A DNA stretch of 64,000 bases from a virus (taxonomy: Duplodnaviria; Heunggongvirae; Uroviricota; Caudoviricetes). This document shows positions 1-64,000 of the stretch, one piece after another. The notes beneath the pieces were generated by a model. It did not search any database, was not told the origin of the DNA, and saw nothing but the letters and a program-made list of their open reading frames with translations. The position numbers were made by a program, and so were the translations under genes. Numbering within the stretch: position 1 is the first letter of the stretch; every line of letters begins with the position of its first letter. Where the stretch lies: IMG/VR virus record IMGVR_UViG_3300009093_000040. One strand, written 5' to 3'.

Positions 1-334
1 CATTTTCATGAACAGGACTGTCAAGTGTTTGCAATACTTCCTGACGTTGCTTTACAGCAAGCTGGGCAAGCTCTAGCTCTTTGTTTAATTTGGTTAATTC
101 AGGGTCATTACAGTTGCTATAATCCCAACGGATACCAGCTTCTTTAGTACTGAATTCAGCTCCAAATAATTCAAAAGATTTTCCCGGATACTTTTTTGCT
201 TCAATTAAAGCTAACTCGGTTATTTTAGGCTTTAGTGTTTCAAAGCTTTTTTCAATTGCTTTAAAAGCTTTAAGAACACCTAACGGATTACTGTTACCTT
301 CTTCTAGTGCATTTTTTACATGATCCACGAACAT
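1..334 (-). CDS. Conserved hypothetical phage protein, 3' end runs off the window
   Basis: Hand-translated open frame from ATG 334 (MFVDHVKNALEEG...GIRWDYSNCNDPEL...) with no stop before position 1; not in the ORF track. Confidence 0.7.
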   Translation of the reverse strand, partial: MFVDHVKNALEEGNSNPLGVLKAFKAIEKSFETLKPKITELALIEAKKYPGKSFELFGAEFSTKEAGIRWDYSNCNDPELTKLNKELELAQLAVKQRQEVLQTLDSPVHEN

Positions 335-366
335 GTTTATTTCTATCTTACTGCCCGGTAAATTAT

Positions 367-978
367 CTAAAACTGACAATTCCATACTTTAAATCTCCTT
401 CCTATATGTTGGTTATACTTAGTTACTGTTTTTGTGTTGTCCGAATATCCATCATGTTGAAGAGCTACAAATGGATAAGTGCAATAAGATTTAGCGTTTC
501 CAAAATTAGGTACTGTCAACCAAAAATCCAAGTTATATGTTTCATCCGCTGATAAAAATTTATCATAAAACTTTTCTTTTACAATGTAACAGTGTAGCCC
601 GCTTAATTTTTCTGTAGCATGTGCAAGAGTATCTGTTATTGGTTGAAACACTCCGTCATAACAACCTGCAAAAAACAGATCACCATCGGCAGGCATGTTC
701 TCGTATTCTGTTAAAAAGCGCTTAAAACTTTTATCACATACAAACCAAACATCATCTTCAAGTATACATACTTCTTTTGCACCGGCATCCTTAGCTTTTT
801 GCACACACATTTTATGTGATTGTGAGATGCCACGTTGAGGGAATTTAGGGACCATGATTGCTTTTACTATCTCAGCATCAAGCATCTCTTCGCAATGTTG
901 CGTTTGAACTTCCAACTCTTTCATTAGTCGTTCTCTGCGCGCTGTATTTTCTATATTATGAATTATGTATGTCAGCAT
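367..978 (-). CDS. Glycosyltransferase family 25-like protein
   Basis: Motifs RRERL, GISQSHK..C, ILEDDV and LSGLHCYIV typical of GT25/LPS glycosyltransferases. Confidence 0.75.
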   Translation of the reverse strand: MLTYIIHNIENTARRERLMKELEVQTQHCEEMLDAEIVKAIMVPKFPQRGISQSHKMCVQKAKDAGAKEVCILEDDVWFVCDKSFKRFLTEYENMPADGDLFFAGCYDGVFQPITDTLAHATEKLSGLHCYIVKEKFYDKFLSADETYNLDFWLTVPNFGNAKSYCTYPFVALQHDGYSDNTKTVTKYNQHIGRRFKVWNCQF

Positions 979-981
979 AGT

Positions 982-1305
982 TTATTCTTTAATCATTTTT
1001 ATACCACCTAGCGGCTTTAAACAATCCATAATTAGTTTTCTCACAAAAATTTCGAAATTTTCTCGTGAGTTTAATTCCATTTCTTTTTCAACAGGAATAT
1101 TTTCATAGTGTTGTTCTGCTTCTGAGGACCATAATCTCATTCCTAAAAATAAGATGGTATGATTATTACCTGTAGAAGTTAAAACTAAACAACGAATGCA
1201 ATTCTCAGGTGGTATACCTGTTATTTCACCCATTTGTTTTGCCATTTCCAAGTTGAGGTCTTCAACCATCATGGATGCCATATTTAAGTCTAATAAACTA
1301 CTCAT
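982..1305 (-). CDS. Hypothetical protein
   Basis: 107-aa ORF tightly packed in a minus-strand operon. Confidence 0.65.
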   Translation of the reverse strand: MSSLLDLNMASMMVEDLNLEMAKQMGEITGIPPENCIRCLVLTSTGNNHTILFLGMRLWSSEAEQHYENIPVEKEMELNSRENFEIFVRKLIMDCLKPLGGIKMIKE

Positions 1306-1594
1306 CTTTAAGTTTTTTAATTAATTGATCTGCTACCTCCAAAGCATAATCAGCAGCTAACTCTGCTGTGACGCGCGCATCTGCGGTTTTGATTATTACT
1401 CCTGATGCGATTTCCATTCGCAATTTTTCGTAATCAATTTTTGATTCTGTTGGGTTGTTTTCTTTTTTACCTGTTTGGTGTTCAGCCCACTTTTTAAGTT
1501 GTTCAGGTAATTCACCTAAATACTTTACCGGGCATTTTCTGATACTCTTAATGAGCTCTTCCGCTGTAAATTCTAAATACTCTTCGCCTTTCAT
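1298..1594 (-). CDS. Hypothetical protein
   Basis: 98-aa ORF overlapping its neighbour. Confidence 0.65.
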   Translation of the reverse strand: MKGEEYLEFTAEELIKSIRKCPVKYLGELPEQLKKWAEHQTGKKENNPTESKIDYEKLRMEIASGVIIKTADARVTAELAADYALEVADQLIKKLKDE

Positions 1595-1601
1595 CTTTTT
1601 T

Positions 1602-2078
1602 TTAAATTAATTTATAAATTCCTAACTCTACGAGTTGTTTGACTGTATATGTGACTAACTCATCCTTTGCCATTACTGTTTGGTTAACCCCGTAACCAAG
1701 TTGAATTAACAATTGATGTTGTTTATCTAACATACCTTTTGTTGGAATATGATCTGTATAAGGCTGTCCACCGAAAGAATGTCTAATGACTAAAATATCA
1801 TTTGAAATTTTTATTTCTTCTATGTGAGTAGGATGAGCATGAAATCCTAAATTAGTAACCGATAATAATTTTTTAGCATCTTCTTGGGTTAATTTAGATA
1901 AATCTTTCACATTTATAAAACAACCATCGTATGCTTTTTCATCCATTCTTAAAGCACCACAATCACCATAATCTAATGTTGTAGAAGAATAGCCGCTTAA
2001 TTCAAAATCATCTTTTAAAGTGATTTTAACTACTCCTACATAAGGAGCATATATAATTGCTTTTAATTCGTTTTTCAT
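1602..2078 (-). CDS. Hypothetical protein
   Basis: 158-aa ORF in operon. Confidence 0.65.
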   Translation of the reverse strand: MKNELKAIIYAPYVGVVKITLKDDFELSGYSSTTLDYGDCGALRMDEKAYDGCFINVKDLSKLTQEDAKKLLSVTNLGFHAHPTHIEEIKISNDILVIRHSFGGQPYTDHIPTKGMLDKQHQLLIQLGYGVNQTVMAKDELVTYTVKQLVELGIYKLI

Positions 2079-2527
2079 TTCTTTGAAAGTTTACTTGCGA
2101 TTCTTAAAACAGTTTCTGCGTTGTCTGGATTTAACCATTCTTTTGCTACAGCCCACCCTAATGATTTCTTAGGAACAAAATTATCCACCTTAGTTGAATG
2201 ATGCGATAGTTTACCTTCAGTGGGTTTTAATCCTAAGTCATGAAGTTTACATAAACCATTTTCGAACAGAACACAATGACCTTTTTGTACATCATACTCT
2301 AATTGAAACATAGGTACAATGTCTTCAGTAACTCTCATCAGTATACCAGCTGCCCAATCTGTAGGGAAAACTTTATCTCCATAACCAGCATCAATTATCT
2401 TTTCGATGTCATCTGGTGTACCTAAACATGGAGAAACGGTGCATTGTTTTTTACAATCGTTACACTTGCACGATACTGGTTTCCTTCCTGTTTTTCTAAT
2501 AATTTTTGCGAATGTCGATTCAGGCAT
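2075..2527 (-). CDS. Cys-cluster (YkgJ-like zinc/iron-binding) protein
   Basis: CxCxxCxxxC...PC and C.LF.NGLC.LH motifs; start moved to ATG 2527 (MPEST). Confidence 0.55.
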   Translation of the reverse strand: MPESTFAKIIRKTGRKPVSCKCNDCKKQCTVSPCLGTPDDIEKIIDAGYGDKVFPTDWAAGILMRVTEDIVPMFQLEYDVQKGHCVLFENGLCKLHDLGLKPTEGKLSHHSTKVDNFVPKKSLGWAVAKEWLNPDNAETVLRIASKLSKK

Positions 2528-2990
2528 GTTTTTTTCTATTTTGTTGGATTTGAATTTCTTTTCTAACCTTTTGATAAAACTCAGTAATAAATTTATCACC
2601 GAGCTCTAACAAATTACTTATCTTTTTTGACGAATGAATAGTAAGAGCACTATCACCAATTCCTAAATGGTCCACCATCATCTTTGCTGTGAAACCCATC
2701 TCTTTGGCTAAAGCAAAATACATCTGTCTACATAGCACAACCTCTTTGAGTTTAATCTTTTTTCCAATGTGGTATTTCGCAAAGACTTCAGGATAATACA
2801 CCTTACCTACTTCATTGCAGGCATCCTGCAACTCAACAAGTGAAACATCATTTAGTACATGTTTGTTTGGTGAATCTTTCCTGATGTCAAAAATTACGTG
2901 AGGTCTTATACCAAATTCTCTAAAAAACTCTTCTCTAAAGTTGTATGCTTTCTCGTTTGCTTTTTTTACTCTTTCCTGCTGCGCGTCCAT
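2520..2990 (-). CDS. DnaA C-terminal-like HTH DNA-binding protein
   Basis: EVVLCRQMYFALAKEMG...ALTIHSSKKI resembles the DnaA domain IV signature. Confidence 0.55.
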   Translation of the reverse strand: MDAQQERVKKANEKAYNFREEFFREFGIRPHVIFDIRKDSPNKHVLNDVSLVELQDACNEVGKVYYPEVFAKYHIGKKIKLKEVVLCRQMYFALAKEMGFTAKMMVDHLGIGDSALTIHSSKKISNLLELGDKFITEFYQKVRKEIQIQQNRKKHA

Positions 2991-2993
2991 AGT

Positions 2994-3737
2994 TTATCCT
3001 AAGAATTTTTGTCCTGATTCTGCAATACGTTTAATTTGTTCTGGATCTGTAAAATCTTTAATTTTTTCATTAATTGTACAAATAGATTTAATCATATTTA
3101 CAAATAATCGAGCAATGGCTTCTGTATATTCTATTTCTTTAACCTCACTTGAACTATTCGGAGCCATGTGAACGACTGAACATAACCATTCTAATTCAGG
3201 TTTATTTTCACAATCATCTGCATCTACTAATTCCTTTTCTACTTTTATTTTACCACTTTTAAATTTATATACTTTTTTAAAATAAGGTTTAACATATACT
3301 TCTAAACTATAGTTACCCATATTATTAGTATCTAATCTACTATTTCCAGAATACCATTTATAATTTTCCGTTTTTGTAAATTTATGTCTACCGTTTGGGA
3401 CTATGTTTTTATCTGGATCTAAACAATAAGAACAAGCCGTGGATATTTGATATTCTATAATTACTGTATCACTAATTAATGTTTTAGTCATATAATCTTT
3501 ACACATATCAAGAACCTTTTTGTTTAATTCAGGTAAACTACTTGCTTCAAAAAACCCATGTTTTCTTTGTAAATTATATCCCATTTTAAAACCAGCTGCG
3601 ACGAATAAAGCTACTATATTATCAGGTAACATTGTAGTAAAACTACCATCAAAATTTACATATACCTCATAGCTAAATTGAAATTCATTTCGTTCAGATC
3701 CATGTAAACATACTTTTTCTGTTTTTAATCTTCCCAT
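2994..3737 (-). CDS. Hypothetical protein
   Basis: 247-aa ORF in operon. Confidence 0.7.
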   Translation of the reverse strand: MGRLKTEKVCLHGSERNEFQFSYEVYVNFDGSFTTMLPDNIVALFVAAGFKMGYNLQRKHGFFEASSLPELNKKVLDMCKDYMTKTLISDTVIIEYQISTACSYCLDPDKNIVPNGRHKFTKTENYKWYSGNSRLDTNNMGNYSLEVYVKPYFKKVYKFKSGKIKVEKELVDADDCENKPELEWLCSVVHMAPNSSSEVKEIEYTEAIARLFVNMIKSICTINEKIKDFTDPEQIKRIAESGQKFLG

Positions 3738-3741
3738 AATT

Positions 3742-4122
3742 TTATTTTTTTCTTGATACTTCTATATGTGATATTGCTAATAGTTCAGTGTAACTTAAAT
3801 GTGGATTAAATAAAAGTTTTCCATCTACTTTAAAACCTTCCATCACCTCGTGCTCAACGGTTAATTTAAATGCAAGAAATAAAGTTTTGATAACTTCATC
3901 TTCAGTCATGTGCTCAGACAAATAAAACTTACGTCCGTGCCAGTTTTCTAATTTCTTTGATTTGTTGCATTTAGCTTTGTAAATTATTTGTAAGAACACT
4001 CTACCTTTTGTTTTGTAAACGTTATCACGTTCCACGCGTATCTCAAATTTTTGTTCAAATAAACCGCAACTTACTCTTTTGCAAATTGCTTTAGCATTTT
4101 CAAGTATTAAGTCTTTTTTCAT
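3742..4122 (-). CDS. Conserved hypothetical phage protein
   Basis: WHGRKFYLSEHMTEDEVIKT...EHEVMEGFK segment recalls a widespread phage family; overlaps the RT stop. Confidence 0.65.
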   Translation of the reverse strand: MKKDLILENAKAICKRVSCGLFEQKFEIRVERDNVYKTKGRVFLQIIYKAKCNKSKKLENWHGRKFYLSEHMTEDEVIKTLFLAFKLTVEHEVMEGFKVDGKLLFNPHLSYTELLAISHIEVSRKK

Positions 4123-5071
4123 TTTGAAGTAGTTTTTTCATTAAGTTTTTACCATTACAGTGTACAACCCATCCTTTATAAGCAGCAACCGAGGATGTTC
4201 TGTAATTTCTTTTCAACATTTTTGCAAAACGTTTTTTGATTCGTTTTCTAAGTAAAATATGAGTGTGGTAGAATTTGTAACCTACAAAATCAATTCCTCT
4301 TGCTTTAACTGGAAATATTTGCCAATTTTTCTTTATCTCTAGTTTTAAATTTTCTCTCAAATAAGCTGATATTTCAAAAAATAACTCTCTAAGGTGTTCT
4401 TTACTATGAGATAAAATTACTATATCATCAGCATATCTAAAATAATGTTTTACTTTTTTATTTTCTTTAATCCGGTGATCAAAATATGCAAGATAAAAAT
4501 TAGCAAAATATTGTGAAAGATAATTACCTATGGGAACACCGGGTGCAGAATCTATTATTTCGTCTAAAAGATTTAGTAAATCTTTATCTTTAATTTTTCG
4601 ACGTAATAAAGTTTTCAAAATCTCATGGTCGATATTAGGATAAAATTTTCTTATATCTAATTTTAAACAGTATTGAGTGCCTTCTACATCTAATAATGAT
4701 TTTCTAACTGCACGTAAAGCAGCATGAATTCCTTTGTTTTTTATACAACTATAAGTGTCGCTTGTAAATGTTGAAACAAATACAGGTTCCAAAAAATTCA
4801 TGATTGCATGATGAAGTATTCTATCTGGAAAATAAGGAAGGCGAAATATTTCACGTTCCTTTGGATCATAAATTTTAAAAACACTATAAGGAGATGTTTT
4901 ATAAGTTTTATTTACCAACATTTCATTCAGCTTTAAAATATTTTCATCACGCATTTTATCATGCTTAATTACTCCTGCTTGAAATTGCTTACCTTTTCTA
5001 GCTTTTTTATCAGCTAACAATAAGTTTTCAATAGTGCAAATATTTTGAAATATATCTTTTATTCGTTTCAT
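4100..5071 (-). CDS. DGR reverse transcriptase
   Basis: LKLDIRKFYPNIDH, GVPIGNYLSQ (DGR-type GxxxSQ) and YFRYADD catalytic motif; about 323 aa from ATG 5071 (track start 5089 is TTG). Confidence 0.95.
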   Translation of the reverse strand: MKRIKDIFQNICTIENLLLADKKARKGKQFQAGVIKHDKMRDENILKLNEMLVNKTYKTSPYSVFKIYDPKEREIFRLPYFPDRILHHAIMNFLEPVFVSTFTSDTYSCIKNKGIHAALRAVRKSLLDVEGTQYCLKLDIRKFYPNIDHEILKTLLRRKIKDKDLLNLLDEIIDSAPGVPIGNYLSQYFANFYLAYFDHRIKENKKVKHYFRYADDIVILSHSKEHLRELFFEISAYLRENLKLEIKKNWQIFPVKARGIDFVGYKFYHTHILLRKRIKKRFAKMLKRNYRTSSVAAYKGWVVHCNGKNLMKKLLQNEKRLNT

Positions 5072-5140
5072 TTTTTCCTTTGCTTTCAAAGTCGTTTTCG
5101 TCCTTAGCTTACTAACGCCTTCTTTTTAGCATTTATTTTT

Positions 5141-5154
5141 TTGCCTAGAGGCAA
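5141..5154 (-). other. Hairpin in DGR spacer RNA between TR and RT
   Basis: TTGCC-TCTA-GGCAA followed by an A-run on the minus strand. Confidence 0.55.
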
Positions 5155-5185
5155 GGTCTATGTTACTTGTTTTAAAAGCAAATTA

Positions 5186-5246
5186 GGGAGCTGACATAAG
5201 AATTAGTATTCCAATTGTTGTAGTTCGTATAGGAAAAGCTAAATCC
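5186..5246 (-). repeat. DGR template repeat (TR)
   Basis: GGATTTAGCTTTTCCTATACGAACTACAACAATTGGAATACTAATTCTTATGTCAGCTCCC, rich in AAC/AAT, 18 adenines. Confidence 0.95.
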
Positions 5247-5303
5247 TGTGTGACTTAGCATTTTCTTACAACAGTCAGCCGCATAACATACAACCCTTTT
5301 AAT

Positions 5304-5696
5304 TTATTTACCTTCAAAATATTCTTTGTATAGCTTTAGGAAATGTGTTCCTGCATATTTGGCTAATTCTGAAGATTTATATGTGAGGAGGGAGCCGACA
5401 TAAGAAAAAGTACGCCAATAGTAGGAGTACGTACAGGAAAAGCCAAAGCCCGGTTTGTCCATCTCGAATATAGGTTCATATTTATATTGACTTGTATCTT
5501 TCCAGTTAGGTTTCCAACCTTGATTTAAAGCTTCTGCTATCACCATTAACTTATAGTGTGCTACAATTGATTTCTGACATTTTCTAGGTAATCCTATTAC
5601 GGTAGGTAATATTTTGGGATCACGTTTTAATAATTTACATGCATCCTGAAATGTTTTTACGCATTCCATAACTGGTTTTTGTTCTGTTTTTTTCAT
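5304..5696 (-). CDS. DGR target protein 1 (130 aa)
   Basis: Contains VR1; paralog of 5707-6162 (VKTF.DAC, ALN.GWKP, YKYEP, ELAKYAGT.FL). Confidence 0.9.
   Translation of the reverse strand: MKKTEQKPVMECVKTFQDACKLLKRDPKILPTVIGLPRKCQKSIVAHYKLMVIAEALNQGWKPNWKDTSQYKYEPIFEMDKPGFGFSCTYSYYWRTFSYVGSLLTYKSSELAKYAGTHFLKLYKEYFEGK
5390..5450 (-). repeat. DGR variable repeat VR1
   Basis: 61-nt alignment to TR with 12 mismatches, all opposite TR adenines. Confidence 0.95.
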
Positions 5697-5706
5697 GTTT
5701 GTTGGT

Positions 5707-6162
5707 TTAAGGATTATGGTGTTCTTTATATTCTTCTAAAAATTGAGTTCCGGCATATTTAGCAAGTTCGGCTGATTTTAGGACGAGGAGGGAGCCGACA
5801 GAAGAATCAGTATGCCAATAGTAGTAGTACGCATAGGAAAAGCCATCCCTAGTCATTTTGAAGCATGGTTCATATTTATACTCATTGTTATTATTGTAAT
5901 CAGGTTTCCACCCTTCATTAAGTGCTCTTACTATAATTTTGAGTTTCTTATACGCAATTTCATCTTTTGTGTCTAATGTATTGTTTGTAATCTGTGTAGG
6001 ATTTATACCTAACTCTCGACATGCATCACTAAATGTTTTTACTCTGTCGGTTACTTTTTGTGGAGCTTCCACAATGTTTTTTAAAACGAGTAGTCTTTCT
6101 TCAAAAACGAGTAGTCTTTCTTCAATCGTTTTAATTTCCTTTTTTGCTGCTTCTTTATCCAT
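5707..6162 (-). CDS. DGR target protein 2 (151 aa)
   Basis: Contains VR2; extra N-terminal coiled-coil-like segment. Confidence 0.9.
   Translation of the reverse strand: MDKEAAKKEIKTIEERLLVFEERLLVLKNIVEAPQKVTDRVKTFSDACRELGINPTQITNNTLDTKDEIAYKKLKIIVRALNEGWKPDYNNNNEYKYEPCFKMTRDGFSYAYYYYWHTDSSVGSLLVLKSAELAKYAGTQFLEEYKEHHNP
5790..5845 (-). repeat. DGR variable repeat VR2
   Basis: 56-nt alignment to TR with 9 mismatches, all opposite TR adenines. Confidence 0.95.
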
Positions 6163-6177
6163 TTTTGTTTTTTTTTA

Positions 6178-6612
6178 TTATGTTAAACGTAATTCACTTA
6201 ATCCTAGTTTAATTGCTTCTGCTGGGTGATCAGTTACCCAGCTGTGGCAGTTATGACATCCAGCCATGAAGGTGGTATCATCTAAATAATATTTTCCTCT
6301 CCCTTTTTTATGGTGCACTTCAGTTGCTGTATTGGTACAATCTTTCAAATTCATTTGACAAAAAGGATGATTCTTTAAAAATTGTTTCCTCAAAATGGAA
6401 TACAACACATCTTCCTTTTCTCTTTTTGAAGATCGAGGGCGTATAGGTTTTTGCCTATTGTTTGTTGGTTTACCGTTATTCGTATCGTTTTGGCAACTCT
6501 TACTTTTATAACAGCTTTGGCAATACCTTTTACGCTCCTCGCCTTCAATTACATTTTTCCAGATTGGTTTATCTTTCTGGCAACCGTCACACTTTTTTAA
6601 TTTAATTTTCAT
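6178..6612 (-). CDS. Zn-finger/HNH nuclease-like protein
   Basis: N-terminal CxxC...CxxC; C-terminal ATEVHHKKGRG...CHNCH HNH motif. Confidence 0.7.
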   Translation of the reverse strand: MKIKLKKCDGCQKDKPIWKNVIEGEERKRYCQSCYKSKSCQNDTNNGKPTNNRQKPIRPRSSKREKEDVLYSILRKQFLKNHPFCQMNLKDCTNTATEVHHKKGRGKYYLDDTTFMAGCHNCHSWVTDHPAEAIKLGLSELRLT

Positions 6613-6844
6613 TTGCTACGCTTTGTCCGTTTTTAGCAGGCGTTGCATCTGCTGGTTTTAACACTGGTTTCTTTGCTATAAGGACTCCGTTTCTCAATGT
6701 TTTGTTTAATATAACAACAGTGGTCCTTATTTCAGTCAAGTCATTGTTTTGCTTGCACAATGCTTTTAAAGCTTCTTCTTCCAAAGGGTTTTCAGGCGAC
6801 AATAGAAGAGACACTCCTCCGTTTATAATTATTTCTGCTTGCAT
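6602..6844 (-). CDS. Hypothetical protein
   Basis: 80-aa ORF overlapping neighbours. Confidence 0.6.
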   Translation of the reverse strand: MQAEIIINGGVSLLLSPENPLEEEALKALCKQNNDLTEIRTTVVILNKTLRNGVLIAKKPVLKPADATPAKNGQSVANEN

Positions 6845-6846
6845 GT

Positions 6847-7350
6847 TTATTGTAATTCGTAAAAGTTTTTTGGTAAGATTCCTTCTTTAATTAAACGGTC
6901 GATAATAGTAACACGTTCAATTTTTAGATCCTTCATGGTTAGAATTTCGAATCGGAAATTTGAATCTTTTTCTTCAGTAAATTTTCCAGTTAACTCTTTT
7001 GTAATTTGCGTCTTTGGAAATAAAGCTGTGAAAATATGATTTGTCAATTCAATACAAACCTCCTGTTTTAAGAGATTCATAATGTGCCTTGTTTTAATAA
7101 AGTTTTCTTTTATTAAAGCTTTTTCGCGATGCGACATTCTTTTGGATTCTTCTTCATCTAAAGAACGGAGACCGTTCCGAACGCGAAAATATAATTTCTC
7201 TTGTGCTGCATTTAAAGGCTCCAAATCAGCTATCATTTGTCGTGTAGTCATTCTGTTGTTATTTTCAGACACTACGCTATGATAAATATGACGATCATCG
7301 GAAACGTTTTGTAGCCCTGTTGGGGGTTGTTCAATAGTTAAAGTTTGCAT
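6847..7350 (-). CDS. Hypothetical protein
   Basis: ORF; ATG 7350 (MQTLT) preferred over upstream TTG. Confidence 0.65.
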   Translation of the reverse strand: MQTLTIEQPPTGLQNVSDDRHIYHSVVSENNNRMTTRQMIADLEPLNAAQEKLYFRVRNGLRSLDEEESKRMSHREKALIKENFIKTRHIMNLLKQEVCIELTNHIFTALFPKTQITKELTGKFTEEKDSNFRFEILTMKDLKIERVTIIDRLIKEGILPKNFYELQ

Positions 7351-7417
7351 ACTTATAAATTGATTTGGTGAAATTAATACTTTTATTTTAATTAACAAGA
7401 ATTGTTAAAATCTTTTT

Positions 7418-7810
7418 TTAAATTAATTTGAATGCTTCTTTTATTGCCTCATTTAAGGCTTCATAGTAATCATCAAATTTATTTATAGTGGAAAATTTTT
7501 CACGTTCTTTATAATATTCCTTGTGTGAAGTAAAACTTTTTGGTGTAAAAGATAAAGGAACAAAAGTTGCTCTATATTTTTTCACATTAGGAAGTAAATC
7601 AGCATTTACATGAATTCCATGTATATCTCTAAACCAATCTGTTATTTGCTGATAGATGGGTGCAATTACATACGCGCGCGCGATAGAATCATTTGTTGAT
7701 TCTACTCTTAATTGATTATTTTCATGTTTAAAAAATCCAAAACATTTTTTGTCAAATCCTTTTAGTTTAGCTAATAGTGCTAGTTCGTATGGTATAAATA
7801 ATTCTTTCAT
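7418..7810 (-). CDS. Hypothetical protein
   Basis: 130-aa ORF with APIYQQITDWFR..HGIHV motif. Confidence 0.65.
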   Translation of the reverse strand: MKELFIPYELALLAKLKGFDKKCFGFFKHENNQLRVESTNDSIARAYVIAPIYQQITDWFRDIHGIHVNADLLPNVKKYRATFVPLSFTPKSFTSHKEYYKEREKFSTINKFDDYYEALNEAIKEAFKLI

Positions 7811-7855
7811 TTTTTTTATAATTAAAAAGCCCCAGATTTCTCTGAGGCTTCGGGT

Positions 7856-8167
7856 TTAGTCTTCTTCGTCTAAGGGTGCACTTTCTTCCGGATAATGTGG
7901 AAGTTCTTCATCGGGCACCTCGATTCGCTGTCGGAATTCTCCTTCTTGATCTTCGTGGTTAAACTCAACAGTTTTATCTTCATCTGTAAGCTCATCCGAT
8001 TTTTTATCCCTTTTACCTGTTTTCTTTATCACAGAGCCCTGAAAAGCTGATGTGGGATAGTCACCTGCCCCGGAAGCTTCGAAGTCCTGTAAATCGCGAT
8101 CTGTTAGGTTTAAATATTGATCAACGGTTAATTGAATAATCTTTCCGCTGGGCAGTTGATAAATCAT
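7856..8167 (-). CDS. Hypothetical acidic protein
   Basis: 103-aa ORF followed by a hairpin at about 7826-7851. Confidence 0.65.
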   Translation of the reverse strand: MIYQLPSGKIIQLTVDQYLNLTDRDLQDFEASGAGDYPTSAFQGSVIKKTGKRDKKSDELTDEDKTVEFNHEDQEGEFRQRIEVPDEELPHYPEESAPLDEED

Positions 8168-8248
8168 TTTGTAGGAGTTGGTTCCTACAAAAATATAAAA
8201 ATGAGACGGATAATCAACATGTTGTGTATAATTATCCCAAAAACAAAT

Positions 8249-8737
8249 TTATTTATGAAAATACCAGCGTATCGTAAAGCTATTAACTCCTACCCCACCT
8301 TGCTGTAATATAAGCGAATCTGAAGTTATCAGAAAGATTTTGTATTTCGATACAGAACCGCTGAACGGCGATAAGAAATTAATAGTATCATTATTAGCGG
8401 TCCACACATTAATACAATTCGTTTGGGAATTAGAGCTTACAGCATGGTAGCCGGTAACAGTATAATTTCCTGAACTGTCAGTATAAGTACCTCCTTGTAG
8501 ATCCAGAAAGTAATTAGAGCTATTGTAGTGCCCTAAAGTACCGTAGTTATGGTTTACACTATCGCGGCTGCTTTCTTCTTTTAGGTACCATTTACCCATC
8601 ACCGAGCTTTCACAGGAATTTAGGGTGCTTGGTGGAGGAGTTATGACTTTATTGGTTGTTGGGCTGGGGGTGTTGTTTGTTTTTTTACATCCAATAATCG
8701 AGATGGATAATAAAAATAGTAAAAAAAGTTTTTTCAT
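8249..8737 (-). CDS. Lipoprotein, possible lipocalin-like beta-barrel
   Basis: SPII signal MKKLFLLFLLSISIIG-C, Pro/Thr linker, then GKWYLKEE...W...NDTI segment. Confidence 0.7.
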   Translation of the reverse strand: MKKLFLLFLLSISIIGCKKTNNTPSPTTNKVITPPPSTLNSCESSVMGKWYLKEESSRDSVNHNYGTLGHYNSSNYFLDLQGGTYTDSSGNYTVTGYHAVSSNSQTNCINVWTANNDTINFLSPFSGSVSKYKIFLITSDSLILQQGGVGVNSFTIRWYFHK

Positions 8738-8839
8738 GTTTTTGGTTTTAATTATGTAAATATAGTAAAAAATATTATTTGATTAGATTTTGAGAATCCC
8801 AGACATTCAAAATGATTTTCCATCATAAAAAGAAAACAT

Positions 8840-9385
8840 TTATTTTGAAAATTCCCACTTAAATCCTCCGGCAGTTTTTTCTTTACCGTAAATACAGGCA
8901 GAAATGTTTTTATAGGAAATGTTATTATCTTTTCCTGCTTCTCGGGCGTTTACATATGTGCTAATAAATTCTCCTTTTTTATTCAACTTGTTTATCGGTT
9001 TTGATCCGTGGTGATTGGCTCCGGTTATCCCCGTTAATGCTCCTACTTTTAAACCAGTATCATAAGCATGCTGATTGTTTTCACTGTAAGTACTCCATTC
9101 TAAGTTATCAAGAGAAATATTTAGTTTAATCCCATCCTTATGGTTAACACAACATTTACCTTCAGGATTTGGTATGAAAGCAATTGCTAAAAGTCGATGA
9201 ACTTTAAAAGTGTAAACTTTACTATTTACATATAAGGAGACAACAATGTAACCAGTTTTTCCAACTCTTGTTTTAATTGTTCTTCCTTTTTTCTTATCAT
9301 ATTTGAATGATAAAATGTTTCCAAGACTACTGATTTTATACTGCTTTTTTGTTCCTGAAATATATTTCCAAATTTCCATAATCAT
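8840..9385 (-). CDS. NUMOD4-HNH-NUMOD1 homing endonuclease
   Basis: EIWKYI...YKISSLGNI (NUMOD4), VHRLLAIAFIPN...VNHKDG.KLN...NLEW (HNH), C-terminal GGFKW. Confidence 0.9.
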   Translation of the reverse strand: MIMEIWKYISGTKKQYKISSLGNILSFKYDKKKGRTIKTRVGKTGYIVVSLYVNSKVYTFKVHRLLAIAFIPNPEGKCCVNHKDGIKLNISLDNLEWSTYSENNQHAYDTGLKVGALTGITGANHHGSKPINKLNKKGEFISTYVNAREAGKDNNISYKNISACIYGKEKTAGGFKWEFSK

Positions 9386-9506
9386 AATTGCCTCTTACGG
9401 TAGTTGTTTACACCAATATCAATAAAGATAAGGATACTACTTTCAGAGGCTTTATGTTAATGTTTTTGAATATTGATATGATGTAAACAGTACAAATATA
9501 CAAAAT

Positions 9507-9716
9507 TTACGTTATAAATTGTTCAAGTCGTAAATCTTCTATCAAATCATGGAAATCAACTATTCCATCGCTGCCCGGCACTTTGTCCTCCTTTCGCAGC
9601 TTACCGGAGTTAAGGTCAGTTATCCAGTCAGCGAGGTTATCAATTGATTTATCTCTCCACTTCGGATAGGTCTGCCTTAACTTGGTTTTAAGTGTTTCTT
9701 TTTCTGTTTCACTCAT
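9507..9716 (-). CDS. Hypothetical protein
   Basis: 69-aa ORF coupled to the upstream gene. Confidence 0.55.
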   Translation of the reverse strand: MSETEKETLKTKLRQTYPKWRDKSIDNLADWITDLNSGKLRKEDKVPGSDGIVDFHDLIEDLRLEQFIT

Positions 9717-10147
9717 ACTATTTGAGGTCTTGTGTTATGTAAACGAATAGTTAATTCCTCGTAAGCATCCTCATCTCCCAATTGAATAGACCCTGCCTCT
9801 ACAAACTCATCATATTCTTCTTGTTCTCTATCACCATCTGGTGATTCAAGGAAATAGCGAATTTTTATGTAAGCATGCATATCTTCCATGGAATCCAAAT
9901 CGTTTTGATTGAATTCTATTTGTCCATTCTCATCGTGCCCGTGACGCGTCGTTAACATATCACAGAGAGTACTGTATAACTGTTCATTTATTTGTCGCAA
10001 AGTTTTTGGTTTCTCTATGTTTAAGATATATTCATCCAAATCTTTTAGAATTTCTTCAAGATCATTTCTTTGTTCGCTTTCTGCATCCAAAAAATTAATA
10101 ACTACACGTAATGAGGCTGCTTGTTGTTTTAAATTTTCTTTTGTCAT
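9713..10147 (-). CDS. Hypothetical protein
   Basis: 144-aa ORF. Confidence 0.65.
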   Translation of the reverse strand: MTKENLKQQAASLRVVINFLDAESEQRNDLEEILKDLDEYILNIEKPKTLRQINEQLYSTLCDMLTTRHGHDENGQIEFNQNDLDSMEDMHAYIKIRYFLESPDGDREQEEYDEFVEAGSIQLGDEDAYEELTIRLHNTRPQIV

Positions 10148-10554
10148 TTGTAATAGGTTTAATAAATCCCCACTGCACCACCACAGGCTGCAGGGATTTC
10201 ACGATCAAGACCGATTATTGTACTGCAGCTTTTAACCTATAAGGGATCCGTTATCCTTAGCGCTTTCACTTGCCACGGATCAACAACAAGATGGATTGCT
10301 TTTATTTACAGGTCATTGCTGTACCTATAACTGTTAATACTAATACTAAAATTAAGCACCCAGTAATAAATCGGAATTCGTTTTTATTTAGTACCATCTT
10401 TTTTCTTTTTGCGTTTTTCGAAAATCATTACGGCTTGACGTTCTTGAAAAGTTGTAGGTTTGTTTTCAAACATACGAGTTTTAATTTCTTTGATGCGTTC
10501 GTAATTCTGTTTTTGTTCAACTTTCTTTTTCATATGGGAAATAAAATTAAAAAA

Positions 10555-10851
10555 TTAATACATATCATATAAAACATAATCATCATCAGCTCTTCCACTT
10601 TTAGTTAACTCTTCAATTTCTTCAGTCAAGTTTTTTACTTCATCTTCATCAAGTTTGTGCTCTTCTTTGTTTTCAAGAATTTCTTTTAAGTATTGAAATT
10701 GTAATTCTATAATGCCTCCTCCACCATCGCCACGTTGGTCATTGGTTTCTTCGTGATTAATTATTGCCTCTCCAAGATTTGAACTAAGGCTAAAGCATAA
10801 TCCTTTTTCTGCGTAAATTATTTGTTTTACTCTATGTGATTTGATGCTCAT
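10555..10851 (-). CDS. Hypothetical protein
   Basis: 98-aa ORF. Confidence 0.6.
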   Translation of the reverse strand: MSIKSHRVKQIIYAEKGLCFSLSSNLGEAIINHEETNDQRGDGGGGIIELQFQYLKEILENKEEHKLDEDEVKNLTEEIEELTKSGRADDDYVLYDMY

Positions 10852-10863
10852 GATGGTTTGTTT

Positions 10864-11160
10864 TTAATCGTTAATAAATTGATTTTCGTTTTCCCAAGGT
10901 TTTTCAGTTATAAAATAACCTAGTCTATTTACAAAATGAAATCCTGCTATTATTTGAAGATGTATGCCTTCTCCATTTATAACAGTCCATATGTTTCCTT
11001 GCTTATGCTGTTTTACTTTTTCAAGATCCTTTCCATGTGTGTCAAACATGCAACCATCATAACCGCTGCCTTTAGTCACTTCATTTTTGATGGGCTTATA
11101 AATTTCAAAAAAATTATCCATTGAGATTTCTAATGGATTAATGTTGGTTTCTTTTTTCAT
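10864..11160 (-). CDS. Hypothetical protein
   Basis: 98-aa ORF with IWTVI...GFHFVNRLGYFITEKPW motif. Confidence 0.65.
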   Translation of the reverse strand: MKKETNINPLEISMDNFFEIYKPIKNEVTKGSGYDGCMFDTHGKDLEKVKQHKQGNIWTVINGEGIHLQIIAGFHFVNRLGYFITEKPWENENQFIND

Positions 11161-11179
11161 GTGATGGTTTATTAGTTTG

Positions 11180-11256
11180 TGTATAAGACGAGACTCGAAC
11201 TCGTACCCCTGAGTAATATTTCTATTATAATGCTATACCAGTTTAGCTACTTACAC
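11180..11256 (-). ncRNA. tRNA-like element with a degenerate anticodon arm
   Basis: Acceptor GTGTAAG/CTTATAC, D arm GCTA/TAGC, T arm ACGAG-TTCGAGT-CTCGT; anticodon region is a TAATA-GAAA-TATTA hairpin with no 7-nt loop. Confidence 0.7.
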
Positions 11257-11260
11257 AAAT

Positions 11261-11290
11261 AAAAAACTCCCTATTTAAAGAGAGTTTTTT
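11261..11290. terminator. Bidirectional intrinsic terminator-like hairpin
   Basis: AAAAAACTC...GAGTTTTTT. Confidence 0.55.
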
Positions 11291-11849
11291 AGCAAATTTA
11301 TTTCGATCTATATATTCTATTGTAGACTGATGTGCGGGCTAAGCATCCGCGCGATACAACGTAAAGGTTCCACGGCAATTTCGGTGAAACAATGTATGAT
11401 GTTCATGACGGTAATGCGATTGCAGTCTACCAATCCACTCCGTCCGGGTTGTCTTCAAAATAATTACCCAATATACCGGAAGTATAAAGGCAGCTATTAA
11501 GAAGAATATTGTTGGTTGGTTCATAAAGAAACAAAGTTAGTTAAATTATTTTTAATTAAAAAAATGGAAGCTTACAGGTAGGATACGCGTGATCGGGCGA
11601 CCCTCTACTGGCGATGTCAAGATATTATCTCAAACCTGTCTTTTTTGCTGTGCCTTCGCTCCATGTTTTTAGTGACTGTTTTGGTGTCGGTTAATTCTCC
11701 TGATTACTTAGTTTGAAACATAACAAACCCTACATTGGGAACGTATCTCATTGTAGATGATTTAGAAGCCCAAGCAGCATAATCCAATTTACCTTTAAAT
11801 AATTTGTACAAAGCGATGAAAATCATGGTTTGGGGGTTTTAAGTTAATG

Positions 11850-12041
11850 TTAGTTATATTTATGTGGATTATTAGGCACCACAATTAAATCCTTTGTAGC
11901 CTGTAATGTAAGGTTAAATTTGTTACTTATTTCTTCAATTGAGTGTACAGTGTCGGTTTCAAAGTCGATGCCTTGAATTTCTCCTCGGATGACGTATCTA
12001 CCTTTCGATTTAACTAATGCAGTTATTTTAAATCCTTTCAT
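11850..12041 (-). CDS. Hypothetical protein
   Basis: 63-aa ORF coupled to upstream gene. Confidence 0.55.
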   Translation of the reverse strand: MKGFKITALVKSKGRYVIRGEIQGIDFETDTVHSIEEISNKFNLTLQATKDLIVVPNNPHKYN

Positions 12042-12259
12042 TTCCGTGGCTTTAATTGATGAATATATAGGGCATCGTCGCTAGGGGATTGATATATCAA
12101 AACTGTGTCCGGTTTATCCGGTTCATCGGATACCCAACACATAAACTCTTCAGGAAGATAAAGCGTCGGTTGATTCTCCTGCTTCTGACGTTTTTTACCA
12201 GCTTCGAATCCACCAATCCATAGGCAGATCATTGCGAAAATTAATAGTAGAATTCTCAT
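12038..12259 (-). CDS. Hypothetical membrane-anchored protein
   Basis: Hydrophobic N-terminus; 73 aa. Confidence 0.6.
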   Translation of the reverse strand: MRILLLIFAMICLWIGGFEAGKKRQKQENQPTLYLPEEFMCWVSDEPDKPDTVLIYQSPSDDALYIHQLKPRK

Positions 12260-12567
12260 ATGTTTATTGCTTTTTGAATGGCATAATTGCCGTAATTAAC
12301 TAGGACATCTGATATTTTTTGAGGATCTCCCTCCTCGATTGCAGATTTTAACATTTGGAGAGCTTGTATCATTCTAGGGGCAGCAGCGATTAGTGCTGCG
12401 TTAGCTTTAGCCTCTTTAATACACTCTGGGTGTATGCTGAGTCCATTTGAGGGTAGGCTACAAATGTGGTCGGTTATATATCCTGAATCGTCCTTTGATA
12501 CTACTTCTATAGTTTCAATATTGGACTCTCCAATTTCCCAGTTACCGGAAGTGAATAATGTTTTCAT
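12256..12567 (-). CDS. Hypothetical protein
   Basis: ANAALIAAAP motif common in small early phage proteins. Confidence 0.7.
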   Translation of the reverse strand: MKTLFTSGNWEIGESNIETIEVVSKDDSGYITDHICSLPSNGLSIHPECIKEAKANAALIAAAPRMIQALQMLKSAIEEGDPQKISDVLVNYGNYAIQKAINI

Positions 12568-13243
12568 GTGTGATGGGTTTAAGTAGTGATAGATTCCGAA
12601 ATGTGTCCTTAGTTGTTTTGAATTGTTTCTAAGTTAGGGGCTTTAAATGTTAAAATCTGAGGCAATAGTAAGCGGTCGGATTCTCCTGATAGCTCTCTTT
12701 AGTTATATAGTGTTATAAGAGCTAGTATATAGGTTACAACCCTTCCCTAAAGTTTAGAGATTCAGTTGTATGTTTCACCTGTGCCCTCAATTGTATTAAG
12801 CTAGGGGCTTTTTACATTATGTTAAATAGGTCAATGTCTACCTACCACCTTGATTTACAATAACATATAAAACAATTTCCCCCTATTTTAATTAATTATT
12901 ATGTTAAATAGAAAACTTTCTTGCCCGAAAACAAAGGAAAGTCTACTTAACATAATGTAGGAAGAGCTTAAAATCAATAAGTTATAAGACAATTTGATAG
13001 AACTAGGGGGTGAGTGAATAAGAAAGAGAGAAGGATAACCAAAGTTGATAGAGGTGAGGGAACATTAAAAACAGAGAAGGATAAAATCATTTAAAGATTT
13101 AAAGGGAACAATGAAAAAGATTCAATATCAATTCGTTAGAAAGAAAAACTGGGGGTTGTTGCCCCCAGCTCTCATAATAAAGTAAGCGGTATCAATTAAG
13201 TAAAAGCCCCCAGACTCGGGGGCACGCTGTTTCATCCAAGGGA

Positions 13244-13606
13244 CTACTGTGCATTTACAGCAGGCAAGTCTTTCATGTTGACCTTACCTCCAATTAAAAT
13301 CTCCGCGGTTTCTCTACCGTGCTGCTCCACAAGTGATTGAATCTGAGCAGCTACTGTATCGTCTACCACGAAGGTCAGCTTGTTGTCTTTGTCTTTAGCT
13401 TCACGTAACTCTGCTGTTTTACCGGCAAAGCGTGGAGTAAAGTACAAGGGCTTCTTACTGTCTTTGTCCTCGATATAAAATGTTCCTTTGCTTTCTTTGT
13501 ACGCTTTAAGTGTGGCTTCGTCGCCAATAACTTCATATACAAATACTAATGTACCAGTAACGCGTTTACGATACTGTCTTACGAAAATGATTCCTAACTT
13601 TTTCAT
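13244..13606 (-). CDS. Hypothetical protein
   Basis: 120-aa ORF downstream of a CACTCACCCCT motif. Confidence 0.7.
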   Translation of the reverse strand: MKKLGIIFVRQYRKRVTGTLVFVYEVIGDEATLKAYKESKGTFYIEDKDSKKPLYFTPRFAGKTAELREAKDKDNKLTFVVDDTVAAQIQSLVEQHGRETAEILIGGKVNMKDLPAVNAQ

Positions 13607-13836
13607 GGTGGATTTTGTTTAGATTGTTTATATTTATAATTATTTGGTTGCAATTAGGGGTGAGTGAATGGATTTGAGCGAGGGGTAATCGATACTAATT
13701 GAGTATTCGTCGAAGAATAGTATAGTAAAACACGGGGTTTTATAGCACTTATACTCAATTCGTCGAAATCAGATAAGCAGGACAGCACCCCTTCGAGGGC
13801 ACTGCCGGCTAACCTGTTTCCCATCACAAGGAAATA

Positions 13837-14064
13837 TTATCTGCTTTGCTGTCTGTAATGCATAGCATTGTCATGCTTGTGCTTATTCTCAGACCATAAA
13901 GCTCTCCATACCGATAGTAGGATTATATCTCCAATCGTTCCGATGCCTCCCCAGTTTAAGAGATGATCGTTATGGTTTACGGAACCGAACACTATGCTCA
14001 GTACTCCGATTAATGTGATTACGATGGCACCAATAAGTGTCATAATGTGAAGACTTGTTTTCAT
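13837..14064 (-). CDS. Small two-TM membrane protein
   Basis: Start moved to ATG 14064 (MKTSLH); two hydrophobic segments. Confidence 0.6.
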   Translation of the reverse strand: MKTSLHIMTLIGAIVITLIGVLSIVFGSVNHNDHLLNWGGIGTIGDIILLSVWRALWSENKHKHDNAMHYRQQSR

Positions 14065-14246
14065 GTGATGTGATTTTAAATTGTTAAAAATAACGGGCTT
14101 GACGTACCCGCTGTGTCCCTCCTGACAGGGAACGAATGGCAACTCCTACATTGAACCATTAAGGTTGGGAGGCTTGTAGCTGTACACGCTACCCTGTGCG
14201 AGGAACTAAATCCCAAGTACACTATATTCTTGTGCCTCCCAATTTG

Positions 14247-14462
14247 TTAAGTCTCAGCTACCTTAACCATACCTTCGTTGGTAAGTTTAAATAGTATGCC
14301 GTTCACCATGTCCTTGAACATGTTGGGCTCGGTTTCTTTTAGAATAAGTTCAGGTGCTGCTTCCCGTGGGCTATACACTTGTGCTACTCTTTTTGTTTTG
14401 TTACTGTCTTTGCGGATGCTCACTATCTTTAGTGCGCCTTCCAATAATAGTTTTGTAATCAT
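14247..14462 (-). CDS. Hypothetical protein
   Basis: 71-aa ORF downstream of a CACTCACCCCT motif. Confidence 0.6.
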   Translation of the reverse strand: MITKLLLEGALKIVSIRKDSNKTKRVAQVYSPREAAPELILKETEPNMFKDMVNGILFKLTNEGMVKVAET

Positions 14463-14869
14463 GTGATGGGTTTTAATTTATATTTAGATGAGATAAGGGG
14501 TGAGTGAGCTGGGTTGGCGAGGGGCTAAAGGGTACTATACAATGAAGTAGAACAGGTGCTTTATAATCTCTCGCTGTATCCTTAGCGATCAATCAACCGT
14601 AAGTCACAGGACCTGACCCACCTATTCTCGTTTCTTTCCCCCGGTTAAGAGATTTTCTCTGGCAAAAAAAAGAAGGCTCTTTTAAACTTTCTCCTAATAC
14701 ACAGGATTTTACTTTTAGATTGATAGGGGGTGAGTCCAATTCCCATCGTGTGCCGGGGGTCTTGAGGGGGGAGGTAACGACAGCCCCTAGTCCATACAAC
14801 TTTTTAAAACCCAAAAAAATTGGGGGGTATATTTTTATTTTAAAAAAGTAATTAAGAAAGATTATTAAT

Positions 14870-14877
14870 TATATTTG
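14870..14877 (+). promoter_or_regulatory. Bacteroidota-type -7 promoter element
   Basis: TATATTTG (TAnnTTTG) just upstream of ATG 14882. Confidence 0.6.
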
Positions 14878-14881
14878 TGGA

Positions 14882-15178
14882 ATGCAAAAAGGAAGTTTAG
14901 TAAAAACAGTTGAGTGTTTTGAAGATGTTAGAAAAGTATGGGGATTAAATTATCCGGTGAAAGGAGAAATTCTTACAATAAGAGATATTTATCAACATCC
15001 AAATAAAGACATGACAAAACTAGGAATTGTTTTATTATTGTTTGAAGAAAAACCAACTTTAGTAGGTATTTGTGATAAGCAAGCAAATGGAAAAGTAAAT
15101 TTTATCGAAGTGCTGCCACCTATAAATTTAGAAAAAGAATTAGAAATAAACGTATGCAAACATTTATTGGAGATATAA
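14882..15178 (+). CDS. Hypothetical protein
   Basis: First gene of a plus-strand operon. Confidence 0.7.
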   Translation: MQKGSLVKTVECFEDVRKVWGLNYPVKGEILTIRDIYQHPNKDMTKLGIVLLLFEEKPTLVGICDKQANGKVNFIEVLPPINLEKELEINVCKHLLEI

Positions 15179-15468
15179 TAGCGCGGTTTAATTTGTTAAA
15201 GGAAGATATAATTAAAGAAAGTCTTTTAGAACATCATAAACTAGAACCTACAGAAGAAAATTTAAAAAGAGTAACACGAATTGTTACAGAAAATTTACCT
15301 GAGATAGAGGATTATTATTTGGATTCAAGTGATATAACTAACTGGGGAAATCTTGACAATAAAAAATTTGTAGCCTCTTTTAAAGTTTCATTTAAAGAAT
15401 TCTCCCTACACTTAGAAGCAAACACTCCTGTTCAAAACTCAAAACATAAAAATGAAAGAATTTTTTGA
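15154..15468 (+). CDS. Hypothetical protein
   Basis: 104-aa ORF overlapping neighbour. Confidence 0.6.
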   Translation: MQTFIGDIIARFNLLKEDIIKESLLEHHKLEPTEENLKRVTRIVTENLPEIEDYYLDSSDITNWGNLDNKKFVASFKVSFKEFSLHLEANTPVQNSKHKNERIF

Positions 15469-15573
15469 AATAATACATCAGCACCCTTTAATCGCTTTTT
15501 GTCTAGGGGTATTCATTCTTACTGCATTAGATAAAATAACAGATGCCTTAATTGTAATCTTCAAGAAAAAATA

Positions 15574-16020
15574 ATGGAAAAATACTACACCCCTAGGTTA
15601 GAAGACCTTCATATAGGGTTCGAGTGTGAAGAGTGGATTGAAAGTTATCCTGAAGGTTTTTGGTCTGATGTTTCGGAACCAATAGATAAAGACAAGCTTG
15701 AAAAAATTCTAGGATACTGTGAGCGAGATGAAGAATACTTAAAACAAAACTATCGAGTTAAGCATCTTGATAAAGAAGATTTTGAATCTCTTCAATGGAA
15801 ATTAATTTCTGAAGAAATAAAAACTTATTCTCACTGGTGTGTATTTAAAAAACAAGGAGTTGAAATAAGTGTTCAGCTTAAAAATGTAAATAAAAAATAT
15901 CCAAATCATTTAAACTTTAGAGGAGATAATAATACTTTCTTCGGTAATTTTAAAATCCTAATTAGAAATAAATCAGAACTAAAAACCTTACTTAATCAAC
16001 TTGAGAATGTCAGAAAATAA
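15574..16020 (+). CDS. Hypothetical protein (paralog of 16007-16399)
   Basis: Shared KYYTP..E..HIGFE.E, LDKED.ESL.WK and NKSE.K.L..QL motifs. Confidence 0.75.
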   Translation: MEKYYTPRLEDLHIGFECEEWIESYPEGFWSDVSEPIDKDKLEKILGYCERDEEYLKQNYRVKHLDKEDFESLQWKLISEEIKTYSHWCVFKKQGVEISVQLKNVNKKYPNHLNFRGDNNTFFGNFKILIRNKSELKTLLNQLENVRK

Positions 16021-16399
16021 ATATTACACTCCTACCATAGAAGAATTTCACATAGGCTTTGAATATGAAATTTTAGATCCAAAACAGGAATGGATAAAAC
16101 AAACATGGAGAATACACAATTTCTCAGAAGGTAGATTTAAAGCTAATCTTGAAGTTTATAATAGTGTCAGAGCAAAATGCCTTGACAAAGAAGACATTGA
16201 AAGTTTAGGCTGGAAGGAAATTGAACCTTACGGTTACAGTTTTAAAGATAAATTCTTTTTAAAAACAGGAAAAATAAAAGATGAATCTGGAGTTAATAGG
16301 TTTACAAATATTAATAATGGTAGCTTTCCTGTATTTATAGGAAATGCTAACAACAAATCAGAATTTAAAAAATTAATGATTCAACTCGGTATAAAATGA
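16007..16399 (+). CDS. Hypothetical protein (paralog of 15574-16020)
   Basis: Same motifs as the preceding gene. Confidence 0.75.
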   Translation: MSENKYYTPTIEEFHIGFEYEILDPKQEWIKQTWRIHNFSEGRFKANLEVYNSVRAKCLDKEDIESLGWKEIEPYGYSFKDKFFLKTGKIKDESGVNRFTNINNGSFPVFIGNANNKSEFKKLMIQLGIK

Positions 16400-16764
16400 G
16401 TAAAGAAAAAAATCCTCTTGATATAAGAGACACAGGCTTTCCGGATTATCCTTCAAAGCCTACAGAATTCTTTATGATGAAACATCCTGACCACATGCTA
16501 CCGGTAAAAGGAATCCGCATCAATAAAGAAGATGCCGATCCGGAGATCTTCACCATATCAACAGACGAACTGGACCATCTACACAAGACTGTACTTCTGC
16601 CCTACAAAAATAACATGGACGATCCCACTTGGATAAAAGCCTTCAAGCGGTATAACGAAGTAAGCCGTCAGGGAAAGTTACCGCTTAGCTTAGAGTGCCG
16701 AGGTTGTTATGTTAAAGTATTCACTTACATTAAAAGTTTATTTGAAGATGGCAAAAGAGATTAA
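16396..16764 (+). CDS. Hypothetical protein
   Basis: 122-aa ORF with CRGC near the C-terminus. Confidence 0.65.
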   Translation: MSKEKNPLDIRDTGFPDYPSKPTEFFMMKHPDHMLPVKGIRINKEDADPEIFTISTDELDHLHKTVLLPYKNNMDDPTWIKAFKRYNEVSRQGKLPLSLECRGCYVKVFTYIKSLFEDGKRD

Positions 16765-17149
16765 ACCAATTAACAAAATAATTCCACTAATCATCTACCC
16801 TTTTGATGTGATGATTTCCATTAACGAAAATTATGATCAGTTCGCTGATGCCGTAATGAAAAGATGGGACAGGGAAATTCTTAATGACTTTAAAAAAAAG
16901 GAAGCTATGTTACGCAAAGGTGGGCTAGGGGTTACTGCTTTGTTCACTTCAGAATCACACCGAGCTTGTATGATAAAGATAGGTGAGTTTACAAAAGATC
17001 CTCAGTCACACGGTACACTTGCACATGAAATTTTTCATGCTGTAGAATTTGTACTTCGAATTTGCGGAATGAAAGTATCGAGCACATCACATGAAGCGTA
17101 TGCGTATTTAGTTGGTTATATCACTGAGGAAATTTATAAAGAACTATGA
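16748..17149 (+). CDS. HExxH zincin-like protein
   Basis: TLAHEIFHAV...HEAYAYL; start ATG 16748. Confidence 0.6.
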   Translation: MAKEIKPINKIIPLIIYPFDVMISINENYDQFADAVMKRWDREILNDFKKKEAMLRKGGLGVTALFTSESHRACMIKIGEFTKDPQSHGTLAHEIFHAVEFVLRICGMKVSSTSHEAYAYLVGYITEEIYKEL

Positions 17150-17577
17150 GTAAAAAACCAAAGAAAATTGTAAAGTTAATTGAATGGTTAAACACAGGAA
17201 TATTTCCAGCCACAGTAATGTTCAGTATGAATTTTACTTATGAAGAATTAAATAAGGAGTTGAAAAAGAAGCGCGCCGATGATTGGATATTAGGTATAAG
17301 TGGATCTGAAAATAAAGAATTAATAAATGGAGGCTGGGTTGCACTACGCCGTGATATTGAAAATACCAAAACTAATAAAACAAAAACTTTATTTTATATT
17401 TCATTGAATACCCAATTTGATTTTTCTGATTATGACTACTGTCGGTTAGCACATGAGATTCTACACATCACACAATTTATGCTGAAGGATTTTCTTGATC
17501 GCGATAGAGAGTTTGAATGTGAAGCTTATTTACATACACATATTATGCAGCAGTGTTTAAAAAGCATTCGTGGTTAA
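17146..17577 (+). CDS. HExxH zincin-like protein (paralog)
   Basis: RLAHEILHIT...CEAYLHT. Confidence 0.6.
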   Translation: MSKKPKKIVKLIEWLNTGIFPATVMFSMNFTYEELNKELKKKRADDWILGISGSENKELINGGWVALRRDIENTKTNKTKTLFYISLNTQFDFSDYDYCRLAHEILHITQFMLKDFLDRDREFECEAYLHTHIMQQCLKSIRG

Positions 17578-17653
17578 TAAAAAAGCTCCACATTTCTGTA
17601 GAGCTTTCTTTAATCCTATGACCAAAGACAAAGGATATATTGTTCCAACGGTA

Positions 17654-17971
17654 TTACTCTTTTTTCTTATCTTTTTCCAAATTTTCTAAAAATTTTACGT
17701 GATTATTTACCGTAAAATCTATAGATTTTTTTTGATCTATCATTTGAAAAATAGATAAAGGCTTTACTATCGAAGTAGTTTGACCTTGTCCAAATACATG
17801 AGGAGATACTCCTGCATCAAGAAAATAAAACTCAGCCCATCTGGACTCTCCTCCAAAAGATTCTAAAAATCTTTTTACTAATTTGTCCCTCACATCTTCT
17901 GATGGAGAATACTCGATCTTAATGACCGGTTGATTGTCGTTATCGACATCAATTGTTACTTTTGATTTCAT
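17654..17971 (-). CDS. Hypothetical protein
   Basis: 105-aa ORF converging on a hairpin at about 17581-17607. Confidence 0.6.
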   Translation of the reverse strand: MKSKVTIDVDNDNQPVIKIEYSPSEDVRDKLVKRFLESFGGESRWAEFYFLDAGVSPHVFGQGQTTSIVKPLSIFQMIDQKKSIDFTVNNHVKFLENLEKDKKKE

Positions 17972-18042
17972 CGCTATGTGTTTTTTATTGCAGGGCTAAA
18001 TTGCTCACCGCACTACAAAGATAACACTTATTTTGAAAAAGC

Positions 18043-18350
18043 AAAAAGCCCCTACTATTATTCGGGGCTAATTGTTTACGCTGCTAAACGTTCTCTGCGT
18101 TTAGAAGTGCGGCATGCGTTTCTGTAATCAGAAAGGCTAACCACTTTTGCTTTGTTGTCTTTTATCTTTTCGTATTTCTATTTCCTATAACTACCACACC
18201 CTGTCAAAACCGGTCGAGCCCATAGTTTGTGCCTTGTGCAAAACAAGGACTAATAAACAATCAGGTAACTACGCCACAACTGCTATTTGTGGACCCGGAG
18301 GGATTCGAACCCTCGTCCAAAAGCGCTGTTAAAGAACGTCAAACAAAATA
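18043..18350 (-). ncRNA. ssrA: Circularly permuted (two-piece) tmRNA
   Basis: The 3' acceptor piece GGAC-GAGGG-TTCGAAT-CCCTC-CGGGTCC-A (18316-18290) precedes the 5' piece GGGCTCGACCGGTTTTGACAG (from 18221); G3.U70 pair; a frame ending LAA-stop (TAA 18078-18076); terminator AGCCCC/GGGGCT-TTTT; TACATTTG promoter at 18363-18356. Confidence 0.8.
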
Positions 18351-18388
18351 CAGAACAAATGTAATAAAAATTGTGTTACTTTTGTATA

Positions 18389-18697
18389 ATGCCACAACTA
18401 ACGTTTAACATCACTACTCCAAGCACCACTACATTAATAACCGGTGGTGAAACTGCAGGATCAAGCATATCCAGAATTTCTATTTGTAATACCAGTGGAA
18501 TTGCAGTTACTTTTAGTTTGGTTAAAACATTAGGTACTCAGTCCTGCATGCAATTAAACGGTATTACATTACAAGCAAATCAATCTTTCATTTATGAAAA
18601 TTTATTTTTACCTCCATCTTGGAACTTGAATTTAGTTGCAAGTGGTTCTTTGGATATAGATGTTTTATACACCAATCCTCTTAAAACTCCGTGGTAA
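18389..18697 (+). CDS. Hypothetical protein (possible virion accessory)
   Basis: ATG 18389 after TACTTTTG (18377-18384). Confidence 0.65.
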   Translation: MPQLTFNITTPSTTTLITGGETAGSSISRISICNTSGIAVTFSLVKTLGTQSCMQLNGITLQANQSFIYENLFLPPSWNLNLVASGSLDIDVLYTNPLKTPW

Positions 18698-19116
18698 TAG
18701 AAAGAGCTTATATTGTATTAGCTGATGGTAAAATCCAACCCTATATGTTGGAACCTATACCGGAACCAGTAGTTCCTTCTTCTATAACGGTAACTCTTGT
18801 CGCACAAACAAATATACCTGCTTTCTATGTTGTAACCTCAAAAGGTTATCTCGCCGACACCACTGATTATAATACAAGAAATATTATTGTTGGATTTTCG
18901 AATGCTGCAGCATTATCTGGTTTCGAAGTAAAGGTGATAGGATCAGGGACCATTACAAATCCGGCATGGTCATGGACTAAAGGTGATAAAATATTTTTAA
19001 ATGGTGCAGGTAATGTTTCTAATATACCTCCAGCATCAACTTACTCCGTTATCTTAGGAACAGCAACTGCTCCAGATACTATTGATGTAAATATACAACC
19101 TTCTATACTTCTTTAA
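18691..19116 (+). CDS. Capsid cement/decoration-like protein
   Basis: VGFSNAAALSG.EVKV...GTIT...WSWTKGDKIFL..AG...P......LGTA resembles phage cement-type domains. Confidence 0.45.
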   Translation: MVIERAYIVLADGKIQPYMLEPIPEPVVPSSITVTLVAQTNIPAFYVVTSKGYLADTTDYNTRNIIVGFSNAAALSGFEVKVIGSGTITNPAWSWTKGDKIFLNGAGNVSNIPPASTYSVILGTATAPDTIDVNIQPSILL

Positions 19117-19387
19117 TTCTTCTCAACCTCCAATAAAAAGAACGCTGTCCTGTCTTCTTATCAATATAAAAACACTTATCGTACTCTTCACCAAGTGGAC
19201 CCAAAATACCTCTGGTGAAAACTGTGTTAACAACTTGCCTCTCGTGTTTTAAAAAATCACTAAGCTCCTTCAGACCGCGGTTTCTCCTGATAACTTTTTT
19301 GGTTTCCCACCATTCCACAGACTTTTCAGGAGTGATGTCACCGACTGTTAAGCCTTCGAGTCCATTAACTGTTATATGCCACTTCAT
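19103..19387 (-). CDS. Hypothetical protein
   Basis: 94-aa ORF. Confidence 0.55.
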   Translation of the reverse strand: MKWHITVNGLEGLTVGDITPEKSVEWWETKKVIRRNRGLKELSDFLKHERQVVNTVFTRGILGPLGEEYDKCFYIDKKTGQRSFYWRLRRIKEV

Positions 19388-19455
19388 ATTGTAGCAAAAT
19401 TAAAATAAAAACCCCCGGCGTATACCGAGGGTTAATAAGTTTAGTGATAACTAAA

Positions 19456-19728
19456 CTAATCTTTCCAAGTTAAAGCTTTCACAGCCCACATCTGAGCGTC
19501 CTGAGCTTGAGTAATCGCTATACTAGCTAAACGTTTTTGTTCCTGTGTGGTGGTTGGTTTATTTCTTAACTCATCCATTTGATCAATGATGTTGGCATAT
19601 CCTATTTTACATCGATCAACAGAACTCTCTCCGGATGGATTGAAACCTAAGCCAACTGCTTTTTGTCCGTAAGTTAATTTCTGTTCTGGTTTTTGATTTG
19701 GTGCTGCATTGCCTTCTCCTGTGTTCAT
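19456..19728 (-). CDS. Acb2/Tad1-like helical-hairpin protein (candidate immune-signal sponge)
   Basis: GFNPSG...KRLASIAITQAQDAQMWAVKA resembles the R.xS.A.T..E.A.MWA hairpin of Acb2/Tad1-related families. Confidence 0.45.
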   Translation of the reverse strand: MNTGEGNAAPNQKPEQKLTYGQKAVGLGFNPSGESSVDRCKIGYANIIDQMDELRNKPTTTQEQKRLASIAITQAQDAQMWAVKALTWKD

Positions 19729-19766
19729 TTTATTTACTCGGTTCCCTACGTACCGAAAGGTTTTGG

Positions 19767-19898
19767 TTATTTTTTATCCGCTATTTGTTTCTCAAGCTTT
19801 TTAATTTTACGTTTATAAAACCAAGAAGTTATCTTGTAAGTTAAAAACGCGGTTACAAGTACTGTTAAAGTAAAGTGCAACCAAACCAATGTCTCCAT
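19767..19898 (-). CDS. Small membrane protein (43 aa)
   Basis: Hand-translated METLVWLHFTLTVLVTAFLTYKITSWFYKRKIKKLEKQIADKK; single TM plus basic tail. Confidence 0.55.
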   Translation of the reverse strand: METLVWLHFTLTVLVTAFLTYKITSWFYKRKIKKLEKQIADKK

Positions 19899-20012
19899 CT
19901 ATTTAGTTAAATTTTTAAACCAAGTCTTAATGTTATTACCAATTTTGGTAAAAAACACATTGTACCTTGTACCAACTATAATACCGATTATTAAAACGAT
20001 TAAATATCCCAT
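19899..20012 (-). CDS. Small membrane protein (37 aa)
   Basis: Hand-translated MGYLIVLIIGIIVGTRYNVFFTKIGNNIKTWFKNLTK; stop abuts next ATG. Confidence 0.5.
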   Translation of the reverse strand: MGYLIVLIIGIIVGTRYNVFFTKIGNNIKTWFKNLTK

Positions 20013-20052
20013 TTGATTTATTGTGGTTGCCTGTACACCATAAGGTTTTTAG

Positions 20053-20376
20053 TTATTTAAGAATCCCATAAAGTTCATTCTCGCGCATGATCAAGTATGT
20101 TTTGCCTTCAATTAACACAGCATTGCCTGAGTTCATACTAAAGAAAACAACATCACCTACCTTCACACTCATAGGCATAACACCTGTTACAGTGGCACCT
20201 GCAACAGATTGATCCAAACTTCTTCCCGGACCAACTACTACAACTTTTCCTTTAGGTTGTATTTGTTTTTGAGCAGAGTCTGGAATAATTATTCCACCTG
20301 CAGTTTTTTATTCAACGATAGGCTCAATAAGAACACGATCGGCAAATAAGGTTACTTTTAATTCTTTCTCTTTCAT
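20053..20376 (-). pseudogene. groES: Co-chaperonin GroES with in-frame TAA at codon 23
   Basis: ADRVLIEPIVE*KTAGGIIIPDSAQK...GKVVVVGPG...VKVGDVVFF...YLIMRENELYGIL; stop at 20310-20308. Confidence 0.85.
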
Positions 20377-20381
20377 TTTTT

Positions 20382-20885
20382 TTACTTTAAAGCATCAACA
20401 ATAGCACAGAATAACATGTCTTTTTTCTTTTGGTATTCCGGCAACTCATCAAAAGGAACAATGCACGGATGTGTTTTTTTGTCACCATCTTTTAATTTAC
20501 CATACACCCAACCAGTATCAACTTTTTCTTTCATCCATGAATTATGCTGAGCATCATGTCCGGAATTTGGATTATCTAATCTAAAAATAACACCTTTGAT
20601 TGCAGAATCTTGCTACCAAGGTTCAGCTTCTATCCAAGGTTTTTGAGGTTCCCCATGCAGTTCACACCATTTTCTATTAGCTTCATGGCAAACCATTGCT
20701 ATAGATTTAATATCTGCTTCCGATATATGGTAATCCTTCTTTTCTACCCATTGATAAGTTGGTCCTTCAATAATTTTACCCCAATGATCTTTTATCTTTT
20801 CATCTGTTGATGGAATTTTGTAAAGACCTTTTTCATAAGGTATTCCATCTGATTTTTGATGGACTATTGTTTTAGTTACTAACAT
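20382..20885 (-). pseudogene. RyR-domain phage protein with in-frame TAG
   Basis: After TAG (20615-20613) the frame continues QDSAIKGV...HNSWMKEKVDTGWVYG..KD.DKKTHPCIVPFDELPEYQKKKD to TAA 20382. Confidence 0.8.
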
Positions 20886-20923
20886 TTATATAAACGACTA
20901 CCTATACGTCGAGAGGTTTTAAG

Positions 20924-21235
20924 TTAATTGTGTTCTAGCTCCTGTTCTCTTTGTAAATTAAATTCTGATGCAGCCTCCGCTGGTGTTAAACCTGAATTAA
21001 AAGATTCAAGTATTTCATCATAATGTTTATTATTCAAATCTTTTAAAGAGGTTATTTTTAATCCATGATTAGGACACTGTTTCAAAAAATCTTCTGTCCA
21101 TGTTTCATAATTAATTTTTTGTTGCCTTCTTTTCATAATCATAAGGCATGCAAAAATTATACAAAAAGCCACTACAGGAATCAAATACAAAATGTTTTGC
21201 TGATAGGGTTTTATTGTAAGCAAAGTTTGTGTCAT
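20924..21235 (-). CDS. Hypothetical membrane protein
   Basis: One TM segment; 103 aa. Confidence 0.6.
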   Translation of the reverse strand: MTQTLLTIKPYQQNILYLIPVVAFCIIFACLMIMKRRQQKINYETWTEDFLKQCPNHGLKITSLKDLNNKHYDEILESFNSGLTPAEAASEFNLQREQELEHN

Positions 21236-21477
21236 AAAATTTCAATGTTGTGTTCGTTTTTTAAATAACGCAGTGCACGTAAATATAACACTGGTCTACT
21301 GATTTCTTTTTCATTAAGTTCATATTGTCTTTGTAAACAATGAACGCTTAAATTACGAAGCATAGCTATCGTTTTATCACGATCATTAACAGCATCACCA
21401 ATTTTTTTTAATAGCATCGATGACAATTCTACACTTATTGTGCAGGCATCAAATATTATTCCTTTGTCCGTTTTCAC
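21232..21477 (-). CDS. Hypothetical protein
   Basis: 81-aa coupled ORF. Confidence 0.55.
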   Translation of the reverse strand: MKTDKGIIFDACTISVELSSMLLKKIGDAVNDRDKTIAMLRNLSVHCLQRQYELNEKEISRPVLYLRALRYLKNEHNIEIL

Positions 21478-21842
21478 TTTATAATAATTTCTCTTTTATT
21501 ATTTGAGCAACAATCAGGATCAGCTGAAAAACCATACCACTTCAAGTACCATTTATCATAAAAAGTTTGTCTAAGTGCAAAGTTTTGTTTTGAATATCGA
21601 ACCTCAGATTTCCACATTTTACCTTCGTAAACACCACTTGGTTGGCTGTGAGAATAGTTCATTAAAGCATTAAACGTTTTCTGAGACATGATTGCATATT
21701 CATCCGTAATCTCAATAAACTTAGTATCAGGTTGATTCCATGCTTTAGATAAAGGATGAGTCATTGGTGGAATAGTATTACTAGAAATTTGAGGTAAAAT
21801 TTCTATCCAATCCTTGAAATCTCTTTGTTCAGCATTTGCCAT
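21474..21842 (-). CDS. Conserved hypothetical phage protein
   Basis: HPLSKAWNQP...YSHSQPSGVYEGKMWK motif. Confidence 0.7.
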   Translation of the reverse strand: MANAEQRDFKDWIEILPQISSNTIPPMTHPLSKAWNQPDTKFIEITDEYAIMSQKTFNALMNYSHSQPSGVYEGKMWKSEVRYSKQNFALRQTFYDKWYLKWYGFSADPDCCSNNKREIIIK

Positions 21843-22040
21843 TTAACTCTTTAAATATTCGGTTAATAATAATCCCAACTGGCGCGCGCATACACACCAA
21901 ATTACTGACTGTATTATAAAAACAGTTAGGAAATAAGGAAATGAAGTTAAGTAAGGTGAAGTGTAAGTCTTGTGTATAACAAGTGCTATAAATCCCATAA
22001 ACATAAACATCACAGCAACGACAAAAATATATTTACGCAT
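21843..22040 (-). CDS. Small two-TM membrane protein
   Basis: Start moved to ATG 22040 (MRKYIF). Confidence 0.55.
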   Translation of the reverse strand: MRKYIFVVAVMFMFMGFIALVIHKTYTSPYLTSFPYFLTVFIIQSVIWCVCARQLGLLLTEYLKS

Positions 22041-22053
22041 AATTTTATTTTTT

Positions 22054-22572
22054 TTAATCTCCTCCACTTCCACCTGCGTCTCCTCCATCACTTCCAGAAT
22101 CAGAACCACTATTACTTTCTGAAGACGAATTACTTTCAGTATCTGGTGCAGCATCTCCCGGTTGAGAACTATTCTCATAATCACCCATTTCCGATTCAGT
22201 CATACCCTCGAAGTTTTCAGGAGTGGTGTCAATTTCTGCCTGCATCTCTTCAGAGAAATTTTCTGTTTCTACTTCCTGTTCTTCAACCGGCTTCTCAGAA
22301 GATATGGTAGAAGGAATCGTATTAGAAGGTGTCCAATTAACTGTAGTGAAGTTATTGTTAACTATAGGTGTAGTGGTGCAATAATAAGAACAACTGTTGT
22401 TAGGTTGCAATATTACATACCAAAATATAAAATCATTTAAAGGATTGTTGTCAACTGTTGTATTCGCGATCTTATATGTTTTTACGTTTAACTTTTTTTG
22501 TTTTTTATGTTGACGACACTCCGATAAGCTAAGCATCAACAATAACAGGGTTAGTAATTTTATAATTTTCAT
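22054..22572 (-). CDS. Exported/lipoprotein-like protein with acidic Ser/Gly tail
   Basis: Signal-like MKIIKLLTLLLLMLSLSEC; C-terminal SDSGSDGGDAGGSGGD. Confidence 0.65.
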   Translation of the reverse strand: MKIIKLLTLLLLMLSLSECRQHKKQKKLNVKTYKIANTTVDNNPLNDFIFWYVILQPNNSCSYYCTTTPIVNNNFTTVNWTPSNTIPSTISSEKPVEEQEVETENFSEEMQAEIDTTPENFEGMTESEMGDYENSSQPGDAAPDTESNSSSESNSGSDSGSDGGDAGGSGGD

Positions 22573-22582
22573 GATGGGTTTT

Positions 22583-23077
22583 TTAATGTTCTTTTTTCTC
22601 AAATGTTTCTGCTTTCGCATGTAAATATTCAACTATAGCTAGAACTATCGAACCTACTAAAAAGGATCCATGTAACCATAGTTGTTTATAAATTAATTCC
22701 ATGGACACATCATCGGCACCTATAAATGTTTTCAACATATGTATTGATGATACACCAATAATAGCTGTTGACATTTTTACTTTTAATAAACCACTGGAAG
22801 TTTTTTCTGTTTCTTCTGAGTGAGTTTTACTAATGTAACTTGTATAGCTTCCGGTTATAATCATTTTTACAAGTCCGGCGATCATTGCCATATCCACCAA
22901 AACAAGTATGGTTAACATAGCTGAAGTTTCATTAGCTGTATCGATCTCTAATACCATGTGCCATAACTCTTTTAAATCTACCCAAGCGTAGATGCCCAGT
23001 GCTGCAATCAACCCTCCATAAAAAGGAATCAATAACCACTTACTTCCGAATAATATATTTTCAATAATTTTTTTCAT
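22583..23077 (-). CDS. UPF0114/YqhA family membrane protein
   Basis: WLLIPFYGGL...LVDMAMIAGLVKMIITGSY...LKVKMSTAIIGVSSIHMLKTF. Confidence 0.8.
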   Translation of the reverse strand: MKKIIENILFGSKWLLIPFYGGLIAALGIYAWVDLKELWHMVLEIDTANETSAMLTILVLVDMAMIAGLVKMIITGSYTSYISKTHSEETEKTSSGLLKVKMSTAIIGVSSIHMLKTFIGADDVSMELIYKQLWLHGSFLVGSIVLAIVEYLHAKAETFEKKEH

Positions 23078-23080
23078 AAA

Positions 23081-23251
23081 CTATTTTTTAGATTTCATTT
23101 TCTTTTTCTGAGCTACGAACTCAGGATTTGTTAAAATTAAGTGTTCTACCTGATAAGAAAAAGTTTGCTTAGGTGTAAAACTTTTATTCAGTTCTTCAAT
23201 CACCTCAACAGTTTCCTCTGAAAATCTTACACTTTTAAGCGACTTTGCCAT
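23081..23251 (-). CDS. Small protein, possible ribbon-helix-helix
   Basis: Hand-translated MAKSLKSVRFSEETVEVIEELN... (56 aa) filling the operon gap. Confidence 0.45.
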   Translation of the reverse strand: MAKSLKSVRFSEETVEVIEELNKSFTPKQTFSYQVEHLILTNPEFVAQKKKMKSKK

Positions 23252-23252
23252 A

Positions 23253-23990
23253 TTATTGTTTTTTTGATTTAATAAAAATTACAGGCAGCAAAAATAACAC
23301 TAATACTCCAGCTGAAAAAGCAATATCTGTAGTATGACTATTTAAAATTGGCGTAACAACATTTCCGGGTATATAGTCGCACACTCCTGATAACATCAGT
23401 TTTACACCTAATATCGCAATTACGATAAATGTTATCTTTTCGAGGAAAGGATACTTCTCAAGCAGTTTAATGAAGCCCTGAGCTACAAAACGCATGGCAA
23501 GTATACCTATGAAAACACCTACACAAATCAATCCTATTTTATCAGTAAAGGCAACTATAGCAAAGATATTATCTATAGAGAAAGTTAGGTCCATTAATTC
23601 TACAAGTACAACTGTGGTCCAGAATACACCCAATCCTGCTTTTAATCTTTTGAAAATAATGTTACCTTCTTTTTCTATTTTCTCTTCAGCTTCAGCAGCC
23701 TCCTTTTTAAAGAAAAATTTAAAAGCTAACCAGCATAGGTATGCTCCACCAAGTATTTTCAACCATAGAATTTTTATAAGCCATGATGCAAACAGTAAAC
23801 ACGCACCTCTCAATATATAGGCTCCTATAATACCATACTTTAAAGCTTTACTACGTTCGTTTGCAGGAAGATCCTGAACCATTGCTGCAAGTACTGCTGC
23901 ATTATCCACCGATAAAAGGCTCTCGATCAAAATTAAATTTAGTATTATAAAAATACTGGCTCCGAAATCTGTTCCAAAAAGTGCTTCCAT
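23253..23990 (-). CDS. terC: TerC family membrane protein
   Basis: LIESLLSVDNAAV...ALKYGIIGAYILRG...ELMDLTFSIDNIFAIVA. Confidence 0.9.
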   Translation of the reverse strand: MEALFGTDFGASIFIILNLILIESLLSVDNAAVLAAMVQDLPANERSKALKYGIIGAYILRGACLLFASWLIKILWLKILGGAYLCWLAFKFFFKKEAAEAEEKIEKEGNIIFKRLKAGLGVFWTTVVLVELMDLTFSIDNIFAIVAFTDKIGLICVGVFIGILAMRFVAQGFIKLLEKYPFLEKITFIVIAILGVKLMLSGVCDYIPGNVVTPILNSHTTDIAFSAGVLVLFLLPVIFIKSKKQ

Positions 23991-23991
23991 T

Positions 23992-24249
23992 TTATTTTTT
24001 AATTGGTTGTTTTACGTAATGATTTTTAAGTTGAGGCGCATATTCTAGTATAGCTTCTATTTGTTTTTTACCCACATTGTATCTTGTTGGTATTAAATCA
24101 TGAAGCAACAATACAATTGCATGCTCACTAAGCCCTGACTTTTTTATTTTTTCAAAAGCCTCTGACACCTGAATAATTGACTGGGCAATTAGCTCAGCTG
24201 GTTCTGGATTTTCTTCGTTTGTTTTAATTTTCGGTGCCATATTAATCAA
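23992..24249 (-). CDS. Hypothetical protein
   Basis: 85-aa ORF in the ter cluster. Confidence 0.6.
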   Translation of the reverse strand: MINMAPKIKTNEENPEPAELIAQSIIQVSEAFEKIKKSGLSEHAIVLLLHDLIPTRYNVGKKQIEAILEYAPQLKNHYVKQPIKK

Positions 24250-24958
24250 TCAAATTGTGTTGTTTAGCTAACTTCAACCAGTCCGGAAACTCTCCAAATA
24301 ATTTAGAATAAAGATCATTATCTGAAGCTCTGCTAAGATCAGGTAGTTGGAAAAAGTTTGCATTATCAATTAATCTTCCATCTAACGAATCAAGCTCTTT
24401 TAAAAATCTGAAAGATGCTGCACCTATACCTACGAATTGAAAGAATACACCGTGGTTAGAAATATCTCTCAATGCTTTTTTAGTTTCAGAATGATCTCCA
24501 TTTTCACCATCTGTTATGAAAATAACATATACAGGGAGTTTTAATTTATTTGCTTTTTTACCAAAACCTAGTTTACTTAATAAACCACCACCTTGTGTAT
24601 AATCACTTTTTATTTTCTCAATAGGAGGAGCATAATTAGTGCCACCAAAATTGTAATGACCAATTATTTCGTGATTAACAATACCTTCTACGTTTTCAAC
24701 TGTAACATTGTTTTTATGTTTTTTACAACTGCTTTCAAAAAGATATAATTCGAATTCTTGATTATCGTCAAATTGCATAGCAACCGGCACAATTCTTTCC
24801 AATGTGTCCTGAACATCACCACGGCGATATAAATCATCCATCGACATGGATATATCCATACATAAAACTACTTGTGCTTTCTGATTCTCAATTCCTTTAC
24901 CTTTTATAAGGTTAAAGATCATTTCCTTTCGAAGATTTAATTTATTTAAGTCTATCAT
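24242..24958 (-). CDS. vWA domain protein (ter-associated)
   Basis: MIDAS DISMSM, GGTNYAP, VIFITDG, FFQFVGIG, DGRLIDNANFF. Confidence 0.85.
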   Translation of the reverse strand: MIDLNKLNLRKEMIFNLIKGKGIENQKAQVVLCMDISMSMDDLYRRGDVQDTLERIVPVAMQFDDNQEFELYLFESSCKKHKNNVTVENVEGIVNHEIIGHYNFGGTNYAPPIEKIKSDYTQGGGLLSKLGFGKKANKLKLPVYVIFITDGENGDHSETKKALRDISNHGVFFQFVGIGAASFRFLKELDSLDGRLIDNANFFQLPDLSRASDNDLYSKLFGEFPDWLKLAKQHNLID

Positions 24959-24963
24959 ACGTT

Positions 24964-25797
24964 TTATTTTAATTGCTGTTTTATATAGTTTAAGTTTAGC
25001 GCGTAATCTTCAATTTTGTGATAACCATTTCCTATTGCATTATGATAAAGTGTATGCACAAAAGAATGCTTTTGATATTGAATAAAAATTTTACACTCTT
25101 CATGATTTGCATTCAGAATATATTTGATCACTCGGGTATTCATCAAATACTCTTCGTTCTTAATTATTTTATCAAGACAATTTAAGTTTTTAACGAAGTA
25201 ATAATTCAAATAGTTTTCTATGTTAGGATTTGCTTTTGTTCCTTTAAGCTCTGCGAAATACAAGAAGTAATGTGCCATGTGTTCAGTTAATTCGAACTTG
25301 TGTAACATATTTAATATTCTGTGTTCATGAGCTCCGGTGATGATTATATCATCTAAAAATAAACAAATCTTACCTTTAATGAAGTTAGCATCCACATAGA
25401 AGTCATCGTTTGCCATCACTGCGAATCTTTCTTCCTTATTCATTTCACCGTATTCTTCCTTATAAGAAGACCTGCGATATATTTTGCATTCCATTACAGG
25501 CTCGCAACTTTTCTTTATTAATTCGGCATTTAAAACGCGAATAAAATAATCTTTCATTGCAAAGGTGGCTGTAGGTATGTGCACAAAAGGAGATGATAAA
25601 ACTACAATTCTAGTTTCTGTCCCGTGACAAAGTGAAACAATTTCTTTAAATTGTTTATTGGCAATAAATTTTTGAGCAAGCTCTGTTCCAAATTTTCTGG
25701 CTGCATCTTTACAGCCGAATTTGAACTTGCTATACTCTGTAGGATCAAATCCTAAATCGTTTTTATTAGTAAATGTATATGCTGAAAACTTATTCAT
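24964..25797 (-). CDS. Phosphoribosyltransferase-like protein (ter-associated)
   Basis: PRPP-binding loop CLFLDDIIITGAHE. Confidence 0.75.
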   Translation of the reverse strand: MNKFSAYTFTNKNDLGFDPTEYSKFKFGCKDAARKFGTELAQKFIANKQFKEIVSLCHGTETRIVVLSSPFVHIPTATFAMKDYFIRVLNAELIKKSCEPVMECKIYRRSSYKEEYGEMNKEERFAVMANDDFYVDANFIKGKICLFLDDIIITGAHEHRILNMLHKFELTEHMAHYFLYFAELKGTKANPNIENYLNYYFVKNLNCLDKIIKNEEYLMNTRVIKYILNANHEECKIFIQYQKHSFVHTLYHNAIGNGYHKIEDYALNLNYIKQQLK

Positions 25798-25800
25798 GCT

Positions 25801-26499
25801 TTACAAAAGATCTTTAATTGTTTTTCCACTGTTGGAATTAATATGAAATGAATCCATTTTTATACGATTAGCACCAGCTATATCTGCAACCAGACTATCA
25901 CCTACGTGAATTATGTCCTGCATTGTAATAGGATTATGTATTCTATAACCTATAGTTTTATTTATCAAAGCTAAAAAAGGAAGCTCTGAAGGTTTAGATG
26001 CATTTATTTCATCCGAATAAATTTGAAAATCTATAAGGTTGTGTAAATCATTTTTAAGTAAACCCATTCGTAAAGTGGACCCTCTTAGAAAAGCTGTATT
26101 AGAAAGTATTGATATGCTACAACCTCTTCTGTGTTTTAATTCAAACAAAGTAGGGATAGTGCTGTCATCAAATGGAGTTGCCGGGTATTGTAAGAATAAT
26201 TTTTCCATCAATAAATAAATGCCTTGTATATCTCTGTAACTAAAATCATCCATTGGATAACCAAGTTTGTGTAACACCATTGTGTACATTTCAAAGGCAT
26301 CTATATTATTACCGACTACTCGGTTTATCAAATCAACCAAATCATCTACTTCCTTAAAAATTAATTTAATTTGGTCAATAGTTTTTTTACCACGATTAAA
26401 ATGGTCGTGGAAATGTTCGGCTCTATATTGCTTAAATCTAGGATCAGATTTAATCAAGGTCTGCCATAAATCAAAAGAGTAGTGTTTATATTGCTTCAT
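25801..26499 (-). CDS. HAD-superfamily hydrolase
   Basis: SFDLWQTLI motif I, ILSNT, SKP, HVGDSLVADIAGA. Confidence 0.85.
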   Translation of the reverse strand: MKQYKHYSFDLWQTLIKSDPRFKQYRAEHFHDHFNRGKKTIDQIKLIFKEVDDLVDLINRVVGNNIDAFEMYTMVLHKLGYPMDDFSYRDIQGIYLLMEKLFLQYPATPFDDSTIPTLFELKHRRGCSISILSNTAFLRGSTLRMGLLKNDLHNLIDFQIYSDEINASKPSELPFLALINKTIGYRIHNPITMQDIIHVGDSLVADIAGANRIKMDSFHINSNSGKTIKDLL

Positions 26500-26569
26500 A
26501 AAAGTTGGGTTAAAAAACCTACGACTTTTACATCGTAGGCTTTCATAACAACTAAACAGTTTTTAAATA

Positions 26570-27145
26570 CTACGCTTTGTAACGGTTAACGTAAGTATCT
26601 AAACCAGCTTTCTCACCTGTACCTGCAGCTTCAAACTTCCAAGCACCATTATGACGGTAAAGACGACCGAACATGACAGCAGTTTCTGAAGAAAAATCTT
26701 CCGATAAATCGTATTTAAGAACTTCGGCTTTTGTTTCAGTATCAAAAATACGAGCGAACGCATTTTTAACCTGACCAAAGTTTTGTTTACGGGCATCGGC
26801 TTGGTAAATGTTTACAATCACATTAATTGAATCAACATCTTCCGGAACTTTTTCTAAGTCCACTTCAATTACTTCATCATCACCATCACCAGCTCCTGTA
26901 AGATTATCTCCTTTATGAGTAACTGAACCACAAGGTGATTTCAAGTTATTAAAGAAAACAAAGTTTTTATCATTAATCAACTTACCGTTTTTGTCAAGCA
27001 TAAAAACACTAGCATCTAAATCGAATGCTGGTGCATTTGCTCCACTAACATCCCATCCTAAACCGATAGATGCTTTTTTTAAGCTTGGCGCTTCTTTTGA
27101 TAGATCAATTTTTTGACCTTTTTCTAAACTAATTGTTGTGCTCAT
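26570..27145 (-). CDS. terD: TerD family protein
   Basis: ISLEKGQKIDL, GLGWD, FDLDAS, GDNLTGAGDGDDE, RLYRHNGAWKFEA. Confidence 0.95.
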   Translation of the reverse strand: MSTTISLEKGQKIDLSKEAPSLKKASIGLGWDVSGANAPAFDLDASVFMLDKNGKLINDKNFVFFNNLKSPCGSVTHKGDNLTGAGDGDDEVIEVDLEKVPEDVDSINVIVNIYQADARKQNFGQVKNAFARIFDTETKAEVLKYDLSEDFSSETAVMFGRLYRHNGAWKFEAAGTGEKAGLDTYVNRYKA

Positions 27146-27261
27146 TTTTTTGTTGGTTTTAATTAAACATGTTACAAAACTACGAAATAATACATCACAC
27201 TACACTGTAATACTAAAAACTTATTAACAATCTGAAAAATCAAAAGTGAATAACTATCGAA

Positions 27262-27820
27262 TCAGGAAGATAATGAACGGGCTATTTTTCTTTTGTCACT
27301 TTTGCGTCTGGTCCGAACACCTCCTGATTTCGGCAGTGAGTTCAATTTTTTCAAAGCTTTTTCGATGCGTTGGACTGTTATGCGTTTTGATTTTTTGGTG
27401 TGGCTTTTTTTCTTGCTTGCCTTTTTGGGTTTTTGTTTTTTCGGCTTAGCTCTTTTTACCATGCTTACTGTTAACTGTATGTTGTAAGTAGGCTTTAATT
27501 TGTTTATGTGTTCTTGCTCGACTCTGTATAACGCATTTCTGTGCAAATTTTTTTCTTTCGATTCCCAAATTATTTCAAAGAAAAAAGAGGATGTACCATA
27601 AATCAGGTACTCTTCTTGCATTTTATAATTTCCATGCAGTCTGTTTTTCAATTCAAACAAATGGCACTTCCACCTTTTTTTTAATATCAATAGAACTTCC
27701 AATGTAAAACTTACCAGTAACTCGATTTGTTATCTTGTAAATTCCAACTATGGCATTAGGATCTTTATTTTTATATAATTCTCTTAAAAAATCACTATGT
27801 GCTTTACTTTTACCTCTCAT
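27262..27820 (-). pseudogene. GIY-YIG endonuclease frameshifted in an A8 run
   Basis: ATG 27820 frame reads VGIYKITNRVTGKFYIGSSIDIKK; the continuation RWKCHL...LHGNYKMQEEY is in another frame; junction at T8 27675-27682. Confidence 0.8.
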
Positions 27821-28338
27821 AATCTTTAATCGCTTATGGTGAATCGTTTCCTGAATTGCATAGTGAGATTACCTAGAAACTATTGAGAAATAGCTTCTAT
27901 TGGCATCTCACCACCGGTAACTCGCTTGCGGAGCCATCGTACCTTCGGCGCAATTTAAGTGGACATGCAAGCCCTTAAACATGCAATCAGACTGCGAATA
28001 GTTGCACCTATCCCTGTACTTACGGCTCATTGCTTTGTGCCACCGTTGCGCTTTGTACAGCACCTCCTTGTAACGCATTTAATAATTTACGCAAGTGCCA
28101 ATTGAACGCGTCCATAAATTACTATAAAAGAAAAAACCTAACCGTAGGAAATAGGTGTTTCTTGGAAGGACACCACAGTTAGGTTAGGTTTTTATGATGA
28201 GCGAGTCATCAATATTTTTTATCACCTATTACATACTGTTTATTGTATCCTTCCGAGTACAAAAATATAAACTAATTTTTAATTTTCCAAATTTGGATTA
28301 TTGGTTAAAATTTGCTATATTAAATAAAACTCCTACAA

Positions 28339-28695
28339 ATGGGCTTAGGCAATACCAATTCATATGGTAATAAGAAATCCAATTTCAATTACCAAAAAAG
28401 AAATTTACAGATTCAGGGTTTGATTCTGGCTGCTACTATAGCTGGTGGTGGAGGTGGTGCGGGTAATCCTGAAGTACCATCAACAATCATCCGAGCAACA
28501 GGTCCGGGTGTTACTCCTGCTAATTTAAAATCAGTTTCAGTTTATAATGCAGGTGGTGCAAATGGTGTTTTTAATGGTGGCATTATAAAATCAGGAGAAC
28601 AATTTAGTTTTTCTGCTCAGGATGGTACTTTATTTCTTAATCCTATTTCATATGATGGTACAGGAACTGAATTAGCAATAACTTATATTATTTAG
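28339..28695 (+). CDS. Putative virion protein
   Basis: 118 aa, Gly-rich, first gene of the fibre/lysis operon. Confidence 0.6.
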   Translation: MGLGNTNSYGNKKSNFNYQKRNLQIQGLILAATIAGGGGGAGNPEVPSTIIRATGPGVTPANLKSVSVYNAGGANGVFNGGIIKSGEQFSFSAQDGTLFLNPISYDGTGTELAITYII

Positions 28696-28696
28696 T

Positions 28697-29188
28697 ATGT
28701 CAACAGGAACAGATATAAAATTATTACTTTCAACAGATATTCATAATGCTTTGGAGAATGCTAATTCGCCAAACGCTAGTAATTATTTTATAACTATAAA
28801 TGATGTATTTGTTTTTTCAGTTAAAGTATCACTAACTGCAGCTCAAATAAGAACAGGGAATAGTTCTCCAATTATGATTGCACCAACTCCCGGAATAGGT
28901 TATGCTTTAGAATCTATTTCAGGATCTATAAAATATAAATATAATTCAGTTGTATTTAGTTCTGTAGGACTTTTTATCAGTTCTAGCTCTATTAGTCAAG
29001 TACAATTAGGGACAGCGGATGGGTATTTGAATCAGAATAAAAGTAGATTTTATAGGTTGATACCTCTTGAAGATCAAGGAAATTCCATGATAGAAAATCA
29101 AGGATTATATGTGAGTACAGATGTTGATTCTGTGGCAGGCGATGGTACTGCAGATGTATATGTGATGTATAGAAAAATCAAGTTATAA
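28697..29188 (+). CDS. Putative fibre-associated protein
   Basis: Shares its N-terminal [12 protein letters not shown] module with the next gene. Confidence 0.6.
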   Translation: MSTGTDIKLLLSTDIHNALENANSPNASNYFITINDVFVFSVKVSLTAAQIRTGNSSPIMIAPTPGIGYALESISGSIKYKYNSVVFSSVGLFISSSSISQVQLGTADGYLNQNKSRFYRLIPLEDQGNSMIENQGLYVSTDVDSVAGDGTADVYVMYRKIKL

Positions 29189-29194
29189 AAATAA

Positions 29195-31483
29195 ATGTCA
29201 ACAGGAACAGATATAAAACAACTGTTAAAAACAAATATTTATCAGGCACTTACGCATGCTAATTCGCCAAGTGTTTCAAATCCTTTTGTCACCAATAATG
29301 ATGTAACACCAGTAATAACAGACGTAACAGCCTTAAAAAACAATGAATACAAGATTACGTATTATACAGTTGTATCTGGAACAACAGGAACAATATCGCC
29401 TCCAACAGGAGCAACATTTAATGCTGATGAATTCGGAGCGAGTGGAAATTGCATCTTATCCAAAATTGACGGCTCTAATAAACCGATTTATGTTAGCCCT
29501 ACAACAGCTGGAGGAGCGTTGGTTACGGCGAGTTTAAATACGACTACAGGAACTTGGAGCACTTCGGGAACATATACAGATGCAAGTGTGGCTTTGATTT
29601 ACTCTATAGAAATAAAAGCTATAGATTATCATAATTTAAGTTATTTTAATATAATTGAAACTGTAGCTATAACGTCTATAAATGGAATTGTTGCTGGTGG
29701 AGATTTAACGGGTACTTATCCTAATCCTACGTTAGGTACAAGTGGTGTTAGTGCTGGTAGTTACGGTAGTGCTACACAAGTGCCAACATACACTGTTGAT
29801 GCAAAGGGTAGATTGACATCCGCATCTAATACTACAATTTCAGGTGTTGTACCGGGAGGATCTGCAGGCGGAGATTTAATAGGAACGTATCCAAACCCTA
29901 CATTAGCAACAACAGCTGTAACACCCGGCAGTTATACGAATGCAAATATTACTGTAGATGCAAAAGGCAGGATTACTTTAGCAGCAAATGGTAGTTCGGG
30001 TACAGTGACAAGCGTTAGTGGAACGGCTAATAGAGTAACATCAACAGGGGGTTCCACTCCTGTGATAGATATTTCAAATGCTTATGTAGGTCAAACGTCT
30101 ATTACAACTTTAGGAACAGTTATTATTGGCACAATAGGTACAGGTGCTGTTTTAGGAGGAGTTACCGTAACACTTGGTTCTGATGCTACTGGGGACGTAT
30201 ATTATAGAAATGCGGGAGGAGTTTTAACAAGACTTCCAATAGGAACTGCTGGGCAAGTTTTAACTGTTGCTGGAGGAATTATATCTTGGGCAACTCCTTC
30301 TCCGGGAGGAGTAACAAGTTTTAATACACGCACCGGAGCCATTACACTTTCTTCAGGAGATGTAACAACAGCACTAGGGTTTACTCCTGAAAATGTTGCT
30401 AATAAAGTAACAGATTTATCTACTAATGATAATACACATTATCCAAGTACACAAGCTGTACAAACAGCTATTAATAATGCTGTAGCAGGTGTAAATCCTG
30501 CGGTATCAGTTAAGGCTGCAACTACTTTAGCGTCTGATACAAGTGGATTAACATATAACAATGGTGCAAGTGGTATTGGAGCAACTTTTACAGGCACTAT
30601 AAATACACCATTTACTTGTGATGGAGTTACTTTCACCGCATTAAATCAAAGAGTATTAATTAAAAATGACACACAAAGTCCTAGCGGTGCTTTTAATGGA
30701 ATTTATTATGTAACTCAGTTACAGACAGGGTTATTACCACCTATATTAACTAGAGCATTAGACTATGATCAGCCAAGTGATATAAACAACACAGGTTCGA
30801 TACCTGTTATTAGTGGAACTGCAAATGCAAATACAAGTTGGGTAATTACTACAACGGTAACTACAGTTGGAACTGACCCTTTATCATATACTCAATTTAC
30901 ATTAGCGCCATCAACATTAGTTACATTAACAGGAACTCAAGATGTAACCAATAAAACATTTGATACTACAAGCAATTTTCCTACTTATTGTTTTCCTCCA
31001 ATAGTTTCTGGAGATAAAAGATGGTCTTTAAAAAACACGCAAACTACAAGTTCTGGTTTTGGTGGATTAATTTATTTTACTCCTTATTTTGTAGGAAACA
31101 AACATACTGTTACAAAGATTGGTATAAATGTTACAGTAGCTTCAGCGGCAACTAATTTAAAATTTGCTTTATATGCTTTTGGTGGGGGTACTACTGGCCC
31201 AACTGGAGCCCCTTTAGATTTTAGTGGAGATATAAGTACAGCTACAACAGGATTAAAAGAATATACATTTAGCAGTCCTTTGGTTTTGACTGGAAACGTA
31301 TACGTTATGGCTATTCAATGTTCATCAGCTATAACTATTGAATATATTACCGCATCTCCTATGTGGCTACCAGTTAATAGTCAACAAGGATGGCAATTTA
31401 CTCAAGCTTATGGAAGTTTTCCTACTTCACCAGCAGTTGCACCTACTACTACACCCCCTAATATGTATATGATACCACAATAA
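29195..31483 (+). CDS. Tail fibre / receptor-binding protein
   Basis: 762 aa, Thr/Gly-rich, two [12 protein letters not shown]...TVDAKGR repeats, NGIYYVTQ...LTRALDYD segment. Confidence 0.75.
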
Positions 31484-31851
31484 TGGCAACAAACGAAACA
31501 TATAAAAGAAAAGTAAACGAACAAGGAAATTTCATTTTTGATGAAAAAGGTGACCCTGTTATGGAACTAGTTTCTTCTATTGAGGTTCCTGATGCTACAT
31601 TATCTCCAAATTGGACAAAATTAAAATCAGATTTACTTACAAACCCTGATTTATCTATTTTATTACCAAATACAAGTCCACAAGGTTTTACAGTTTTTAC
31701 TACTTTTTTATCCGATGGACAGAACGGGCATTCAGATCAAAGAAATTTCCCTGAATATTTTAGTTACATGGGACTTACACTAACAAATGAACAAAAAACA
31801 GCGATAAATACAATATTAACTAATAACAATTTTACTGTTCAATTAACTTAA
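31483..31851 (+). CDS. Hypothetical protein (possible fibre chaperone)
   Basis: Coupled to the fibre gene. Confidence 0.55.
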   Translation: MATNETYKRKVNEQGNFIFDEKGDPVMELVSSIEVPDATLSPNWTKLKSDLLTNPDLSILLPNTSPQGFTVFTTFLSDGQNGHSDQRNFPEYFSYMGLTLTNEQKTAINTILTNNNFTVQLT

Positions 31852-31878
31852 TTATTAAAAATATAAAGTGAAAAAGAT

Positions 31879-32244
31879 ATGGCACAAGGTGGAGATAGAA
31901 TAGTAACGTGGAGTAATTTAATAAAAGCAGGCTCTTTACTGGTTGCTATTGTTGTTGGTTTCTGGCATTTAGAAAATGAAATTAAGGATATAGTTACAAA
32001 AACAATTGATCAAAGGCTTGAGTCTTGGATAGAAAAAACAAATGGTTTATCTAAGGATGTAATTTCTTTACAACTTCTTTGTAATAAAAATCTATCATAC
32101 ATTAAGTCAAATAATTATGAAATGAAATATCATGAAGAGGTCGTGAGAACACTTTATCGAAATTTAAACAATAAATTTCCCATCGATTTTATAAAACCGG
32201 ATGAATTAAGATTCGACGATTACAGAGAAGAAAAAAACAATTAA
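31879..32244 (+). CDS. Membrane protein, possible holin/spanin
   Basis: N-terminal TM followed by a coiled coil, near the endolysin. Confidence 0.45.
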   Translation: MAQGGDRIVTWSNLIKAGSLLVAIVVGFWHLENEIKDIVTKTIDQRLESWIEKTNGLSKDVISLQLLCNKNLSYIKSNNYEMKYHEEVVRTLYRNLNNKFPIDFIKPDELRFDDYREEKNN

Positions 32245-32256
32245 AACATATATACA

Positions 32257-32802
32257 ATGGAACTAATCGACATAAACTTTTTATATAAAAGTGGTGCAGT
32301 TGCAAAAACAATTGAAGATAAAGACGTTTTTTTATTAGGTCGTCCTAATCCACAAAGAGGAGATGGTTATCTTGTGATGCTTATAAATCAAGAGGATCTT
32401 ATAACAGATATAGTTTCAAAAGTTCCTGTTCCAACACCACCCCCAGCACAGTTACCTTATAAAGTTTTCACCGCAAAACTATCACAAACAGGAACTAATG
32501 CACCGGTTGCAAAAGTTTTACAAGACACAATTGGGGTTGATAATTTTACCTATGGGGGCAGTGGTGATTATCTTTTAAATTTTAAGGCAGGCGTATCTAT
32601 AGATGATAATAAAACTTTTATTATAGGAAATCAATGTGTTTCTAATCTCAGCGGTGTTTATCATGGAGATGTTACTTACAGAAATCTAAATACACAAATA
32701 GAAATATTTACTACAAATTCTTCAGGATCTTCCGCAGATGGAATATTGACAAACAACTCATCATTTGCTTTTTATTATTTAGAAATAAGAGTTTACCCTT
32801 AA
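32257..32802 (+). CDS. Hypothetical virion-associated protein
   Basis: YKVFTAKLSQTGTNAP motif; 181 aa. Confidence 0.6.
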   Translation: MELIDINFLYKSGAVAKTIEDKDVFLLGRPNPQRGDGYLVMLINQEDLITDIVSKVPVPTPPPAQLPYKVFTAKLSQTGTNAPVAKVLQDTIGVDNFTYGGSGDYLLNFKAGVSIDDNKTFIIGNQCVSNLSGVYHGDVTYRNLNTQIEIFTTNSSGSSADGILTNNSSFAFYYLEIRVYP

Positions 32803-32811
32803 AATTAAAAT

Positions 32812-33396
32812 ATGATTATAGATATTTCTCAAAATAATGGCACTATAGATTGGAGCAAAGTAAAAGAAATTGCGAATTTAGAAGCCGTAGTTGTTAAAGT
32901 AAGCGAAGGAGTTCAATGTCCAGATCGCTCTGCTAAAATTGATGCAGCAGGTGTGAAATCTATTGGAAAACCTTTACACTATTATCACTTTGCTACATTA
33001 AATAATACAGACGTTTTTTCGGATGCAAAAGCTGAAGCTACTGAATTAGTGGGTTTGTTAAAGAGCCTACCATCTCCTGATGGTTATGTTTGGTTAGATA
33101 TGGAGGAAGAGAAAATTCCATTATCTCCTGTGCAGGTTCAATTATGGGCAAATAGTTTTTTTGATACCATGAAAGCTGCAGGTTATACAAAGTTAGGTTT
33201 ATATGGAGGCACACCTTTTTTAAACAAGGTACTTCCCCCAGACCACAATCTAGGTGTATATCCATTGTGGTCTCCGGATTACGAGCAAGTAGATCATATA
33301 CCAAGAGGATGGACCAAAGCATTTTGGCATCAGTATACAGACCAAGGAAGTGTGCCCGGCATAACAGGGCATGTTGATTTGTCAACAATTGTTTAA
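32812..33396 (+). CDS. GH25 muramidase (endolysin)
   Basis: IIDISQNNGTIDW, VKVSEG, WLDMEE, WQYTDQGSVPGITGHVDL. Confidence 0.9.
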   Translation: MIIDISQNNGTIDWSKVKEIANLEAVVVKVSEGVQCPDRSAKIDAAGVKSIGKPLHYYHFATLNNTDVFSDAKAEATELVGLLKSLPSPDGYVWLDMEEEKIPLSPVQVQLWANSFFDTMKAAGYTKLGLYGGTPFLNKVLPPDHNLGVYPLWSPDYEQVDHIPRGWTKAFWHQYTDQGSVPGITGHVDLSTIV

Positions 33397-33448
33397 GTGA
33401 AATTTTGATTTGTCATTCAAAATGCTTATATTAAATTAAATTAAAGAA

Positions 33449-34012
33449 ATGATTTCAGAACTTTTTTTACCTGACTTAAAACTTATCATAGCAAAAGGAA
33501 GCTTACAGGATAAGAATGATTTTTTTGCAGCGTTGTATAAAAAACAAGAATCTTGGAATGCACCTTATGCCAACGAAACGTATTTGGGTGAGTTGAGTCC
33601 TGATAGACACACAGGTTCTATTAAGGTTCGTGATTTTCCTATGAATCCTAAAAGTTGGGTCGAGTTTGAAACATTTATTGATACAGCATATAAAACAGCA
33701 TTGTTTATTGATCAGTGGAAAAACAATTTAAGTGCTGCAGATTATGCTTGTTATTTAAAACGTGCCGGTATTTATAATGGTCCACATGGTCCACTTTTAA
33801 TTGCGTCAGATGGAACAGTTTTGTCACACGGTTTAATTACTCCTAATGTTTTTGCCTTTGCTTGGAATAAATATCGTGTTCCTTATGAAAGATACACTAT
33901 ACAAAGTGATCCTTTGTTTCCTTATATTAGAGATTTGGCAGCATTGGGCGAAGATCCTACATGTTTCCGTATGAGTAGATACGCTTTTCCAGAGTATACT
34001 TATAATAATTAA
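33449..34012 (+). CDS. Hypothetical protein
   Basis: 187-aa ORF. Confidence 0.65.
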   Translation: MISELFLPDLKLIIAKGSLQDKNDFFAALYKKQESWNAPYANETYLGELSPDRHTGSIKVRDFPMNPKSWVEFETFIDTAYKTALFIDQWKNNLSAADYACYLKRAGIYNGPHGPLLIASDGTVLSHGLITPNVFAFAWNKYRVPYERYTIQSDPLFPYIRDLAALGEDPTCFRMSRYAFPEYTYNN

Positions 34013-34032
34013 GTTTTTTTTATATTTGACGG

Positions 34033-34479
34033 ATGGAAAGAAATGTTTTAGTTTATCTTGATCCGCAAGGAAAACCAGATGATTTTGCACAATGCCGTTC
34101 TTGTAAAATGTTTATTCAAAGTAAAGGTGTTTGTTCTTTGCTTGGAATGGGTGTAAAAATAAATGGAGGCATGTCTTGTACTCAATATGCTTTTGGAAAA
34201 GCAGATGAGACAGAATTAGCACACGTATCAAAATCATTTACACCGGAAGAAGTTGGTTTAGTAGATAGAGAAGTTCGATGTGAAAATTGTGAATTTTTTG
34301 AATCATCAGATAATGATTGTCTTCTTTTTAAAACGTTAAACATTCCGCATAAAGTGAATAAGCATGGTTGCTGCAATGCCCAAGAAGCAAGTGATAAAAA
34401 AGAATCAAGTAAAAAATTAAAAGTTGATCATTCTAAACAACTTGTAATAAAAAGAACAAGTAGCCCTTTTGGTAAATAA
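34033..34479 (+). CDS. Cys-rich protein with two HiPIP-like CxxC repeats
   Basis: CRSCKMF...C...SC and CENCEFF...C...GCC; promoter TATATTTG at 34021. Confidence 0.5.
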   Translation: MERNVLVYLDPQGKPDDFAQCRSCKMFIQSKGVCSLLGMGVKINGGMSCTQYAFGKADETELAHVSKSFTPEEVGLVDREVRCENCEFFESSDNDCLLFKTLNIPHKVNKHGCCNAQEASDKKESSKKLKVDHSKQLVIKRTSSPFGK

Positions 34480-34483
34480 TTTT

Positions 34484-34515
34484 TTTGGTGAATTAAAATT
34501 TAAAATATATCTTTG
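34484..34515 (+). promoter_or_regulatory. Promoter P1 of tRNA block 1
   Basis: TTTG (34484-87)-N20-TATCTTTG (34508-15), matching the Bacteroidota sigma-A consensus. Confidence 0.8.
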
Positions 34516-34522
34516 TCCCATC

Positions 34523-34600
34523 ATGAAAGTAAAAAATTTATATAGTCTTCTATCGTTGAGTTATTCGTTACCAAGCGATGAGGGGATTACTATGAGTTAA
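34523..34600 (+). CDS. Leader peptide 1 (Leu/Ser/Tyr sensor) MKVKNLYSLLSLSYSLPSDEGITMS
   Basis: 25-aa ORF between promoter and terminator; 12 of codons 6-18 are L, S or Y. Confidence 0.85.
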   Translation: MKVKNLYSLLSLSYSLPSDEGITMS

Positions 34601-34627
34601 ACTTTAAAATTTTAGTTTGAACAAGTT

Positions 34628-34662
34628 AAACCCTCAGCGAAACACTGGGGGTTTTGCTTTTT
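34628..34662 (+). terminator. Attenuator terminator 1
   Basis: AAACCCTCAG-loop-CTGGGGGTTT then TGCTTTTT; the 5' arm CCCTCA can alternatively pair with TGAGGG (34579-84). Confidence 0.85.
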
Positions 34663-34664
34663 AT

Positions 34665-34749
34665 GCCCAGTTGGTGAAATTGGACAGAGACACGCCAGAC
34701 TTAGGATCTGGTGCTTTAATGCATGAGGGTTCGAGTCCCTCACTGGGTA
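34665..34749 (+). tRNA. tRNA-Leu(TAG)
   Basis: Cloverleaf, CCAGA-CTTAGGA-TCTGG, long variable arm. Confidence 0.9.
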
Positions 34750-34760
34750 CATAATAAAAT

Positions 34761-34848
34761 GCGTGAGTGGTGCAGATAGGCTGAGACACAACGGACTTAA
34801 AATCCGTGCGATAAGTTCACATCGTGGGTTCGAATCCCACCTCGCGTA
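34761..34848 (+). tRNA. tRNA-Leu(TAA)
   Basis: ACGGA-CTTAAAA-TCCGT, long variable arm. Confidence 0.9.
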
Positions 34849-34853
34849 CAAAA

Positions 34854-34940
34854 GGAGAGTAGGCAAATAATGGTTTGTTGCACCGCACTGCTAACGCGGC
34901 TCATGTAAAAGTGATGAGGGTTCGAGCCCCTTGCTCTCCG
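34854..34940 (+). tRNA. tRNA-Ser(GCT)
   Basis: Loop CTGCTAA, long variable arm, G73. Confidence 0.9.
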
Positions 34941-34946
34941 CAATAA

Positions 34947-35029
34947 GGAAGGGGTCCGAATGGACGAGGAAACTGTCTTGAAAACAGCTGGTCGTAATTG
35001 GCTTGGGGGTTCGATTCCCTTCTCTTCCG
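34947..35029 (+). tRNA. tRNA-Ser(TGA)
   Basis: Loop CTTGAAA, long variable arm, G73. Confidence 0.9.
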
Positions 35030-35040
35030 CAAAATTTAAT

Positions 35041-35113
35041 GGGAGTATCATCACCAACGGTAAGTATTCAGTCTGTAAAACTGCTAATCTAGGTTCGATT
35101 CCTAGTACTCCCA
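35041..35113 (+). tRNA. tRNA-Tyr(GTA), short variable arm
   Basis: GGGAGTA/TACTCCC acceptor, loop CTGTAAA, canonical T arm, weak D stem. Confidence 0.75.
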
Positions 35114-35168
35114 CAAAAATTTCCAACTAGTTGCAACCGGTTGGAATAAAAAAAATTATTTTTTTTTG

Positions 35169-35198
35169 TTTGTATATTAAAAATAAAGTTTACATTTG
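35169..35198 (+). promoter_or_regulatory. Promoter P2 of tRNA block 2
   Basis: TTTG (35169-72)-N18-TACATTTG (35191-98). Confidence 0.75.
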
Positions 35199-35218
35199 CA
35201 GAAGTTAAAAACTAGAAA

Positions 35219-35320
35219 GTGCAAAAACAAATCGTCATAACAGGAATTTGGAATATGGAGAATACCGCGGGTAAAAGAGACTGTGCGTATGGGGCTTCTG
35301 CTTTTCGTTTTAGAGATTAA
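35219..35320 (+). CDS. Leader peptide 2 (13-amino-acid sensor) (M)QKQIVITGIWNMENTAGKRDCAYGASAFRFRD
   Basis: GTG start after an A-rich stretch; codons 5-23 use only and all of the 13 amino acids of the downstream tRNAs. Confidence 0.8.
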   Translation: MQKQIVITGIWNMENTAGKRDCAYGASAFRFRD

Positions 35321-35344
35321 AATTTAAAACATAAAAAGGTAAAG

Positions 35345-35377
35345 GAGCCCGGCACAAAATGTCGGGTTTTTTGTTTT
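35345..35377 (+). terminator. Attenuator terminator 2
   Basis: AGCCCGGCA-CAAAA-TGTCGGGTT then T-tract; GGAGCCC can alternatively pair with GGGCTTC (35292-98). Confidence 0.85.
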
Positions 35378-35406
35378 AAGACGTTCTTTGATTAAAAAAT
35401 AAATTA

Positions 35407-35479
35407 GCTGGTGTAGCTCAAGTGGCAGAGCGGGTGCCTTGTAAGCATCAGGTTGGGGCTTCGATCGCCTCCGTCAGCT
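35407..35479 (+). tRNA. tRNA-Thr(TGT)
   Basis: GGTGC-CTTGTAA-GCATC cloverleaf. Confidence 0.9.
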
Positions 35480-35543
35480 CAGTGATTCGTCCCCATAAAG
35501 GCAGATATAGTACGGGGACTGCATTAGAATCCAATTTATTAAT

Positions 35544-35616
35544 AGCGATATAGCACAATTGGTGGTGCAAGCCTCTCATGATGGCTAGGTTGACAGTTCG
35601 AGTCTGTCTATCGCCA
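35544..35616 (+). tRNA. tRNA with CAT anticodon (Ile2 or Met)
   Basis: AGCCT-CTCATGA-TGGCT; A1.C72 mismatch; isotype not resolvable by eye. Confidence 0.75.
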
Positions 35617-35621
35617 CATAT

Positions 35622-35757
35622 GCGTCGGAAACATTGACGGTGATGTATGCAGGTTCTTTTTGAATTTGTAAGGTGTGATAATTTTACAAAGGAGATGCTT
35701 AGGAATAATCAACCTAAGTTTGAGTTGGCAAAGCAGGTTCGAGTCCTGCCTGATGCA
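35622..35757 (+). ncRNA. tRNA-shaped RNA with multibranched insert replacing the anticodon loop
   Basis: Acceptor GCGTCGG/CTGATGC, D arm ACAT/ATGT, T arm GCAGG-TTCGAGT-CCTGC; about 80-nt insert with TTTGTAA/TTACAAA and CTTAGG/CCTAAG hairpins. Confidence 0.7.
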
Positions 35758-35760
35758 CGA

Positions 35761-35834
35761 GGGGAAGGTCGTTGGTTCGAATCCAACATTGCCGCTGAAA
35801 GGTGGCGATTAGCTCAGCTGGCTAGAGCAGCCCC
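35761..35834 (+). ncRNA. Circularly permuted tRNA-like module with GAAA-capped acceptor stem
   Basis: 3' half (AGGTC-GTTGG-TTCGAAT-CCAAC-ATTGCCGCT) precedes GAAA, then the 5' half (GGTGGCGAT-TA-GCTC-AGCTGGCTA-GAGC-A-GCCCC). Confidence 0.75.
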
Positions 35835-35839
35835 GCGTT

Positions 35840-36142
35840 ATTTGAAATATTGGTTGAGTGTAGTTACTACAGAAAGTCGGTGAGAAAAAGAATCTGCGAG
35901 ATTTGACCCGATGAAATAGAAACTTTGAACGAAATTCAATTTTGCTCCTGTTGATTGATTTTCTAGTATGTCTTCAGAAGTTGATAAAACTTTCAGGGGT
36001 GGTACCAGATCGAAAAGCACGAAAGTTTAATTGTATTAAGAGTAGTTTAATGAGACTTTCTTAGGATATTTTTTCTGTACGGGAAAAAGAAAATATGCAA
36101 ACGTACACGCGTATTCTACAAAAAACACTCAACCAAACAAAT
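35840..36142 (+). ncRNA. Large structured ncRNA domain (GOLLD/ROOL-like candidate)
   Basis: 12-bp closing helix TTGGTTGAGTGT (35850-61)/ACACTCAACCAA (36125-36) enclosing several hairpins; lies in a phage tRNA array. Family assignment unverified. Confidence 0.55.
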
Positions 36143-36217
36143 TGGTAAATAGCTCAGCCCGGTTAGAGCGCCACGCTGATAACGTGGAGATCGATGGTTC
36201 AAATCCATTTTTACCAA
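36143..36217 (+). tRNA. tRNA-Ile(GAT)
   Basis: CCACG-CTGATAA-CGTGG. Confidence 0.9.
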
Positions 36218-36220
36218 CAT

Positions 36221-36296
36221 TGCGGGATAGAGCAGCGGTCAGCTCGTGTGGCTCATAACCATAAGGTCGGAGGTTCGAATCCTTCTCCCGCTACCA
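36221..36296 (+). tRNA. tRNA-fMet(CAT)-like, CCA encoded
   Basis: Unpaired 1:72, GAGC/GCTC D stem as in initiators, loop CTCATAA; lacks the three anticodon-stem GC pairs. Confidence 0.8.
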
Positions 36297-36298
36297 AT

Positions 36299-36370
36299 TC
36301 CTCCTTAGCTCAGAGGCAGAGCGCCGCCCTGTTAAGGCGAGGGTCGATGTATCGTAATCATCAGGAGGAG
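36299..36370 (+). tRNA. tRNA-Asn(GTT)
   Basis: Loop CTGTTAA; atypical T loop ATCGTAA. Confidence 0.85.
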
Positions 36371-36374
36371 CAAT

Positions 36375-36447
36375 GGCTCGTTAGGGGAGCGGAGTCCCTG
36401 CTACACTGTCACTGTAGAGACCATGGGTTCAAATCCCATACGAGCCG
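36375..36447 (+). tRNA. tRNA-Asp(GTC)
   Basis: CTACA-CTGTCAC-TGTAG, G73. Confidence 0.9.
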
Positions 36448-36452
36448 CATAT

Positions 36453-36525
36453 GCACTGGTAGCTCAATTGGCAGAGCGTTGGTCTCCAAAACCAAAGGTT
36501 GTAGGATCGTTGCCTGCCCGGTGTG
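36453..36525 (+). tRNA. tRNA-Trp(CCA)
   Basis: TTGGT-CTCCAAA-ACCAA; T loop ATCGTTG. Confidence 0.85.
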
Positions 36526-36537
36526 CAAAAAAAAGAA

Positions 36538-36660
36538 ATGATGAAAAATAAAAAAGAAAGTGACGAACCTTTTGAGCGAATTTGCTCGGTTCGTCTAAAG
36601 GTTAGGACGTTAGGTTTTCAACCTAAAAATATGGGTTCGATGTCCCGTACCGAGTACTAA
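36538..36660 (+). CDS. Putative regulatory mini-ORF overlapping tRNA-Glu (MMKNKKESDEPFERIC...)
   Basis: A-rich start context; Glu codons lie in the strand that pairs with tRNA-Glu nt 1-12; runs through the tRNA to TAA. Confidence 0.45.
   Translation: MMKNKKESDEPFERICSVRLKVRTLGFQPKNMGSMSRTEY
36584..36656 (+). tRNA. tRNA-Glu(TTC)
   Basis: TTAGG-TTTTCAA-CCTAA. Confidence 0.85.
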
Positions 36661-36664
36661 AATC

Positions 36665-36738
36665 GCAGGTGACGCATAAGTGGTGGTGCGCCAGCCTTCC
36701 AAGCTGGAATAGATTCGGTTCGATCCCGAATACCTGCA
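36665..36738 (+). tRNA. tRNA-Gly(TCC)
   Basis: CCAGC-CTTCCAA-GCTGG. Confidence 0.9.
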
Positions 36739-36743
36739 CACAT

Positions 36744-36791
36744 GCCGAGTTGAAAGGGAACTCACAGTGGGAGCACTGCCCCTCGGCTCCA
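36744..36791 (+). ncRNA. 48-nt acceptor-stem mini-RNA ending in T-CCA
   Basis: GCCGAG/CTCGGC-TCCA enclosing a CAGTG-GGAG-CACTG hairpin; no T loop or anticodon. Confidence 0.45.
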
Positions 36792-36794
36792 ATT

Positions 36795-36867
36795 GGTTCC
36801 ATGGGTGAGTGGATATAACTCAAGGTCTGCAAAACCTTGTACGCTGGTTCGAATCCAGCTGGGACCT
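36795..36867 (+). tRNA. tRNA-Cys(GCA)
   Basis: AAGGT-CTGCAAA-ACCTT, U73. Confidence 0.9.
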
Positions 36868-36875
36868 CTAGTAAT

Positions 36876-36950
36876 GCGCTCTTAGCTCAGGTGGTTAGTA
36901 GCAGCTCACTCATAATGAGCAGGTCGGTGGTTCAAGTCCATCAGGGCGTA
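36876..36950 (+). tRNA. tRNA with CAT anticodon (elongator Met or Ile2)
   Basis: GCTCA-CTCATAA-TGAGC. Confidence 0.85.
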
Positions 36951-36964
36951 CTGAAAATATAAAT

Positions 36965-37037
36965 GGGTTGTCATGTTCCTTGGCTGGCGAGAATGATTTG
37001 CAATCACTCTGGAAGAGTTCGAAACTCTTACGATCCA
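36965..37037 (+). tRNA. tRNA-Ala(TGC)
   Basis: Loop TTTGCAA; G3.U70 Ala identity pair; weak D arm. Confidence 0.8.
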
Positions 37038-37041
37038 CAAT

Positions 37042-37116
37042 ATCTGCATAGCTCAGTTGGTTCAGAGCGCTTGCCTTACAAGCAAAAGGTCGTTGGTTCG
37101 AATCCAGCTGCGGATA
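37042..37116 (+). tRNA. tRNA-Val(TAC)
   Basis: CTTGC-CTTACAA-GCAAA. Confidence 0.9.
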
Positions 37117-37133
37117 CTTAAAATAAAAACCAC

Positions 37134-37196
37134 ATGCTCCTGATTAGGAAATATAAAATAGTTTTTGCTGTTCTTCGAAAGAGGAAGGGTAGATGA
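37134..37196 (+). CDS. Putative Lys/Arg leader peptide MLLIRKYKIVFAVLRKRKGR
   Basis: 20-aa ORF with 4 Lys and 4 Arg codons (3 AGR), ending 7 nt before tRNA-Lys; A-rich AAAACCAC-ATG start. Confidence 0.55.
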   Translation: MLLIRKYKIVFAVLRKRKGR

Positions 37197-37203
37197 TTTA
37201 TAT

Positions 37204-37275
37204 TCCCTCGTGGCAAACAGGTGTAGGCAGTAGACTTTTAATCTATAGGGTCCGGATCGTTACCGGACGGGGGAA
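37204..37275 (+). tRNA. tRNA-Lys(TTT)
   Basis: GTAGA-CTTTTAA-TCTAT; T loop ATCGTTA. Confidence 0.85.
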
Positions 37276-37281
37276 CTTTAC

Positions 37282-37656
37282 ATGAGTAAGACTAAGAATA
37301 AAAAGCTCGGTATGAATGTTAGTACCGCGAATAATAGATTAAGAAAAAAACTTCTTTTTCATTTTGCTAAACTTTTAGGTTTAGATGATTGTTACAGATG
37401 TCATAAGAAGATAAAAAACCTTGAAGAATTTTCTATAGAGCATAAAGAATCTTGGATGAGTTCTAAAAATTCTTTGGATAAATTTTTTGATTTAGATAAT
37501 ATTGCTTTTTCTCATTTGATTTGTAACATTAAGTTTGAACGGATTAAAACAGGAGTAAAACACCCTTCGCATAGGGCATATAACCAAGGGTGTAGATGTG
37601 ATGGTTGTAAGAATGTAGAAAAAGAACGTAGAAGGAGTCAACGTCAAAATAAATAA
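37282..37656 (+). CDS. HNH endonuclease
   Basis: CYRC...FSIEHKESW...DNIAFSHLICN. Confidence 0.75.
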   Translation: MSKTKNKKLGMNVSTANNRLRKKLLFHFAKLLGLDDCYRCHKKIKNLEEFSIEHKESWMSSKNSLDKFFDLDNIAFSHLICNIKFERIKTGVKHPSHRAYNQGCRCDGCKNVEKERRRSQRQNK

Positions 37657-37662
37657 AATTTT

Positions 37663-37736
37663 GGTTCTATAGCTCAACTGGATAGAGCACCAGCCTTCTA
37701 AGCTGGGGGTTCTTGGTTCGAATCCAAGTAGGATCA
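37663..37736 (+). tRNA. tRNA-Arg(TCT)
   Basis: CCAGC-CTTCTAA-GCTGG. Confidence 0.9.
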
Positions 37737-37757
37737 CAAAAAAAAATAAAAATAAAT

Positions 37758-37788
37758 TTTGTAGTGTAAAAAACTATTTATAGATTTG
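37758..37788 (+). promoter_or_regulatory. Promoter P3 of tRNA block 3
   Basis: TTTG (37758-61)-N19-TAGATTTG (37781-88). Confidence 0.8.
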
Positions 37789-37792
37789 TCGC

Positions 37793-37873
37793 ATGAAAAA
37801 TATTACTTTACATCAATTTCCGTTTCAGTTTCGCCCGGTAGGAGCGAAGGGGAATGGTTGTATCCGGATGTAA
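37793..37873 (+). CDS. Leader peptide 3 (His/Gln/Phe/Pro/Arg sensor) MKNITLHQFPFQFRPVGAKGNGCIRM
   Basis: 26-aa ORF; codons 7-15 read HQFPFQFRP. Confidence 0.85.
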   Translation: MKNITLHQFPFQFRPVGAKGNGCIRM

Positions 37874-37897
37874 ACTAAAGTTTATCAAAGATATTCG

Positions 37898-37932
37898 AAG
37901 CCCCTTCTGAAAAGTTGGGGCTTTTGTTTTTT
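37898..37932 (+). terminator. Attenuator terminator 3
   Basis: AAGCCCC...GGGGCTT then TTGTTTTTT; CCCCTTC (37901-07) can alternatively pair with GAAGGGG (37846-52). Confidence 0.85.
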
Positions 37933-37941
37933 GAAATATTT

Positions 37942-38014
37942 CGAGATGTAGTTCAGTTGGTAGAATACGTGCTTTGGGAGCATGGGGTCGTCGGTTCGAG
38001 TCCGGTCATCTCGA
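37942..38014 (+). tRNA. tRNA-Pro(TGG)
   Basis: CGTGC-TTTGGGA-GCATG, C1-G72. Confidence 0.9.
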
Positions 38015-38017
38015 CTA

Positions 38018-38165
38018 AATTGTTGAAACGGGGTAGCGCCGTTCTTAGCGTAATCGCGTATGGTCCCATTGAGTTGGGGACAATAAGTCCATACGGTAAA
38101 GGCTGTCAAAAATGGGGAAGAGAAATCTTAGTAAGAAGGTTTACCGATGCAAGTTCGGAACAATT
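38018..38165 (+). ncRNA. Unassigned structured RNA (about 150 nt)
   Basis: Closing AATTGTT/AACAATT; internal CGTATGG/CCATACG, TTCTTA/TAAGAA and a CCGA-TGCAAGT-TCGG T-arm-like hairpin. Confidence 0.5.
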
Positions 38166-38171
38166 TAATTT

Positions 38172-38243
38172 GGAGCCATAGCTCAGTAGGTAGAGCAGCA
38201 GACTGAAAATCTGCCCGCACTGGTTCGATTCCAGTTGGTTCCA
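38172..38243 (+). tRNA. tRNA-Phe(GAA)
   Basis: GCAGA-CTGAAAA-TCTGC. Confidence 0.9.
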
Positions 38244-38304
38244 CTTTTATTTTTTTTTTTTGAATCTAAATTATAGATTCAAAATTTATTTTTATTTTTG
38301 TACT

Positions 38305-38703
38305 ATGAAATTATGTACAACATGTAAAATAGAAAAAGACGAAAGTGAGTTTAATAAAAATGAAAGGCAAGGAATTCAAAGTAAGTGTAGGTCTTGTAAC
38401 AGTGAATATCTCAAAAATCATTATAAAAACAACCGAAAATATTACATAGATAAGACAAAAAATAGACGTAAAAGTATAAGAAAATTTATTAATTCTTTGA
38501 AATTAAAATGTGTACGATGCCCTGAAAATCATATAGCTTGTTTAGATTTTCATCATCTATCGGATAAAGATATAAACATTGCTGACCTTGTTAATTCGGG
38601 AGCATCAAAAGAAAAAATATTGCAAGAAATTTCTAAATGTGTTGTTCTTTGTTCAAATTGTCATAGAAAACTTCACTATAATGAAAGAAAAATTGTCTCA
38701 TAG
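38305..38703 (+). CDS. HNH endonuclease
   Basis: CxxC repeats, CLDFHH...ISKCVVLCSNCHRKLHY; ATG 38305 after TATTTTTG; stop lies inside tRNA-Gln. Confidence 0.8.
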   Translation: MKLCTTCKIEKDESEFNKNERQGIQSKCRSCNSEYLKNHYKNNRKYYIDKTKNRRKSIRKFINSLKLKCVRCPENHIACLDFHHLSDKDINIADLVNSGASKEKILQEISKCVVLCSNCHRKLHYNERKIVS

Positions 38704-38765
38704 TGTAAAGGCAACATGTCTGGTTTTGGACCAGAAGATTACAGGTTCGACCCCTGTTGAGATAA
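38694..38765 (+). tRNA. tRNA-Gln(TTG)
   Basis: TCTGG-TTTTGGA-CCAGA. Confidence 0.9.
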
Positions 38766-38767
38766 CT

Positions 38768-38840
38768 GGGGCTTTTCGTCTAATGGTTAGGACGCTTGCT
38801 TGTGGAGCAAGAAATTTCGGTTCGAATCCGTGATAGCCCC
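38768..38840 (+). tRNA. tRNA-His(GTG)
   Basis: G-1/C73, CTTGC-TTGTGGA-GCAAG. Confidence 0.9.
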
Positions 38841-38849
38841 CAGACATAT

Positions 38850-38921
38850 TCCAACGTCGTCTAATGGACAGGACACAGGGCTACGGACCTTGGGGTGGGA
38901 GTTCGATTCTCTCCGATGGAA
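38850..38921 (+). tRNA. tRNA-Arg(ACG)
   Basis: CAGGG-CTACGGA-CCTTG. Confidence 0.9.
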
Positions 38922-39024
38922 CTTATTATCAACAAAACATTAAAATAGTATTTTGTGTGTTAAAACTATTTTTTGACATCAAAAATATTATTATATACAT
39001 TTGGACAATCTTAAACCAACAAGA

Positions 39025-39243
39025 ATGAATTCAAATGCAAATGAGGGTGGCGAAGCTACTGCGGAACAAATCCAAAAACGTAAAGAAGATCAAAAAAATC
39101 AAAAAGCACTAATGGAAGATGCCCTTCCGTTTTTGAGAACTCAAATGGAGTATTTCGAAACACAAGCAAGAATAGATGAGGCAATTGTTCGTAGAGAACG
39201 GGCTAATATAATGCTTGCTGAAATGAAAGCTCCAAAAAAATAA
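39025..39243 (+). CDS. Hypothetical coiled-coil protein
   Basis: ATG 39025 after TACATTTG (38996). Confidence 0.7.
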   Translation: MNSNANEGGEATAEQIQKRKEDQKNQKALMEDALPFLRTQMEYFETQARIDEAIVRRERANIMLAEMKAPKK

Positions 39244-39246
39244 TAA

Positions 39247-39660
39247 ATGGCAAAGACAAAAGTTGTAGATAAAGTTATCCAACAGGATCTTTTTGAAATT
39301 GTAAAATTTCAGATAATGCTTCATTGTCATTTGAATAATGTTATTTTAAATCAAAGTGAACTTAGTTGTCTTACACTTTTGGGTTGTGTTGGTGAGATGC
39401 AGTTAATCACATTTTGTAGATTAGCTGTTGAAAAAGAATTATATACCACACCTACTGCCGTTAACAATTGTTTAGCGCGCGTTGAAAAAAGTAAACTTTT
39501 TATTAAGAAAGGTGGTGGTAAGAAACTTATTTTTCTTAATCCGGAATTAAAAATTCAAACGAAAGGTAACATATTGTTGAACTTAAAGATTGTGAGAGTT
39601 GAAGCCCAAGAAACCAAAGGAGTTAATCAAGGAAACAGCGTTGCGGTTGAACATGCCTGA
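39247..39660 (+). CDS. Hypothetical protein (possible winged HTH)
   Basis: 137-aa ORF at the head of the morphogenesis operon. Confidence 0.65.
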   Translation: MAKTKVVDKVIQQDLFEIVKFQIMLHCHLNNVILNQSELSCLTLLGCVGEMQLITFCRLAVEKELYTTPTAVNNCLARVEKSKLFIKKGGGKKLIFLNPELKIQTKGNILLNLKIVRVEAQETKGVNQGNSVAVEHA

Positions 39661-40051
39661 AGAGGTTGTTAGGGACATTGTGTATTTTTACTGGAAAGAA
39701 GTTAGAAAACAAATGTCTATGTTAGAAGCAGCTCGGGTTTATATTGTTAGATTAGGGTGGTTTGATATAAAGCACTGGCGATTAAAATATACAATAAAGG
39801 ATTATGAGGGCATGCTTTCTCACATTGATGTTACAGAGTCATTGGTTAATGCAAAAAAAGCATCAGAGATTCAGGATAAGCTAACTAACGTTTTAAAAAT
39901 TCAACAAATTGTAGGGCTTGAATTAGAGAAAAAAAAGGATAAAAATGCACAACGAAGAAGAAAAGAAGAAATCATTAGGCAAAGCTTGGAAGAACAGAAA
40001 ACAAATTTGGGAGGGAATCCTGAACTTCCTGATTCGGAATCCGAGAATTGA
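39599..40051 (+). CDS. HU/IHF-like DNA-binding protein
   Basis: KELIKETALRLNMPEEVVRDIV...RVYIVRLGWF. Confidence 0.55.
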   Translation: MKPKKPKELIKETALRLNMPEEVVRDIVYFYWKEVRKQMSMLEAARVYIVRLGWFDIKHWRLKYTIKDYEGMLSHIDVTESLVNAKKASEIQDKLTNVLKIQQIVGLELEKKKDKNAQRRRKEEIIRQSLEEQKTNLGGNPELPDSESEN

Positions 40052-40313
40052 ACGTATAGCCCGGGAGCGTGATAAAATTTGTAAAACAAATGCTTGTGGT
40101 TTGTATGATGCTAAAGGTGAAAAAGAAATATGTTATGTAAAAGGTTCTCCGTGTTGTGGTGGTTGTGGTTGTAAATTATCTTGGAAGCAACGTAGTTTAA
40201 GTTCAACCTGTGGTTTAAAAGATGTAGGTAAATATCCTTTGTGGTTGCCTGTTATGAGTGAAGAAGATGAGGAAAAATTTAGAAAAGAAACAGGTATTAA
40301 AAATGAAATTTAA
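39945..40313 (+). CDS. Cys-rich hypothetical protein
   Basis: CCGGCGC.L..K.RSLSSTC motif. Confidence 0.65.
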   Translation: MHNEEEKKKSLGKAWKNRKQIWEGILNFLIRNPRIERIARERDKICKTNACGLYDAKGEKEICYVKGSPCCGGCGCKLSWKQRSLSSTCGLKDVGKYPLWLPVMSEEDEEKFRKETGIKNEI

Positions 40314-40325
40314 AAAATAAAATAT

Positions 40326-40445
40326 ATGGCAAAAACTAAAAACTCAGTAAAACAATCTGTGGAATGTCTAAAAGATTTTCTTCTACAATTAAAAGTAGAT
40401 AAAACTAAAACAAGCATGCATGCTTCGAAAAGTTATCGTCCATGA
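40326..40445 (+). CDS. Small hypothetical protein (39 aa)
   Basis: Hand-translated; stop overlaps the next ATG. Confidence 0.4.
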   Translation: MAKTKNSVKQSVECLKDFLLQLKVDKTKTSMHASKSYRP

Positions 40446-41275
40446 TTCGTTTCTACCCGGATACACATACTTATGAAAGCATCTCTCCCGAGAAAAGTTT
40501 AAATTGGGTAAGTGTTACTAATTTGGTTTCTCAATTTAAAGAACCTTTTGATGCTGAGATTATGGCAGCAAGATGTTCTAAAAGTAAGAAATCAAAATGG
40601 TTTGGTATGACTCCGGAAGAGATTATTGCTGTTTGGAATGGAGAAGCAGATCGTGCTGTTACTTTAGGTACTTTTTATCATGAAGAGCGTGAAACAGAAA
40701 TAACTTCATGTACTACAATTGAAAGAGAAGGTAGAGCTCTTCCTGTTTTTAAACCGATTGTAGAAAACGGAATTAAAGTTGCTCCAAATCAAATACTTCA
40801 GGAAGGTATTTATCCGGAGCACATGGTTTTTTTAGAATCTAGTGGTATTTGTGGGCAGTCGGATAAGGTTGAAATAATTGATACTTATATTGATATTGAT
40901 GATTATAAAACCAACAAAGAAATTAAAAGAGAGGGTTATCGTGATTGGAGAGGTGTTAGTAAAAAAATGTTAGGACCATTAAATCATTTGGATGATTGTA
41001 ATTTTGTTCACTATGCACTTCAGTTAAGTATTTATGCTTATATGATTCAAAGGCATAATCCTCGCTTAAAAGTTAGAACTTTAAAAATACACCATATTGT
41101 TTTTGAAGAGATTGCTCAGAATGCATATGGTTATCCTATAACAAGAATTGATAGTTATAAAAACCCTGTTGTAAAAAGTGTTGAACCAATTGAAGTTCCT
41201 TATTATAAAAATGAGGTAGTTTGGATGTTGAATTGGTTGGATAAAAATAGAAATAATTTAAGAAAAAAATCTTAA
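40442..41275 (+). CDS. PD-(D/E)xK exonuclease-like protein
   Basis: VSVTNLV, GTFYHE, PEHMVFLESSGICGQSDKV...IDDYKTN, YALQLSIY. Confidence 0.75.
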   Translation: MIRFYPDTHTYESISPEKSLNWVSVTNLVSQFKEPFDAEIMAARCSKSKKSKWFGMTPEEIIAVWNGEADRAVTLGTFYHEERETEITSCTTIEREGRALPVFKPIVENGIKVAPNQILQEGIYPEHMVFLESSGICGQSDKVEIIDTYIDIDDYKTNKEIKREGYRDWRGVSKKMLGPLNHLDDCNFVHYALQLSIYAYMIQRHNPRLKVRTLKIHHIVFEEIAQNAYGYPITRIDSYKNPVVKSVEPIEVPYYKNEVVWMLNWLDKNRNNLRKKS

Positions 41276-41796
41276 TGATTAAATTTATTGAAATACAAAA
41301 CGGTAAAGTTGTTCCTACAGAGCACTGTTATATTCTTAAATTTTTGAGAGATATAATGGAGCACTATGCTGAGAATAAACAATACTTGAAGGTATATGGT
41401 TATTTGTTTTACATGACTTGTATGAATGAAGAATTAAATCCTACATTTCATATGTCTGCAGATGATAAACTTACTTTTTTAGCAAAAGAGCTTGAGATTG
41501 ATTTTTCATTAGAAGATCCTTTGGTTATTCAAGGTATTGAAGAAAGTATAAAATTATTTGATACAGAAACTTCGCGCGCGTATAGAGGATTTAAAACAAT
41601 GCTTGATAACTTATCAACATACATGGAGACAACTAAAGTAAGTGCAGGAAGAGATGGTAATATTAATTCTTTAATAAGTGCTGCTAAAAATTTTGCACCT
41701 ATTAGAGAGTCCTTTAAACGTACTCATGCTGATTTAGAAGCGGAACAAAAGAAGAAAGGTCGAGGTGGACAAAATTTGGCATATGACGCAAAGTAA
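41275..41796 (+). CDS. Hypothetical protein, possible terminase small subunit
   Basis: Position immediately upstream of TerL; ends RGGQNLAYD. Confidence 0.45.
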   Translation: MIKFIEIQNGKVVPTEHCYILKFLRDIMEHYAENKQYLKVYGYLFYMTCMNEELNPTFHMSADDKLTFLAKELEIDFSLEDPLVIQGIEESIKLFDTETSRAYRGFKTMLDNLSTYMETTKVSAGRDGNINSLISAAKNFAPIRESFKRTHADLEAEQKKKGRGGQNLAYDAK

Positions 41797-41815
41797 TTTT
41801 TAAATAAAATAACGA

Positions 41816-44038
41816 ATGGCAACTCCTACTGCAAATTCGAAACCTTTAAGATCAGTTCCTACTTGGGAAAATGGTGTATGGAGTGTTACGGATTTTTATA
41901 CTGAAGAATCTTTCAAAAATTTTGTTACTCCATTATTTAAGGAACCGGGTAAGTATGAATTTGATGAAACAGCTTGGATTTTTAATGAACAAGCTCAAAA
42001 ATTCAGAGAGAATGGGACTTATTGTGACGCTGCTTTTAAAAGTAAAGAGTTTACTACGTATTGGGACGATCAAAAAAATAAATGTAGAGCAGGTGTAATA
42101 TTCAAAAATAAAGGTAAGACTTGGTATTTACCTAGAGAATATTACATGTGGATTAATTTCCTAAAAATAAATGATAAGGTTAAAAAGAAATTTGATTTTC
42201 CTAATGTGTGGGATGTTCAGTATCATATATCCTTGTATAATCTTTTAGCAGAATTAAATTATTTACACAGTGTTATATTAAAGAAAAGACAGATAGCAAG
42301 TTCTTATTTACACTGTGCTAAGTTAATTAATGAAATGTGGTTTGAAGAAACACCTATATTAAAAATGGGTGCTGCATTAAAAGATAAAGTTAGTGATAAA
42401 GGAAGTTGGAAATATTTAGAAGAGTATCGAAATTTCTTAAATAAAAATACAGCTTGGTATAGACCCATGAATCCGGGAGGTATGGGTAAATGGGAACAAA
42501 AAATTGAAGTTACAGAAGAAGGAAGAACCGTAACTACAGGATTGAAGGGAGCTTTAACAATGCTGACTTTTGAAAAAGATGCAAGTGCTGGTGTTGGTGG
42601 TCCATGTAGAATTTTCTTTCATGAAGAGTATGGTATTGCACCAAAAGGGGATGAGACGTATCGTTATGCAAAACAAGCAATGCGTTCTGGTATGTTAACA
42701 ACAGGTATTTTTATTGGAGCAGGTTCTGTGGGTGATTTAGATAAATGTGAACCATTAAAAAAATTCATTTATCATCCTAGAGAAAATGGCTTCTATTCTG
42801 TTGAATGTAATTTGGTAGATGAAAAAGGTACAATTGCACAAACAGGTTTGTTTATTCCTGAGCAATGGTCAATGCCTCCTTATATTGATGAGTTTGGGAA
42901 TTCGGATGTAGAAGGTGCAATGAAGGCTTTAGATGAAGAATTTAAACAATTAAAAAAAGATTTAGATCCTGCAGATTATCAATTAGAAATTTCTCAAAGA
43001 CCTCGTTATATTTCTGAAGCTTTTGCTTTTAGAAAAGTATCAAAATTCCCGATTCATTTAATTTCGGCACAGAAAAAGAGAATTGAAGATAAAGCTTACC
43101 CTACAGAATATGTAGAATTATTTCGAAACGTAGAAGGTAAAGTAAAATTTAAACAAAGCAATAAATTACCAATAACAGAATTTCCCCTATCTAAGAAAAC
43201 AGAAGATAAAGAAGGAGTAGTTGTAATTCATGAGCGCCCGATTGATAATCCTGATTTCTTAACTTATTTTGGGTCTATTGACCCTGTAGGTGTGGGTAAA
43301 ACAAACACTTCAGATTCACTTTGTAGTATTTACATTTATAAAAACGACATTGAAGTTACGAGAGTTATAAATGGTGAACCAAAAACGTTTATAGAGCACG
43401 GAAAGTTAGTAGCATCTTGGACCGGTCGTTTTGATGATTTGAATAAAACACATGAGCGTTTAGAAATGCTTATTGAACTTTATAATGCTTGGACCATTGT
43501 AGAAAATAATATAAGTCACTTTATCATTCACATGATAAATAAGAAAAAACAAAAATATTTAGTTCCGAAAAATCAAATTATATTTTTAAAAGATTTAGGT
43601 GCTAATGAAAATGTTTATCAAGAATATGGTTGGAAAAATACAGGAAATCTTTTTAAAGAGCATTTGCTTAATTATGGAATTGAATTTTTAAAAGAAGAGA
43701 TTGATCAAGAAGTTAACGCTGAAGGGGAAATTCTTAAAACGCAATACGGTATAGAAAGGATTCCTGATATCATGTTGCTTAAAGAAATGGAAGCTTATGA
43801 TGATGGAGTAAACGTGGATAGGTTAGTTGCTTATTGTGCTTTAGTTGCTTTTGTTAAAGTTCAACAGGCAAATCGCGGTTATAAAAAGAGACTGGAAGAA
43901 GAAAAGACACCGAAAAGCTTGGAAAAGTCCGAAAATTTGTATAAATTAAGTAACGGACCCTTCCGACATATTGGAATGGGTAATTCGCAAAATGACAACA
44001 GAAGACCACCTAGATATCCTTTTAAAAATTTTAGATAA
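41816..44038 (+). CDS. terL: Terminase large subunit
   Basis: ILKKRQIASS (Walker A-like), IFFHEEYG (Walker B), GSIDPV nuclease motif, NVDRL. Confidence 0.85.
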   Translation: MATPTANSKPLRSVPTWENGVWSVTDFYTEESFKNFVTPLFKEPGKYEFDETAWIFNEQAQKFRENGTYCDAAFKSKEFTTYWDDQKNKCRAGVIFKNKGKTWYLPREYYMWINFLKINDKVKKKFDFPNVWDVQYHISLYNLLAELNYLHSVILKKRQIASSYLHCAKLINEMWFEETPILKMGAALKDKVSDKGSWKYLEEYRNFLNKNTAWYRPMNPGGMGKWEQKIEVTEEGRTVTTGLKGALTMLTFEKDASAGVGGPCRIFFHEEYGIAPKGDETYRYAKQAMRSGMLTTGIFIGAGSVGDLDKCEPLKKFIYHPRENGFYSVECNLVDEKGTIAQTGLFIPEQWSMPPYIDEFGNSDVEGAMKALDEEFKQLKKDLDPADYQLEISQRPRYISEAFAFRKVSKFPIHLISAQKKRIEDKAYPTEYVELFRNVEGKVKFKQSNKLPITEFPLSKKTEDKEGVVVIHERPIDNPDFLTYFGSIDPVGVGKTNTSDSLCSIYIYKNDIEVTRVINGEPKTFIEHGKLVASWTGRFDDLNKTHERLEMLIELYNAWTIVENNISHFIIHMINKKKQKYLVPKNQIIFLKDLGANENVYQEYGWKNTGNLFKEHLLNYGIEFLKEEIDQEVNAEGEILKTQYGIERIPDIMLLKEMEAYDDGVNVDRLVAYCALVAFVKVQQANRGYKKRLEEEKTPKSLEKSENLYKLSNGPFRHIGMGNSQNDNRRPPRYPFKNFR

Positions 44039-44045
44039 GTAAACG

Positions 44046-46811
44046 ATGGAAGTTTTAAACGCACTGCAGCTTAAACAAGGAAAAAAAGCTCAATATAATA
44101 AAATGGGTACGATCACTCAACCCATTCAATTTATTCCTCGTGATGAAAAAGATACGGATTGGGCTGCTTGGAATTTAGACTGGCATGAGTGGAGAGGGTT
44201 GATGCAGATAAGAAGAAATGCTCAGCGTTTAATGAAGAATTATAAACTGGCAAAAGGAATTATTGATAGAAGTGATTATATAGTTGAAAATAATAATGAG
44301 TATCGAGAATTAGTTGACATACTTGCAAAAGAGGATATGTCGGCTCTTGATCTGAAATTTTATCCAATTATTCCTAACGTAATAAACACTCTTTGTAGTG
44401 AATTTGCTAAACGTAACACTAAAATTACTTTTAGAAGTGTCGATGAGTTTTCATATAACGAATTGTTAGAACAAAAACGTTCGCAGATTGAACAGGTTTT
44501 ATTTGCTGATGCTGAGAAAAAACTGATGGATAACATGATTCAGCAGGGTTTAGATCCTGAAGATCCAGAGGTACAAAAACAAATAGAGCAGCAAACATCC
44601 CCGGAGAGCATGAAAACACTTCCTGAAATTGAAGGGTTTTTCAAAAAGGATTATCGTTCCATGGTTGAGCAGTGGGCAGAACATCAGTACAAGGTAGATG
44701 TTGAGCGTTTTAATATTGATGAATTAGAAGAGCGCGCGTTTAGAAACATGCTAATCACTGATCGTGAGTTCTGGCATTTCAAAATGATGGAAGATGATTA
44801 TGACATCGAGCTATGGAATCCGGTGCTGACGTTCTACAATAAATCTCCTGAAACGAGATATATTTCCCAAGGAAACTGGGTGGGTAAAGTAGACATGATG
44901 AATGTGGCAGATGTAGTTGATAAATATGGCTATTTAATGACGCAGGATCAATTGGAAGCATTAGAAGCAATATACCCTGTCCGATCAGCAGGATATCCTC
45001 TACAAGGGTATCAGAATGACGGATCTTACTATGATGCTACGAAGTCTCATGACTGGAACGTAAATCAACCGGGATTAGCTTACAGGCAGTTTGTTTCCAT
45101 GTCGGATAATTTTGGAGCTAACGGAGGGGATATTGTAACTTGGATAATGGGGCAGAATGAAGATTATGTGGATGCCGGCATGTCATTCCTGCTTCGTTGT
45201 ACTACTGTATATTGGAAAAGTCAACGTAAGGTTGGGCACTTAACTAAAATTAAAGAAAACGGGGAAGTTATCACGGATATTATCGACGAAGACTATAAAG
45301 TTACCGATAAACCTATGTATAACACAACCTTGATGAAAAATAAAAGCAAGGATAACTTAGTTTTTGGTGAGCATATTGATTGGATTTGGATCAATGAAGT
45401 TTGGGGTGGTGTGAAAATAGGTCCTAATCACCCTAGTTTCTGGGGTCAGAAGAACCCGGGTGGAGTGAACCCTATGTATATCGGTATCGATAAAAACAGA
45501 GTGGCTCCGTTACGTTATCAATTCAAAGGAGATAAAACCTTTTATGGTTGTAAGTTGCCGGTAGAAGGAGCTGTGTTTTCTGATTACAATACACGATCTG
45601 TAACATTAGTTGATTTAATGAAACCTTTTCAGGTTGGTTATAATATTGTGAATAATCAAATTGCAGATATACTTGTAGATGAATTAGGTACAGTGGTGAT
45701 GTTTGATCAGAATGCTTTACCGCGTCACTCTATGGGTGAAGATTGGGGAAAAAATAATTTAGCTAAGGCATATGTAGCTATGAAAAATTTCCAAATGTTA
45801 CCCTTGGATACAACGCTTGCGAATGCAGAACACCCTATTGCTAATCAGGCATTTCAGCAATTAGATTTAGAACAAAGTAAACGTTTGTTGAGTAGGGTTA
45901 ATTTGGCTAATTATTTTAAACAAGAAGCGTTTTCTGTAATTGGTGTGACTCCTCAACGTATGGGTCAAGAGATCAGCAGGCAAACGGCAACAGGAGTTGA
46001 ACAATCCGTTAACTCTTCTTATGCTCAAACAGAAACTTATTTTATACAACACTCGGATTATTTAATGCCTCGTGTGCATGCGATGAGAACAGATCTTGCA
46101 CAGTTTTATAATTCAACTAAACCATCGGCAAGACTTCAATATATCACTTCAAAAGATGAGAAAGTAAATTTTGAAATCAATGGGTCGGAACTTTTATTAA
46201 GAGATTTAAACGTTTATTGTACAAGTAAAGCTGTAGACAGAGCTCTTCTTGAAGAATTGAAACAACTTGCTGTAGGTAATAATACAGGTGGTGCTACAAT
46301 TTACGATTTAGGTAATTTAATGCAAGCAGATTCTATAGCAGAGGTAACTCATACTTTAAAAAGTATCGAAGAAAAAGCATCTGCGGCGAATCAGGAAAAA
46401 ATGCAGCATGAAGAAAGACTTAAACAAATGGAGATTGATGCTAAAGCTGAGGAACGTAAATTCTTACTTGATCATGAAGCTATGGAAGCAGAGAAAAATC
46501 GTAGAAAAGATATTTTTGTTGCTGAGATTAGAGCTGCTGGTTATGCTGCAGGTGTTGATAAAAACAATAATGGGCAAAATGATTATCAAGATTTCTTAGA
46601 TAAAATGAATGCCAGTGACGAATTTCAACAATCAATGACTTTTGAAAATGAAAAAGAACAAAATAAGCAAACTTTAAACAACGATAAGCAAAAAGTGCAA
46701 AGAGAAAAGATGAATAATCAGGTTAAATTGAAAGAACTTGATCTTCAAATAGCGAAGGAAAATAAAAACAAATTTGATAAACCGAAAAAAGAAACTCCAA
46801 AAAAGAAATAA
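44046..46811 (+). CDS. Portal protein (crAss-like)
   Basis: 921 aa following TerL; YPIIPNVIN, SLVDLMKPFQ..YN, IGVTPQRMG features, long C-terminal coiled coil. Confidence 0.75.
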   Translation: MEVLNALQLKQGKKAQYNKMGTITQPIQFIPRDEKDTDWAAWNLDWHEWRGLMQIRRNAQRLMKNYKLAKGIIDRSDYIVENNNEYRELVDILAKEDMSALDLKFYPIIPNVINTLCSEFAKRNTKITFRSVDEFSYNELLEQKRSQIEQVLFADAEKKLMDNMIQQGLDPEDPEVQKQIEQQTSPESMKTLPEIEGFFKKDYRSMVEQWAEHQYKVDVERFNIDELEERAFRNMLITDREFWHFKMMEDDYDIELWNPVLTFYNKSPETRYISQGNWVGKVDMMNVADVVDKYGYLMTQDQLEALEAIYPVRSAGYPLQGYQNDGSYYDATKSHDWNVNQPGLAYRQFVSMSDNFGANGGDIVTWIMGQNEDYVDAGMSFLLRCTTVYWKSQRKVGHLTKIKENGEVITDIIDEDYKVTDKPMYNTTLMKNKSKDNLVFGEHIDWIWINEVWGGVKIGPNHPSFWGQKNPGGVNPMYIGIDKNRVAPLRYQFKGDKTFYGCKLPVEGAVFSDYNTRSVTLVDLMKPFQVGYNIVNNQIADILVDELGTVVMFDQNALPRHSMGEDWGKNNLAKAYVAMKNFQMLPLDTTLANAEHPIANQAFQQLDLEQSKRLLSRVNLANYFKQEAFSVIGVTPQRMGQEISRQTATGVEQSVNSSYAQTETYFIQHSDYLMPRVHAMRTDLAQFYNSTKPSARLQYITSKDEKVNFEINGSELLLRDLNVYCTSKAVDRALLEELKQLAVGNNTGGATIYDLGNLMQADSIAEVTHTLKSIEEKASAANQEKMQHEERLKQMEIDAKAEERKFLLDHEAMEAEKNRRKDIFVAEIRAAGYAAGVDKNNNGQNDYQDFLDKMNASDEFQQSMTFENEKEQNKQTLNNDKQKVQREKMNNQVKLKELDLQIAKENKNKFDKPKKETPKKK

Positions 46812-46981
46812 TCAGGATGATTTATAAATTGAAAAAAAGGATTTAAAACATTTCTATGTATAATATGTAAAAAATCTTTTATTCGATTGAAATAGTTAAA
46901 CGTAAAAAAACTTTTTTGATGTACTTTCGTGTTTAGAGTAGTAAAAATCAGCGAGATAAACCAACAAAACCAACATAAAAA

Positions 46982-48316
46982 ATGAGCACCACTACCACAG
47001 TAAAAGAAGAAGATGTAGATTTACAGGCTATACTGGGAACTCCGGGAGCAATACTAACACCTTCTGAAAAAAAACCAAGTTTATTTTCTTCTGCTGGAGA
47101 TATAAAAACAAAAGAGTTTCTTGATGGATTGTCTAAAAATCCCCCAACAGGAGCACCTCCTGCTGATGACGATGATGATAAATTAACTCCGGAAGAGAAA
47201 CAAGCAAAAGCAGATGCTGCTTTAAAAGCTAAAGAAGCAGCTTTAGAAAATGCAAAAAAAGGTACAGAAATTTTAGATGGAATTATTCCGGGAGCTACAA
47301 CATCAACAGATGATGACGATGATGATGCAGGTCAAGGTGGTGCTGGTGGTAGTGCAGCAGGTCGTAAAAAAACACAAAAAGATGCTTTAATTGAAACTGT
47401 AAAATCTTTAATTGAGGAAAAAGTATTATTTCCTTTTGATGGAGAAAAAACGGTAGAGCAGTATAGTCTGCAGGAATTAAAAGATCTCATTGTTAAAAAC
47501 TTTGAATATAAACAAGAAGAGTTTACTAAAAAGTTACCTCTTGAATTTTATGATTCGTTACCAGAAGAATTGCAATATGCTTATAAATATTATGCAGATG
47601 GTGGTAAAGATTTAAAAAGTGTGTTTAAGGTTTTATCTCACATGGAGGAAAACAAACAGCTTGATACTAATACAGAAGAAGGTCAAAAACAAATATGCCG
47701 TCTTTGGTTGACTACTACTAATTTTGGCACTCCTGAAGAAATTGAAGCTGAGGTTAACACATATGCTGATCGTAAAGAATTAGATAAAAAAGCAGTTCAA
47801 TTTAAACCAAAAGTTGAAGCTAAAACAGCGGAGATTTTAGAAACGCAATTAAAAAAACAGGAAGAATCAAAAGCTAAACAACAACAAGCTGCAAGTAAAT
47901 ATGTGGAAAGTTTAGTTAAAGTTTTAACTCCGGGTGAAATCAACGGTTTAAAAATGGATAACAAAACTCAGGAAATGATTTATACTGGTTTAGTTCAACC
48001 TATTTATAAATCTGTCTCTGGAAGCAATACAAATTTATTAGGACATTTACTTGAGAAATATCAATTCTTAGAACCTAATCATGCACTTATATCTGAAGTA
48101 CTTTGGCATCTTGCAGACCCTGATGGTTTCAAAGCTAAATTGAAAGAGCAAGGTTCAACTACACAAGTTGTAAATACAGTTAACAAATTAAAAATCGAGC
48201 AACAAAGTAAAAATAATGGTGGAACTATAGATGACCAAGGCGATGCTTCGAGAAAAAAAGTAGCAGCAAATGGTGAAACTAAAATTCCACGAGGTAACAT
48301 ATTTAGAAGAGTATAA
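46982..48316 (+). CDS. Acidic scaffold-like protein
   Basis: Asp-rich N-terminus and helical C-terminus, between portal and capsid genes. Confidence 0.5.
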   Translation: MSTTTTVKEEDVDLQAILGTPGAILTPSEKKPSLFSSAGDIKTKEFLDGLSKNPPTGAPPADDDDDKLTPEEKQAKADAALKAKEAALENAKKGTEILDGIIPGATTSTDDDDDDAGQGGAGGSAAGRKKTQKDALIETVKSLIEEKVLFPFDGEKTVEQYSLQELKDLIVKNFEYKQEEFTKKLPLEFYDSLPEELQYAYKYYADGGKDLKSVFKVLSHMEENKQLDTNTEEGQKQICRLWLTTTNFGTPEEIEAEVNTYADRKELDKKAVQFKPKVEAKTAEILETQLKKQEESKAKQQQAASKYVESLVKVLTPGEINGLKMDNKTQEMIYTGLVQPIYKSVSGSNTNLLGHLLEKYQFLEPNHALISEVLWHLADPDGFKAKLKEQGSTTQVVNTVNKLKIEQQSKNNGGTIDDQGDASRKKVAANGETKIPRGNIFRRV

Positions 48317-48345
48317 ATAATAACAACTAAAAATAAAAACAAAAA

Positions 48346-49971
48346 ATGGCAACTCCTGTATTGAACAATGGTATCTTCCTGAGAGATACCAACTATCAAG
48401 CGAATTCTCACGTTGATTCTTATCACTTGATGAATATGCTAAAAGATGCTGAGCCGATGGATTTAGGTCCTGTCGATATTTGGGCAATGTCCCAGAAGGT
48501 CGAGATGCCCCTTTATCAATTATCGAGCTTTGGTGGGAAAAATGTTATCATGGTCGACAACGCCCGTGGTGAGTATAAATGGCAAACTCCTGTTTCGCAG
48601 GATTTACCTTATATTATCGAAGACATTGAGCCCAGCAACACTACAAAAGGTTTAGATGGTCAAACATTTAAACTTAAATTAAACCGTCGTGAATTTGGAC
48701 ATGGTGATATTTTCACTTATGACAAATACAATGGTGCAGAGTTTTATGTTACTGCAGAGGACATATTACCTACCGGTGATGGTTATATTTACACTGTACG
48801 TTTAGTGAATAATGACAACTTCCGTTTCTTAGATAACAAGTATCTTGAAAATGGAACAAAATTATTCCGTGTAGGTTCTGCTCGTGGAGAATATGGAGAA
48901 CGTTTCTCTGATATTATGACTCGTGCGGGCTTCCGTGAGTTTTATAACTTCGTAGGTGGTGCTCAAGCACACGTTCATTATTCTGTTTCATCTCGTGCTG
49001 ATCTTCAGCTTAAAGGTGGTATGACAGCTAAAGGAACTGTACCGGTTACTGAAATTTGGAGAAATTTTGACCCAAATTTAGATCCTTCAATCACAAAGAT
49101 TGAAGACATGGCTAAATTAATGGGACCAAAAGGAATGACTAGAGCGATGGAAGAAGGTACATTAAGTCGTACTTTCCTGACAACTTTAGAAGCAGCCCAT
49201 TTATCGAAAATTGCTAATGATATCGAAACCTACTTGATGTGGGGTAAAGGTGGACGTATTACTCAGGATGGTCCTGATGATATGCGTTTATCAGTGGGTC
49301 TTTGGAAACAGTTAGATAGCGCCTTCAAACGTGTTTATAATAAATCAAACTTTACGCTTGATTTATTCCGTTCGGAGTTATATAATTTCTTTGCAGGTCG
49401 TGTGGAATTTGATGGTCCTGATCCTAAACGTAAGTTACTTGTTCAAACAGGTATCGGTGGTATGCGTTTAGTAAACGAAGCTATCAAAAATGAAGCTGGA
49501 AATGCAGGTCTTGTTATACAAGCGGCTACAGATAATGGTATCGGTGCTGTTACAGGAAAAGGTATGGATTTAGGGTTTGGTTATGCTTACACTAGAATCA
49601 TAATTCCTTTCTTAGCAGAATTGGTATTTAAAATTAACCCTGCTTTTGATAACATTCATACGAATGATATTGAGAATCCTATCATCGATGGTAATCCGTT
49701 ATCTTCTTACAGTTTCATCATTTTTGATGTTACTGATAATACAAATGATAACATTTACTTGTTGAAATTGAACTGGGATAATCAATTACGTTGGTGGTAT
49801 CAAAATGGTACGATGGACTATATGGGTCGTACTAATGGTTTTGCTTCATCTGGTAACTTTAACGGGTACCGCGTAATGATGGAACAAACAATGCCGGCAA
49901 TTTGGGTGAAAGATCCTACTAAGGTGTTGAAAATTGTGATGAAAAACCCTATTACAGGGCAGTCTCTATAA
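48346..49971 (+). CDS. Major capsid protein
   Basis: 541 aa, strongly biased codon use (CGT, GGT), position after portal/scaffold, LMWGKGG motif. Confidence 0.75.
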   Translation: MATPVLNNGIFLRDTNYQANSHVDSYHLMNMLKDAEPMDLGPVDIWAMSQKVEMPLYQLSSFGGKNVIMVDNARGEYKWQTPVSQDLPYIIEDIEPSNTTKGLDGQTFKLKLNRREFGHGDIFTYDKYNGAEFYVTAEDILPTGDGYIYTVRLVNNDNFRFLDNKYLENGTKLFRVGSARGEYGERFSDIMTRAGFREFYNFVGGAQAHVHYSVSSRADLQLKGGMTAKGTVPVTEIWRNFDPNLDPSITKIEDMAKLMGPKGMTRAMEEGTLSRTFLTTLEAAHLSKIANDIETYLMWGKGGRITQDGPDDMRLSVGLWKQLDSAFKRVYNKSNFTLDLFRSELYNFFAGRVEFDGPDPKRKLLVQTGIGGMRLVNEAIKNEAGNAGLVIQAATDNGIGAVTGKGMDLGFGYAYTRIIIPFLAELVFKINPAFDNIHTNDIENPIIDGNPLSSYSFIIFDVTDNTNDNIYLLKLNWDNQLRWWYQNGTMDYMGRTNGFASSGNFNGYRVMMEQTMPAIWVKDPTKVLKIVMKNPITGQSL

Positions 49972-50020
49972 AAACTCGGAGCTTCTGTTGGTCTTGCATA
50001 CACCAGCAGTTTGCTTCTTG

Positions 50021-50074
50021 CCTGCACACATGCATGTGACTCGAAAGAGGATTGGTTTGCAGCCGATTGCGGGA
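50021..50074 (+). ncRNA. Mini-cloverleaf tRNA-like structure downstream of the capsid gene
   Basis: CCTGCA/TGCGGG acceptor-like stem, ACAT/ATGT, CTC-GAAA-GAG, ATTGG-TTTGCAG-CCGAT stacked on the acceptor 3' strand. Confidence 0.45.
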
Positions 50075-50101
50075 ACAAAAAGTTAACCAACAATAAATAA
50101 A

Positions 50102-51109
50102 ATGAACACAGAAGCAGCAATACAAACAAGAACTAAATCGGGAGCTATCGCGGTTAGACCTTATTTTGATCCCACTATAAAAAATATGGGATTAGAAAAT
50201 TATGGTTTAGTTGTACAAGATGGTTGTCTTCAAACTGAACAATTAACCTGTATAGAGCAAAACGGAACCAAAAGGTATTTGACCGGGTTGAATGAATTTG
50301 CTCGTGAAGTTTTGCAAATTAAGGATGAAAAAAAGAAAGAAGCTGTAATTAAAGAAATCAGAACAAAAGTTATTTTTCTTGAAAAAGCTTATGGGTCTAA
50401 TGTAATCGATATTGCAGATAAAGCATTTTGGGAGAAAGTTAAAACGGTCCATCCTTCTAATGATAAATTTTGGGATAAAGTATTAATCAGTGTTGGTAAC
50501 GAACCTGTATTTTTAGATCCGGAAAAACCTGAAGATTTAGTTAGGCTTTGTGCAATTGAAGCTGGTGGGTTTTCATTAATTGCAAAATCTTTAGATGAGG
50601 CGCGCGCGCGCAGTACCCCTCCTAAATTTTATTTAGATAAATATGAAGAAACTGCTTCAACTAAAACTGAAGTTAAAAAACTTCGTAATAAAGCTTTAGC
50701 TGCGTTACAAGAATTATACGATACAGATACTAACAAATTATTCTATGTTGCAAAGGTTGTAGATGGAAATAGTGCACAGTATCGTAAAACAACCCCTAAT
50801 GATGTAATGTACGATAACATGGATCGTTATATTACCGCTCAAGGAATTGAAGTTTCTCCTAAGAGAGCTGCTAAAACATTCATTGAAGCTTCTGAAATGG
50901 ATATGGAAACATTGATTTTAAAATCAATTGTTAGAGATTCTTCTTTTTATAAATTTATTATTTTAAAAGGAGATGGACATTTCTATGATGCTAAAGGAAA
51001 CAATCTTTTAGGAAAAAATCCTGAAGAAATTCTTGAGTATTTAAAAAATCCTATGAATGCTAAAATACTAAAATCTTTAGAAGAAGATTTGAAAAAACAC
51101 TGGGCATAG
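50102..51109 (+). CDS. Hypothetical head-module protein
   Basis: 335-aa ORF after MCP. Confidence 0.7.
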   Translation: MNTEAAIQTRTKSGAIAVRPYFDPTIKNMGLENYGLVVQDGCLQTEQLTCIEQNGTKRYLTGLNEFAREVLQIKDEKKKEAVIKEIRTKVIFLEKAYGSNVIDIADKAFWEKVKTVHPSNDKFWDKVLISVGNEPVFLDPEKPEDLVRLCAIEAGGFSLIAKSLDEARARSTPPKFYLDKYEETASTKTEVKKLRNKALAALQELYDTDTNKLFYVAKVVDGNSAQYRKTTPNDVMYDNMDRYITAQGIEVSPKRAAKTFIEASEMDMETLILKSIVRDSSFYKFIILKGDGHFYDAKGNNLLGKNPEEILEYLKNPMNAKILKSLEEDLKKHWA

Positions 51110-51151
51110 TTAACTAAATAATAATAACCAACAATCAAAAAACAAATCAAA

Positions 51152-51286
51152 ATGAAAAAAAAATCGTTAAAAAAAGCAGAAACAGGTGGGATGGCGAATC
51201 CTAACCAAAAGGTAAGCACACAAAAAAGTGCAACAAAATATACCGGTGGTAAAAACGCAAATGTAGCTGTAAAACCTAAAAAGTAA
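51152..51286 (+). CDS. Small basic protein (44 aa)
   Basis: Hand-translated MKKKSLKKAETGGMANPNQKVS... Confidence 0.5.
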   Translation: MKKKSLKKAETGGMANPNQKVSTQKSATKYTGGKNANVAVKPKK

Positions 51287-51292
51287 ATAAAG

Positions 51293-52000
51293 TTGAACAA
51301 TCAAGTTTTACAACTAAAAGTAAGACAAAGTCTTAACAAACTTGCCAGCAATGATTATGATAACATAGTCTGCTGGCAGATTGTTGAGAAATTCAATAAA
51401 GTTCAACCTTTGTGGACTAGAAAAAATCTCCATGGTTTAAACGTAAAACAAGAAGGTGATGAACAGTCTACAAGTAGAATTGATGATTTTCAAATTTTAT
51501 TAACTACATCTCCTGTTTTAACTGTTGCAGATAGAGGTGATTTTTACGAAACAGTTAACATACTACCTCAAGATTATTTGAGGTTTAAACGTGTTTCTTG
51601 TAAAGCGAAAAGTGATTGTTGCTCGGAAAGAAAGATGGTTGTTTATTTGGGTGAAGCAGGTAATCTTGATTTATTGCTTCGAGATAAAAATAAGCAACCT
51701 AGTTTTGAATGGGGAGAAACTTTTGCAACATTTAGTGCGGATAAATTACGTATTTATACAAATGCTCAGTTTGAGGTAATAGATCCTACCTTAACTTATT
51801 ACAGACAACCTCGTAGAATTGAAATAGCAGGTTGTAAGGATCCTTATACAGGAATTACTCCTACAACAGATGTAGAGTGTGAATTTAAAGATGATATTGT
51901 TGAGCTTTTGATTGAAGCAACAGCCGGTGAATTGGCAAAAGATATTGAGTCTATAATGCAAGCTCAAAGAGCTGAGCAGAACGTAGAAAAAAATAATTAA
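51293..52000 (+). CDS. Putative head-tail connector/ring protein
   Basis: 235 aa, TTG start; LTYYRQP...CEF motif in the structural operon. Confidence 0.5.
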   Translation: MNNQVLQLKVRQSLNKLASNDYDNIVCWQIVEKFNKVQPLWTRKNLHGLNVKQEGDEQSTSRIDDFQILLTTSPVLTVADRGDFYETVNILPQDYLRFKRVSCKAKSDCCSERKMVVYLGEAGNLDLLLRDKNKQPSFEWGETFATFSADKLRIYTNAQFEVIDPTLTYYRQPRRIEIAGCKDPYTGITPTTDVECEFKDDIVELLIEATAGELAKDIESIMQAQRAEQNVEKNN

Positions 52001-52077
52001 AATTAATTTGGTTTATCAGTAAAATTTTTGTATATTAAAATAAATTGTTTGTTTGTTTAACTTAAAAATCGAAAAAA

Positions 52078-53388
52078 ATGGCTTATGACTTACATGCCTT
52101 TGGCAAAGTGTTCGTAGGAACACAGGTTAGTGGAAGTGGTGCGGGACAAAATCCTAATCCTAATTTAAGTAACGGATTCGTTACTACTGCTGGTATATCC
52201 ACGGCAAATTTAAACACAACTTCACCTACTGCTAGTTTAAACTACGGTATAGGAAGTTTTGGTATGTTTAATAAAGATACTTGGAAATCAGTAACATCTG
52301 CGAGTGTATCGGGAACATGTTGTTCTCTTGTACTTGCTTGTGCTGGTTTGTATCAAAATGATAAATTATCTCCTTTTATTGGTGGAATGAATGAAACCAA
52401 TAAATCGAAATATATTAACCCTAAAACGGTAAGTCATTTCTATAGAGTTGATCCTTGTACTCCACAACAACAAATAGTGCATGTTGGTAATACCAAATAC
52501 ACTAAAACATTAAGTCCAAATGATCCGGCTTGTTGTTTTGAATTCTTGTGTGGAGAAACTTATACATTACGTATAGATATCAAAGGTTCACCTGCGCTTC
52601 GTTTTTTAAATCACCAGTTATATCGTAACATTGATTTTTATACCGGTTGTTGTTCTGGTCCTGTACCTACAGATGTTGACTCAAGTTTAGTTATGATAGG
52701 TTGGGCAAACTACATTGTGGGTGATCCACTATTATCTCAATTCTTGCAGCCTATCGTTTATGATGAAGCAGGTTTAGCATGGTATGCTCCGGGAACTGCT
52801 GGTGCTCCACGTACTTGGGATCAATACGTTTCTCCGGGTCATACAAATGGTGCATGCGCTGGCTTACGTTTACTTGGTGCTTATATTGATACTCGTTTCA
52901 AAGATTGTACTTTCCAAGTAAGTGATTTCTTTGAAAAAGAACCTATTAAAATCTACGTTTCTATGGTAGACTTTACTGGAGACCCTTGTACTTTCGAAGG
53001 AATTTGTGTAAAAACAGAATGTCCTCCGTTACAAGGAATGGGTTTTGGAGAACAAGTTTTACGTGATTTGATCATGTCTGAAAACTATCGTCAAAACTAT
53101 TTCCGTTCTGGTTCGGATTTCCGTATCAGGGAAGTAACTGAAGGCGATCAGCTTTTAAATGTAATTAGCCGTAGTGCTTTCTATACACGCTATGTGTTGT
53201 TACATAATATAACCCGAAACAATAACCCTACCGGTGTTTTTGATAACGATCAATATCGTTTAGAAATCATCACAAATGGTCCAAACACAGCTTTTGAAAG
53301 CTTTATGAGCAGTTGGTTAGGAACATGTAATGGTTGTACAACATTACAAGTAGATGGTTGCTCACCTTGTACTCCGATAGCTCCGTAA
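52078..53388 (+). CDS. Putative capsid auxiliary/decoration protein
   Basis: 436 aa, highly expressed codon bias, followed by a strong terminator (about 53412-53450). Confidence 0.5.
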   Translation: MAYDLHAFGKVFVGTQVSGSGAGQNPNPNLSNGFVTTAGISTANLNTTSPTASLNYGIGSFGMFNKDTWKSVTSASVSGTCCSLVLACAGLYQNDKLSPFIGGMNETNKSKYINPKTVSHFYRVDPCTPQQQIVHVGNTKYTKTLSPNDPACCFEFLCGETYTLRIDIKGSPALRFLNHQLYRNIDFYTGCCSGPVPTDVDSSLVMIGWANYIVGDPLLSQFLQPIVYDEAGLAWYAPGTAGAPRTWDQYVSPGHTNGACAGLRLLGAYIDTRFKDCTFQVSDFFEKEPIKIYVSMVDFTGDPCTFEGICVKTECPPLQGMGFGEQVLRDLIMSENYRQNYFRSGSDFRIREVTEGDQLLNVISRSAFYTRYVLLHNITRNNNPTGVFDNDQYRLEIITNGPNTAFESFMSSWLGTCNGCTTLQVDGCSPCTPIAP

Positions 53389-53449
53389 TAGTTTATTAAT
53401 TAAACATAACAAAGGGAGGAAGGATTCTAAAAAAATTCCTCCTCCTTTT

Positions 53450-54016
53450 TTGTTTTTAAAATATTTTACATTGTCACAGCACGTATTAAGCTTAGAAGCT
53501 CCCGATACATTGAATCGCTGCCAATTACGATTGGTAGATACATCGGTTTATAACCAACAGGTAAACGTTACTTGTCCAGATTTGCAAGTGACAGTGCCGG
53601 GTTTTAATGTTGCTGTAGATATTCCTGTTCAACCCGGATTTATTTTAAATTTAACCGCGTGTGATCTTAAAATACAGAAGAATGGTTGCGGGACAACTTT
53701 CGATAATCTTCCTGATGGTATTTATATAATTAGGTATAGTGTTGCTCCTAATAAATTTGTTTATGTGGAGTATAATTATTTGAGAGAAATAAATGCTTTA
53801 AATAAAGTTTACAAAATTTTGTGTTCACTTGATGTTAGTCATTGTGAACCTCCAGCTAAAGTTAAAGCGAAATTAGAAGAATTAAATTTGATAAGAATGT
53901 ATTTACTTGCCGCAAAAGCAAAAGTAGAATACTGTCATAAACCAAAAGAGGGTATGGATATTTTTAATTATGCTGTTAGGTTGTTGGATAAAATGACCTG
54001 CAGCACTTGTGTTTAA
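53450..54016 (+). CDS. Hypothetical virion protein
   Basis: LPDGIYIIRYSVAP motif; 188 aa. Confidence 0.6.
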   Translation: MFLKYFTLSQHVLSLEAPDTLNRCQLRLVDTSVYNQQVNVTCPDLQVTVPGFNVAVDIPVQPGFILNLTACDLKIQKNGCGTTFDNLPDGIYIIRYSVAPNKFVYVEYNYLREINALNKVYKILCSLDVSHCEPPAKVKAKLEELNLIRMYLLAAKAKVEYCHKPKEGMDIFNYAVRLLDKMTCSTCV

Positions 54017-54037
54017 ACCAACTAAAACCAACATAAA

Positions 54038-54235
54038 ATGTCAGCAATTTGTCCGAACTGCCACGCTAAATTAGGATGTGGATGTCAATTAAGAAGAGCT
54101 TCAAATGGAGCACAAGTTTGTGCTAACTGTATTGTATCTTACGAAAATAACTTGAATGCTCAACGTCAACAAAATACACAGGCACCTCAAAACAACGGAG
54201 TACCTTTAATAGAATCAATAAAACTTATCCCTTAA
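54038..54235 (+). CDS. Small Zn-finger-like protein
   Basis: CPNC...CGC...CANC. Confidence 0.6.
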   Translation: MSAICPNCHAKLGCGCQLRRASNGAQVCANCIVSYENNLNAQRQQNTQAPQNNGVPLIESIKLIP

Positions 54236-54237
54236 AA

Positions 54238-56127
54238 GTGCCAACTACTCCAAATAATTGTCCTTGTCCTACAGGTTATACACTAGATTCTAGTGGTAAT
54301 AACTGTGTCAAGACAGTAACATCAGCAGCTGTTTTAAGTAGTACTGTTTATACTGTTGGACCCGGTATTCAAAATAGAAATTATGGGAGTCAGGGTACAG
54401 ATTTTTACGCAGATATAACTAACAATGTTTATCCTATTATTGTAGATGAACCTAACAATAGGTTTAAAGATGCTACAGGTAGTATATTAGCTGTAAATAA
54501 TAACGTCACAAACTTTTTTTGGGGAGTTTATAATGCATCGGGTCCTGTTCCTCCTTATTATGGAAGATTAAATGCTTGTGGGGTATGGACAACAATTCCT
54601 CAAAGCATTAGTACAAATTTTGAATCTTATCCACTAAAAGAATGGATAGGATTTAGTGTTTGTGTGAATATACCTCAAACGGGTACTTATTGTATTGGTT
54701 TGGGTGCCGATAATATGTGTAGGTTTAAATTAGATGGTCAGTTAATCGTTGATTTAAGCTTTTTAGAAAGTATTTCAGGAGGAATGACTTGGCAATTTAA
54801 CAAGTGGCACGTATTTCCAATTACTTTACAAGCGGGTACTCACATTATTAGTTTAGAGGGTTGGAATTATGAAAGTGATGCTGCTTTCGGTGCAGAAATC
54901 TATAATGCAACGCCTGCTCAATTAGCAACAATTGTAACCCAGTCTGCATTAACTGCAGTAACTGTTTTTTCAACATTTGATAAAATAGGACAAACATTTC
55001 AAACTGGTCAATCGAGTGGTTATGTCTGCCCTAGTGATAGTTGTAGTTTAAATACATGTACAGATGTTCCAATGTGTGTATGTTTAGAAACTATACCGTT
55101 GCCTTCTTGTTGCTTTAAATTAACGAATTGTTTGAGTGGGGCTGTAATAATAACTTCAGCAGATTTATCTGGTAGTATTGGAGCAGTTGTAAATATCGCA
55201 GAGCAACAGGGATGCTGGAAAATAACAAGTGCTGCAACTTGCGATGGAGCTGTTCCTACAATAACTGTAACACACACCTATGGTGGTAGTTGTAATGAAT
55301 GTTTGCCTTGTTATATTTTAACTAATTGTTCTGATCGTAGTCAAACGCTTTCTACATCAACTGATTTAAGTACATATGTAGGTGGTGTTGTGCAGATAGC
55401 AGGTTATCCTACTATATGTTGGAATGTGACATCCTCTTCGAATTGCAAAACATTAACACCAGTTCAAGTAGTTAAATCATATGTTGATTGTACAACTTGT
55501 TTGTGTATTTCTTATTTACTTACAGATTGCTCGGGAGTTAATCCATCAATTATAACTAATACAAATTTAAGTGCATACTTAGGAAAAGTTATAAAAATAA
55601 AAAGTTGTGCTAATATTTGTTGGGAAGTTTCTTGTTCTGGTAGTAGTGCAGGCGCTGTAGATATTGTTTTATCACAAAGTTTTGATACATGTGATCTTTG
55701 TAATCCACCTATAGTTTGCCCTTCTCCTGAATTGTTACACAACAGAAAAGTTTATCCGGGTTATAATACACCCGGTTGTTCTCCAGAGTATACAGAAGAA
55801 GTGAATTGTGAATTTGCAAAACAAATTTTTAATATTGTAAAGAAAAGAAGGTATGGTATAACAGTTTGTTGTGATGAAGATTTACAGAAATATCAAATAA
55901 AAAAAGATCTTCTTGATTTAAGAGCAATTTATGATCCACAAGCATGTGTTGCTTGTCCTCCTAAAGATTGTTGCCCTCCTTGTGAAGTTATACCTCCTGT
56001 TATACCTGTACCGGTTCCGTGTTCACCTTCTACAGATATTACGGCAACAATTGTTATAATTACCCCTTGTGCTGATGATAGCGGTCCGGTTGGAGCAACT
56101 ATTGTTTTTAATAATCCAACAAGGTGA
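54238..56127 (+). CDS. Cys-rich virion protein with PA14-like domain and three tandem repeats
   Basis: GLGADN.CRFKLDG...ITLQAGTHIISLEG (PA14-like); three C..LTNC...DLS.Y.G....CW.V repeats. Confidence 0.55.
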   Translation: MPTTPNNCPCPTGYTLDSSGNNCVKTVTSAAVLSSTVYTVGPGIQNRNYGSQGTDFYADITNNVYPIIVDEPNNRFKDATGSILAVNNNVTNFFWGVYNASGPVPPYYGRLNACGVWTTIPQSISTNFESYPLKEWIGFSVCVNIPQTGTYCIGLGADNMCRFKLDGQLIVDLSFLESISGGMTWQFNKWHVFPITLQAGTHIISLEGWNYESDAAFGAEIYNATPAQLATIVTQSALTAVTVFSTFDKIGQTFQTGQSSGYVCPSDSCSLNTCTDVPMCVCLETIPLPSCCFKLTNCLSGAVIITSADLSGSIGAVVNIAEQQGCWKITSAATCDGAVPTITVTHTYGGSCNECLPCYILTNCSDRSQTLSTSTDLSTYVGGVVQIAGYPTICWNVTSSSNCKTLTPVQVVKSYVDCTTCLCISYLLTDCSGVNPSIITNTNLSAYLGKVIKIKSCANICWEVSCSGSSAGAVDIVLSQSFDTCDLCNPPIVCPSPELLHNRKVYPGYNTPGCSPEYTEEVNCEFAKQIFNIVKKRRYGITVCCDEDLQKYQIKKDLLDLRAIYDPQACVACPPKDCCPPCEVIPPVIPVPVPCSPSTDITATIVIITPCADDSGPVGATIVFNNPTR

Positions 56128-56172
56128 TAAAAAATTAGGATAAATGAATAAGTTTTATTATATTATATTAGC

Positions 56173-57675
56173 ATGAAACCTACAAACTCAAGAAAAGAAT
56201 CTTGTACTCCTACTTCTTCTAATTGCGTAATATGGCAAGGGAAAGATATTCCTTGTTTAAAAATATGTGAAGGTGATAGTGTTAGTGAGGTTGTTTTTGC
56301 TTTAGCAGAAAAATTATGTTGCATATTAGATATTTTTGATGTTAAAGATTATGATCTAGGGTGTTTAAACTTGGAACAGTGTGCTCCTGCAGATTTTGAA
56401 TCTTTAATACAATTACTTATTAATAAAATTTGTGCATTAGAAAATATAACTCCTCCAACGAGTTCTACACAATCAGGTTGTCCAAATTGTGTAGTTCAAA
56501 TGGCTCCTTGTTTTTATTATAATGATCCTAAAACAGGAGATCAAGTTGTTGAATCACAATTAACGGATTACGTGACGCTGATAGGTAATACTATTTGTAA
56601 CATATTAAAAAATACAGGTACACAAGCGGGTCTTATAGGTAGTCAAGGTCAAAGAATTTCTAATCTTGAGAGACAGGTAAATAATTTACCTACATCAAAC
56701 GGATTACCTCAAATTACTCCGGTGTGTGTTATTTCAAGTATTGTACCTGTTGATTTGGATAAAGTTGTAGCTGCTTTAGAACAACAGTTTTGTGAATTGC
56801 GTTCTGCAACAGGAACTACTACAGATATATTTCAAGCAATATCACAACAATGTGCGGGTTTAGATCAAGCGCCGGCTTTAGGTACTCAAGGTGGAACCAT
56901 GGGTTCAATAAATGGTTGGAAAACAAACGTGCAAAGTGCGGCAGATGCAATTAATAATATTTGGCTTACTATATGTGATTTAAGGTCAGCGGTTACTAAT
57001 ATTAAAACAAATTGTTGTGCTACACCTTGTAATGGAGTTGCTTTGAGATTACAAGCAACAATGCCTACTTCCAATCAGCTTATACTATTTTTTACAGGAA
57101 CAATTCCGGAAGGTTTGGTTCAGTGTAATCAGAATGGAACTCTATTTAAAATAACAGATCAATCAGGAAACGAGTTAGATGTTACAATAAATTTAATTGG
57201 TGCTTTAAATAATCCTTCTGGAACTCCGATTCAATTGGCGGGCACTCCAATAAATACAGTTGATGATTTAACTATATCTGCATCTGTATGTTTTAAAGAA
57301 GATTCTTCTGGAACAATTTGTCAATCTGTTTTATCTTACATATTTGTAAACACAAGTGTTTGTCCATTGGTTACTTATATTTCAGGATTAAATTCTATAA
57401 CGTTTAAGTTTAATGCTGCTTTTGTAGCCACATTTGGTGTAGAATTATATGATAGTACCGGTAATACTTTACTTCAAAATGAAGTATTTTCTGTAGGAAC
57501 TCCTGTAGAAATATCCGGAGTATTTAATGGTTTAGGTTTTGGCACAGTATATAAAATACTTGTTAGAATTATTAAACCTAATAAGACCACTGTTTGTCCT
57601 TTAACTGTAGTAACAACATTACCTAACCCTTGTCCTCCTTCAAATTTTGTTGAGGCAATAATAACTATTCCATAA
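56173..57675 (+). CDS. Cys-rich virion protein
   Basis: 500 aa; SSNCVIWQG.DIPCL motif. Confidence 0.6.
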   Translation: MKPTNSRKESCTPTSSNCVIWQGKDIPCLKICEGDSVSEVVFALAEKLCCILDIFDVKDYDLGCLNLEQCAPADFESLIQLLINKICALENITPPTSSTQSGCPNCVVQMAPCFYYNDPKTGDQVVESQLTDYVTLIGNTICNILKNTGTQAGLIGSQGQRISNLERQVNNLPTSNGLPQITPVCVISSIVPVDLDKVVAALEQQFCELRSATGTTTDIFQAISQQCAGLDQAPALGTQGGTMGSINGWKTNVQSAADAINNIWLTICDLRSAVTNIKTNCCATPCNGVALRLQATMPTSNQLILFFTGTIPEGLVQCNQNGTLFKITDQSGNELDVTINLIGALNNPSGTPIQLAGTPINTVDDLTISASVCFKEDSSGTICQSVLSYIFVNTSVCPLVTYISGLNSITFKFNAAFVATFGVELYDSTGNTLLQNEVFSVGTPVEISGVFNGLGFGTVYKILVRIIKPNKTTVCPLTVVTTLPNPCPPSNFVEAIITIP

Positions 57676-58241
57676 TGAGTTGCGGATGTAATAAATTAAA
57701 TAAAAAACCTTGTTCTTGTTCTGTGCCTTGCGGGTGCGGTGATAAACCATTAGTGACTTGCTCACCTTGCGTTACCCCTCCTTGCAATAATGGGGACCTT
57801 TGTCCTGAAACGTTTAGTGCAGGCTGTGTTGTGTATACGGGCGATAATATCGTAGATGCAAATGGAGGAGTGATTGTTGCAAAAGGAGACAGGGTAGATG
57901 CAATACTTCAAAAATTAATCTTATTTTCAGTTAATCCGGGTTGTGCATATCCTTCATCTCCTTGTCAAAGTGTTTTAGGATTACAAAGTGTTCAAATTAC
58001 TGCAACAACAGCTTCTTTTAAATGGCTACCTGTATTTACGGCTACACAATATCAGTTAGAATATCGTGCTTCAAATTCGACTACTTGGTTGGTAAATCCA
58101 CCAATAGTAAATTCAACTACTCCAATGGATAACATAGGTATATTAGCTCCTAGTACAATTTATTATGTAAGGGTTAATAGCACCTGTCCTTCCGGTATGT
58201 GCACTTCATTAACAATATCAATAACAACACCAGCGTCATAA
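57675..58241 (+). CDS. Cys-rich protein with C-terminal FN3-like domain
   Basis: ITATTASFKW...YQLEYR...LAPSTIYYVRVNSTC. Confidence 0.6.
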   Translation: MSCGCNKLNKKPCSCSVPCGCGDKPLVTCSPCVTPPCNNGDLCPETFSAGCVVYTGDNIVDANGGVIVAKGDRVDAILQKLILFSVNPGCAYPSSPCQSVLGLQSVQITATTASFKWLPVFTATQYQLEYRASNSTTWLVNPPIVNSTTPMDNIGILAPSTIYYVRVNSTCPSGMCTSLTISITTPAS

Positions 58242-58266
58242 TAAACCAACAATAAAATATATTAAA

Positions 58267-59433
58267 ATGGCTTCAGTACCAGCAACAATAGTCGTAACAG
58301 TTAACTCAAATTATGCAGGAATGCATAGAATTTGTTATACCATTAATGGATCAGGAGGTTATACTTGTGTTACAGTTAACTGTCCGGGAGGAGGTGCAAC
58401 ATGTACAGTAGATATTCCAATTACTGTAGATAATGAAAGTTGCACACCTATTACTTTTAGTGGATATGAGCAACCGGGTTGTGAAGATATTAGTTCTACA
58501 GAAGGAAGAATTCCTTTTACTGTAACTTTTGTCCCTTCACCTAGTTGTAAAAAATACATGGTAACTTGTATAAATGTGCCTCTTTTGTCTGTTACTGTAA
58601 ATACAAAGGGTTCTGGATATAATCCTTCGCTTCCTCCATCTGTTACATTTTCTGGTGGTGGTGGTTCTGGAGCAGCTGCTACAGCTAATGTGGGAACTGG
58701 TTTTATAATTTCTTCTTCTTTATCGTCTGCTGGAACAGGTTATATTGACGGTACGTATGTGGGTGTTCCTTTAACAGGTGGTACAGGAACGGGAGCTACC
58801 GCTACAATAACGGTATCAGGTGGAATAATCACACTTTATTCTATAACAAACGTTGGTAATGGTTATATAAATGGGGACTCTCTTATTCCTAATGCTGCAG
58901 CAATGGGTGGTTCTACTCCAAGTGTGAATGCACATATTTCTGTAAATAGTGATTTAGGTTTGGTTGATTCCGTTACTGTTAATGCTGTAGGTTCAGGATA
59001 TACTTCGGTTCCTGTTGTTACCATTGCTCCACCTCCTTCAGGTTCAACGGCTACAGCAACAGCTGTATTAGATAAATGTCCTGCGTTTACTACAACAAAT
59101 TGTGATGGTTCTATAGCGAATATAGGTAGAGCTGATTTGGGTAAGTCGGGTAATTTATGTTCGGTTACTGGTGGTCCAAATATAACTCCACAATTTTCTT
59201 CTGTGCCGGATGGAGATTGTTTATGTGATTGCTTACTTGCTACTTTTACTGTGAAAGGAGATAGTGGTTCAAGTACATTTGGTTATACTACTTGTGATGG
59301 AGTATATACACTAACAACATTGACCTTACGTAGTTCTCCTAGTAGTTTTACTGTTTGTGTTGTAAATGGTAGTGTTGGTATTGCTAATAGTGGAGCAGCA
59401 CAAGGTGTTGTTACATATAATGGATCTTGTTAA
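58267..59433 (+). CDS. Fibre/spike-like protein with GSGY-T repeats
   Basis: Repeated VTV...GSGY..P.VTF.GG.GSGA.ATA modules. Confidence 0.6.
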   Translation: MASVPATIVVTVNSNYAGMHRICYTINGSGGYTCVTVNCPGGGATCTVDIPITVDNESCTPITFSGYEQPGCEDISSTEGRIPFTVTFVPSPSCKKYMVTCINVPLLSVTVNTKGSGYNPSLPPSVTFSGGGGSGAAATANVGTGFIISSSLSSAGTGYIDGTYVGVPLTGGTGTGATATITVSGGIITLYSITNVGNGYINGDSLIPNAAAMGGSTPSVNAHISVNSDLGLVDSVTVNAVGSGYTSVPVVTIAPPPSGSTATATAVLDKCPAFTTTNCDGSIANIGRADLGKSGNLCSVTGGPNITPQFSSVPDGDCLCDCLLATFTVKGDSGSSTFGYTTCDGVYTLTTLTLRSSPSSFTVCVVNGSVGIANSGAAQGVVTYNGSC

Positions 59434-59542
59434 GAAATAGGTCGCGGCTTAGTTGGTTAGCTTTAGACTGAAGCGAAGGTCCTGTGAATAAAATCATAGG
59501 ACTTTTGCTTTAATAACGAATGAAAAATGTTAATTTTCCGAT

Positions 59543-60103
59543 ATGGAAATAGAATATAAAACCCCACTGGCGAATGCGCCTAAATACAGACCGACAGGAA
59601 AAAGCTTCCTGAACCCTATATTATTTTGCGCTTTTAAAAAGAAACATCCGGAACATAAAGAAGTAAAAAATAAAGATTTATCGACCGTGATAAAAACCTT
59701 TAATTCTTTAATTGCGGAAACGGCTTGTGAATTTAGGGATGGTGTAGAATTGCCGGAAGATTTGGGAGTTATTATTGTTGCATCATGTGTTAAAAAAGAC
59801 GATTATCTTGATATTGAAAAATCAAGAAAAACAGGTAAAAGAACGGTGAATAGAAATTGGAATACGGATGGTTTTATTGTAAAAATATTTTTTATAAATA
59901 AACTTTATCGTCATAATTATAAACACAAAGAGTTGTGGAAATTTAAAGGGAATATGAATTTTAGAAGAATGGTGTCTAAGAAATTTCAGAAGAATTGGAA
60001 ATTTTTTATTCAGGCTTCAGGTATGACAGGAATGTTTATACAGGCAAGTAAATTTATTAAGGAACGAAGAGAAAATTTAAAAGCTGAAAAAGCTCTTATA
60101 TAA
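59543..60103 (+). CDS. HU/IHF-like DNA-binding protein
   Basis: GVELPEDLGVI segment typical of crAss-like HU/IHF-related proteins. Confidence 0.45.
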   Translation: MEIEYKTPLANAPKYRPTGKSFLNPILFCAFKKKHPEHKEVKNKDLSTVIKTFNSLIAETACEFRDGVELPEDLGVIIVASCVKKDDYLDIEKSRKTGKRTVNRNWNTDGFIVKIFFINKLYRHNYKHKELWKFKGNMNFRRMVSKKFQKNWKFFIQASGMTGMFIQASKFIKERRENLKAEKALI

Positions 60104-60104
60104 A

Positions 60105-60782
60105 ATGGCAACAACAATAGGAGATACAATATCAAGAGTAAGAAACGTAATTAAAGCTGTTAAGGAAGATGCTTTCTTGACAGATCGTTTTATTTATTCT
60201 CTTGTACTTAAATACGGTAAACTTTATATAAAACGTTTGGATGATCAAAACAAAATCATGCGTTTTCAAAGTTTGTTTGAGGTGCTTCCTTGTGTTGAAT
60301 TGATTGAGGTAGATAAAGTAGATACGTGTTGTTCAGGCATAATTTCAGGTTGTATAATTAAACGAACTAAAGATCGTTTACCTACGGTGATGGAGGGAAA
60401 TTATGGTCCTTTATTTAGAACTATAAGTTCAATGGATGGATCCATTCCTTGTTTTAAAACATATCCTGCTACTTTTACACAAATGACAAATTCAACGAAT
60501 TTTCATTATAATAAAAATAAATATTATTGGTATCAGGATGGTTATTTGTATTTGCCAAATATTGAATGGGATGCTATTCGTGTAGAAGGTTTGTGGGAAG
60601 ATAGTATAGCAATGTATTCTTGTGATGAATGTAAAACTTGCACATTAAGACAAGATGAATTATCGCATTTTCCTGAATATTTATTTGCTGAAATAGAAAA
60701 GAATGTGAAAGATGATTTATTAAATACAATTCAAATTCCGAAAGAAGGGCTTTTGGATAATACAAGTAATTTAAGAGATTAA
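60105..60782 (+). CDS. Putative tail ring/adaptor protein
   Basis: 225 aa; KYYWYQDGYLYLPN motif; structural context. Confidence 0.5.
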   Translation: MATTIGDTISRVRNVIKAVKEDAFLTDRFIYSLVLKYGKLYIKRLDDQNKIMRFQSLFEVLPCVELIEVDKVDTCCSGIISGCIIKRTKDRLPTVMEGNYGPLFRTISSMDGSIPCFKTYPATFTQMTNSTNFHYNKNKYYWYQDGYLYLPNIEWDAIRVEGLWEDSIAMYSCDECKTCTLRQDELSHFPEYLFAEIEKNVKDDLLNTIQIPKEGLLDNTSNLRD

Positions 60783-60785
60783 AGG

Positions 60786-61799
60786 ATGTATAATTATACT
60801 GCAAAATATAAACGATTTGATCAACTTCTTTCAGAGGTACTTGTTGATTTTAAAAATTATTCTTTAGAGAATATGATTGAACCTCAAGAATTAGTGAAAG
60901 TCGCGCGCCGCGTTAACTATGATTTAGGTTTAAGAATTCTTCAAACTAAAGAAGTGTTATTGGAAGTTGAAAAAGGAACAGTTAAACTTCCTGATGATTT
61001 TTATACGATTAATTATGGGATGATTTGTGGTAGTTTTGAAGTAGAAGAAGTTTTACCTCAAGGAACGCACATTGTAGATAATAAGTTGTTTCCTGTATAT
61101 AAAGAGCAGCCTGCCCATGTAGATACCTGTGCACCACCTGTTATTTGTTCTAAGTGTGATTGTAATCCTTGTGGATGTGCACCTACCCCTCCTTGTGAAA
61201 ATGCTGAATTTAATCCTCTTGCACCTACTGGAGATACTTGTATTAAACCTCGCGTATTTTTAAATTGTAAAAATGAATGTTTTGAGCTTGTTCAAATAGT
61301 GCAGACAAGAAGACAAGTTTATAGACACTTGCTACCGTTACAGATTATTGATAATGCAGAGGGAATTGAGTGTGGTTGTCCGGGTTTATATGTTCGTAGT
61401 AAGGATCAGGCTTGGATTAAAAACGGATACTTATATACTAATTTGAATTGTGCTAAAGTATATATTAGTTATGAAGGTATGATGCAGGATGAAGAAGGTA
61501 ATCTTCTTGTTTTGGATCATGAAATGATTAATGAATATTACGAATATGCTTTAAAGAAAAGAATACTTGAAAATTTGGTAATGAATGATGAACAAATTAA
61601 TCAAGCAAAAATTCAACTGATTGAAAAGGGTTATGTAGAATCTCGCAGATATGCTTTAAGTATTGTTAACACTCCAAATTTCCATGAGATGAAAGAGGTG
61701 TTTTTGCAAAATAGAAAAGCTCAATATGCGAAATATTATAAAATGTTTGAAAGTCATCGTTGGTTTGATTATGGTTTAGCTCTTAATGATTTCAGATAA
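60786..61799 (+). CDS. Putative tail ring protein
   Basis: 337 aa; NGYLYTN....KVYISYEG...DEEGNLLVLDH. Confidence 0.5.
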   Translation: MYNYTAKYKRFDQLLSEVLVDFKNYSLENMIEPQELVKVARRVNYDLGLRILQTKEVLLEVEKGTVKLPDDFYTINYGMICGSFEVEEVLPQGTHIVDNKLFPVYKEQPAHVDTCAPPVICSKCDCNPCGCAPTPPCENAEFNPLAPTGDTCIKPRVFLNCKNECFELVQIVQTRRQVYRHLLPLQIIDNAEGIECGCPGLYVRSKDQAWIKNGYLYTNLNCAKVYISYEGMMQDEEGNLLVLDHEMINEYYEYALKKRILENLVMNDEQINQAKIQLIEKGYVESRRYALSIVNTPNFHEMKEVFLQNRKAQYAKYYKMFESHRWFDYGLALNDFR

Positions 61800-61804
61800 T
61801 AAAA

Positions 61805-64000
61805 ATGGCAGAGAAACCAAACATATCCACAAGACAATTTGATAAGCAACTTAATGAGGATGTTAGAGATTATCACTCAAGAAGTAATGCGTGGAGTTAT
61901 GCTAGAAATGCTATCAATAATAGTGTTACTGGCGATTTAGGTGATTTAGGAAATGAACCTTCGAATTATTTTTGTACACAAGCTCCTTATAGTATTATTG
62001 GAGTTATCTATTTATATGGAGATACTTTTGCTATTTTTTCTACTGATGATACCAATTCGGAAATAGGTTTATTTACAGAATCAACTTGTACTTATGTAAA
62101 AATTGTAAATGATCCTTGTTTAAATTTTAATAGAACAAACCTGATAACAGGTTCCTCTAAAGAAAACTTTGATTGTTCTTGGCATTTATACTGGTCTGAT
62201 AATAACAGAAACCCAGATAGAACTTTAAATATTAATAAGGTACCTTATATTCAAAATTGTGTTACTGTAAATAATTGTATAACGTGTACTGATACAACAC
62301 AATTAGATTGTGATAAAATAAGAATGGCTCGTTTAGTGCAAGCTCCTTGTATGAGTATTAAAAAAGGAGCTAGTGGTGGTAATCTTTTAAACGGTTCTTA
62401 TTTTGTTACACTTGCTTATACAATAAATGGGCAAAGAGTTACTGATTATTTTACTCCATCAATAGCTCAAGCTTTATTTAGTCATTCTAATGTGGCAGGA
62501 TCTGTGGATATTGAGTTAAGTAATTTAGATAAAACATTTGATGAATTTGAATTAGTTATTATAAGTGTTATTAATCAACAAACACAAGCTAAAAAATTAG
62601 GAATTTATAATACTAGACAAACACAAGTTACAGTAGATATTATCGATAATAAATTAATTGATATTCCTATAGAATTAATTCCTGTGCATAATCCAATTGC
62701 AGATAGTTCAGATGCTATTTATGAGGTTGGTAATTATTTATTAAGAATAGGACCTACCGAAAAATTTGATTTTAATTATCAACCTTTAGCTAATCAAATT
62801 GTATCGAAATGGCAAGCTATGGAATATGCTGCAGACTACTACCGTAAAGGAGGTAATCAAACAGGATATTTGAGAGATGAAAATTATGCTTTTTTTATTC
62901 AATGGGTTTATGAAGATGGAGATTTATCTTCTGCATATCATATTCCGGGAAGAGCACCTAACTCTACCGATCTTCAAGTCGTTGCTGGTGCAGATGCTCA
63001 AATCGAAATCAGTGAAGGTATAATACCGTTGAGATGGATGGTTGAAAATACTGCGAGTTTGACTGCGCTTTATCCTCCAAATACTTTAGCTCCAGATGGT
63101 ATAGGTACTTTATTATCAGAAGGTTTAATGGGTTATTGGGAATCTACAGAATTATATCCTGATGATAAACCTACCGTTTTTGGTAATCTTTGCGGGCAAG
63201 CAATTAGACATCATAAATTTCCAGAACAATCTTTACACACTACAGTAAGGCATTATAATAACACAAATAACACCATAAGAATAATGGGTGTCAAATTTGA
63301 AAACATAGTTCCTCCTGTAGATAATTCTGGTATTTTAATTCCGGGCATTGTTGGTTATCGTATCCTTAGAGGTAGTCGTGAAGGAAATAAAACAATCATT
63401 GCGAAAGGGGTCATTAATAATCTTTTTCAGTATGCTATTGAAAATAACACAAGTACGAGACAAGGTTTATATCCAAACTATCCTTACAATGATGTGCGAC
63501 CGGATCCTTATGTTTCTACAGCAGATACAATTGAGGTAGGTTGTGTAGTTAATGCTACACCTAATGCGACGGTTTCTCCTGATAACTATACGTTTCATTC
63601 TCCTGATACAGGGTTTAGAAATCCGTTTTTATCAGTTAAGGAAGTAAAAGTTTATGGAGAATTAAATGGAACAACAGAAGGTGTATTCGTACAACCTGAT
63701 AAACACCCAAAACATAAATTTTTAACTGATCTTGCATTTATTATTTCTGCAATTGCCGGTATAGGAATTGCTGCAATTGAGATGAATGGTGAAAGACGTA
63801 CAAGTTATGTTATGCCTAGAAAGAGAGCAAATTCAAATTCAGGTACTACAATTAAAGATTCTAATGATATACAAGAAACAGTTGGAGATGTAACCTCAAC
63901 GTATAGTTTAGTTGAAGCAGGAGATGTAGATGCTACAATAGATGGAGATGTTAACGCTGTAAGTTTGGGTAATAGTACCAGCGGAACACTGTTTACATTT
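61805..64000 (+). CDS. Large tail stabilisation/hub protein, truncated at the window end
   Basis: Open frame from ATG 61805 (MAEKPNISTRQFDKQLNED...YLRDENYAFFIQW...PIRHHKFP) with no stop seen before 64000; absent from the track. Confidence 0.7.
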   Translation, partial: MAEKPNISTRQFDKQLNEDVRDYHSRSNAWSYARNAINNSVTGDLGDLGNEPSNYFCTQAPYSIIGVIYLYGDTFAIFSTDDTNSEIGLFTESTCTYVKIVNDPCLNFNRTNLITGSSKENFDCSWHLYWSDNNRNPDRTLNINKVPYIQNCVTVNNCITCTDTTQLDCDKIRMARLVQAPCMSIKKGASGGNLLNGSYFVTLAYTINGQRVTDYFTPSIAQALFSHSNVAGSVDIELSNLDKTFDEFELVIISVINQQTQAKKLGIYNTRQTQVTVDIIDNKLIDIPIELIPVHNPIADSSDAIYEVGNYLLRIGPTEKFDFNYQPLANQIVSKWQAMEYAADYYRKGGNQTGYLRDENYAFFIQWVYEDGDLSSAYHIPGRAPNSTDLQVVAGADAQIEISEGIIPLRWMVENTASLTALYPPNTLAPDGIGTLLSEGLMGYWESTELYPDDKPTVFGNLCGQAIRHHKFPEQSLHTTVRHYNNTNNTIRIMGVKFENIVPPVDNSGILIPGIVGYRILRGSREGNKTIIAKGVINNLFQYAIENNTSTRQGLYPNYPYNDVRPDPYVSTADTIEVGCVVNATPNATVSPDNYTFHSPDTGFRNPFLSVKEVKVYGELNGTTEGVFVQPDKHPKHKFLTDLAFIISAIAGIGIAAIEMNGERRTSYVMPRKRANSNSGTTIKDSNDIQETVGDVTSTYSLVEAGDVDATIDGDVNAVSLGNSTSGTLFTF

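Follow-up and report, generated by a model that had tools for sequence, protein, structure and literature searches.

A DGR that is almost certainly genuine and recently active occupies the minus-strand, non-structural arm of a soil phage of about 132 kb that is a distant relative of the crAss-like phages (Crassvirales), where it is directed at two small paralogous proteins. It was analysed within a 64-kb stretch of that phage, here called the window. Apart from vertebrate immunity, DGRs are, to our knowledge, the only natural system in which protein hypermutation is targeted. The tested paradigm in phages is the switching of tail-fibre tropism. The present targets are members of a family of small, soluble phage proteins that is very large, is encoded in non-structural modules and is diversified by dedicated mobile cassettes, which points to a second, unexplored phage use of hypermutation, a question left open by Roux et al. 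(2021).

The cassette type itself is already catalogued, as t120/t121 (Wu et al., 2018) and as PC_00007 (Roux et al., 2021), and the element is an Avd-less DGR of lineage 3 in the former classification and clade 1 in the latter. New are the soil-phage host of ~132 kb, the old paralog pair, a predicted fold that has no solved match, and the missing OB-like ORF of the relatives.

Organization of the cassette

The order on the minus strand is target 2, target 1, template repeat (TR), RT-17 RNA and reverse transcriptase (RT), with one variable repeat (VR) inside each target gene:

5707..6162, minus strand: target 2, the RT-distal paralog, 151 aa (ORF and translation; phrog_11581, E 9e-24)
5785..5844, minus strand: VR2 within target 2, residues about G107-L126, including the GC-rich 3' end GGCTCCCTCCTC
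5304..5696, minus strand: target 1, the RT-proximal paralog, 130 aa (ORF and translation; phrog_11581, E 7.7e-25)
5385..5450, minus strand: VR1 within target 1, spanning residues G83-L104; its GC-rich 3' end is that of VR2
5181..5246, minus strand: TR, non-coding, the copy adjoining the RT (repeat search)
5071..5158, minus strand: Rfam RT-17 (RF03020) structured RNA between TR and RT (covariance-model score)
4100..5089 (TTG start, 329 aa) or 4100..5071 (ATG start, 323 aa), minus strand: DGR reverse transcriptase (RVT_1, phrog_1423)
3742..4122, minus strand: flanking ORF of 126 aa, phrog_1540, a phage backbone gene outside the DGR

About 215 nt separate target 1 from the RT and contain only the TR and RT-17, and the VRs with their cis elements sit within coding sequence. 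The cassette is surrounded by a minus-strand block of small genes. The nearest plus-strand ORF is about 22 kb away, and the terminase, portal and capsid genes are located on the plus strand at 41.8-50 kb, about 35 kb from the cassette. This agrees with the first-pass annotation of the same DNA, which had placed the targets in a small-gene region distant from the fibre genes.

The ORF at 3742-4122, which overlaps the RT stop by 23 nt, was considered as a DGR accessory factor. Since none of its eight homologs in viral contigs has an RT or a member of the target family within 4 kb, it was rejected as one. It shows no similarity to the 98-aa ORF located 3' of the RT in relatives, nor to the ORF after the RT of cr55_1.

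Template and variable repeats

In a repeat search, a unit of 62 nt was found three times, at 5185-5246, 5389-5450 and 5789-5850. VR1 differs from the TR at 12/62 positions, all 12 of them template adenines (hypergeometric P = 8.6e-9), and VR2 differs at 9/56 positions over the true homology, again exclusively at template adenines (9/9); extending VR2 to the 62-nt register brings in three non-A mismatches at the 5' edge, beyond the VR2 homology. The adenine-only differences reported earlier, 12 in VR1 and 9 in VR2, were thus recovered on recomputation, with a VR1 length of 62 nt where 61 had been given. The same signature is found in the related cassettes (n=59): of the 1,689 mismatches counted in them, 1,658 are at template adenines.

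The window was scanned for further copies with a pattern in which the 17 adenines of the 56-nt core could vary freely and up to six of the 39 other positions could differ. No copy other than TR, VR1 and VR2 was found in the whole window. For this part of the ~132-kb phage, the result agrees with the earlier remark that no VR-like copy was noticed in the fibre genes. A template/VR pattern with N at the adenine positions had 0 matches in collections of metagenome contigs and viral contigs.

Read in the frame of the targets, the TR gives GFSFSYTNYNNWNTNSYVSSLI, with five AAY codons. No stop codon can arise by adenine mutagenesis of this template, which would give access to about 1.2e10 protein variants per VR. 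At its 3' end the TR reads AGCTCCCTAATT, an IMH*-like sequence that is not the same as the VR ends. Hairpins or cruciforms 3' of the VRs were sought as well, but no fold there outperformed shuffled controls (z -0.1 and -0.5).

Reverse transcriptase, RNA motif and accessory genes

The RT ORF matches RVT_1 (E 2.8e-20) and phrog_1423 (E 5e-124), and its translation, which contains IGNYLSQYF, is full length with intact motifs, among them IGNYLSQYFANFYL and YADD. The ATG at 5071 is a likelier start than the TTG at 5089; a public gene call, in L094, also gives an RT of 323 aa. Compared with the RTs of 59 related cassettes that have adenine-specific repeats, the protein is 59-70% identical; at the DNA level, identity to the RTs of crAss-like phages is about 69% (range 64-70%).

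At 5071-5158 the RT-17 motif scores 43.1 bits (E 2.6e-6), which is above the curated Rfam gathering score of 40.4. It was found between TR and RT in eight of ten related cassette loci tested, and was absent in the same scan from the crAss locus (L001) / cr55_1 locus. The RT-17 RNA is likely the spacer part of the DGR RNA.

No Avd/HRDC accessory protein was found, and the neighbouring ORFs of the cassette had no Pfam match. A weak match to Phage_pRha (E 0.0076) failed the cut-off and was dropped. As absence of Avd is the rule across lineage 3 DGRs (Wu et al., 2018; PMC5758913), it does not define a lineage 3 cassette. An OB-like ORF of ~98 aa follows the RT in 52 of the 59 relatives; a search for it in the window gave a single match, of 14 bits and within the tRNA region, which is spurious.

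The target proteins

Both targets belong to phrog_11581 / Roux PC_00007. The family comprises 2,549 clusters at 50% identity and carries no Pfam domain; for target 2, there are 238 homologs of similar length. Several properties assigned to the targets in the first-pass annotation are seen in the ORF translations, namely the sizes of 130 and 151 aa and the Tyr/Trp/Ser-rich character of both variable stretches. The pair had also been described as small paralogs lacking signal peptides, and neither protein contains a hydrophobic or signal segment; in the wider family, a hydrophobic 19-aa segment was found in 0/118 members. The location of the VRs near the C-terminus was correct, though the count of 27-28 residues was not: 26 residues follow the VR in target 1 and 25 in target 2, and the VR midpoints are at 0.72 and 0.77 of the protein length. 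These 25-26 residues are conserved and are predicted to form a helix, and the VR is not the C-terminal end of the protein, as it is in the C-type lectin scaffold. Target 2 has in addition an N-terminal helical extension that, judged by eye, has the look of a coiled coil.

An AF2 model of target 1 (pLDDT 82, pTM 0.78) predicts a core of ~120 aa, composed of a helical scaffold and a beta-hairpin, with the conserved C-terminal helix after the VR. In this model the rewritten part of the core would be the second strand of the hairpin and the loop that follows it. Structure prediction had been suggested at the outset, with a C-type lectin or another fold in mind; a model was obtained, and there was no C-type lectin among the structure matches listed for it. 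A Foldseek search of the PDB had no match with E below 2, the highest Z from VIA-align over 48,161 chains was 3.4, with no lectin among the matches listed, and AFDB clusters, BFVD and Atlas returned only uncharacterised, mostly phage proteins. The target profile produced only noise against PDB sequences, in the N-terminal helices, and Pfam lectin families had no match in 30 family members at E up to 1. The predicted scaffold appears to correspond to no solved fold. An identity as SUKH/SMI1-KNR4 was also considered; the lead was one automatic AFDB name, which found no backing in Pfam (30 members) or in the PDB matches listed.

In the ~150 clusters that scored best out of 2,549, no fusion to fibre, collar, Ig or other domains was found. 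The longer members returned, four above 265 aa and most representatives of 245-353 aa, are tandem duplications, and other long relatives have no Pfam domain. The one exception, a match of 269 aa, carries RVT_1 and resembles a read-through call. An hhalign comparison of the VR with the tail target of cr55_1 aligned 21 columns only, at the VR 3' end, with a probability of 13%.

The two paralogs and their relatives

When the targets are compared between loci, the best matches keep their position in 50/53 cases for the proximal copy and in 47/53 for the distal copy. Outside the VR, the two copies within a locus are 44% identical, versus 77% for the proximal copy and its best match in another locus. 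The two targets are old positional orthologs, then, rather than products of a recent duplication. Proteins of about 300 aa in which two such domains are naturally fused also occur. A complex prediction of the pair gave an ipSAE of 0.39, against 0.00 for the best control; this mark is reached by 58/80 solved complexes and by 2/110 mismatched pairs, and passes at or below 0.60 are more often wrong than right. The prediction weakly suggests that the paralogs possibly act as a heterodimer.

Among 80 related viral contigs, 59 show the same layout of two to three tandem small targets, TR and RT. The cassettes of these relatives, whose phages are otherwise unrelated to one another, are found in modules for early functions, regulation or replication, with a CI-like repressor, Mu-type transposase, exonuclease, SbcC-like protein, anti-repressor, methyltransferase or DnaB/DnaC as neighbours. 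No conserved neighbour is common to the window and the 80 related loci, except an HNH gene in three loci. The cassette appears to be mobile as a whole and to have entered phage backbones that are unrelated, among them that of the large soil phage described here.

Comparison with known DGR systems

PC_00007 is assigned to the class 'Phage_other' (non-structural/unknown), with RT OTU REF_DGR_[t122] in DGR clade 1 (Roux et al., 2021; Nat Commun 12:3076); the same catalogue lists 208 DGR targets in one RT group. The cassette resembles PC_00007 in its viral origin, Bacteroidota (FCB) hosts and biomes (soil, freshwater and gut), in the relative position of the VR (0.72-0.77 in the catalogue) and in having primary and secondary targets directly beside the RT. 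The TR and VR listed by Roux et al. for RT MLSBCLC_1005213014 are found verbatim in the related locus L028, whose targets are homologous to those of the window (47%, tblastn), the PC label being one seen for the RT OTU of L028 only. PC_00007 is catalogued only, as non-structural/unknown; the present copy belongs to the ~132-kb soil phage with its distant crAss-like relationship. The t120/t121 cassettes (Wu et al., 2018; NAR 46:11) share the order of target(s), TR and RT without avd, small targets of 124-156 aa (two in tandem in t120), visibly similar RT sequences and the target consensus KY.PWF ... GFS ... VGSRL.F ... EIAKY.G, matched by eye. They differ in that their VR class, CLec3, was assigned from VR alignments, whereas the AF2 whole-protein model obtained here matches no C-type lectin.

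The DGRs of crAss-like phages (crAssphage LMMB; cr55_1 and others) likewise lack avd, have the order target-TR-RT and encode the similar RTs mentioned above (64-70% DNA identity). However, their target is a tail or tail-collar fibre protein of 570 aa in the structural module, with the VR at the extreme C-terminus, whereas here two small targets are encoded in the non-structural arm. With BPP-1 (Mtd, Avd, bRT), the cassette shares the adenine-specific changes of mutagenic retrohoming, an AAY-rich stop-free template and a putative GC-rich 3' element common to VR and TR. In contrast to BPP-1, which needs Avd and diversifies a trimeric tail-fibre tip of C-type lectin fold whose VR is C-terminal and precedes an intergenic hairpin, there is here no Avd, an internal VR and no significant downstream hairpin.

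Two further phages were compared. The second DGR target of Quimbyvirus (Benler et al., 2021; Microbiome 9:78) is located away from the structural module and has been read as non-structural and conflict-related. It is, however, a remote second target with a recognisable C-type lectin domain, the first target being structural, whereas both targets here are small, adjacent to the RT and without a detectable lectin domain. Bacteroides phage BT-TP2 (PQ571279.1; PMC12694917, Gut Microbes 2025) encodes a member of the small family beside cro/CI-type regulators, and its VR differs from the phage template at 10 sites, all template adenines. Unlike in the present cassette, this ORF, which has no annotation, lies far from the RT, the template is shared with gp44, a protein of ~2,260 aa called potentially tail-related by its authors (PMC12694917), and the RT is longer (431 aa) and followed by a DUF4376 protein. 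As BT-TP2 is a cultured phage, its unannotated family member offers a bench route to function.

Proposed mechanism and role of the targets

By analogy with the paradigm of Bordetella phage BPP-1, the TR and the RT-17 spacer RNA would be transcribed, and the RT would copy the TR into cDNA while misreading adenines. The cDNA would then replace the homologous 56-62 nt in each of the two upstream genes, with the shared GC-rich 3' end as a guide. The first two of these steps are shown by the pattern in the sequence; the mechanism itself is modelled on BPP-1. The payload is a conserved pair of old paralogs, each with about 120 aa of core, and these would be soluble, non-virion proteins from the non-structural arm of the phage. 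Possibly as a heterodimer, they may bind a fast-changing macromolecule of the host or of a rival phage, in counter-defence, takeover or exclusion.

We lean towards the targets being non-structural cytoplasmic binders. The intracellular binding role proposed in the first-pass annotation is plausible; the anti-defence or host-takeover role that it added can at most be inferred, and counter-defence as the specific activity is a tentative suggestion. Rather doubtful is the most elaborate form of this reading, in which the pair is a cytoplasmic heterodimer of non-C-type-lectin fold that serves early in infection as an antibody-like repertoire neutralising fast-evolving defence proteins or rival elements. 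If true, this would add a third scaffold to those of DGRs, and no DGR before it would have been shown to act inside the cell on behalf of a virus.

It is unlikely that both small proteins are instead virion-associated, as small receptor-binding or adhesion subunits that are docked, perhaps in heterodimeric form, to tail or capsid and vary the recognition of host or surface as Mtd does, although several observations are in line with this. Tail proteins make up the majority of the phage DGR targets that have been characterised, and unannotated clusters may, as the authors caution, be uncharacterised structural proteins (Roux et al., 2021). The same RT group and kind of template serve both the tail-type PC_00002 and the target family of the window. 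One template serves both gp44 and the small family member in BT-TP2, and in some entries of Roux et al. (2021) it likewise serves a large protein that is probably tail-related, so that a joint function of the small protein and the virion is conceivable; minor components of virions can be small proteins. The VR 3' motif of the relatives, VGSRLCF, resembles the CLec3 variable repeats of tail proteins, and the N-terminal extension of target 2 could be an attachment arm. Yet the genes are consistently positioned in early, regulatory or replication modules, on the strand opposite to the structural genes, orphan target copies occur in small-gene regions without structural neighbours, and only 1.6% of PC_00007 members are predicted to be structural (Roux et al., 2021). 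Neither the lack of signal or anchor segments nor the lack of fibre, collar or Ig fusions in the clusters inspected fits a virion protein. Less probable still is a defence-side role, in which the targets are diversified intracellular receptors that recognise proteins of superinfecting phages or satellites and block them. In temperate relatives the cassette is near the CI/Cro switch, anti-repressors and methyltransferases, frequent sites of exclusion and moron genes; bacteria are known to have DGR-diversified putative sensors of conflict systems (PMC10907252), and the non-structural DGR target of Quimbyvirus is in a defence-related island (Benler et al., 2021). Against such a role, no effector domain (nuclease, NTPase, TIR, protease etc.) is fused to the pair or conserved beside it. 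Moreover, the host phage is large and distantly related to Crassvirales, with no lysogeny gene among the genes scanned in the window, and prophage-style exclusion is therefore less likely here. Cytoplasmic binders from the non-structural arm remain our preferred reading.

Recent activity of the element

The closest comparison is with a relative from another study (L085), in which the TR is identical (100%) and the flanking sequence is 90-100% identical. VR1 differs from that of L085 at 14 sites, all of them template adenines (14/14), and VR2 is strongly diverged between flanks that are 90-96% identical. Given that the TR is unchanged while VR1 has changed at 14 adenines, the element is active or recently active. 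Variation at VR adenines across relatives had been named in the first-pass annotation as something whose absence would speak against its reading, and it is present. The Logan contig of the source runs through the VRs without a break. Because the accessory protein and the usual ORF of ~98 aa are missing, we only infer activity for exactly this copy, from the single pairwise comparison with L085.

The same two absences would fit a decaying relic, in which the repeats record past mutagenic homing and the cassette is now nonfunctional for want of an accessory protein. We consider this very improbable. Lineage 3 DGRs as a whole do without Avd (PMC5758913), the RT ORF is full length with its motifs intact, and the RT-17 motif is intact as well. 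Both VRs have diverged from L085 only at template-adenine sites, in a background that is otherwise 90-100% identical, and both target ORFs are open.

Organization of the cassette

On the minus strand, the cassette reads 5' to 3' as target 2, target 1, a gap with a repeat, and the RT.

Features of the cassette and its downstream border
6162-5707, minus: target 2 ORF, 151 aa (ORF and translation)
5696-5304, minus: target 1 ORF, 130 aa (ORF and translation)
Between target 1 and the RT ORF, minus: 215-nt gap that contains the TR, one of the three repeat copies
5089-4100, minus: RT ORF, 329 aa (RVT_1 and phrog_1423 matches)
3742-4122, minus: 126-aa ORF overlapping the RT stop, a backbone gene by homolog context

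A repeat search of the window identified a 62-nt unit in three copies (5185-5246, 5389-5450, and 5789-5850), the copy inside the gap being the TR. Relative to the TR, VR1 carries 12 mismatches in 62 positions, all 12 on template adenines (chance 8.6e-9), and VR2 carries 9 in 56, again exclusively on template adenines (9/9), bearing out the counts of the first-pass annotation (12 and 9, adenines only). Scanning the whole 64-kb window with the 56-nt core, allowing any base at its 17 adenines and at most 6 changes at the 39 other positions, revealed no copies beyond these three. In the targets' frame the TR reads GFSFSYTNYNNWNTNSYVSSLI, with five AAY and three TAY codons; stop codons cannot arise from it by substitution of adenines, and each repeat could encode ~1.2e10 protein variants. 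At their 3' ends both VRs carry the GC-rich GGCTCCCTCCTC and the TR carries AGCTCCCTAATT, which from their sequences look like a putative IMH/IMH* pair. Downstream of VR1 or VR2, no hairpin was better than in shuffled sequence.

For the RT ORF, searches gave RVT_1 (E 2.8e-20) and the family phrog_1423, annotated "reverse transcriptase" (E 5e-124); its translation contains the motifs IGNYLSQYF and YADD. The interval from TR to RT contains an Rfam RT-17 hit (RF03020; 43.1 bits vs. a gathering score of 40.4), a motif found at the same position in 8 of 10 related cassettes tested. Translation could start at TTG 5089 (329 aa) or ATG 5071 (323 aa, the public gene call); the latter fits better, because 5071 is also exactly where the RT-17 match stops. 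Avd is absent from the window cassette. The 126-aa ORF was considered as a DGR component and rejected: eight homologs occur in other viral contigs without RT or targets nearby, and it is therefore assigned to the phage backbone.

Directly upstream of target 2 is an HNH endonuclease ORF (6178-6612, minus); the related loci L044, L045, and L052 each have a homolog 0.2-2 kb from their cassette. This may be coincidence or reflect a tie to cassette mobility.

Recent diversification

A close relative, L085, is a 4.2-kb soil-metagenome contig from another study, with flanks 90-100% identical to the window and an identical TR. Identity drops to 72-74% exactly over both VRs, and in VR1 all 14 sites that differ between the two fall on template adenines. 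The variation at VR adenines that the first-pass annotation expected across relatives is thus present, and these sequences identify the element as a recently active DGR that homes into two genes with changes specific to adenines.

VR2 of L085 (L085:2740-2812, vs. window 5785-5854) has, compared with the TR of L085 itself, three additional bases, which on the sequence amount to one codon inserted within the variable stretch, unusual for template-copied repeats. Furthermore, at two codons where the TR has AGC (Ser), all four VRs, those of the window (5440-5442, 5392-5394, 5840-5842, and 5792-5794) and those of L085, have GGC (Gly). Glycine is at least 90% conserved at these columns in each of two ortholog alignments of the target family (A3 and A4), which suggests either that mutagenesis is followed by strong selection or that the boundary differences are fixed, and not that the changes are random.

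The target family

Both targets match a single family, phrog_11581 (annotated as unknown function), and no Pfam family. One search returned 238 relatives of similar length, and an exhaustive search 2,549 clusters at 50% identity (E up to 1e-3). Aligning 30 members separates three regions: an N-terminal core that is helical and conserved, ~18 residues that are hypervariable throughout the family and coincide with the VR, and a conserved C-terminal segment, VGSRLCFKS.ELA.YAG.QF in most members and beginning VGSLL in the window. No hydrophobic segment of membrane or signal type occurs in any of 118 family members examined.

The AlphaFold2 model (pLDDT 82, pTM 0.78) comprises helices 9-23 and 38-57, a hairpin (72-80/83-92), a low-confidence loop (94-101), and helices within 109-128; the VR (G83-L104) spans the second hairpin strand and the loop. 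No similar solved structure was found by Foldseek (all E >2) or VIA-align (best Z 3.4), and fold matches in AFDB, BFVD, and Atlas are uncharacterized proteins only, mostly from phages, several of them crAss-like. As modeled, the whole protein is not lectin-like, and the predicted scaffold may be a reduced lectin or another fold.

With the VR excluded, the paralogs within a locus share a median of 44% identity, whereas the RT-proximal copy reaches 77% with its closest match from a different locus. Best matches keep the position of the query in 50 of 53 loci for proximal copies and in 47 of 53 for distal ones, identifying the paralogs, on sequence comparison, as old and position-specific. Among the matches listed, longer relatives are tandem two-domain forms or lack a Pfam domain, apart from one with RVT_1 alone. 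Because of the positional orthology and these natural fusions, the sequences suggest that the two proteins act together. A complex prediction for the pair lends this weak support (ipSAE 0.39 vs. 0.00 for the best control, in a range, up to 0.60, where passes are more often wrong than right).

Related cassettes and known systems

In 59 of 80 related IMG/VR loci we found an RT 59-70% identical to that of the window, in most cases 206-264 nt downstream of the last of 2-3 tandem small targets (wider gaps, up to 535 nt, in 5/59). Template/VR mismatches in these 59 loci fall on template adenines in 1,658 of 1,689 cases, a count whose extension rule favors adenines outside the 50-nt core, so that the true excess is somewhat smaller. 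Since neighboring genes are not shared with the window, except for the HNH gene in three loci, the targets, TR, RT-17, and RT form a unit that moves between unrelated phages.

An ORF of ~98 aa (phrog_19665) overlaps the RT stop in 52/59 related cassettes (e.g., L005:7239-7541 and L010:5608-5904) and was not found in the window. It has no Pfam match; its AF2 model is beta-rich (pLDDT 92), with weak PDB matches, mostly to OB-folds (E 0.03 or worse), so it may be an accessory factor that binds nucleic acids in this lineage lacking Avd.

The remaining 21 of 80 viral loci (including L012, L018, L021, L036, L038, and L057) contain 1-2 family members and no RT within 6-8 kb. Likewise, an orphan member lies in a small-gene block of Barnesiella propionica (L002, probably a prophage) with no RT within 6 kb. 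Such members could either be fixed or be served by a DGR located far away in the same genome, as in Bacteroides phage BT-TP2 (PQ571279.1).

In this cultured, temperate phage an unannotated small family member lies across the record's redundant ends (L095 ~4930-5297 joined to L096 1-~330), just after cro/CI-type regulators. It shares one template with a potentially tail-related target: its VR differs from the single template (record ~40647) at 10 sites, 10/10 template adenines, and gp44, served by the same template, at 11 (11/11 adenines). Of these targets, the BT-TP2 paper describes the ~2000-aa one alone (PMC12694917).

The cassette class is already catalogued. Target cluster PC_00007 is viral, with Bacteroidota hosts, DGR clade 1, a VR at 0.72-0.77 of the protein, and primary and secondary targets adjoining the RT (Roux et al., 2021); the TR and VR given there for one RT of this group occur verbatim in the related locus L028. 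Lineage 3 has the order target-TR-RT without avd (Wu et al., 2018). Two reference targets of that study, as reprinted by Roux et al. (2021), fit our family consensus as judged by eye: t120, with two small targets in tandem, and t121, of 131 aa, both labeled CLec3, a label based on VR alignment. Only 21 columns, at the VR 3' end, aligned with a crAss tail target in a profile-profile comparison (probability 13%).

Possible function of the targets

By analogy with the BPP-1 paradigm, the TR and RT-17 RNA would be reverse transcribed with misreading of adenines, and the resulting cDNA would replace the VRs in both targets. An inactive relic is highly improbable given the divergence from L085 concentrated in the VRs.

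The phage contig (131,910 nt, from a rhizosphere metagenome) has two arms: ORFs of at least 150 aa are all on the minus strand at 0.4-27 kb of the window and on the plus strand from 28.7 kb on, where terminase, portal, and major head protein are encoded. TerL is only ~25% identical to terminases of Crassvirales and Flavobacterium/Cellulophaga phages. In relatives, the cassette neighbors are early, regulatory, or replication genes, including a CI-like repressor, Mu-type transposase genes, an ATPase, an exonuclease, an SbcC-like protein, anti-repressors, methyltransferases, and DnaB/DnaC. PC_00007 is classed as "Phage_other", non-structural/unknown, with 1.6% predicted structural (Roux et al., 2021). 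From this context we lean, with some reserve, towards soluble, non-virion products that would expose a variable surface formed by hairpin and loop. Small virion-associated adhesins, which we regard as unlikely alongside these neighbors and the class of PC_00007, have in their favor that tail-type targets and this family use common templates (e.g., in BT-TP2). The intracellular anti-defense or host-takeover binder proposed in the first-pass annotation is a reasonable hypothesis; counter-defense or host takeover specifically is a tentative assignment, less likely than not. The same regulatory neighborhood could accommodate exclusion or sensing of rival elements, to which we give a rather low probability.

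What the first reader, a model, noticed from the sequence alone, without database searches (positions are those of the whole stretch)
34484..38921. Phage tRNA array under three leader-peptide attenuators whose codons list the downstream tRNAs
Seen in sequence: the array is divided into three units, each with a Bacteroidota promoter, a 25-33 codon leader ORF, a sequence able to pair with the 5' arm of an intrinsic terminator, the terminator, and then the tRNAs. Leader 1 core is L/S/Y and precedes Leu, Leu, Ser, Ser, Tyr. Leader 2 codons 5-23 use exactly I, V, T, G, W, N, M, E, A, K, R(AGA), D, C and precede tRNAs for exactly those 13 amino acids. Leader 3 core HQFPFQFRP precedes Pro, Phe, Gln, His, Arg(ACG). 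Even the two Arg isoacceptors are matched: AGA in leader 2 with Arg(TCT), CGC in leader 3 with Arg(ACG). Established knowledge: this layout is that of trp/his/thr-type ribosome-mediated attenuation, and hosts deplete tRNAs during infection (PrrC and PARIS AriB on tRNA-Lys, retron Ec78 PtuAB on tRNA-Tyr). Inference: the phage monitors host decoding capacity with a translating ribosome and transcribes replacement tRNAs only when needed, as an inducible counter-defence or starvation response. I know of no described case of attenuators controlling phage tRNA operons; a literature search is needed.
Basis: partly seen in the sequence, partly recalled or inferred. Interest (0 to 1): 0.97.

Follow-up and report, generated by a model that had tools for sequence, protein, structure and literature searches.

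The report
Leader-peptide attenuators gating phage tRNA operons
A soil crAss-like phage puts each of its three tRNA gene blocks behind a tiny translated "test" gene written in the codons those tRNAs read, wired to a terminator/antiterminator switch, so it probably makes tRNAs only when ribosomes decode those codons slowly; I found no published description of this control for tRNA genes.

Summary
The array at 34665-38922 has three units. Each has a Bacteroidota-type promoter, a 25-33 codon ORF, an intrinsic terminator abutting the first tRNA, and a segment that can pair with the terminator's 5' arm.

In a six-frame scan of all 64 kb, the longest L/S/Y-only run, the longest F/H/P/Q/R-only run and the shortest stretch holding all 13 unit-2 amino acids are the three leader cores. 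Each lies directly before the matching tRNAs.

Folding with ribosome masks gives trp-like switching for leaders 1 and 3. Leader 2 is less clean.

Relatives from other soil metagenomes keep the leaders:
- Indels are in frame, and core versus non-core nonsynonymous changes are 0/26 versus 14/26.
- Leader 2 stays with unit 2 when that unit is inverted.
- Where tRNA-Arg(ACG) sits in unit 2 instead of unit 3, Arg leaves the leader-3 core and CGT joins AGA in leader 2.

Cellulophaga phage phi4:1 and Caulobacter phage phiCbK carry analogous leaders. Earlier notes of this scan report the same design in other phages.

Open points: no expression data exist, the trigger (demand, defence or starvation) is unknown, and tRNA-Ala is only a candidate. 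Eight literature searches found no prior description.

The parts
34484..34515 (+). Unit 1 promoter (TTTG, 20 nt, TATCTTTG); start codon 7 nt downstream, so a near-leaderless mRNA is inferred
   Evidence: Pattern hit; conserved in L115, L116 and L134.
34523..34600 (+). Leader ORF 1 (25 codons). The regulatory core, codons 6-16 (34538-34570), is LYSLLSLSYSL and samples both Leu and both Ser codon boxes
   Evidence: The core is the longest L/S/Y run in the window. A 6-nt in-frame deletion in L116 keeps the L/S/Y composition.
34579..34585 (+). Region 2 of attenuator 1 (TGAGGGG). It pairs with the leader core (1:2) or with CCCTCA of the terminator 5' arm (2:3, the antiterminator)
   Evidence: Folds. 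In L116 and L134 it is TGGGGG, which still pairs through G-U.
34628..34664 (+). Intrinsic terminator 1 (10-bp stem, then a T-run) abutting tRNA-Leu
   Evidence: The stem is kept and the loop replaced in L116.
34665..35113 (+). Unit 1 tRNAs: Leu(TAG), Leu(TAA), Ser(GCT), Ser(TGA), Tyr(GTA)
35121..35146 (+). Hairpin followed by A/T runs at the end of unit 1; probable terminator of the unit
   Evidence: Fold, z = -2.4; inferred.
35169..35198 (+). Unit 2 promoter (TTTG, 18 nt, TACATTTG)
   Evidence: The same -7 box is present in L115 and L134.
35219..35320 (+). Leader ORF 2 (GTG start, 33 codons). Codons 5-23 (35231-35287) use exactly I, V, T, G, W, N, M, E, A, K, R(AGA), D, C
   Evidence: This is the shortest 13-amino-acid cover in the window. 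The core is identical at protein level in L116 apart from an in-frame 3-nt deletion.
35291..35304 (+). Region 2 of attenuator 2 (GGGGCTTCTGC...), which pairs with GGAGCCC of the terminator 5' arm
   Evidence: Folds. In L116 the partner changes G to A, turning a G-U pair into A-U.
35341..35381 (+). Intrinsic terminator 2 (GCCCGGCA / TGTCGGGT, then T6GT4)
   Evidence: conserved in L115 and L116 with pair-preserving changes.
35407..37737 (+). Unit 2 tRNAs: Thr, Met, Ile, Met, Asn, Asp, Trp, Glu, Gly, Cys, Met, candidate Ala(TGC) at 36965-37037, Val, Lys, Arg(TCT). The unit also holds tRNA-like/ncRNA elements at 35618-36142 and an inserted ORF at 37282-37656
   Evidence: The ORF is absent from L115, where Lys and Arg are adjacent.
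37758..37788 (+). Unit 3 promoter (TTTG, 19 nt, TAGATTTG); ATG 4 nt downstream, so a leaderless mRNA is inferred
37793..37873 (+). Leader ORF 3 (26 codons). The core, codons 7-15 (37811-37837), is HQFPFQFRP with Arg as CGC
   Evidence: In L115 the core is identical while the flanking codons change (T5S, L6V, C23Y).
37846..37852 (+). Region 2 of attenuator 3 (GAAGGGG). It pairs with the core (1:2) or with CCCCTTC of the terminator 5' arm (2:3)
37897..37935 (+). Intrinsic terminator 3 (GAAGCCCC / GGGGCTTT, then a T-run)
37942..38922 (+). Unit 3 tRNAs: Pro(TGG), Phe(GAA), Gln(TTG), His(GTG), Arg(ACG). A structured spacer at 38016-38171 and an inserted hairpin plus ORF at 38258-38703 lie between Phe and Gln
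   Evidence: The inserted ORF differs in L115 and is absent in L123 and L134.

Best explanation
Each of the three tRNA units is a separate operon controlled by a ribosome-mediated (leader-peptide) transcription attenuator.

How it works. Transcription starts at a Bacteroidota-type promoter, and a ribosome starts on the short ORF almost at the 5' end.
- If the codons of the leader core are decoded quickly, the ribosome runs onto or past region 2. That region is then covered, or re-pairs with the core (1:2). The 3:4 terminator forms, and RNA polymerase stops at the T-run just before the first tRNA.
- If any core codon is decoded slowly, the ribosome stalls on region 1. Region 2 pairs with the terminator's 5' arm (2:3), polymerase reads through, and the tRNAs are made.

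Why it is a feedback loop. The core codons are those read by the tRNAs of the same operon. The products therefore relieve the stall, giving negative feedback that holds decoding capacity for all 20 amino acids, split over three sensors.

Shown here: the anatomy, the statistics, the alternative pairings, conservation and covariation. Inferred: translation of the leaders, termination and read-through in vivo, and what causes the stall.
For: (1) Composition. The three cores are the most extreme runs for their tRNA sets in all six frames of 64 kb. Bounds for random peptides of phage composition are 1.7e-7 for L1 and 2.2e-6 for L3.

(2) Isoacceptor detail. AGA goes with Arg(TCT) and CGC with Arg(ACG); both Leu and both Ser boxes appear with both tRNAs.

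(3) Layout. Promoter motifs sit directly before each ORF, and each terminator abuts the first tRNA with no room for another promoter.

(4) Switching in silico.
- L1: P(terminator) is 0.97 for free RNA, 0.05-0.55 with a ribosome on codons 6-14, and 0.97 beyond.
- L3: in nascent RNA the terminator 5' arm is free without a ribosome (0.00), sequestered with a stall at codons 2-15 (about 0.6), and free again at codons 16-21.
- The same behaviour appears in L116, L123, L134 and phi4:1.

(5) Geometry. The distance from the last core codon to the terminator end is 82-87 nt in all three units (coordinates).

(6) Coding constraint. Indels inside the ORFs are multiples of 3, while those outside are not. 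Between the window and L116, nonsynonymous changes are 0/26 in the core and 14/26 outside it, p = 1.1e-5. Core order is shuffled between lineages while composition is kept.

(7) Linkage.
- In L116, unit 2 is inverted and moved, but keeps its own leader.
- In L115, the unit-1 tRNAs did not lay on the window's at the 80% cut-off, yet have the same identities behind a nearly unchanged leader.

(8) Covariation.
- In L123 and L134, Arg(ACG) lies behind Arg(TCT) instead of in unit 3. The leader-3 cores (FQPFQHPQFF and QHQQPQFP) have no Arg.
- Leader 2 of L134 has both AGA and CGT.

(9) Independent lineages.
- Cellulophaga phage phi4:1: the core QRLHLQELEQP (with CGT) precedes Pro, Glu, Gln, His, Leu, Leu, Arg(ACG). 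The core TKTGITVIDKTKGARAY (with AGA) precedes Ala, Lys, Ile, Gly, Met, Asp, Thr, Val, Arg(TCT), Met, Tyr. Each has a terminator.
- phiCbK: the run KAASPASLSLAPLA plus a terminator precedes Pro x2, Lys x2, Leu x3, Ala, Ser x2.
Against: - No transcript, ribosome or termination data exist for this phage.
- Leader 2 of the window is predicted to be antiterminated by default. The terminator is favoured only while a ribosome covers codons 21-32, and not at the stop codon.
- L1 and L3 would be leaderless or nearly so, and L2 starts with GTG. Initiation there is assumed.
- tRNA-Ala is not recognised by either tRNA finder.
- Several core codons (CTT, GTC, ACC, GGT) can be read by the operon's U34 tRNAs only through extended wobble. 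This rests on established wobble rules and was not tested.
- In the window, a strong AT hairpin and an inserted ORF between Phe and Gln may uncouple Gln, His and Arg(ACG) from leader 3.
- In L134 a 13-amino-acid leader is followed on that contig by only two Arg tRNAs. One is a chimeric, borderline tRNA (29.3 bits). This could be a deletion or an assembly collapse.
- No Rfam leader family reaches its threshold.
Confidence: 0.82

Rival explanations
1. The same attenuators, but selected mainly as an inducible counter-defence. Host anticodon nucleases or other tRNA-depleting systems cut host tRNAs, ribosomes stall in the leader, and the phage then transcribes replacement tRNAs. This is a sub-variant of the best explanation that names the trigger.
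For: The sensors together cover all 20 amino acids and report any single shortage. Phage tRNAs are documented as countermeasures to tRNA-targeting defences (PMC11464382 and PMC10264068, found).
Against: Nothing in the window links the array to a defence system. The same circuit would respond equally to the demand of late gene expression or to host shut-off. The anticodon loops were not examined for nuclease-evading changes.
Confidence: 0.25
2. The leaders sense amino-acid supply (tRNA charging) or general translation stress, as classical attenuators do, and serve to time or tune array expression rather than to regulate tRNA level itself.
For: A stalled ribosome cannot tell a missing tRNA from an uncharged one (established knowledge of trp/his attenuation; PMC1183508).
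Against: Extra tRNA does not relieve amino-acid starvation, so the response would be futile. The leader codons track the anticodons of the operon's own tRNAs down to the Arg isoacceptors, and they follow tRNA moves between units. That fits a tRNA-level loop.
Confidence: 0.12
3. Translation of the mini-ORFs acts on something other than termination (5' processing, stability or folding of the precursor), or the peptides act in trans. The hairpins would be ordinary leaky terminators or processing signals.
For: No direct evidence of termination. Leader 2 of the window switches poorly in equilibrium folding.
Against: Complementarity between region 2 and the terminator 5' arm is conserved across diverged sequences. 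Peptide order is shuffled between lineages while composition is kept, which argues against a functional peptide.
Confidence: 0.05
4. Coincidence: unrelated small ORFs and terminators that happen to lie before the tRNA blocks.
Against: There are three window-wide extreme values at the three predicted places. The same holds in L115, L116, L123, L134, phi4:1 and phiCbK.
Confidence: 0.01

Closest known systems
Leader-peptide transcription attenuators of amino-acid operons (trpL, hisL, leuL, thrL, pheL; multivalent ilvGMEDA and thr leaders)
   Same: A short ORF rich in regulatory codons, mutually exclusive 1:2 / 2:3 / 3:4 hairpins, an intrinsic terminator before the regulated genes, and about 80 nt from the regulatory codons to the terminator end.
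   Different: The regulated genes are tRNAs, not enzymes, so the product itself decodes the sensor. One leader lists 13 amino acids, mostly once each, rather than a run of one to three. The system is phage-borne and uses Bacteroidota promoters with leaderless or near-leaderless starts. There is no sequence-family membership: no Rfam leader model reaches its threshold.
pheST (phenylalanyl-tRNA synthetase) operon attenuator of E. coli (from my own knowledge)
   Same: Leader-peptide attenuation applied to a gene of the translation apparatus, sensing decoding of cognate codons.
   Different: It controls a synthetase, senses a single amino acid, and is cellular.
T-box riboswitches
   Same: A leader with terminator/antiterminator alternatives that reads out the state of a specific tRNA.
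   Different: A T-box binds uncharged tRNA directly and has no translated ORF. No T-box match was found here.
Leaderless polycysteine short-ORF attenuators of mycobacteria (bioRxiv 10.1101/834739, listed)
   Same: A leaderless short ORF whose codon content makes downstream expression respond to decoding of those codons.
   Different: That system has one amino acid, protein-coding targets and a different phylum. Its mechanism was not compared here in detail.
Codon-matched leaders before the tRNA arrays of Cellulophaga phage phi4:1 and Caulobacter phage phiCbK
   Same: The same design: promoter, mini-ORF spelling the downstream tRNA set, antiterminator and terminator. In phi4:1 the same split appears (CGT with Arg(ACG), AGA with Arg(TCT)), and one leader also starts GTG CAA.
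   Different: The amino acids are partitioned differently among units and the sequences differ. In phi4:1 one leader is annotated as a hypothetical protein (gp075). No paper describing any of them was found.

Membership tests
Ribosome-mediated (leader-peptide) transcription attenuators | A short ORF at the 5' end of the transcript, behind its own promoter | tested here: met
   ORFs of 25, 33 and 26 codons. Promoter pattern hits end 4-20 nt before each start codon.
Ribosome-mediated (leader-peptide) transcription attenuators | Regulatory codons cognate to what the operon supplies, concentrated in the ORF | tested here: met
   Window-wide extreme runs or covers at each leader. Arg, Leu and Ser codon boxes match the anticodons.
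Ribosome-mediated (leader-peptide) transcription attenuators | An intrinsic terminator between the leader and the regulated genes | tested here: met
   GC-rich stems followed by T-runs at 34628-34664, about 35341-35381 and 37897-37935.
Ribosome-mediated (leader-peptide) transcription attenuators | An antiterminator that excludes the terminator and forms when the ribosome stalls on the regulatory codons | tested here: met
   Ribosome-mask folding for L1 and L3 and for L116, L123, L134 and phi4:1. L2 of the window meets it only partly (default antiterminated).
Ribosome-mediated (leader-peptide) transcription attenuators | A 1:2 'protector' pairing that gives termination when the leader is not stalled or not translated | tested here: inconclusive
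   Present for L1 and L3 and for L2 of L116. No clear 1:2 pairing for L2 of the window.
Ribosome-mediated (leader-peptide) transcription attenuators | The leader is translated, and read-through responds to decoding speed in vivo | not testable with these tools
   No RNA run holds the stretch. Indirect support only: in-frame indels and 0/26 versus 14/26 nonsynonymous changes.
Ribosome-mediated (leader-peptide) transcription attenuators | Regulated genes encode amino-acid biosynthesis or aminoacylation enzymes (as in all described members known to me) | tested here: not met
   The regulated genes are tRNAs. This is the point of novelty.
Rfam leader families (Trp_leader, His_leader, Leu_leader, Thr_leader and others) | A match to the covariance model at its gathering score | tested here: not met
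   No leader family was listed in the window at E <= 1. Relatives gave only sub-threshold hits: 20-24 bits against cut-offs of 41-55.
T-box riboswitch | A T-box covariance model match with specifier loop and T-box sequence | tested here: not met
   No T-box hit in 34000-39500 at E <= 1.
Crassvirales (crAss-like phages) | A crAss-type major capsid protein | tested here: met
   The ORF at 48346-49971 matches PF23898 at E = 1.3e-27. About 600 IMG/VR relatives were found, the 80 best at 78-82% identity, and those checked carry 0-2 tRNAs.

The most novel reading that the evidence does not exclude
Codon-matched leader-peptide attenuators are a general, so far undescribed control layer of phage tRNA operons, found from Bacteroidota to Caulobacter phages. 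They would form a codon-resolved closed loop that measures the cell's decoding capacity with a ribosome and tops up exactly the tRNA set that is short. In nature that would include restoring tRNAs destroyed by host anticodon nucleases, so the loop would also act as an inducible counter-defence.
Probability: 0.35. Interest if true: 0.95.

Novelty: new variant of a known kind. Interest (0 to 1): 0.88.

Why it matters
Why phages carry tRNAs, and how they use them, has been debated for decades. Codon compensation, host shut-off and escape from tRNA-targeting defences have all been proposed.

A built-in sensor that reads decoding speed at exactly the codons served by each tRNA block would show that phages regulate tRNA supply on demand rather than constitutively.

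It would extend classical attenuation to RNA genes whose product feeds back on its own sensor.

It would also give a simple handle, leader-reporter fusions, for measuring which tRNAs become limiting during infection.

A 13-amino-acid 'roll-call' leader is a design not seen in amino-acid operons.

The same layout in the cultured Cellulophaga phage phi4:1 and in phiCbK makes the idea directly testable.

Tried and rejected
- GenBank phages (blastn, distant mode): only single-tRNA similarities and no related array.
- IMG/VR scans with flanking proteins, with degenerate leader-2 and leader-3 patterns, and with a tRNA junction pattern: no related array.
- About 600 capsid relatives were found, the 80 best at 78-82% identity. 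None of the 43 loci scanned has a tRNA within 10 kb of the capsid gene, and five long contigs have 0-2 tRNAs. The array is therefore specific to a small lineage.
- The single metagenome-contig scan gave only a chance hit in eukaryote-like DNA.
- No whole genome is held for the window. Records behind the Logan, ENA and JGI loci could not be searched.
- No RNA holder was listed among sequencing runs. The holders are DNA runs from rhizosphere, soil and wetland samples. Laying contigs gave variants and joints only.
- More distant homologues of the upstream 148-aa protein (35-51% identity) have no adjacent tRNAs.
- Phage Phass-1 has a dispersed array with many ORFs between tRNAs; it was not analysed further.
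- Pfam gave nothing for the flanking proteins or for the two ORFs inside the array.
- The third phi4:1 mini-ORF (gp076) and the second phiCbK leader gave only weak matches.
- Codon-usage comparison of leader codons with phage genes was uninformative, a mix of common and rare codons.
- Two calls on phiCbK regions without tRNAs were wasted.

Full report
**What is there**

The window belongs to a crAss-like phage. The ORF at 48346-49971 matches the Crassvirales major capsid family (PF23898, E = 1.3e-27). GC content is 34%. Near-identical DNA occurs in a rhizosphere metagenome, and related DNA occurs in soil and wetland metagenomes.

Between 34665 and 38922 on the + strand, ARAGORN finds 23 tRNAs. 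Infernal adds one at 35041-35113, whose anticodon loop reads GTA.

A further tRNA-like element at 36965-37037 has a 7-bp acceptor stem with G3:U70, a canonical T arm and a TGC anticodon loop. Its D arm is degenerate, and neither tRNA finder recognises it. I treat it as a candidate tRNA-Ala only.

**The three units**

Each unit starts with a match to the Bacteroidota promoter pattern TTTG-N17-21-TAnnTTTG. There are 7 matches in 64 kb, and three of them end 4-20 nt before the leader start codons.

A short ORF follows the promoter:
- L1, 34523-34600, core LYSLLSLSYSL.
- L2, 35219-35320, GTG start. Codons 5-23 use exactly I, V, T, G, W, N, M, E, A, K, R, D, C.
- L3, 37793-37873, core HQFPFQFRP.

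Then comes a GC-rich hairpin with a T-run that abuts the first tRNA, and then the tRNAs:
- Unit 1: Leu, Leu, Ser, Ser, Tyr.
- Unit 2: Thr, Met x3, Ile, Asn, Asp, Trp, Glu, Gly, Cys, (Ala), Val, Lys, Arg(TCT).
- Unit 3: Pro, Phe, Gln, His, Arg(ACG).

There is no room for a promoter between terminator and tRNA, so the tRNAs can only be transcribed by read-through.

**Is the match more than chance?**

I scanned all six frames of the whole window.
- The longest run made only of L/S/Y (11 residues) is the L1 core; the next best is 9.
- The longest run made only of F/H/P/Q/R (9 residues) is the L3 core; the next best is 7.
- The shortest stretch containing all 13 unit-2 amino acids (17 residues) lies in L2; the next best is 25.

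These are three window-wide extremes, each directly before the matching tRNA set.

Upper bounds for random peptides of phage composition are 1.7e-7 (L1) and 2.2e-6 (L3). Swapping leaders between units destroys the match.

The match holds at codon level for the split families. AGA in L2 goes with Arg(TCT), and CGC in L3 goes with Arg(ACG). L1 samples both Leu boxes and both Ser boxes, and both isoacceptors of each are present.

**RNA switch**

Free L1 and L3 RNAs fold into a hairpin between the core and a downstream segment (1:2), plus the terminator (3:4). The z-scores are -4.6 and -4.9.

I masked a 28-nt ribosome footprint at each codon in turn.
- L1: the terminator probability falls from 0.97 to 0.05-0.55 for stalls at codons 6-14, and returns to 0.97 from codon 15.
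- L3: the terminator wins at equilibrium, as it does in trp. In the nascent RNA, before region 4 exists, the terminator's 5' arm is free without a ribosome (0.00). It is sequestered by GAAGGGG when the ribosome sits on codons 2-15 (about 0.6). It is free again when the ribosome covers codons 16-21.
- L2: the antiterminator (GGGGCTTC with GGAGCCC) forms by default, and the terminator is favoured only while a ribosome covers codons 21-32. L2 of the window is the weakest of the three as a modelled switch.

In all three units the last core codon lies 82-87 nt before the end of the terminator stem.

**Relatives**

GenBank phages, IMG/VR and the JGI metagenome collection hold no related array. Proteins flanking the array led to four contigs from other samples.

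*L115* (93% identical flanking protein) has all three leaders.
- The only core changes are synonymous (CTA to CTG, GCG to GCA), while flanking codons change.
- Its unit-1 tRNAs did not lay on the window's at the 80% cut-off, yet keep the same identities.
- The two ORFs inside the window's array are absent or replaced, so they are insertions.

*L116* (70% identical flanking protein) has unit 2 inverted and moved to the other side of two protein genes. It still sits behind its own promoter, leader and terminator. Unit 1 is behind leader 1.
- The indels inside the ORFs are 6 and 3 nt. Indels between stop codon and terminator are not multiples of three.
- Between the window and L116, nonsynonymous changes are 0 of 26 codons in the cores and 14 of 26 outside them (p = 1.1e-5).
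- Stem changes preserve pairing, through A-U to G-U or G-U to A-U changes, and the terminator loops are replaced.

*L123 and L134* (62% and 58% identical flanking proteins) carry Arg(ACG) directly behind Arg(TCT) instead of in unit 3.
- Their unit 3 is Pro, Phe, Gln, His.
- Their leader-3 cores are FQPFQHPQFF and QHQQPQFP. Both are the top runs for that four-amino-acid set in their contigs, and both lack Arg.
- Leader 2 of L134 has a 26-residue run covering all 13 amino acids. It contains both AGA and CGT.

So the Arg codon follows the Arg tRNA in both directions.

Core order differs between lineages (for example LYSLLSLSYSL versus LYSLSLSYSLLS) while composition is kept. This argues for selection on codon content rather than on a peptide. 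The L1 and L3 homologues of L123 and L134 switch cleanly in the ribosome-mask test.

One mismatch remains. On the L134 contig, the 13-amino-acid leader is followed only by a chimeric Arg(TCT)-like tRNA (29.3 bits) and Arg(ACG). This looks like a deletion between tRNA genes or an assembly collapse.

**Other phages**

Notes of this scan say the same design was seen in other phages. I tested two such leads.

*Cellulophaga phage phi4:1* (NC_021788):
- A mini-ORF with core QRLHLQELEQP (Arg as CGT) and a terminator precede Pro, Glu, Gln, His, Leu, Leu, Arg(ACG).
- A second mini-ORF, annotated as gp075, has core TKTGITVIDKTKGARAY (Arg as AGA). With a terminator it precedes Ala, Lys, Ile, Gly, Met, Asp, Thr, Val, Arg(TCT), Met, Tyr.
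- In nascent-RNA folding both show the antiterminator with stalls at the core codons.

*Caulobacter phage phiCbK*: a mini-ORF with the run KAASPASLSLAPLA and a terminator precede Pro x2, Lys x2, Leu x3, Ala, Ser x2. That run is the longest for its set in the 72 kb sampled. A second phiCbK leader is weaker.

The amino acids are partitioned differently in each phage, and the leaders differ accordingly.

**Mechanism and its limits**

The best reading is classical ribosome-mediated attenuation applied to tRNA operons. Because the operon's own tRNAs read the sensor codons, the circuit is a negative feedback on decoding capacity.

Shown here: anatomy, statistics, alternative pairings, coding constraint, linkage and covariation.

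Inferred:
- translation of near-leaderless and GTG-start ORFs;
- termination in vivo;
- the trigger. Demand during late expression, host shut-off, tRNA-cleaving defences and amino-acid starvation would all stall the ribosome, and nothing here discriminates between them.

In the window itself, an AT-rich hairpin and an inserted ORF after tRNA-Phe may uncouple Gln, His and Arg(ACG) from leader 3.

**Comparison with what is known**

The elements work like the trp/his/leu/thr/ilv/pheA attenuators and meet their structural criteria. They match no Rfam leader family or T-box model, and they regulate tRNA genes rather than enzymes.

Eight full-text searches found no description of attenuators before tRNA genes or phage tRNA arrays. 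The library lacks most subscription journals.

I rate the finding a new variant of a known kind. The scan has met it before in other genomes.

Noticed in passing
window 35761-35834 (also L116 about 700-790, minus strand): A circularly permuted tRNA-like element. The 3' half (T arm) precedes the 5' half (D arm), and the acceptor helix is closed by a tetraloop. There is a weak sub-threshold Rfam YrlA (Y RNA-like) hit at 35746-35851 (32 bits against a cut-off of 69). The element is conserved in L116.
   Followed up: partly
window 35622-35757: A tRNA-like acceptor and T arm with a long insertion where the anticodon arm should be. It is present with changes in L115 and absent from L116, where tRNA-Met is followed directly by the permuted element.
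   Followed up: no
window 35840-36142: About 300 nt with no long ORF and no Rfam match inside unit 2. A stretch of similar length occupies the same place in L116, and part of it is replaced in L115. It is a candidate structured RNA co-transcribed with the tRNAs.
   Followed up: no
window 37282-37656 and 38305-38703: Two Cys/His-rich ORFs inside the array (HNH-like by motif; no Pfam hit). The first is absent from L115. The second is replaced there by a different 61-aa ORF. These are mobile insertions between tRNA genes.
   Followed up: partly
window 38016-38171: A 156-nt spacer between tRNA-Pro and tRNA-Phe, conserved with few changes in L115 (9371-9526). It is a candidate small RNA.
   Followed up: no
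window 17985-18383 (- strand): ARAGORN calls a permuted tmRNA with a 27-residue tag peptide. A terminator-like hairpin and a promoter-pattern hit (18016-18045) lie beside it.
   Followed up: no
window 11179-11256 (- strand): An isolated, unusual tRNA-Ser(AGA) call that directly abuts a terminator hairpin on its 5' side. The ORF before it is not Ser-rich, so no codon-matched leader is present.
   Followed up: partly
window 35041-35113 versus L115 6227-6308 and L134 3193-3282: The window's tRNA-Tyr(GTA) lacks the long variable arm of bacterial class II tRNA-Tyr. The Tyr genes of L115 and L134 have it. The unit-1 tRNAs have been exchanged between close relatives.
   Followed up: partly
L115 8459-9088 (- strand): A 209-aa gene on the opposite strand is inserted between unit 2 and the unit-3 promoter in the close relative. 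It replaces the -33 region of that promoter.
   Followed up: no
L134 2328-2398 (- strand): A chimeric tRNA. Its 5' half resembles the tRNA-Thr that opens unit 2 in L116, and its anticodon and 3' half resemble Arg(TCT). This suggests a deletion between tRNA genes that removed most of unit 2, or an assembly collapse.
   Followed up: partly
L122 (NC_021788) 4345-4464: The annotated CDS gp075 of Cellulophaga phage phi4:1 overlaps the promoter. The leader ORF probably starts at the GTG at 4381.
   Followed up: partly

Follow-up and report, generated by a model that had tools for sequence, protein, structure and literature searches.

A probable leader-peptide attenuator ahead of a Leu/Ser/Tyr tRNA block in the tRNA array of a phage

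Can a phage tie the synthesis of its own tRNAs to the speed at which the matching codons are read? The question is raised by a locus in which a promoter, a short open reading frame (ORF) crowded with leucine, serine and tyrosine codons, and a terminator hairpin stand before five tRNA genes for these same amino acids. tRNA genes are usually regarded as constitutive or as controlled by growth rate. For those of phages, the usual explanations are codon usage and evasion of defences that cleave tRNAs. The unit analysed here is likely to be a ribosome-mediated (leader-peptide) attenuator, which would couple the Leu/Ser/Tyr tRNA unit to how fast its own codons are decoded. Most of the remaining probability falls to translation-coupled control exerted through another output.

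The window, that is, the whole stretch of 64,000 nucleotides that was analysed, is AT-rich (~33% GC) and encodes a large terminase, a portal protein and a major head protein. The terminase shares only ~25% identity with its counterparts in crAss-like, Flavobacterium and Cellulophaga phages. This points to a crAss-like phage of Bacteroidota as the source and, because the identity is so low, to a distant one. Matching DNA occurs in rhizosphere, soil and wetland metagenomes. A tRNA array occupies positions 34665–38922 of the plus strand. The Leu/Ser/Tyr unit is the first unit of the array, and its genes are the following.

34665–34750, plus strand: tRNA-Leu(TAG), called by ARAGORN and Rfam
34761–34849, plus strand: tRNA-Leu(TAA), called by ARAGORN and Rfam
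34854–34941, plus strand: tRNA-Ser(GCT), called by ARAGORN and Rfam
34947–35030, plus strand: tRNA-Ser(TGA), called by ARAGORN, with only a sub-threshold tRNA-Sec match in Rfam
35041–35113, plus strand: tRNA-Tyr(GTA), Rfam tRNA match of 39.5 bits, with no call by ARAGORN

The GTA anticodon of the last gene is read directly off its anticodon loop, CUGUAAA. This gene is 73 nt long and has a short variable arm; its counterpart in the related contig L082 has 82 nt.

The leader region upstream of these genes contains the elements listed here. L082 and L083 are two of the relatives described below.

34484–34487, plus strand: TTTG, −33 element of a Bacteroidota-type promoter, found by motif search
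34508–34515, plus strand: TATCTTTG, −7 element, found by motif search and invariant in L082 and L083
34523–34600, plus strand: leader ORF of 25 codons and a stop (ATG at 34523, TAA at 34598–34600)
34538–34576, plus strand: run of Leu/Ser/Tyr (L/S/Y) codons (codons 6–18), unique in six frames
34535–34557, plus strand: region 1, 5′ arm of the protector (1:2) helix, which has 25 pairs
34574–34598, plus strand: region 2, 3′ arm of the protector helix, containing TGAGGG (34579–34584), the 5′ arm of the antiterminator
34589–34626, plus strand: inner helices of the extended antiterminator (34589–34603 with 34614–34626), with invariant stems and a loop that varies in L083
34628–34654, plus strand: intrinsic terminator hairpin, regions 3 and 4, with CCCTCA (34631–34636) in its 5′ arm
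34652–34664, plus strand: U-rich terminator tract, which stops one base short of tRNA-Leu (34665)
34636–34658, plus strand: weaker alternative hairpin followed by UUUUAU, which remains when the antiterminator forms

The proposed mechanism of control comprises the following steps. (i) The promoter at 34484–34515 would start a transcript whose first codons are those of the 25-codon ORF, on which decoding is put to the test. (ii) When the Leu, Ser and Tyr codons are read fast, the ribosome would cover region 2, the terminator would form and transcription would stop before the tRNA genes. (iii) When the cognate tRNAs are scarce or uncharged, the ribosome would stall on codons 6–14 and occupy region 1. 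(iv) Region 2 (TGAGGG and the bases that follow) would then be available to the 5′ arm of the terminator as a pairing partner, and read-through would result. (v) Read-through would yield Leu(TAG), Leu(TAA), Ser(GCT), Ser(TGA) and Tyr(GTA). As these products would relieve the stall, the supply of precisely these five tRNAs would be sensed through negative feedback. In this direction of control, which we infer from the layout, the phage probably makes the five tRNAs only when the leader codons are read slowly.

The transcript is predicted from the promoter to start at ~34520. The motif TTTG-N18-21-TAnnTTTG has seven matches in the window, three of which lie directly before the three leaders of the array; a fourth lies past the array, ahead of an ordinary protein gene. 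The ATG follows the −7 box by 7 nt in leader 1 and by 4 nt in leader 3, so that these messages would be nearly leaderless. No Shine–Dalgarno sequence stands before the leader ORF, and its translation would depend on this putative, nearly leaderless start. For Deinococcus deserti, leader peptides on leaderless transcripts have been proposed (PMC4007540). The absence of a Shine–Dalgarno sequence also lends something to a quite different reading, in which the leader is an untranslated structure (a leaky constitutive terminator, an insulator that follows the gene upstream, or a hairpin for processing) and the L/S/Y frame is a by-product of the hairpin. We judge this improbable, largely for reasons that lie in the codons.

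The sequence-only reading gave codons 6–18 as L Y S L L S L S Y S L P S, and they are exactly so, with 12 of the 13 specifying Leu, Ser or Tyr. No other stop-free stretch of 13 codons among the ~128,000 codon positions of the window (64 kb, six frames) has at least 12 from that set; Leu, Ser and Tyr together make up 23% of six-frame codons and 19% of those in the long ORFs of the phage. The whole run had also been taken to sample the codons of the downstream tRNAs. All five tRNAs are indeed matched, and codons 6–14 (34538–34564) include a cognate codon for each of them. The usable sensing codons are these nine and not codons 6–18, because the switch described below occurs only with the A site at codons 6–14. 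The run is rich in codons that are rare in the phage, such as TCG (8% of Ser codons), CTA (5% of Leu codons) and AGC. Reading of CTT, and of CTC in L083, by the UAG anticodon requires extended wobble.

The array holds two sister units, at 35169–35406 and 37758–37941, each with a promoter, a leader ORF and a terminator; the ORF of leader 2 lies at 35219–35320 (33 residues) and that of leader 3 at 37793–37873. The peptide HQFPFQFRP of leader 3 (at 37811) is the sole nine-codon H/Q/F/P/R run in the six frames of the window, and it precedes tRNAs for Pro, Phe, Gln, His and Arg(ACG). Leader 2 contains the sole 18-codon stretch (starting at 35231; two windows with a one-codon offset) in which all 12 amino acids of block 2 occur. 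Even the Arg codons suit the isoacceptor of their own block, with AGA before Arg(TCT) and CGC before Arg(ACG). Since these are three independent unique matches, each correctly placed, coincidence is excluded for practical purposes. That each of three separate leaders fits its own tRNA set better than anything else in 64 kb also tells against a leader that is not translated.

The pairings of the earlier reading proved to be parts of longer helices. ATCGTT and AGCGAT (34552–34557 and 34574–34579) do pair, through five Watson–Crick pairs and one G–U pair. They form just the core of the protector, which has 25 pairs and not six. TGAGGG (34579–34584) and CCCTCA (34631–34636) are perfect complements, within an antiterminator that extends to 18 pairs. 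The terminator placed at 34628–34654 was confirmed as a 10-pair stem with a 7-nt loop, followed by the U tract; the computed folding energy of this segment and a few adjoining pairs is −15.3 kcal/mol. The leader RNA folds at −39.8 kcal/mol (z = −4.25 against 200 shuffles). The 6-nt antiterminator complement by itself arises in 6% of shuffles and is not significant alone, a point in favour of an untranslated structured leader. The weaker hairpin at 34636–34658 might still terminate transcription in the antiterminated state.

The run could also be imagined to act as RNA. T-box-like or sponge-like binding of anticodons would then sense uncharged or total tRNA without a ribosome, and the codons for all five downstream tRNAs are on show in the run. 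We hold this to be very improbable indeed. The codons are hidden in the 25-pair helix and do not lie in a specifier loop, and the run is in frame with a start codon just past the promoter and with a stop that is conserved in relatives. The leader has no T-box or other Rfam match at E ≤ 1 in a cmscan search of 33000–40000. The same search gave no match to the leader families for Trp, His, Leu, Thr and Phe, so that no likeness of the phage leader to any Rfam leader family was detected.

Reading by a ribosome, the favoured alternative to RNA binding, was modelled by masking a 27-nt footprint, which began 15 nt before the first base of the codon in the A site and ended 11 nt beyond it, and by moving this mask along the ORF codon by codon. 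A ribosome stalled in the run had been expected to leave TGAGGG free, and masked folding agrees: with the A site at codons 6–14 the 2:3 antiterminator replaces the 1:2 hairpin and the terminator in the minimum-energy fold. The computed probability of the terminator at these positions is 0.3–0.7 in the window and 0.14–0.5 in L082; it is 1.0 at all others. At equilibrium the terminator of the window is displaced only in part, and in L083 it is favoured whatever the position of the ribosome, without any switch. The switch would therefore have to be kinetic. The classical trp terminator is likewise the more stable fold, which makes a kinetic test, on transcripts cut ahead of the 3′ arm of the terminator, the relevant one. 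In such cut transcripts CCCUC is largely unpaired in the free RNA and paired with a probability of ~1.0 when the ribosome is on codons 8–14; its sequestration on stalling is seen in the window, L082 and L083. In silico, the antiterminator excludes the terminator and forms only with a ribosome on the run, the equilibrium fold of L083 excepted. In leader 3 the terminator arm is sequestered exactly when the ribosome is at codons 7–15, which are the H/Q/F/P/R run. In leader 2 the antiterminator is the default and is lost only once the ribosome reaches codons 22–32.

A related reading keeps the sensor and changes the output. The leader would sense Leu, Ser and Tyr decoding, and it would act on Rho access, on processing of the first tRNAs by RNase P or RNase E, or on the stability of the precursor. 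The codon match links the unit to translation and leaves the mode of action unspecified. Several features of the structure would be at home in such a unit: the equilibrium terminator is barely displaced (in L083 not at all), the second hairpin (34636–34658) remains, and the U tract ends one base before tRNA-Leu, so that the leader structure touches the RNase P site. Against this stand a canonical GC-rich stem with a U tract in all three units of the array, the exposure in each unit of the complement of the terminator 5′ arm only with a ribosome on the run, and a layout that is found again in three unrelated phages (see below). We consider an output of this other kind unlikely, and attenuation at the terminator is the preferred reading.

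Relatives were found by searching with two upstream proteins. The close ones are L082 (15.5 kb) and L095 (5.8 kb); L083 (2.6 kb) has a neighbouring protein that is 70% identical. L084, L094 and L001 are more distant; the array is absent from them (L001 carries no tRNAs), and the leader is absent too. The frame and the stop position of the leader are kept in L082, L095 and L083. The L095 leader differs from that of the window by a single change, CTA to CTG. In L082 the same change is accompanied by AAA to AAG and, at codon 24, by ATG to GTG (M to V). The L083 leader has a GTG start and a 6-nt in-frame deletion; nine consecutive L/S/Y codons are kept and six residues of the tail are altered. Survival of the frame and of the L/S/Y run through this indel, despite the changed tail residues, is a further argument against an untranslated leader. 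On the other side, conservation among the relatives is at the nucleotide level, which suits that reading; for the same reason, selection on codons and selection on structure are inseparable.

All three helices are preserved along with the frame. In three sequences, 100% of the cells of the 25-pair protector are paired and seven of seven substitutions keep the pairing, compared with ~50% for slid controls. For the 18-pair antiterminator the figure is 94% in three sequences, the stems being invariant and the loop variable. Among the relatives no pair has changes on both sides, so that the helices show conservation and not covariation, in a comparative set that is small and shallow (four sequences, of which three are almost the same). 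Short contigs that come from two other studies have six differences over 34465–34665, and of those listed four lie before the ATG and none in the ORF; the same contigs have 16 differences in the coding stretch 34300–34435. Relatives of the large terminase (80 loci, 59–65% identity) and five large contigs carry from zero to two tRNAs and no leaders, and a search with the exact leader sequence found no further match. Four matches to a conserved 16-mer were set aside as chance only, as was L091, the sole match to the JGI metagenome pattern.

The wider distribution of such leaders was explored in 114 unrelated IMG/VR contigs, picked solely by a particular tRNA-Leu anticodon stem-loop. Short upstream ORFs were scored for their match to the amino acids served by each tRNA block, and permuted amino-acid sets supplied the null. 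Of the 318 tRNA blocks preceded by a short ORF, three had a matched leader at p < 1e-5, and permuted sets gave 0.2 (at most one, in 30 permutations). This excess of matched short ORFs in unrelated contigs again disfavours a reading in which the frame is a by-product of structure. L164 (unit on the minus strand, ~4127–4304), from a phage of 597 kb, has 24 codons in a row that all specify N, L, T, I, V, C or R, ahead of tRNAs for Val, Leu, Ile, Leu, Arg, Asn, Cys and Thr. In L136 (minus strand, ~7827–7940), HLLNPNYLLP stands before tRNAs for Pro, His, Leu, Asn, Leu and Tyr. In L121 (unit at 6214–6352), from a phage of 494 kb, a Leu-rich leader precedes six to seven Leu tRNAs. In all three, the 5′ arm of the terminator is sequestered only with the masked ribosome on the run. 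The three are mutually unrelated in sequence and differ in design, which suggests that the device arose more than once. The top score before the short-ORF filter belonged to L148; it was rejected as the C-terminus of an Ala-rich protein.

A codon-matched leader with a terminator was not found before the tRNA blocks of crAss001 or of the huge phage LR756504, and as these arrays do without one the device is not general. A smaller resemblance is present in crAss001 (L093:740–783), where the −7 box TATCTTTG is followed after 4 nt by an ATG and a four-codon mini-ORF (M I R R stop). The mini-ORF lies immediately upstream of tRNA-Gln and tRNA-Arg, and there is no terminator.

Leader-peptide attenuators are known for amino-acid operons. 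Examples are trpL, hisL, leuL and pheL, and the multivalent thrL and ilvL. The phage unit shares with trpL, hisL, leuL and pheL a short ORF, a run of regulatory codons, mutually exclusive protector, antiterminator and terminator helices, and a read-out by ribosome position. As in ilvL and thrL, several amino acids would be sensed together. It differs from the attenuators of amino-acid operons in what it would control, namely tRNAs and not biosynthetic enzymes, so that the product would feed back on decoding itself. It differs further in being encoded by a phage and in having a nearly leaderless ORF behind a Bacteroidota promoter. T-box riboswitches resemble it in coupling the choice between terminator and antiterminator to the state of a particular tRNA. 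In a T-box, uncharged tRNA is bound directly, without translation, and one specifier codon is read; none is known ahead of tRNA genes. crAss001, a phage of Bacteroidota, and LR756504 likewise have clustered tRNA genes, but without the codon-matched ORF and terminator. In the pheM leader of pheST, too, attenuation is applied to a component of the translation apparatus. Leaderless leader peptides with the start codon at the 5′ end of the transcript have been predicted before tRNA synthetase genes in D. deserti (PMC4007540). The pheM and D. deserti units concern synthetase proteins and one amino acid, whereas the phage unit has five tRNA genes and five isoacceptors. An attenuator before the Escherichia coli tRNA-Phe genes pheU and pheV was looked for as a possible precedent, and none is present in the K-12 sequences. 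In full-text literature searches, no description came up of tRNA genes controlled by a leader peptide, and such attenuation appears to be unpublished.

If the preferred reading is correct, the array would contain a direct feedback loop that runs from decoding speed to tRNA synthesis, block by block, and classical attenuation would extend to non-coding products. Leader codons that equal downstream anticodons would then be a signature for finding regulated tRNA units in phage genomes. The units would also offer compact parts for circuits that sense the tRNA pool.

Leaders and tRNA genes appear to have had different histories. Between the window and L082, the three promoter–leader–terminator units are 95–98% identical and the flanking gene is 92.6% identical, while the five tRNAs of block 1 (34665–35113 against L082:5848–6308) are 59–67% identical, with anticodons and order unchanged. 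Set against leader units this similar, tRNAs this divergent indicate an exchange of the tRNA genes behind a leader and an identity set that stayed in place; these genes seem to have been swapped as cassettes. A possible reason, offered tentatively, is that the leaders serve counter-defence as alarms for tRNA depletion. Anticodon nucleases of the host or infection-induced decay would deplete particular tRNAs and so stall ribosomes on the leader ORF with the matching codons, and only the block of replacement tRNAs that is needed would be switched on. The swapping of tRNAs with anticodon and order kept would then be the trace of an arms race against tRNA-targeting defences.

Several other features of the array and the window may be recorded. 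In the tRNAs for Asn, Asp, Trp, Lys, Phe and Gln, too, the window and L082 are just 55–70% identical. An HNH-like ORF of 124 residues (37282–37656) lies between tRNA-Lys and tRNA-Arg(TCT); as these two genes are neighbours in L082, it is probably a mobile endonuclease insertion within block 2. A weak Rfam match to YrlA (Y RNA-like; 32 bits against a gathering score of 69) lies at 35746–35851, in the gap of block 2 from tRNA-Met to tRNA-Ile. Outside the array, at 17985–18383 on the minus strand, ARAGORN finds a permuted tmRNA gene with a tag peptide of 27 residues.
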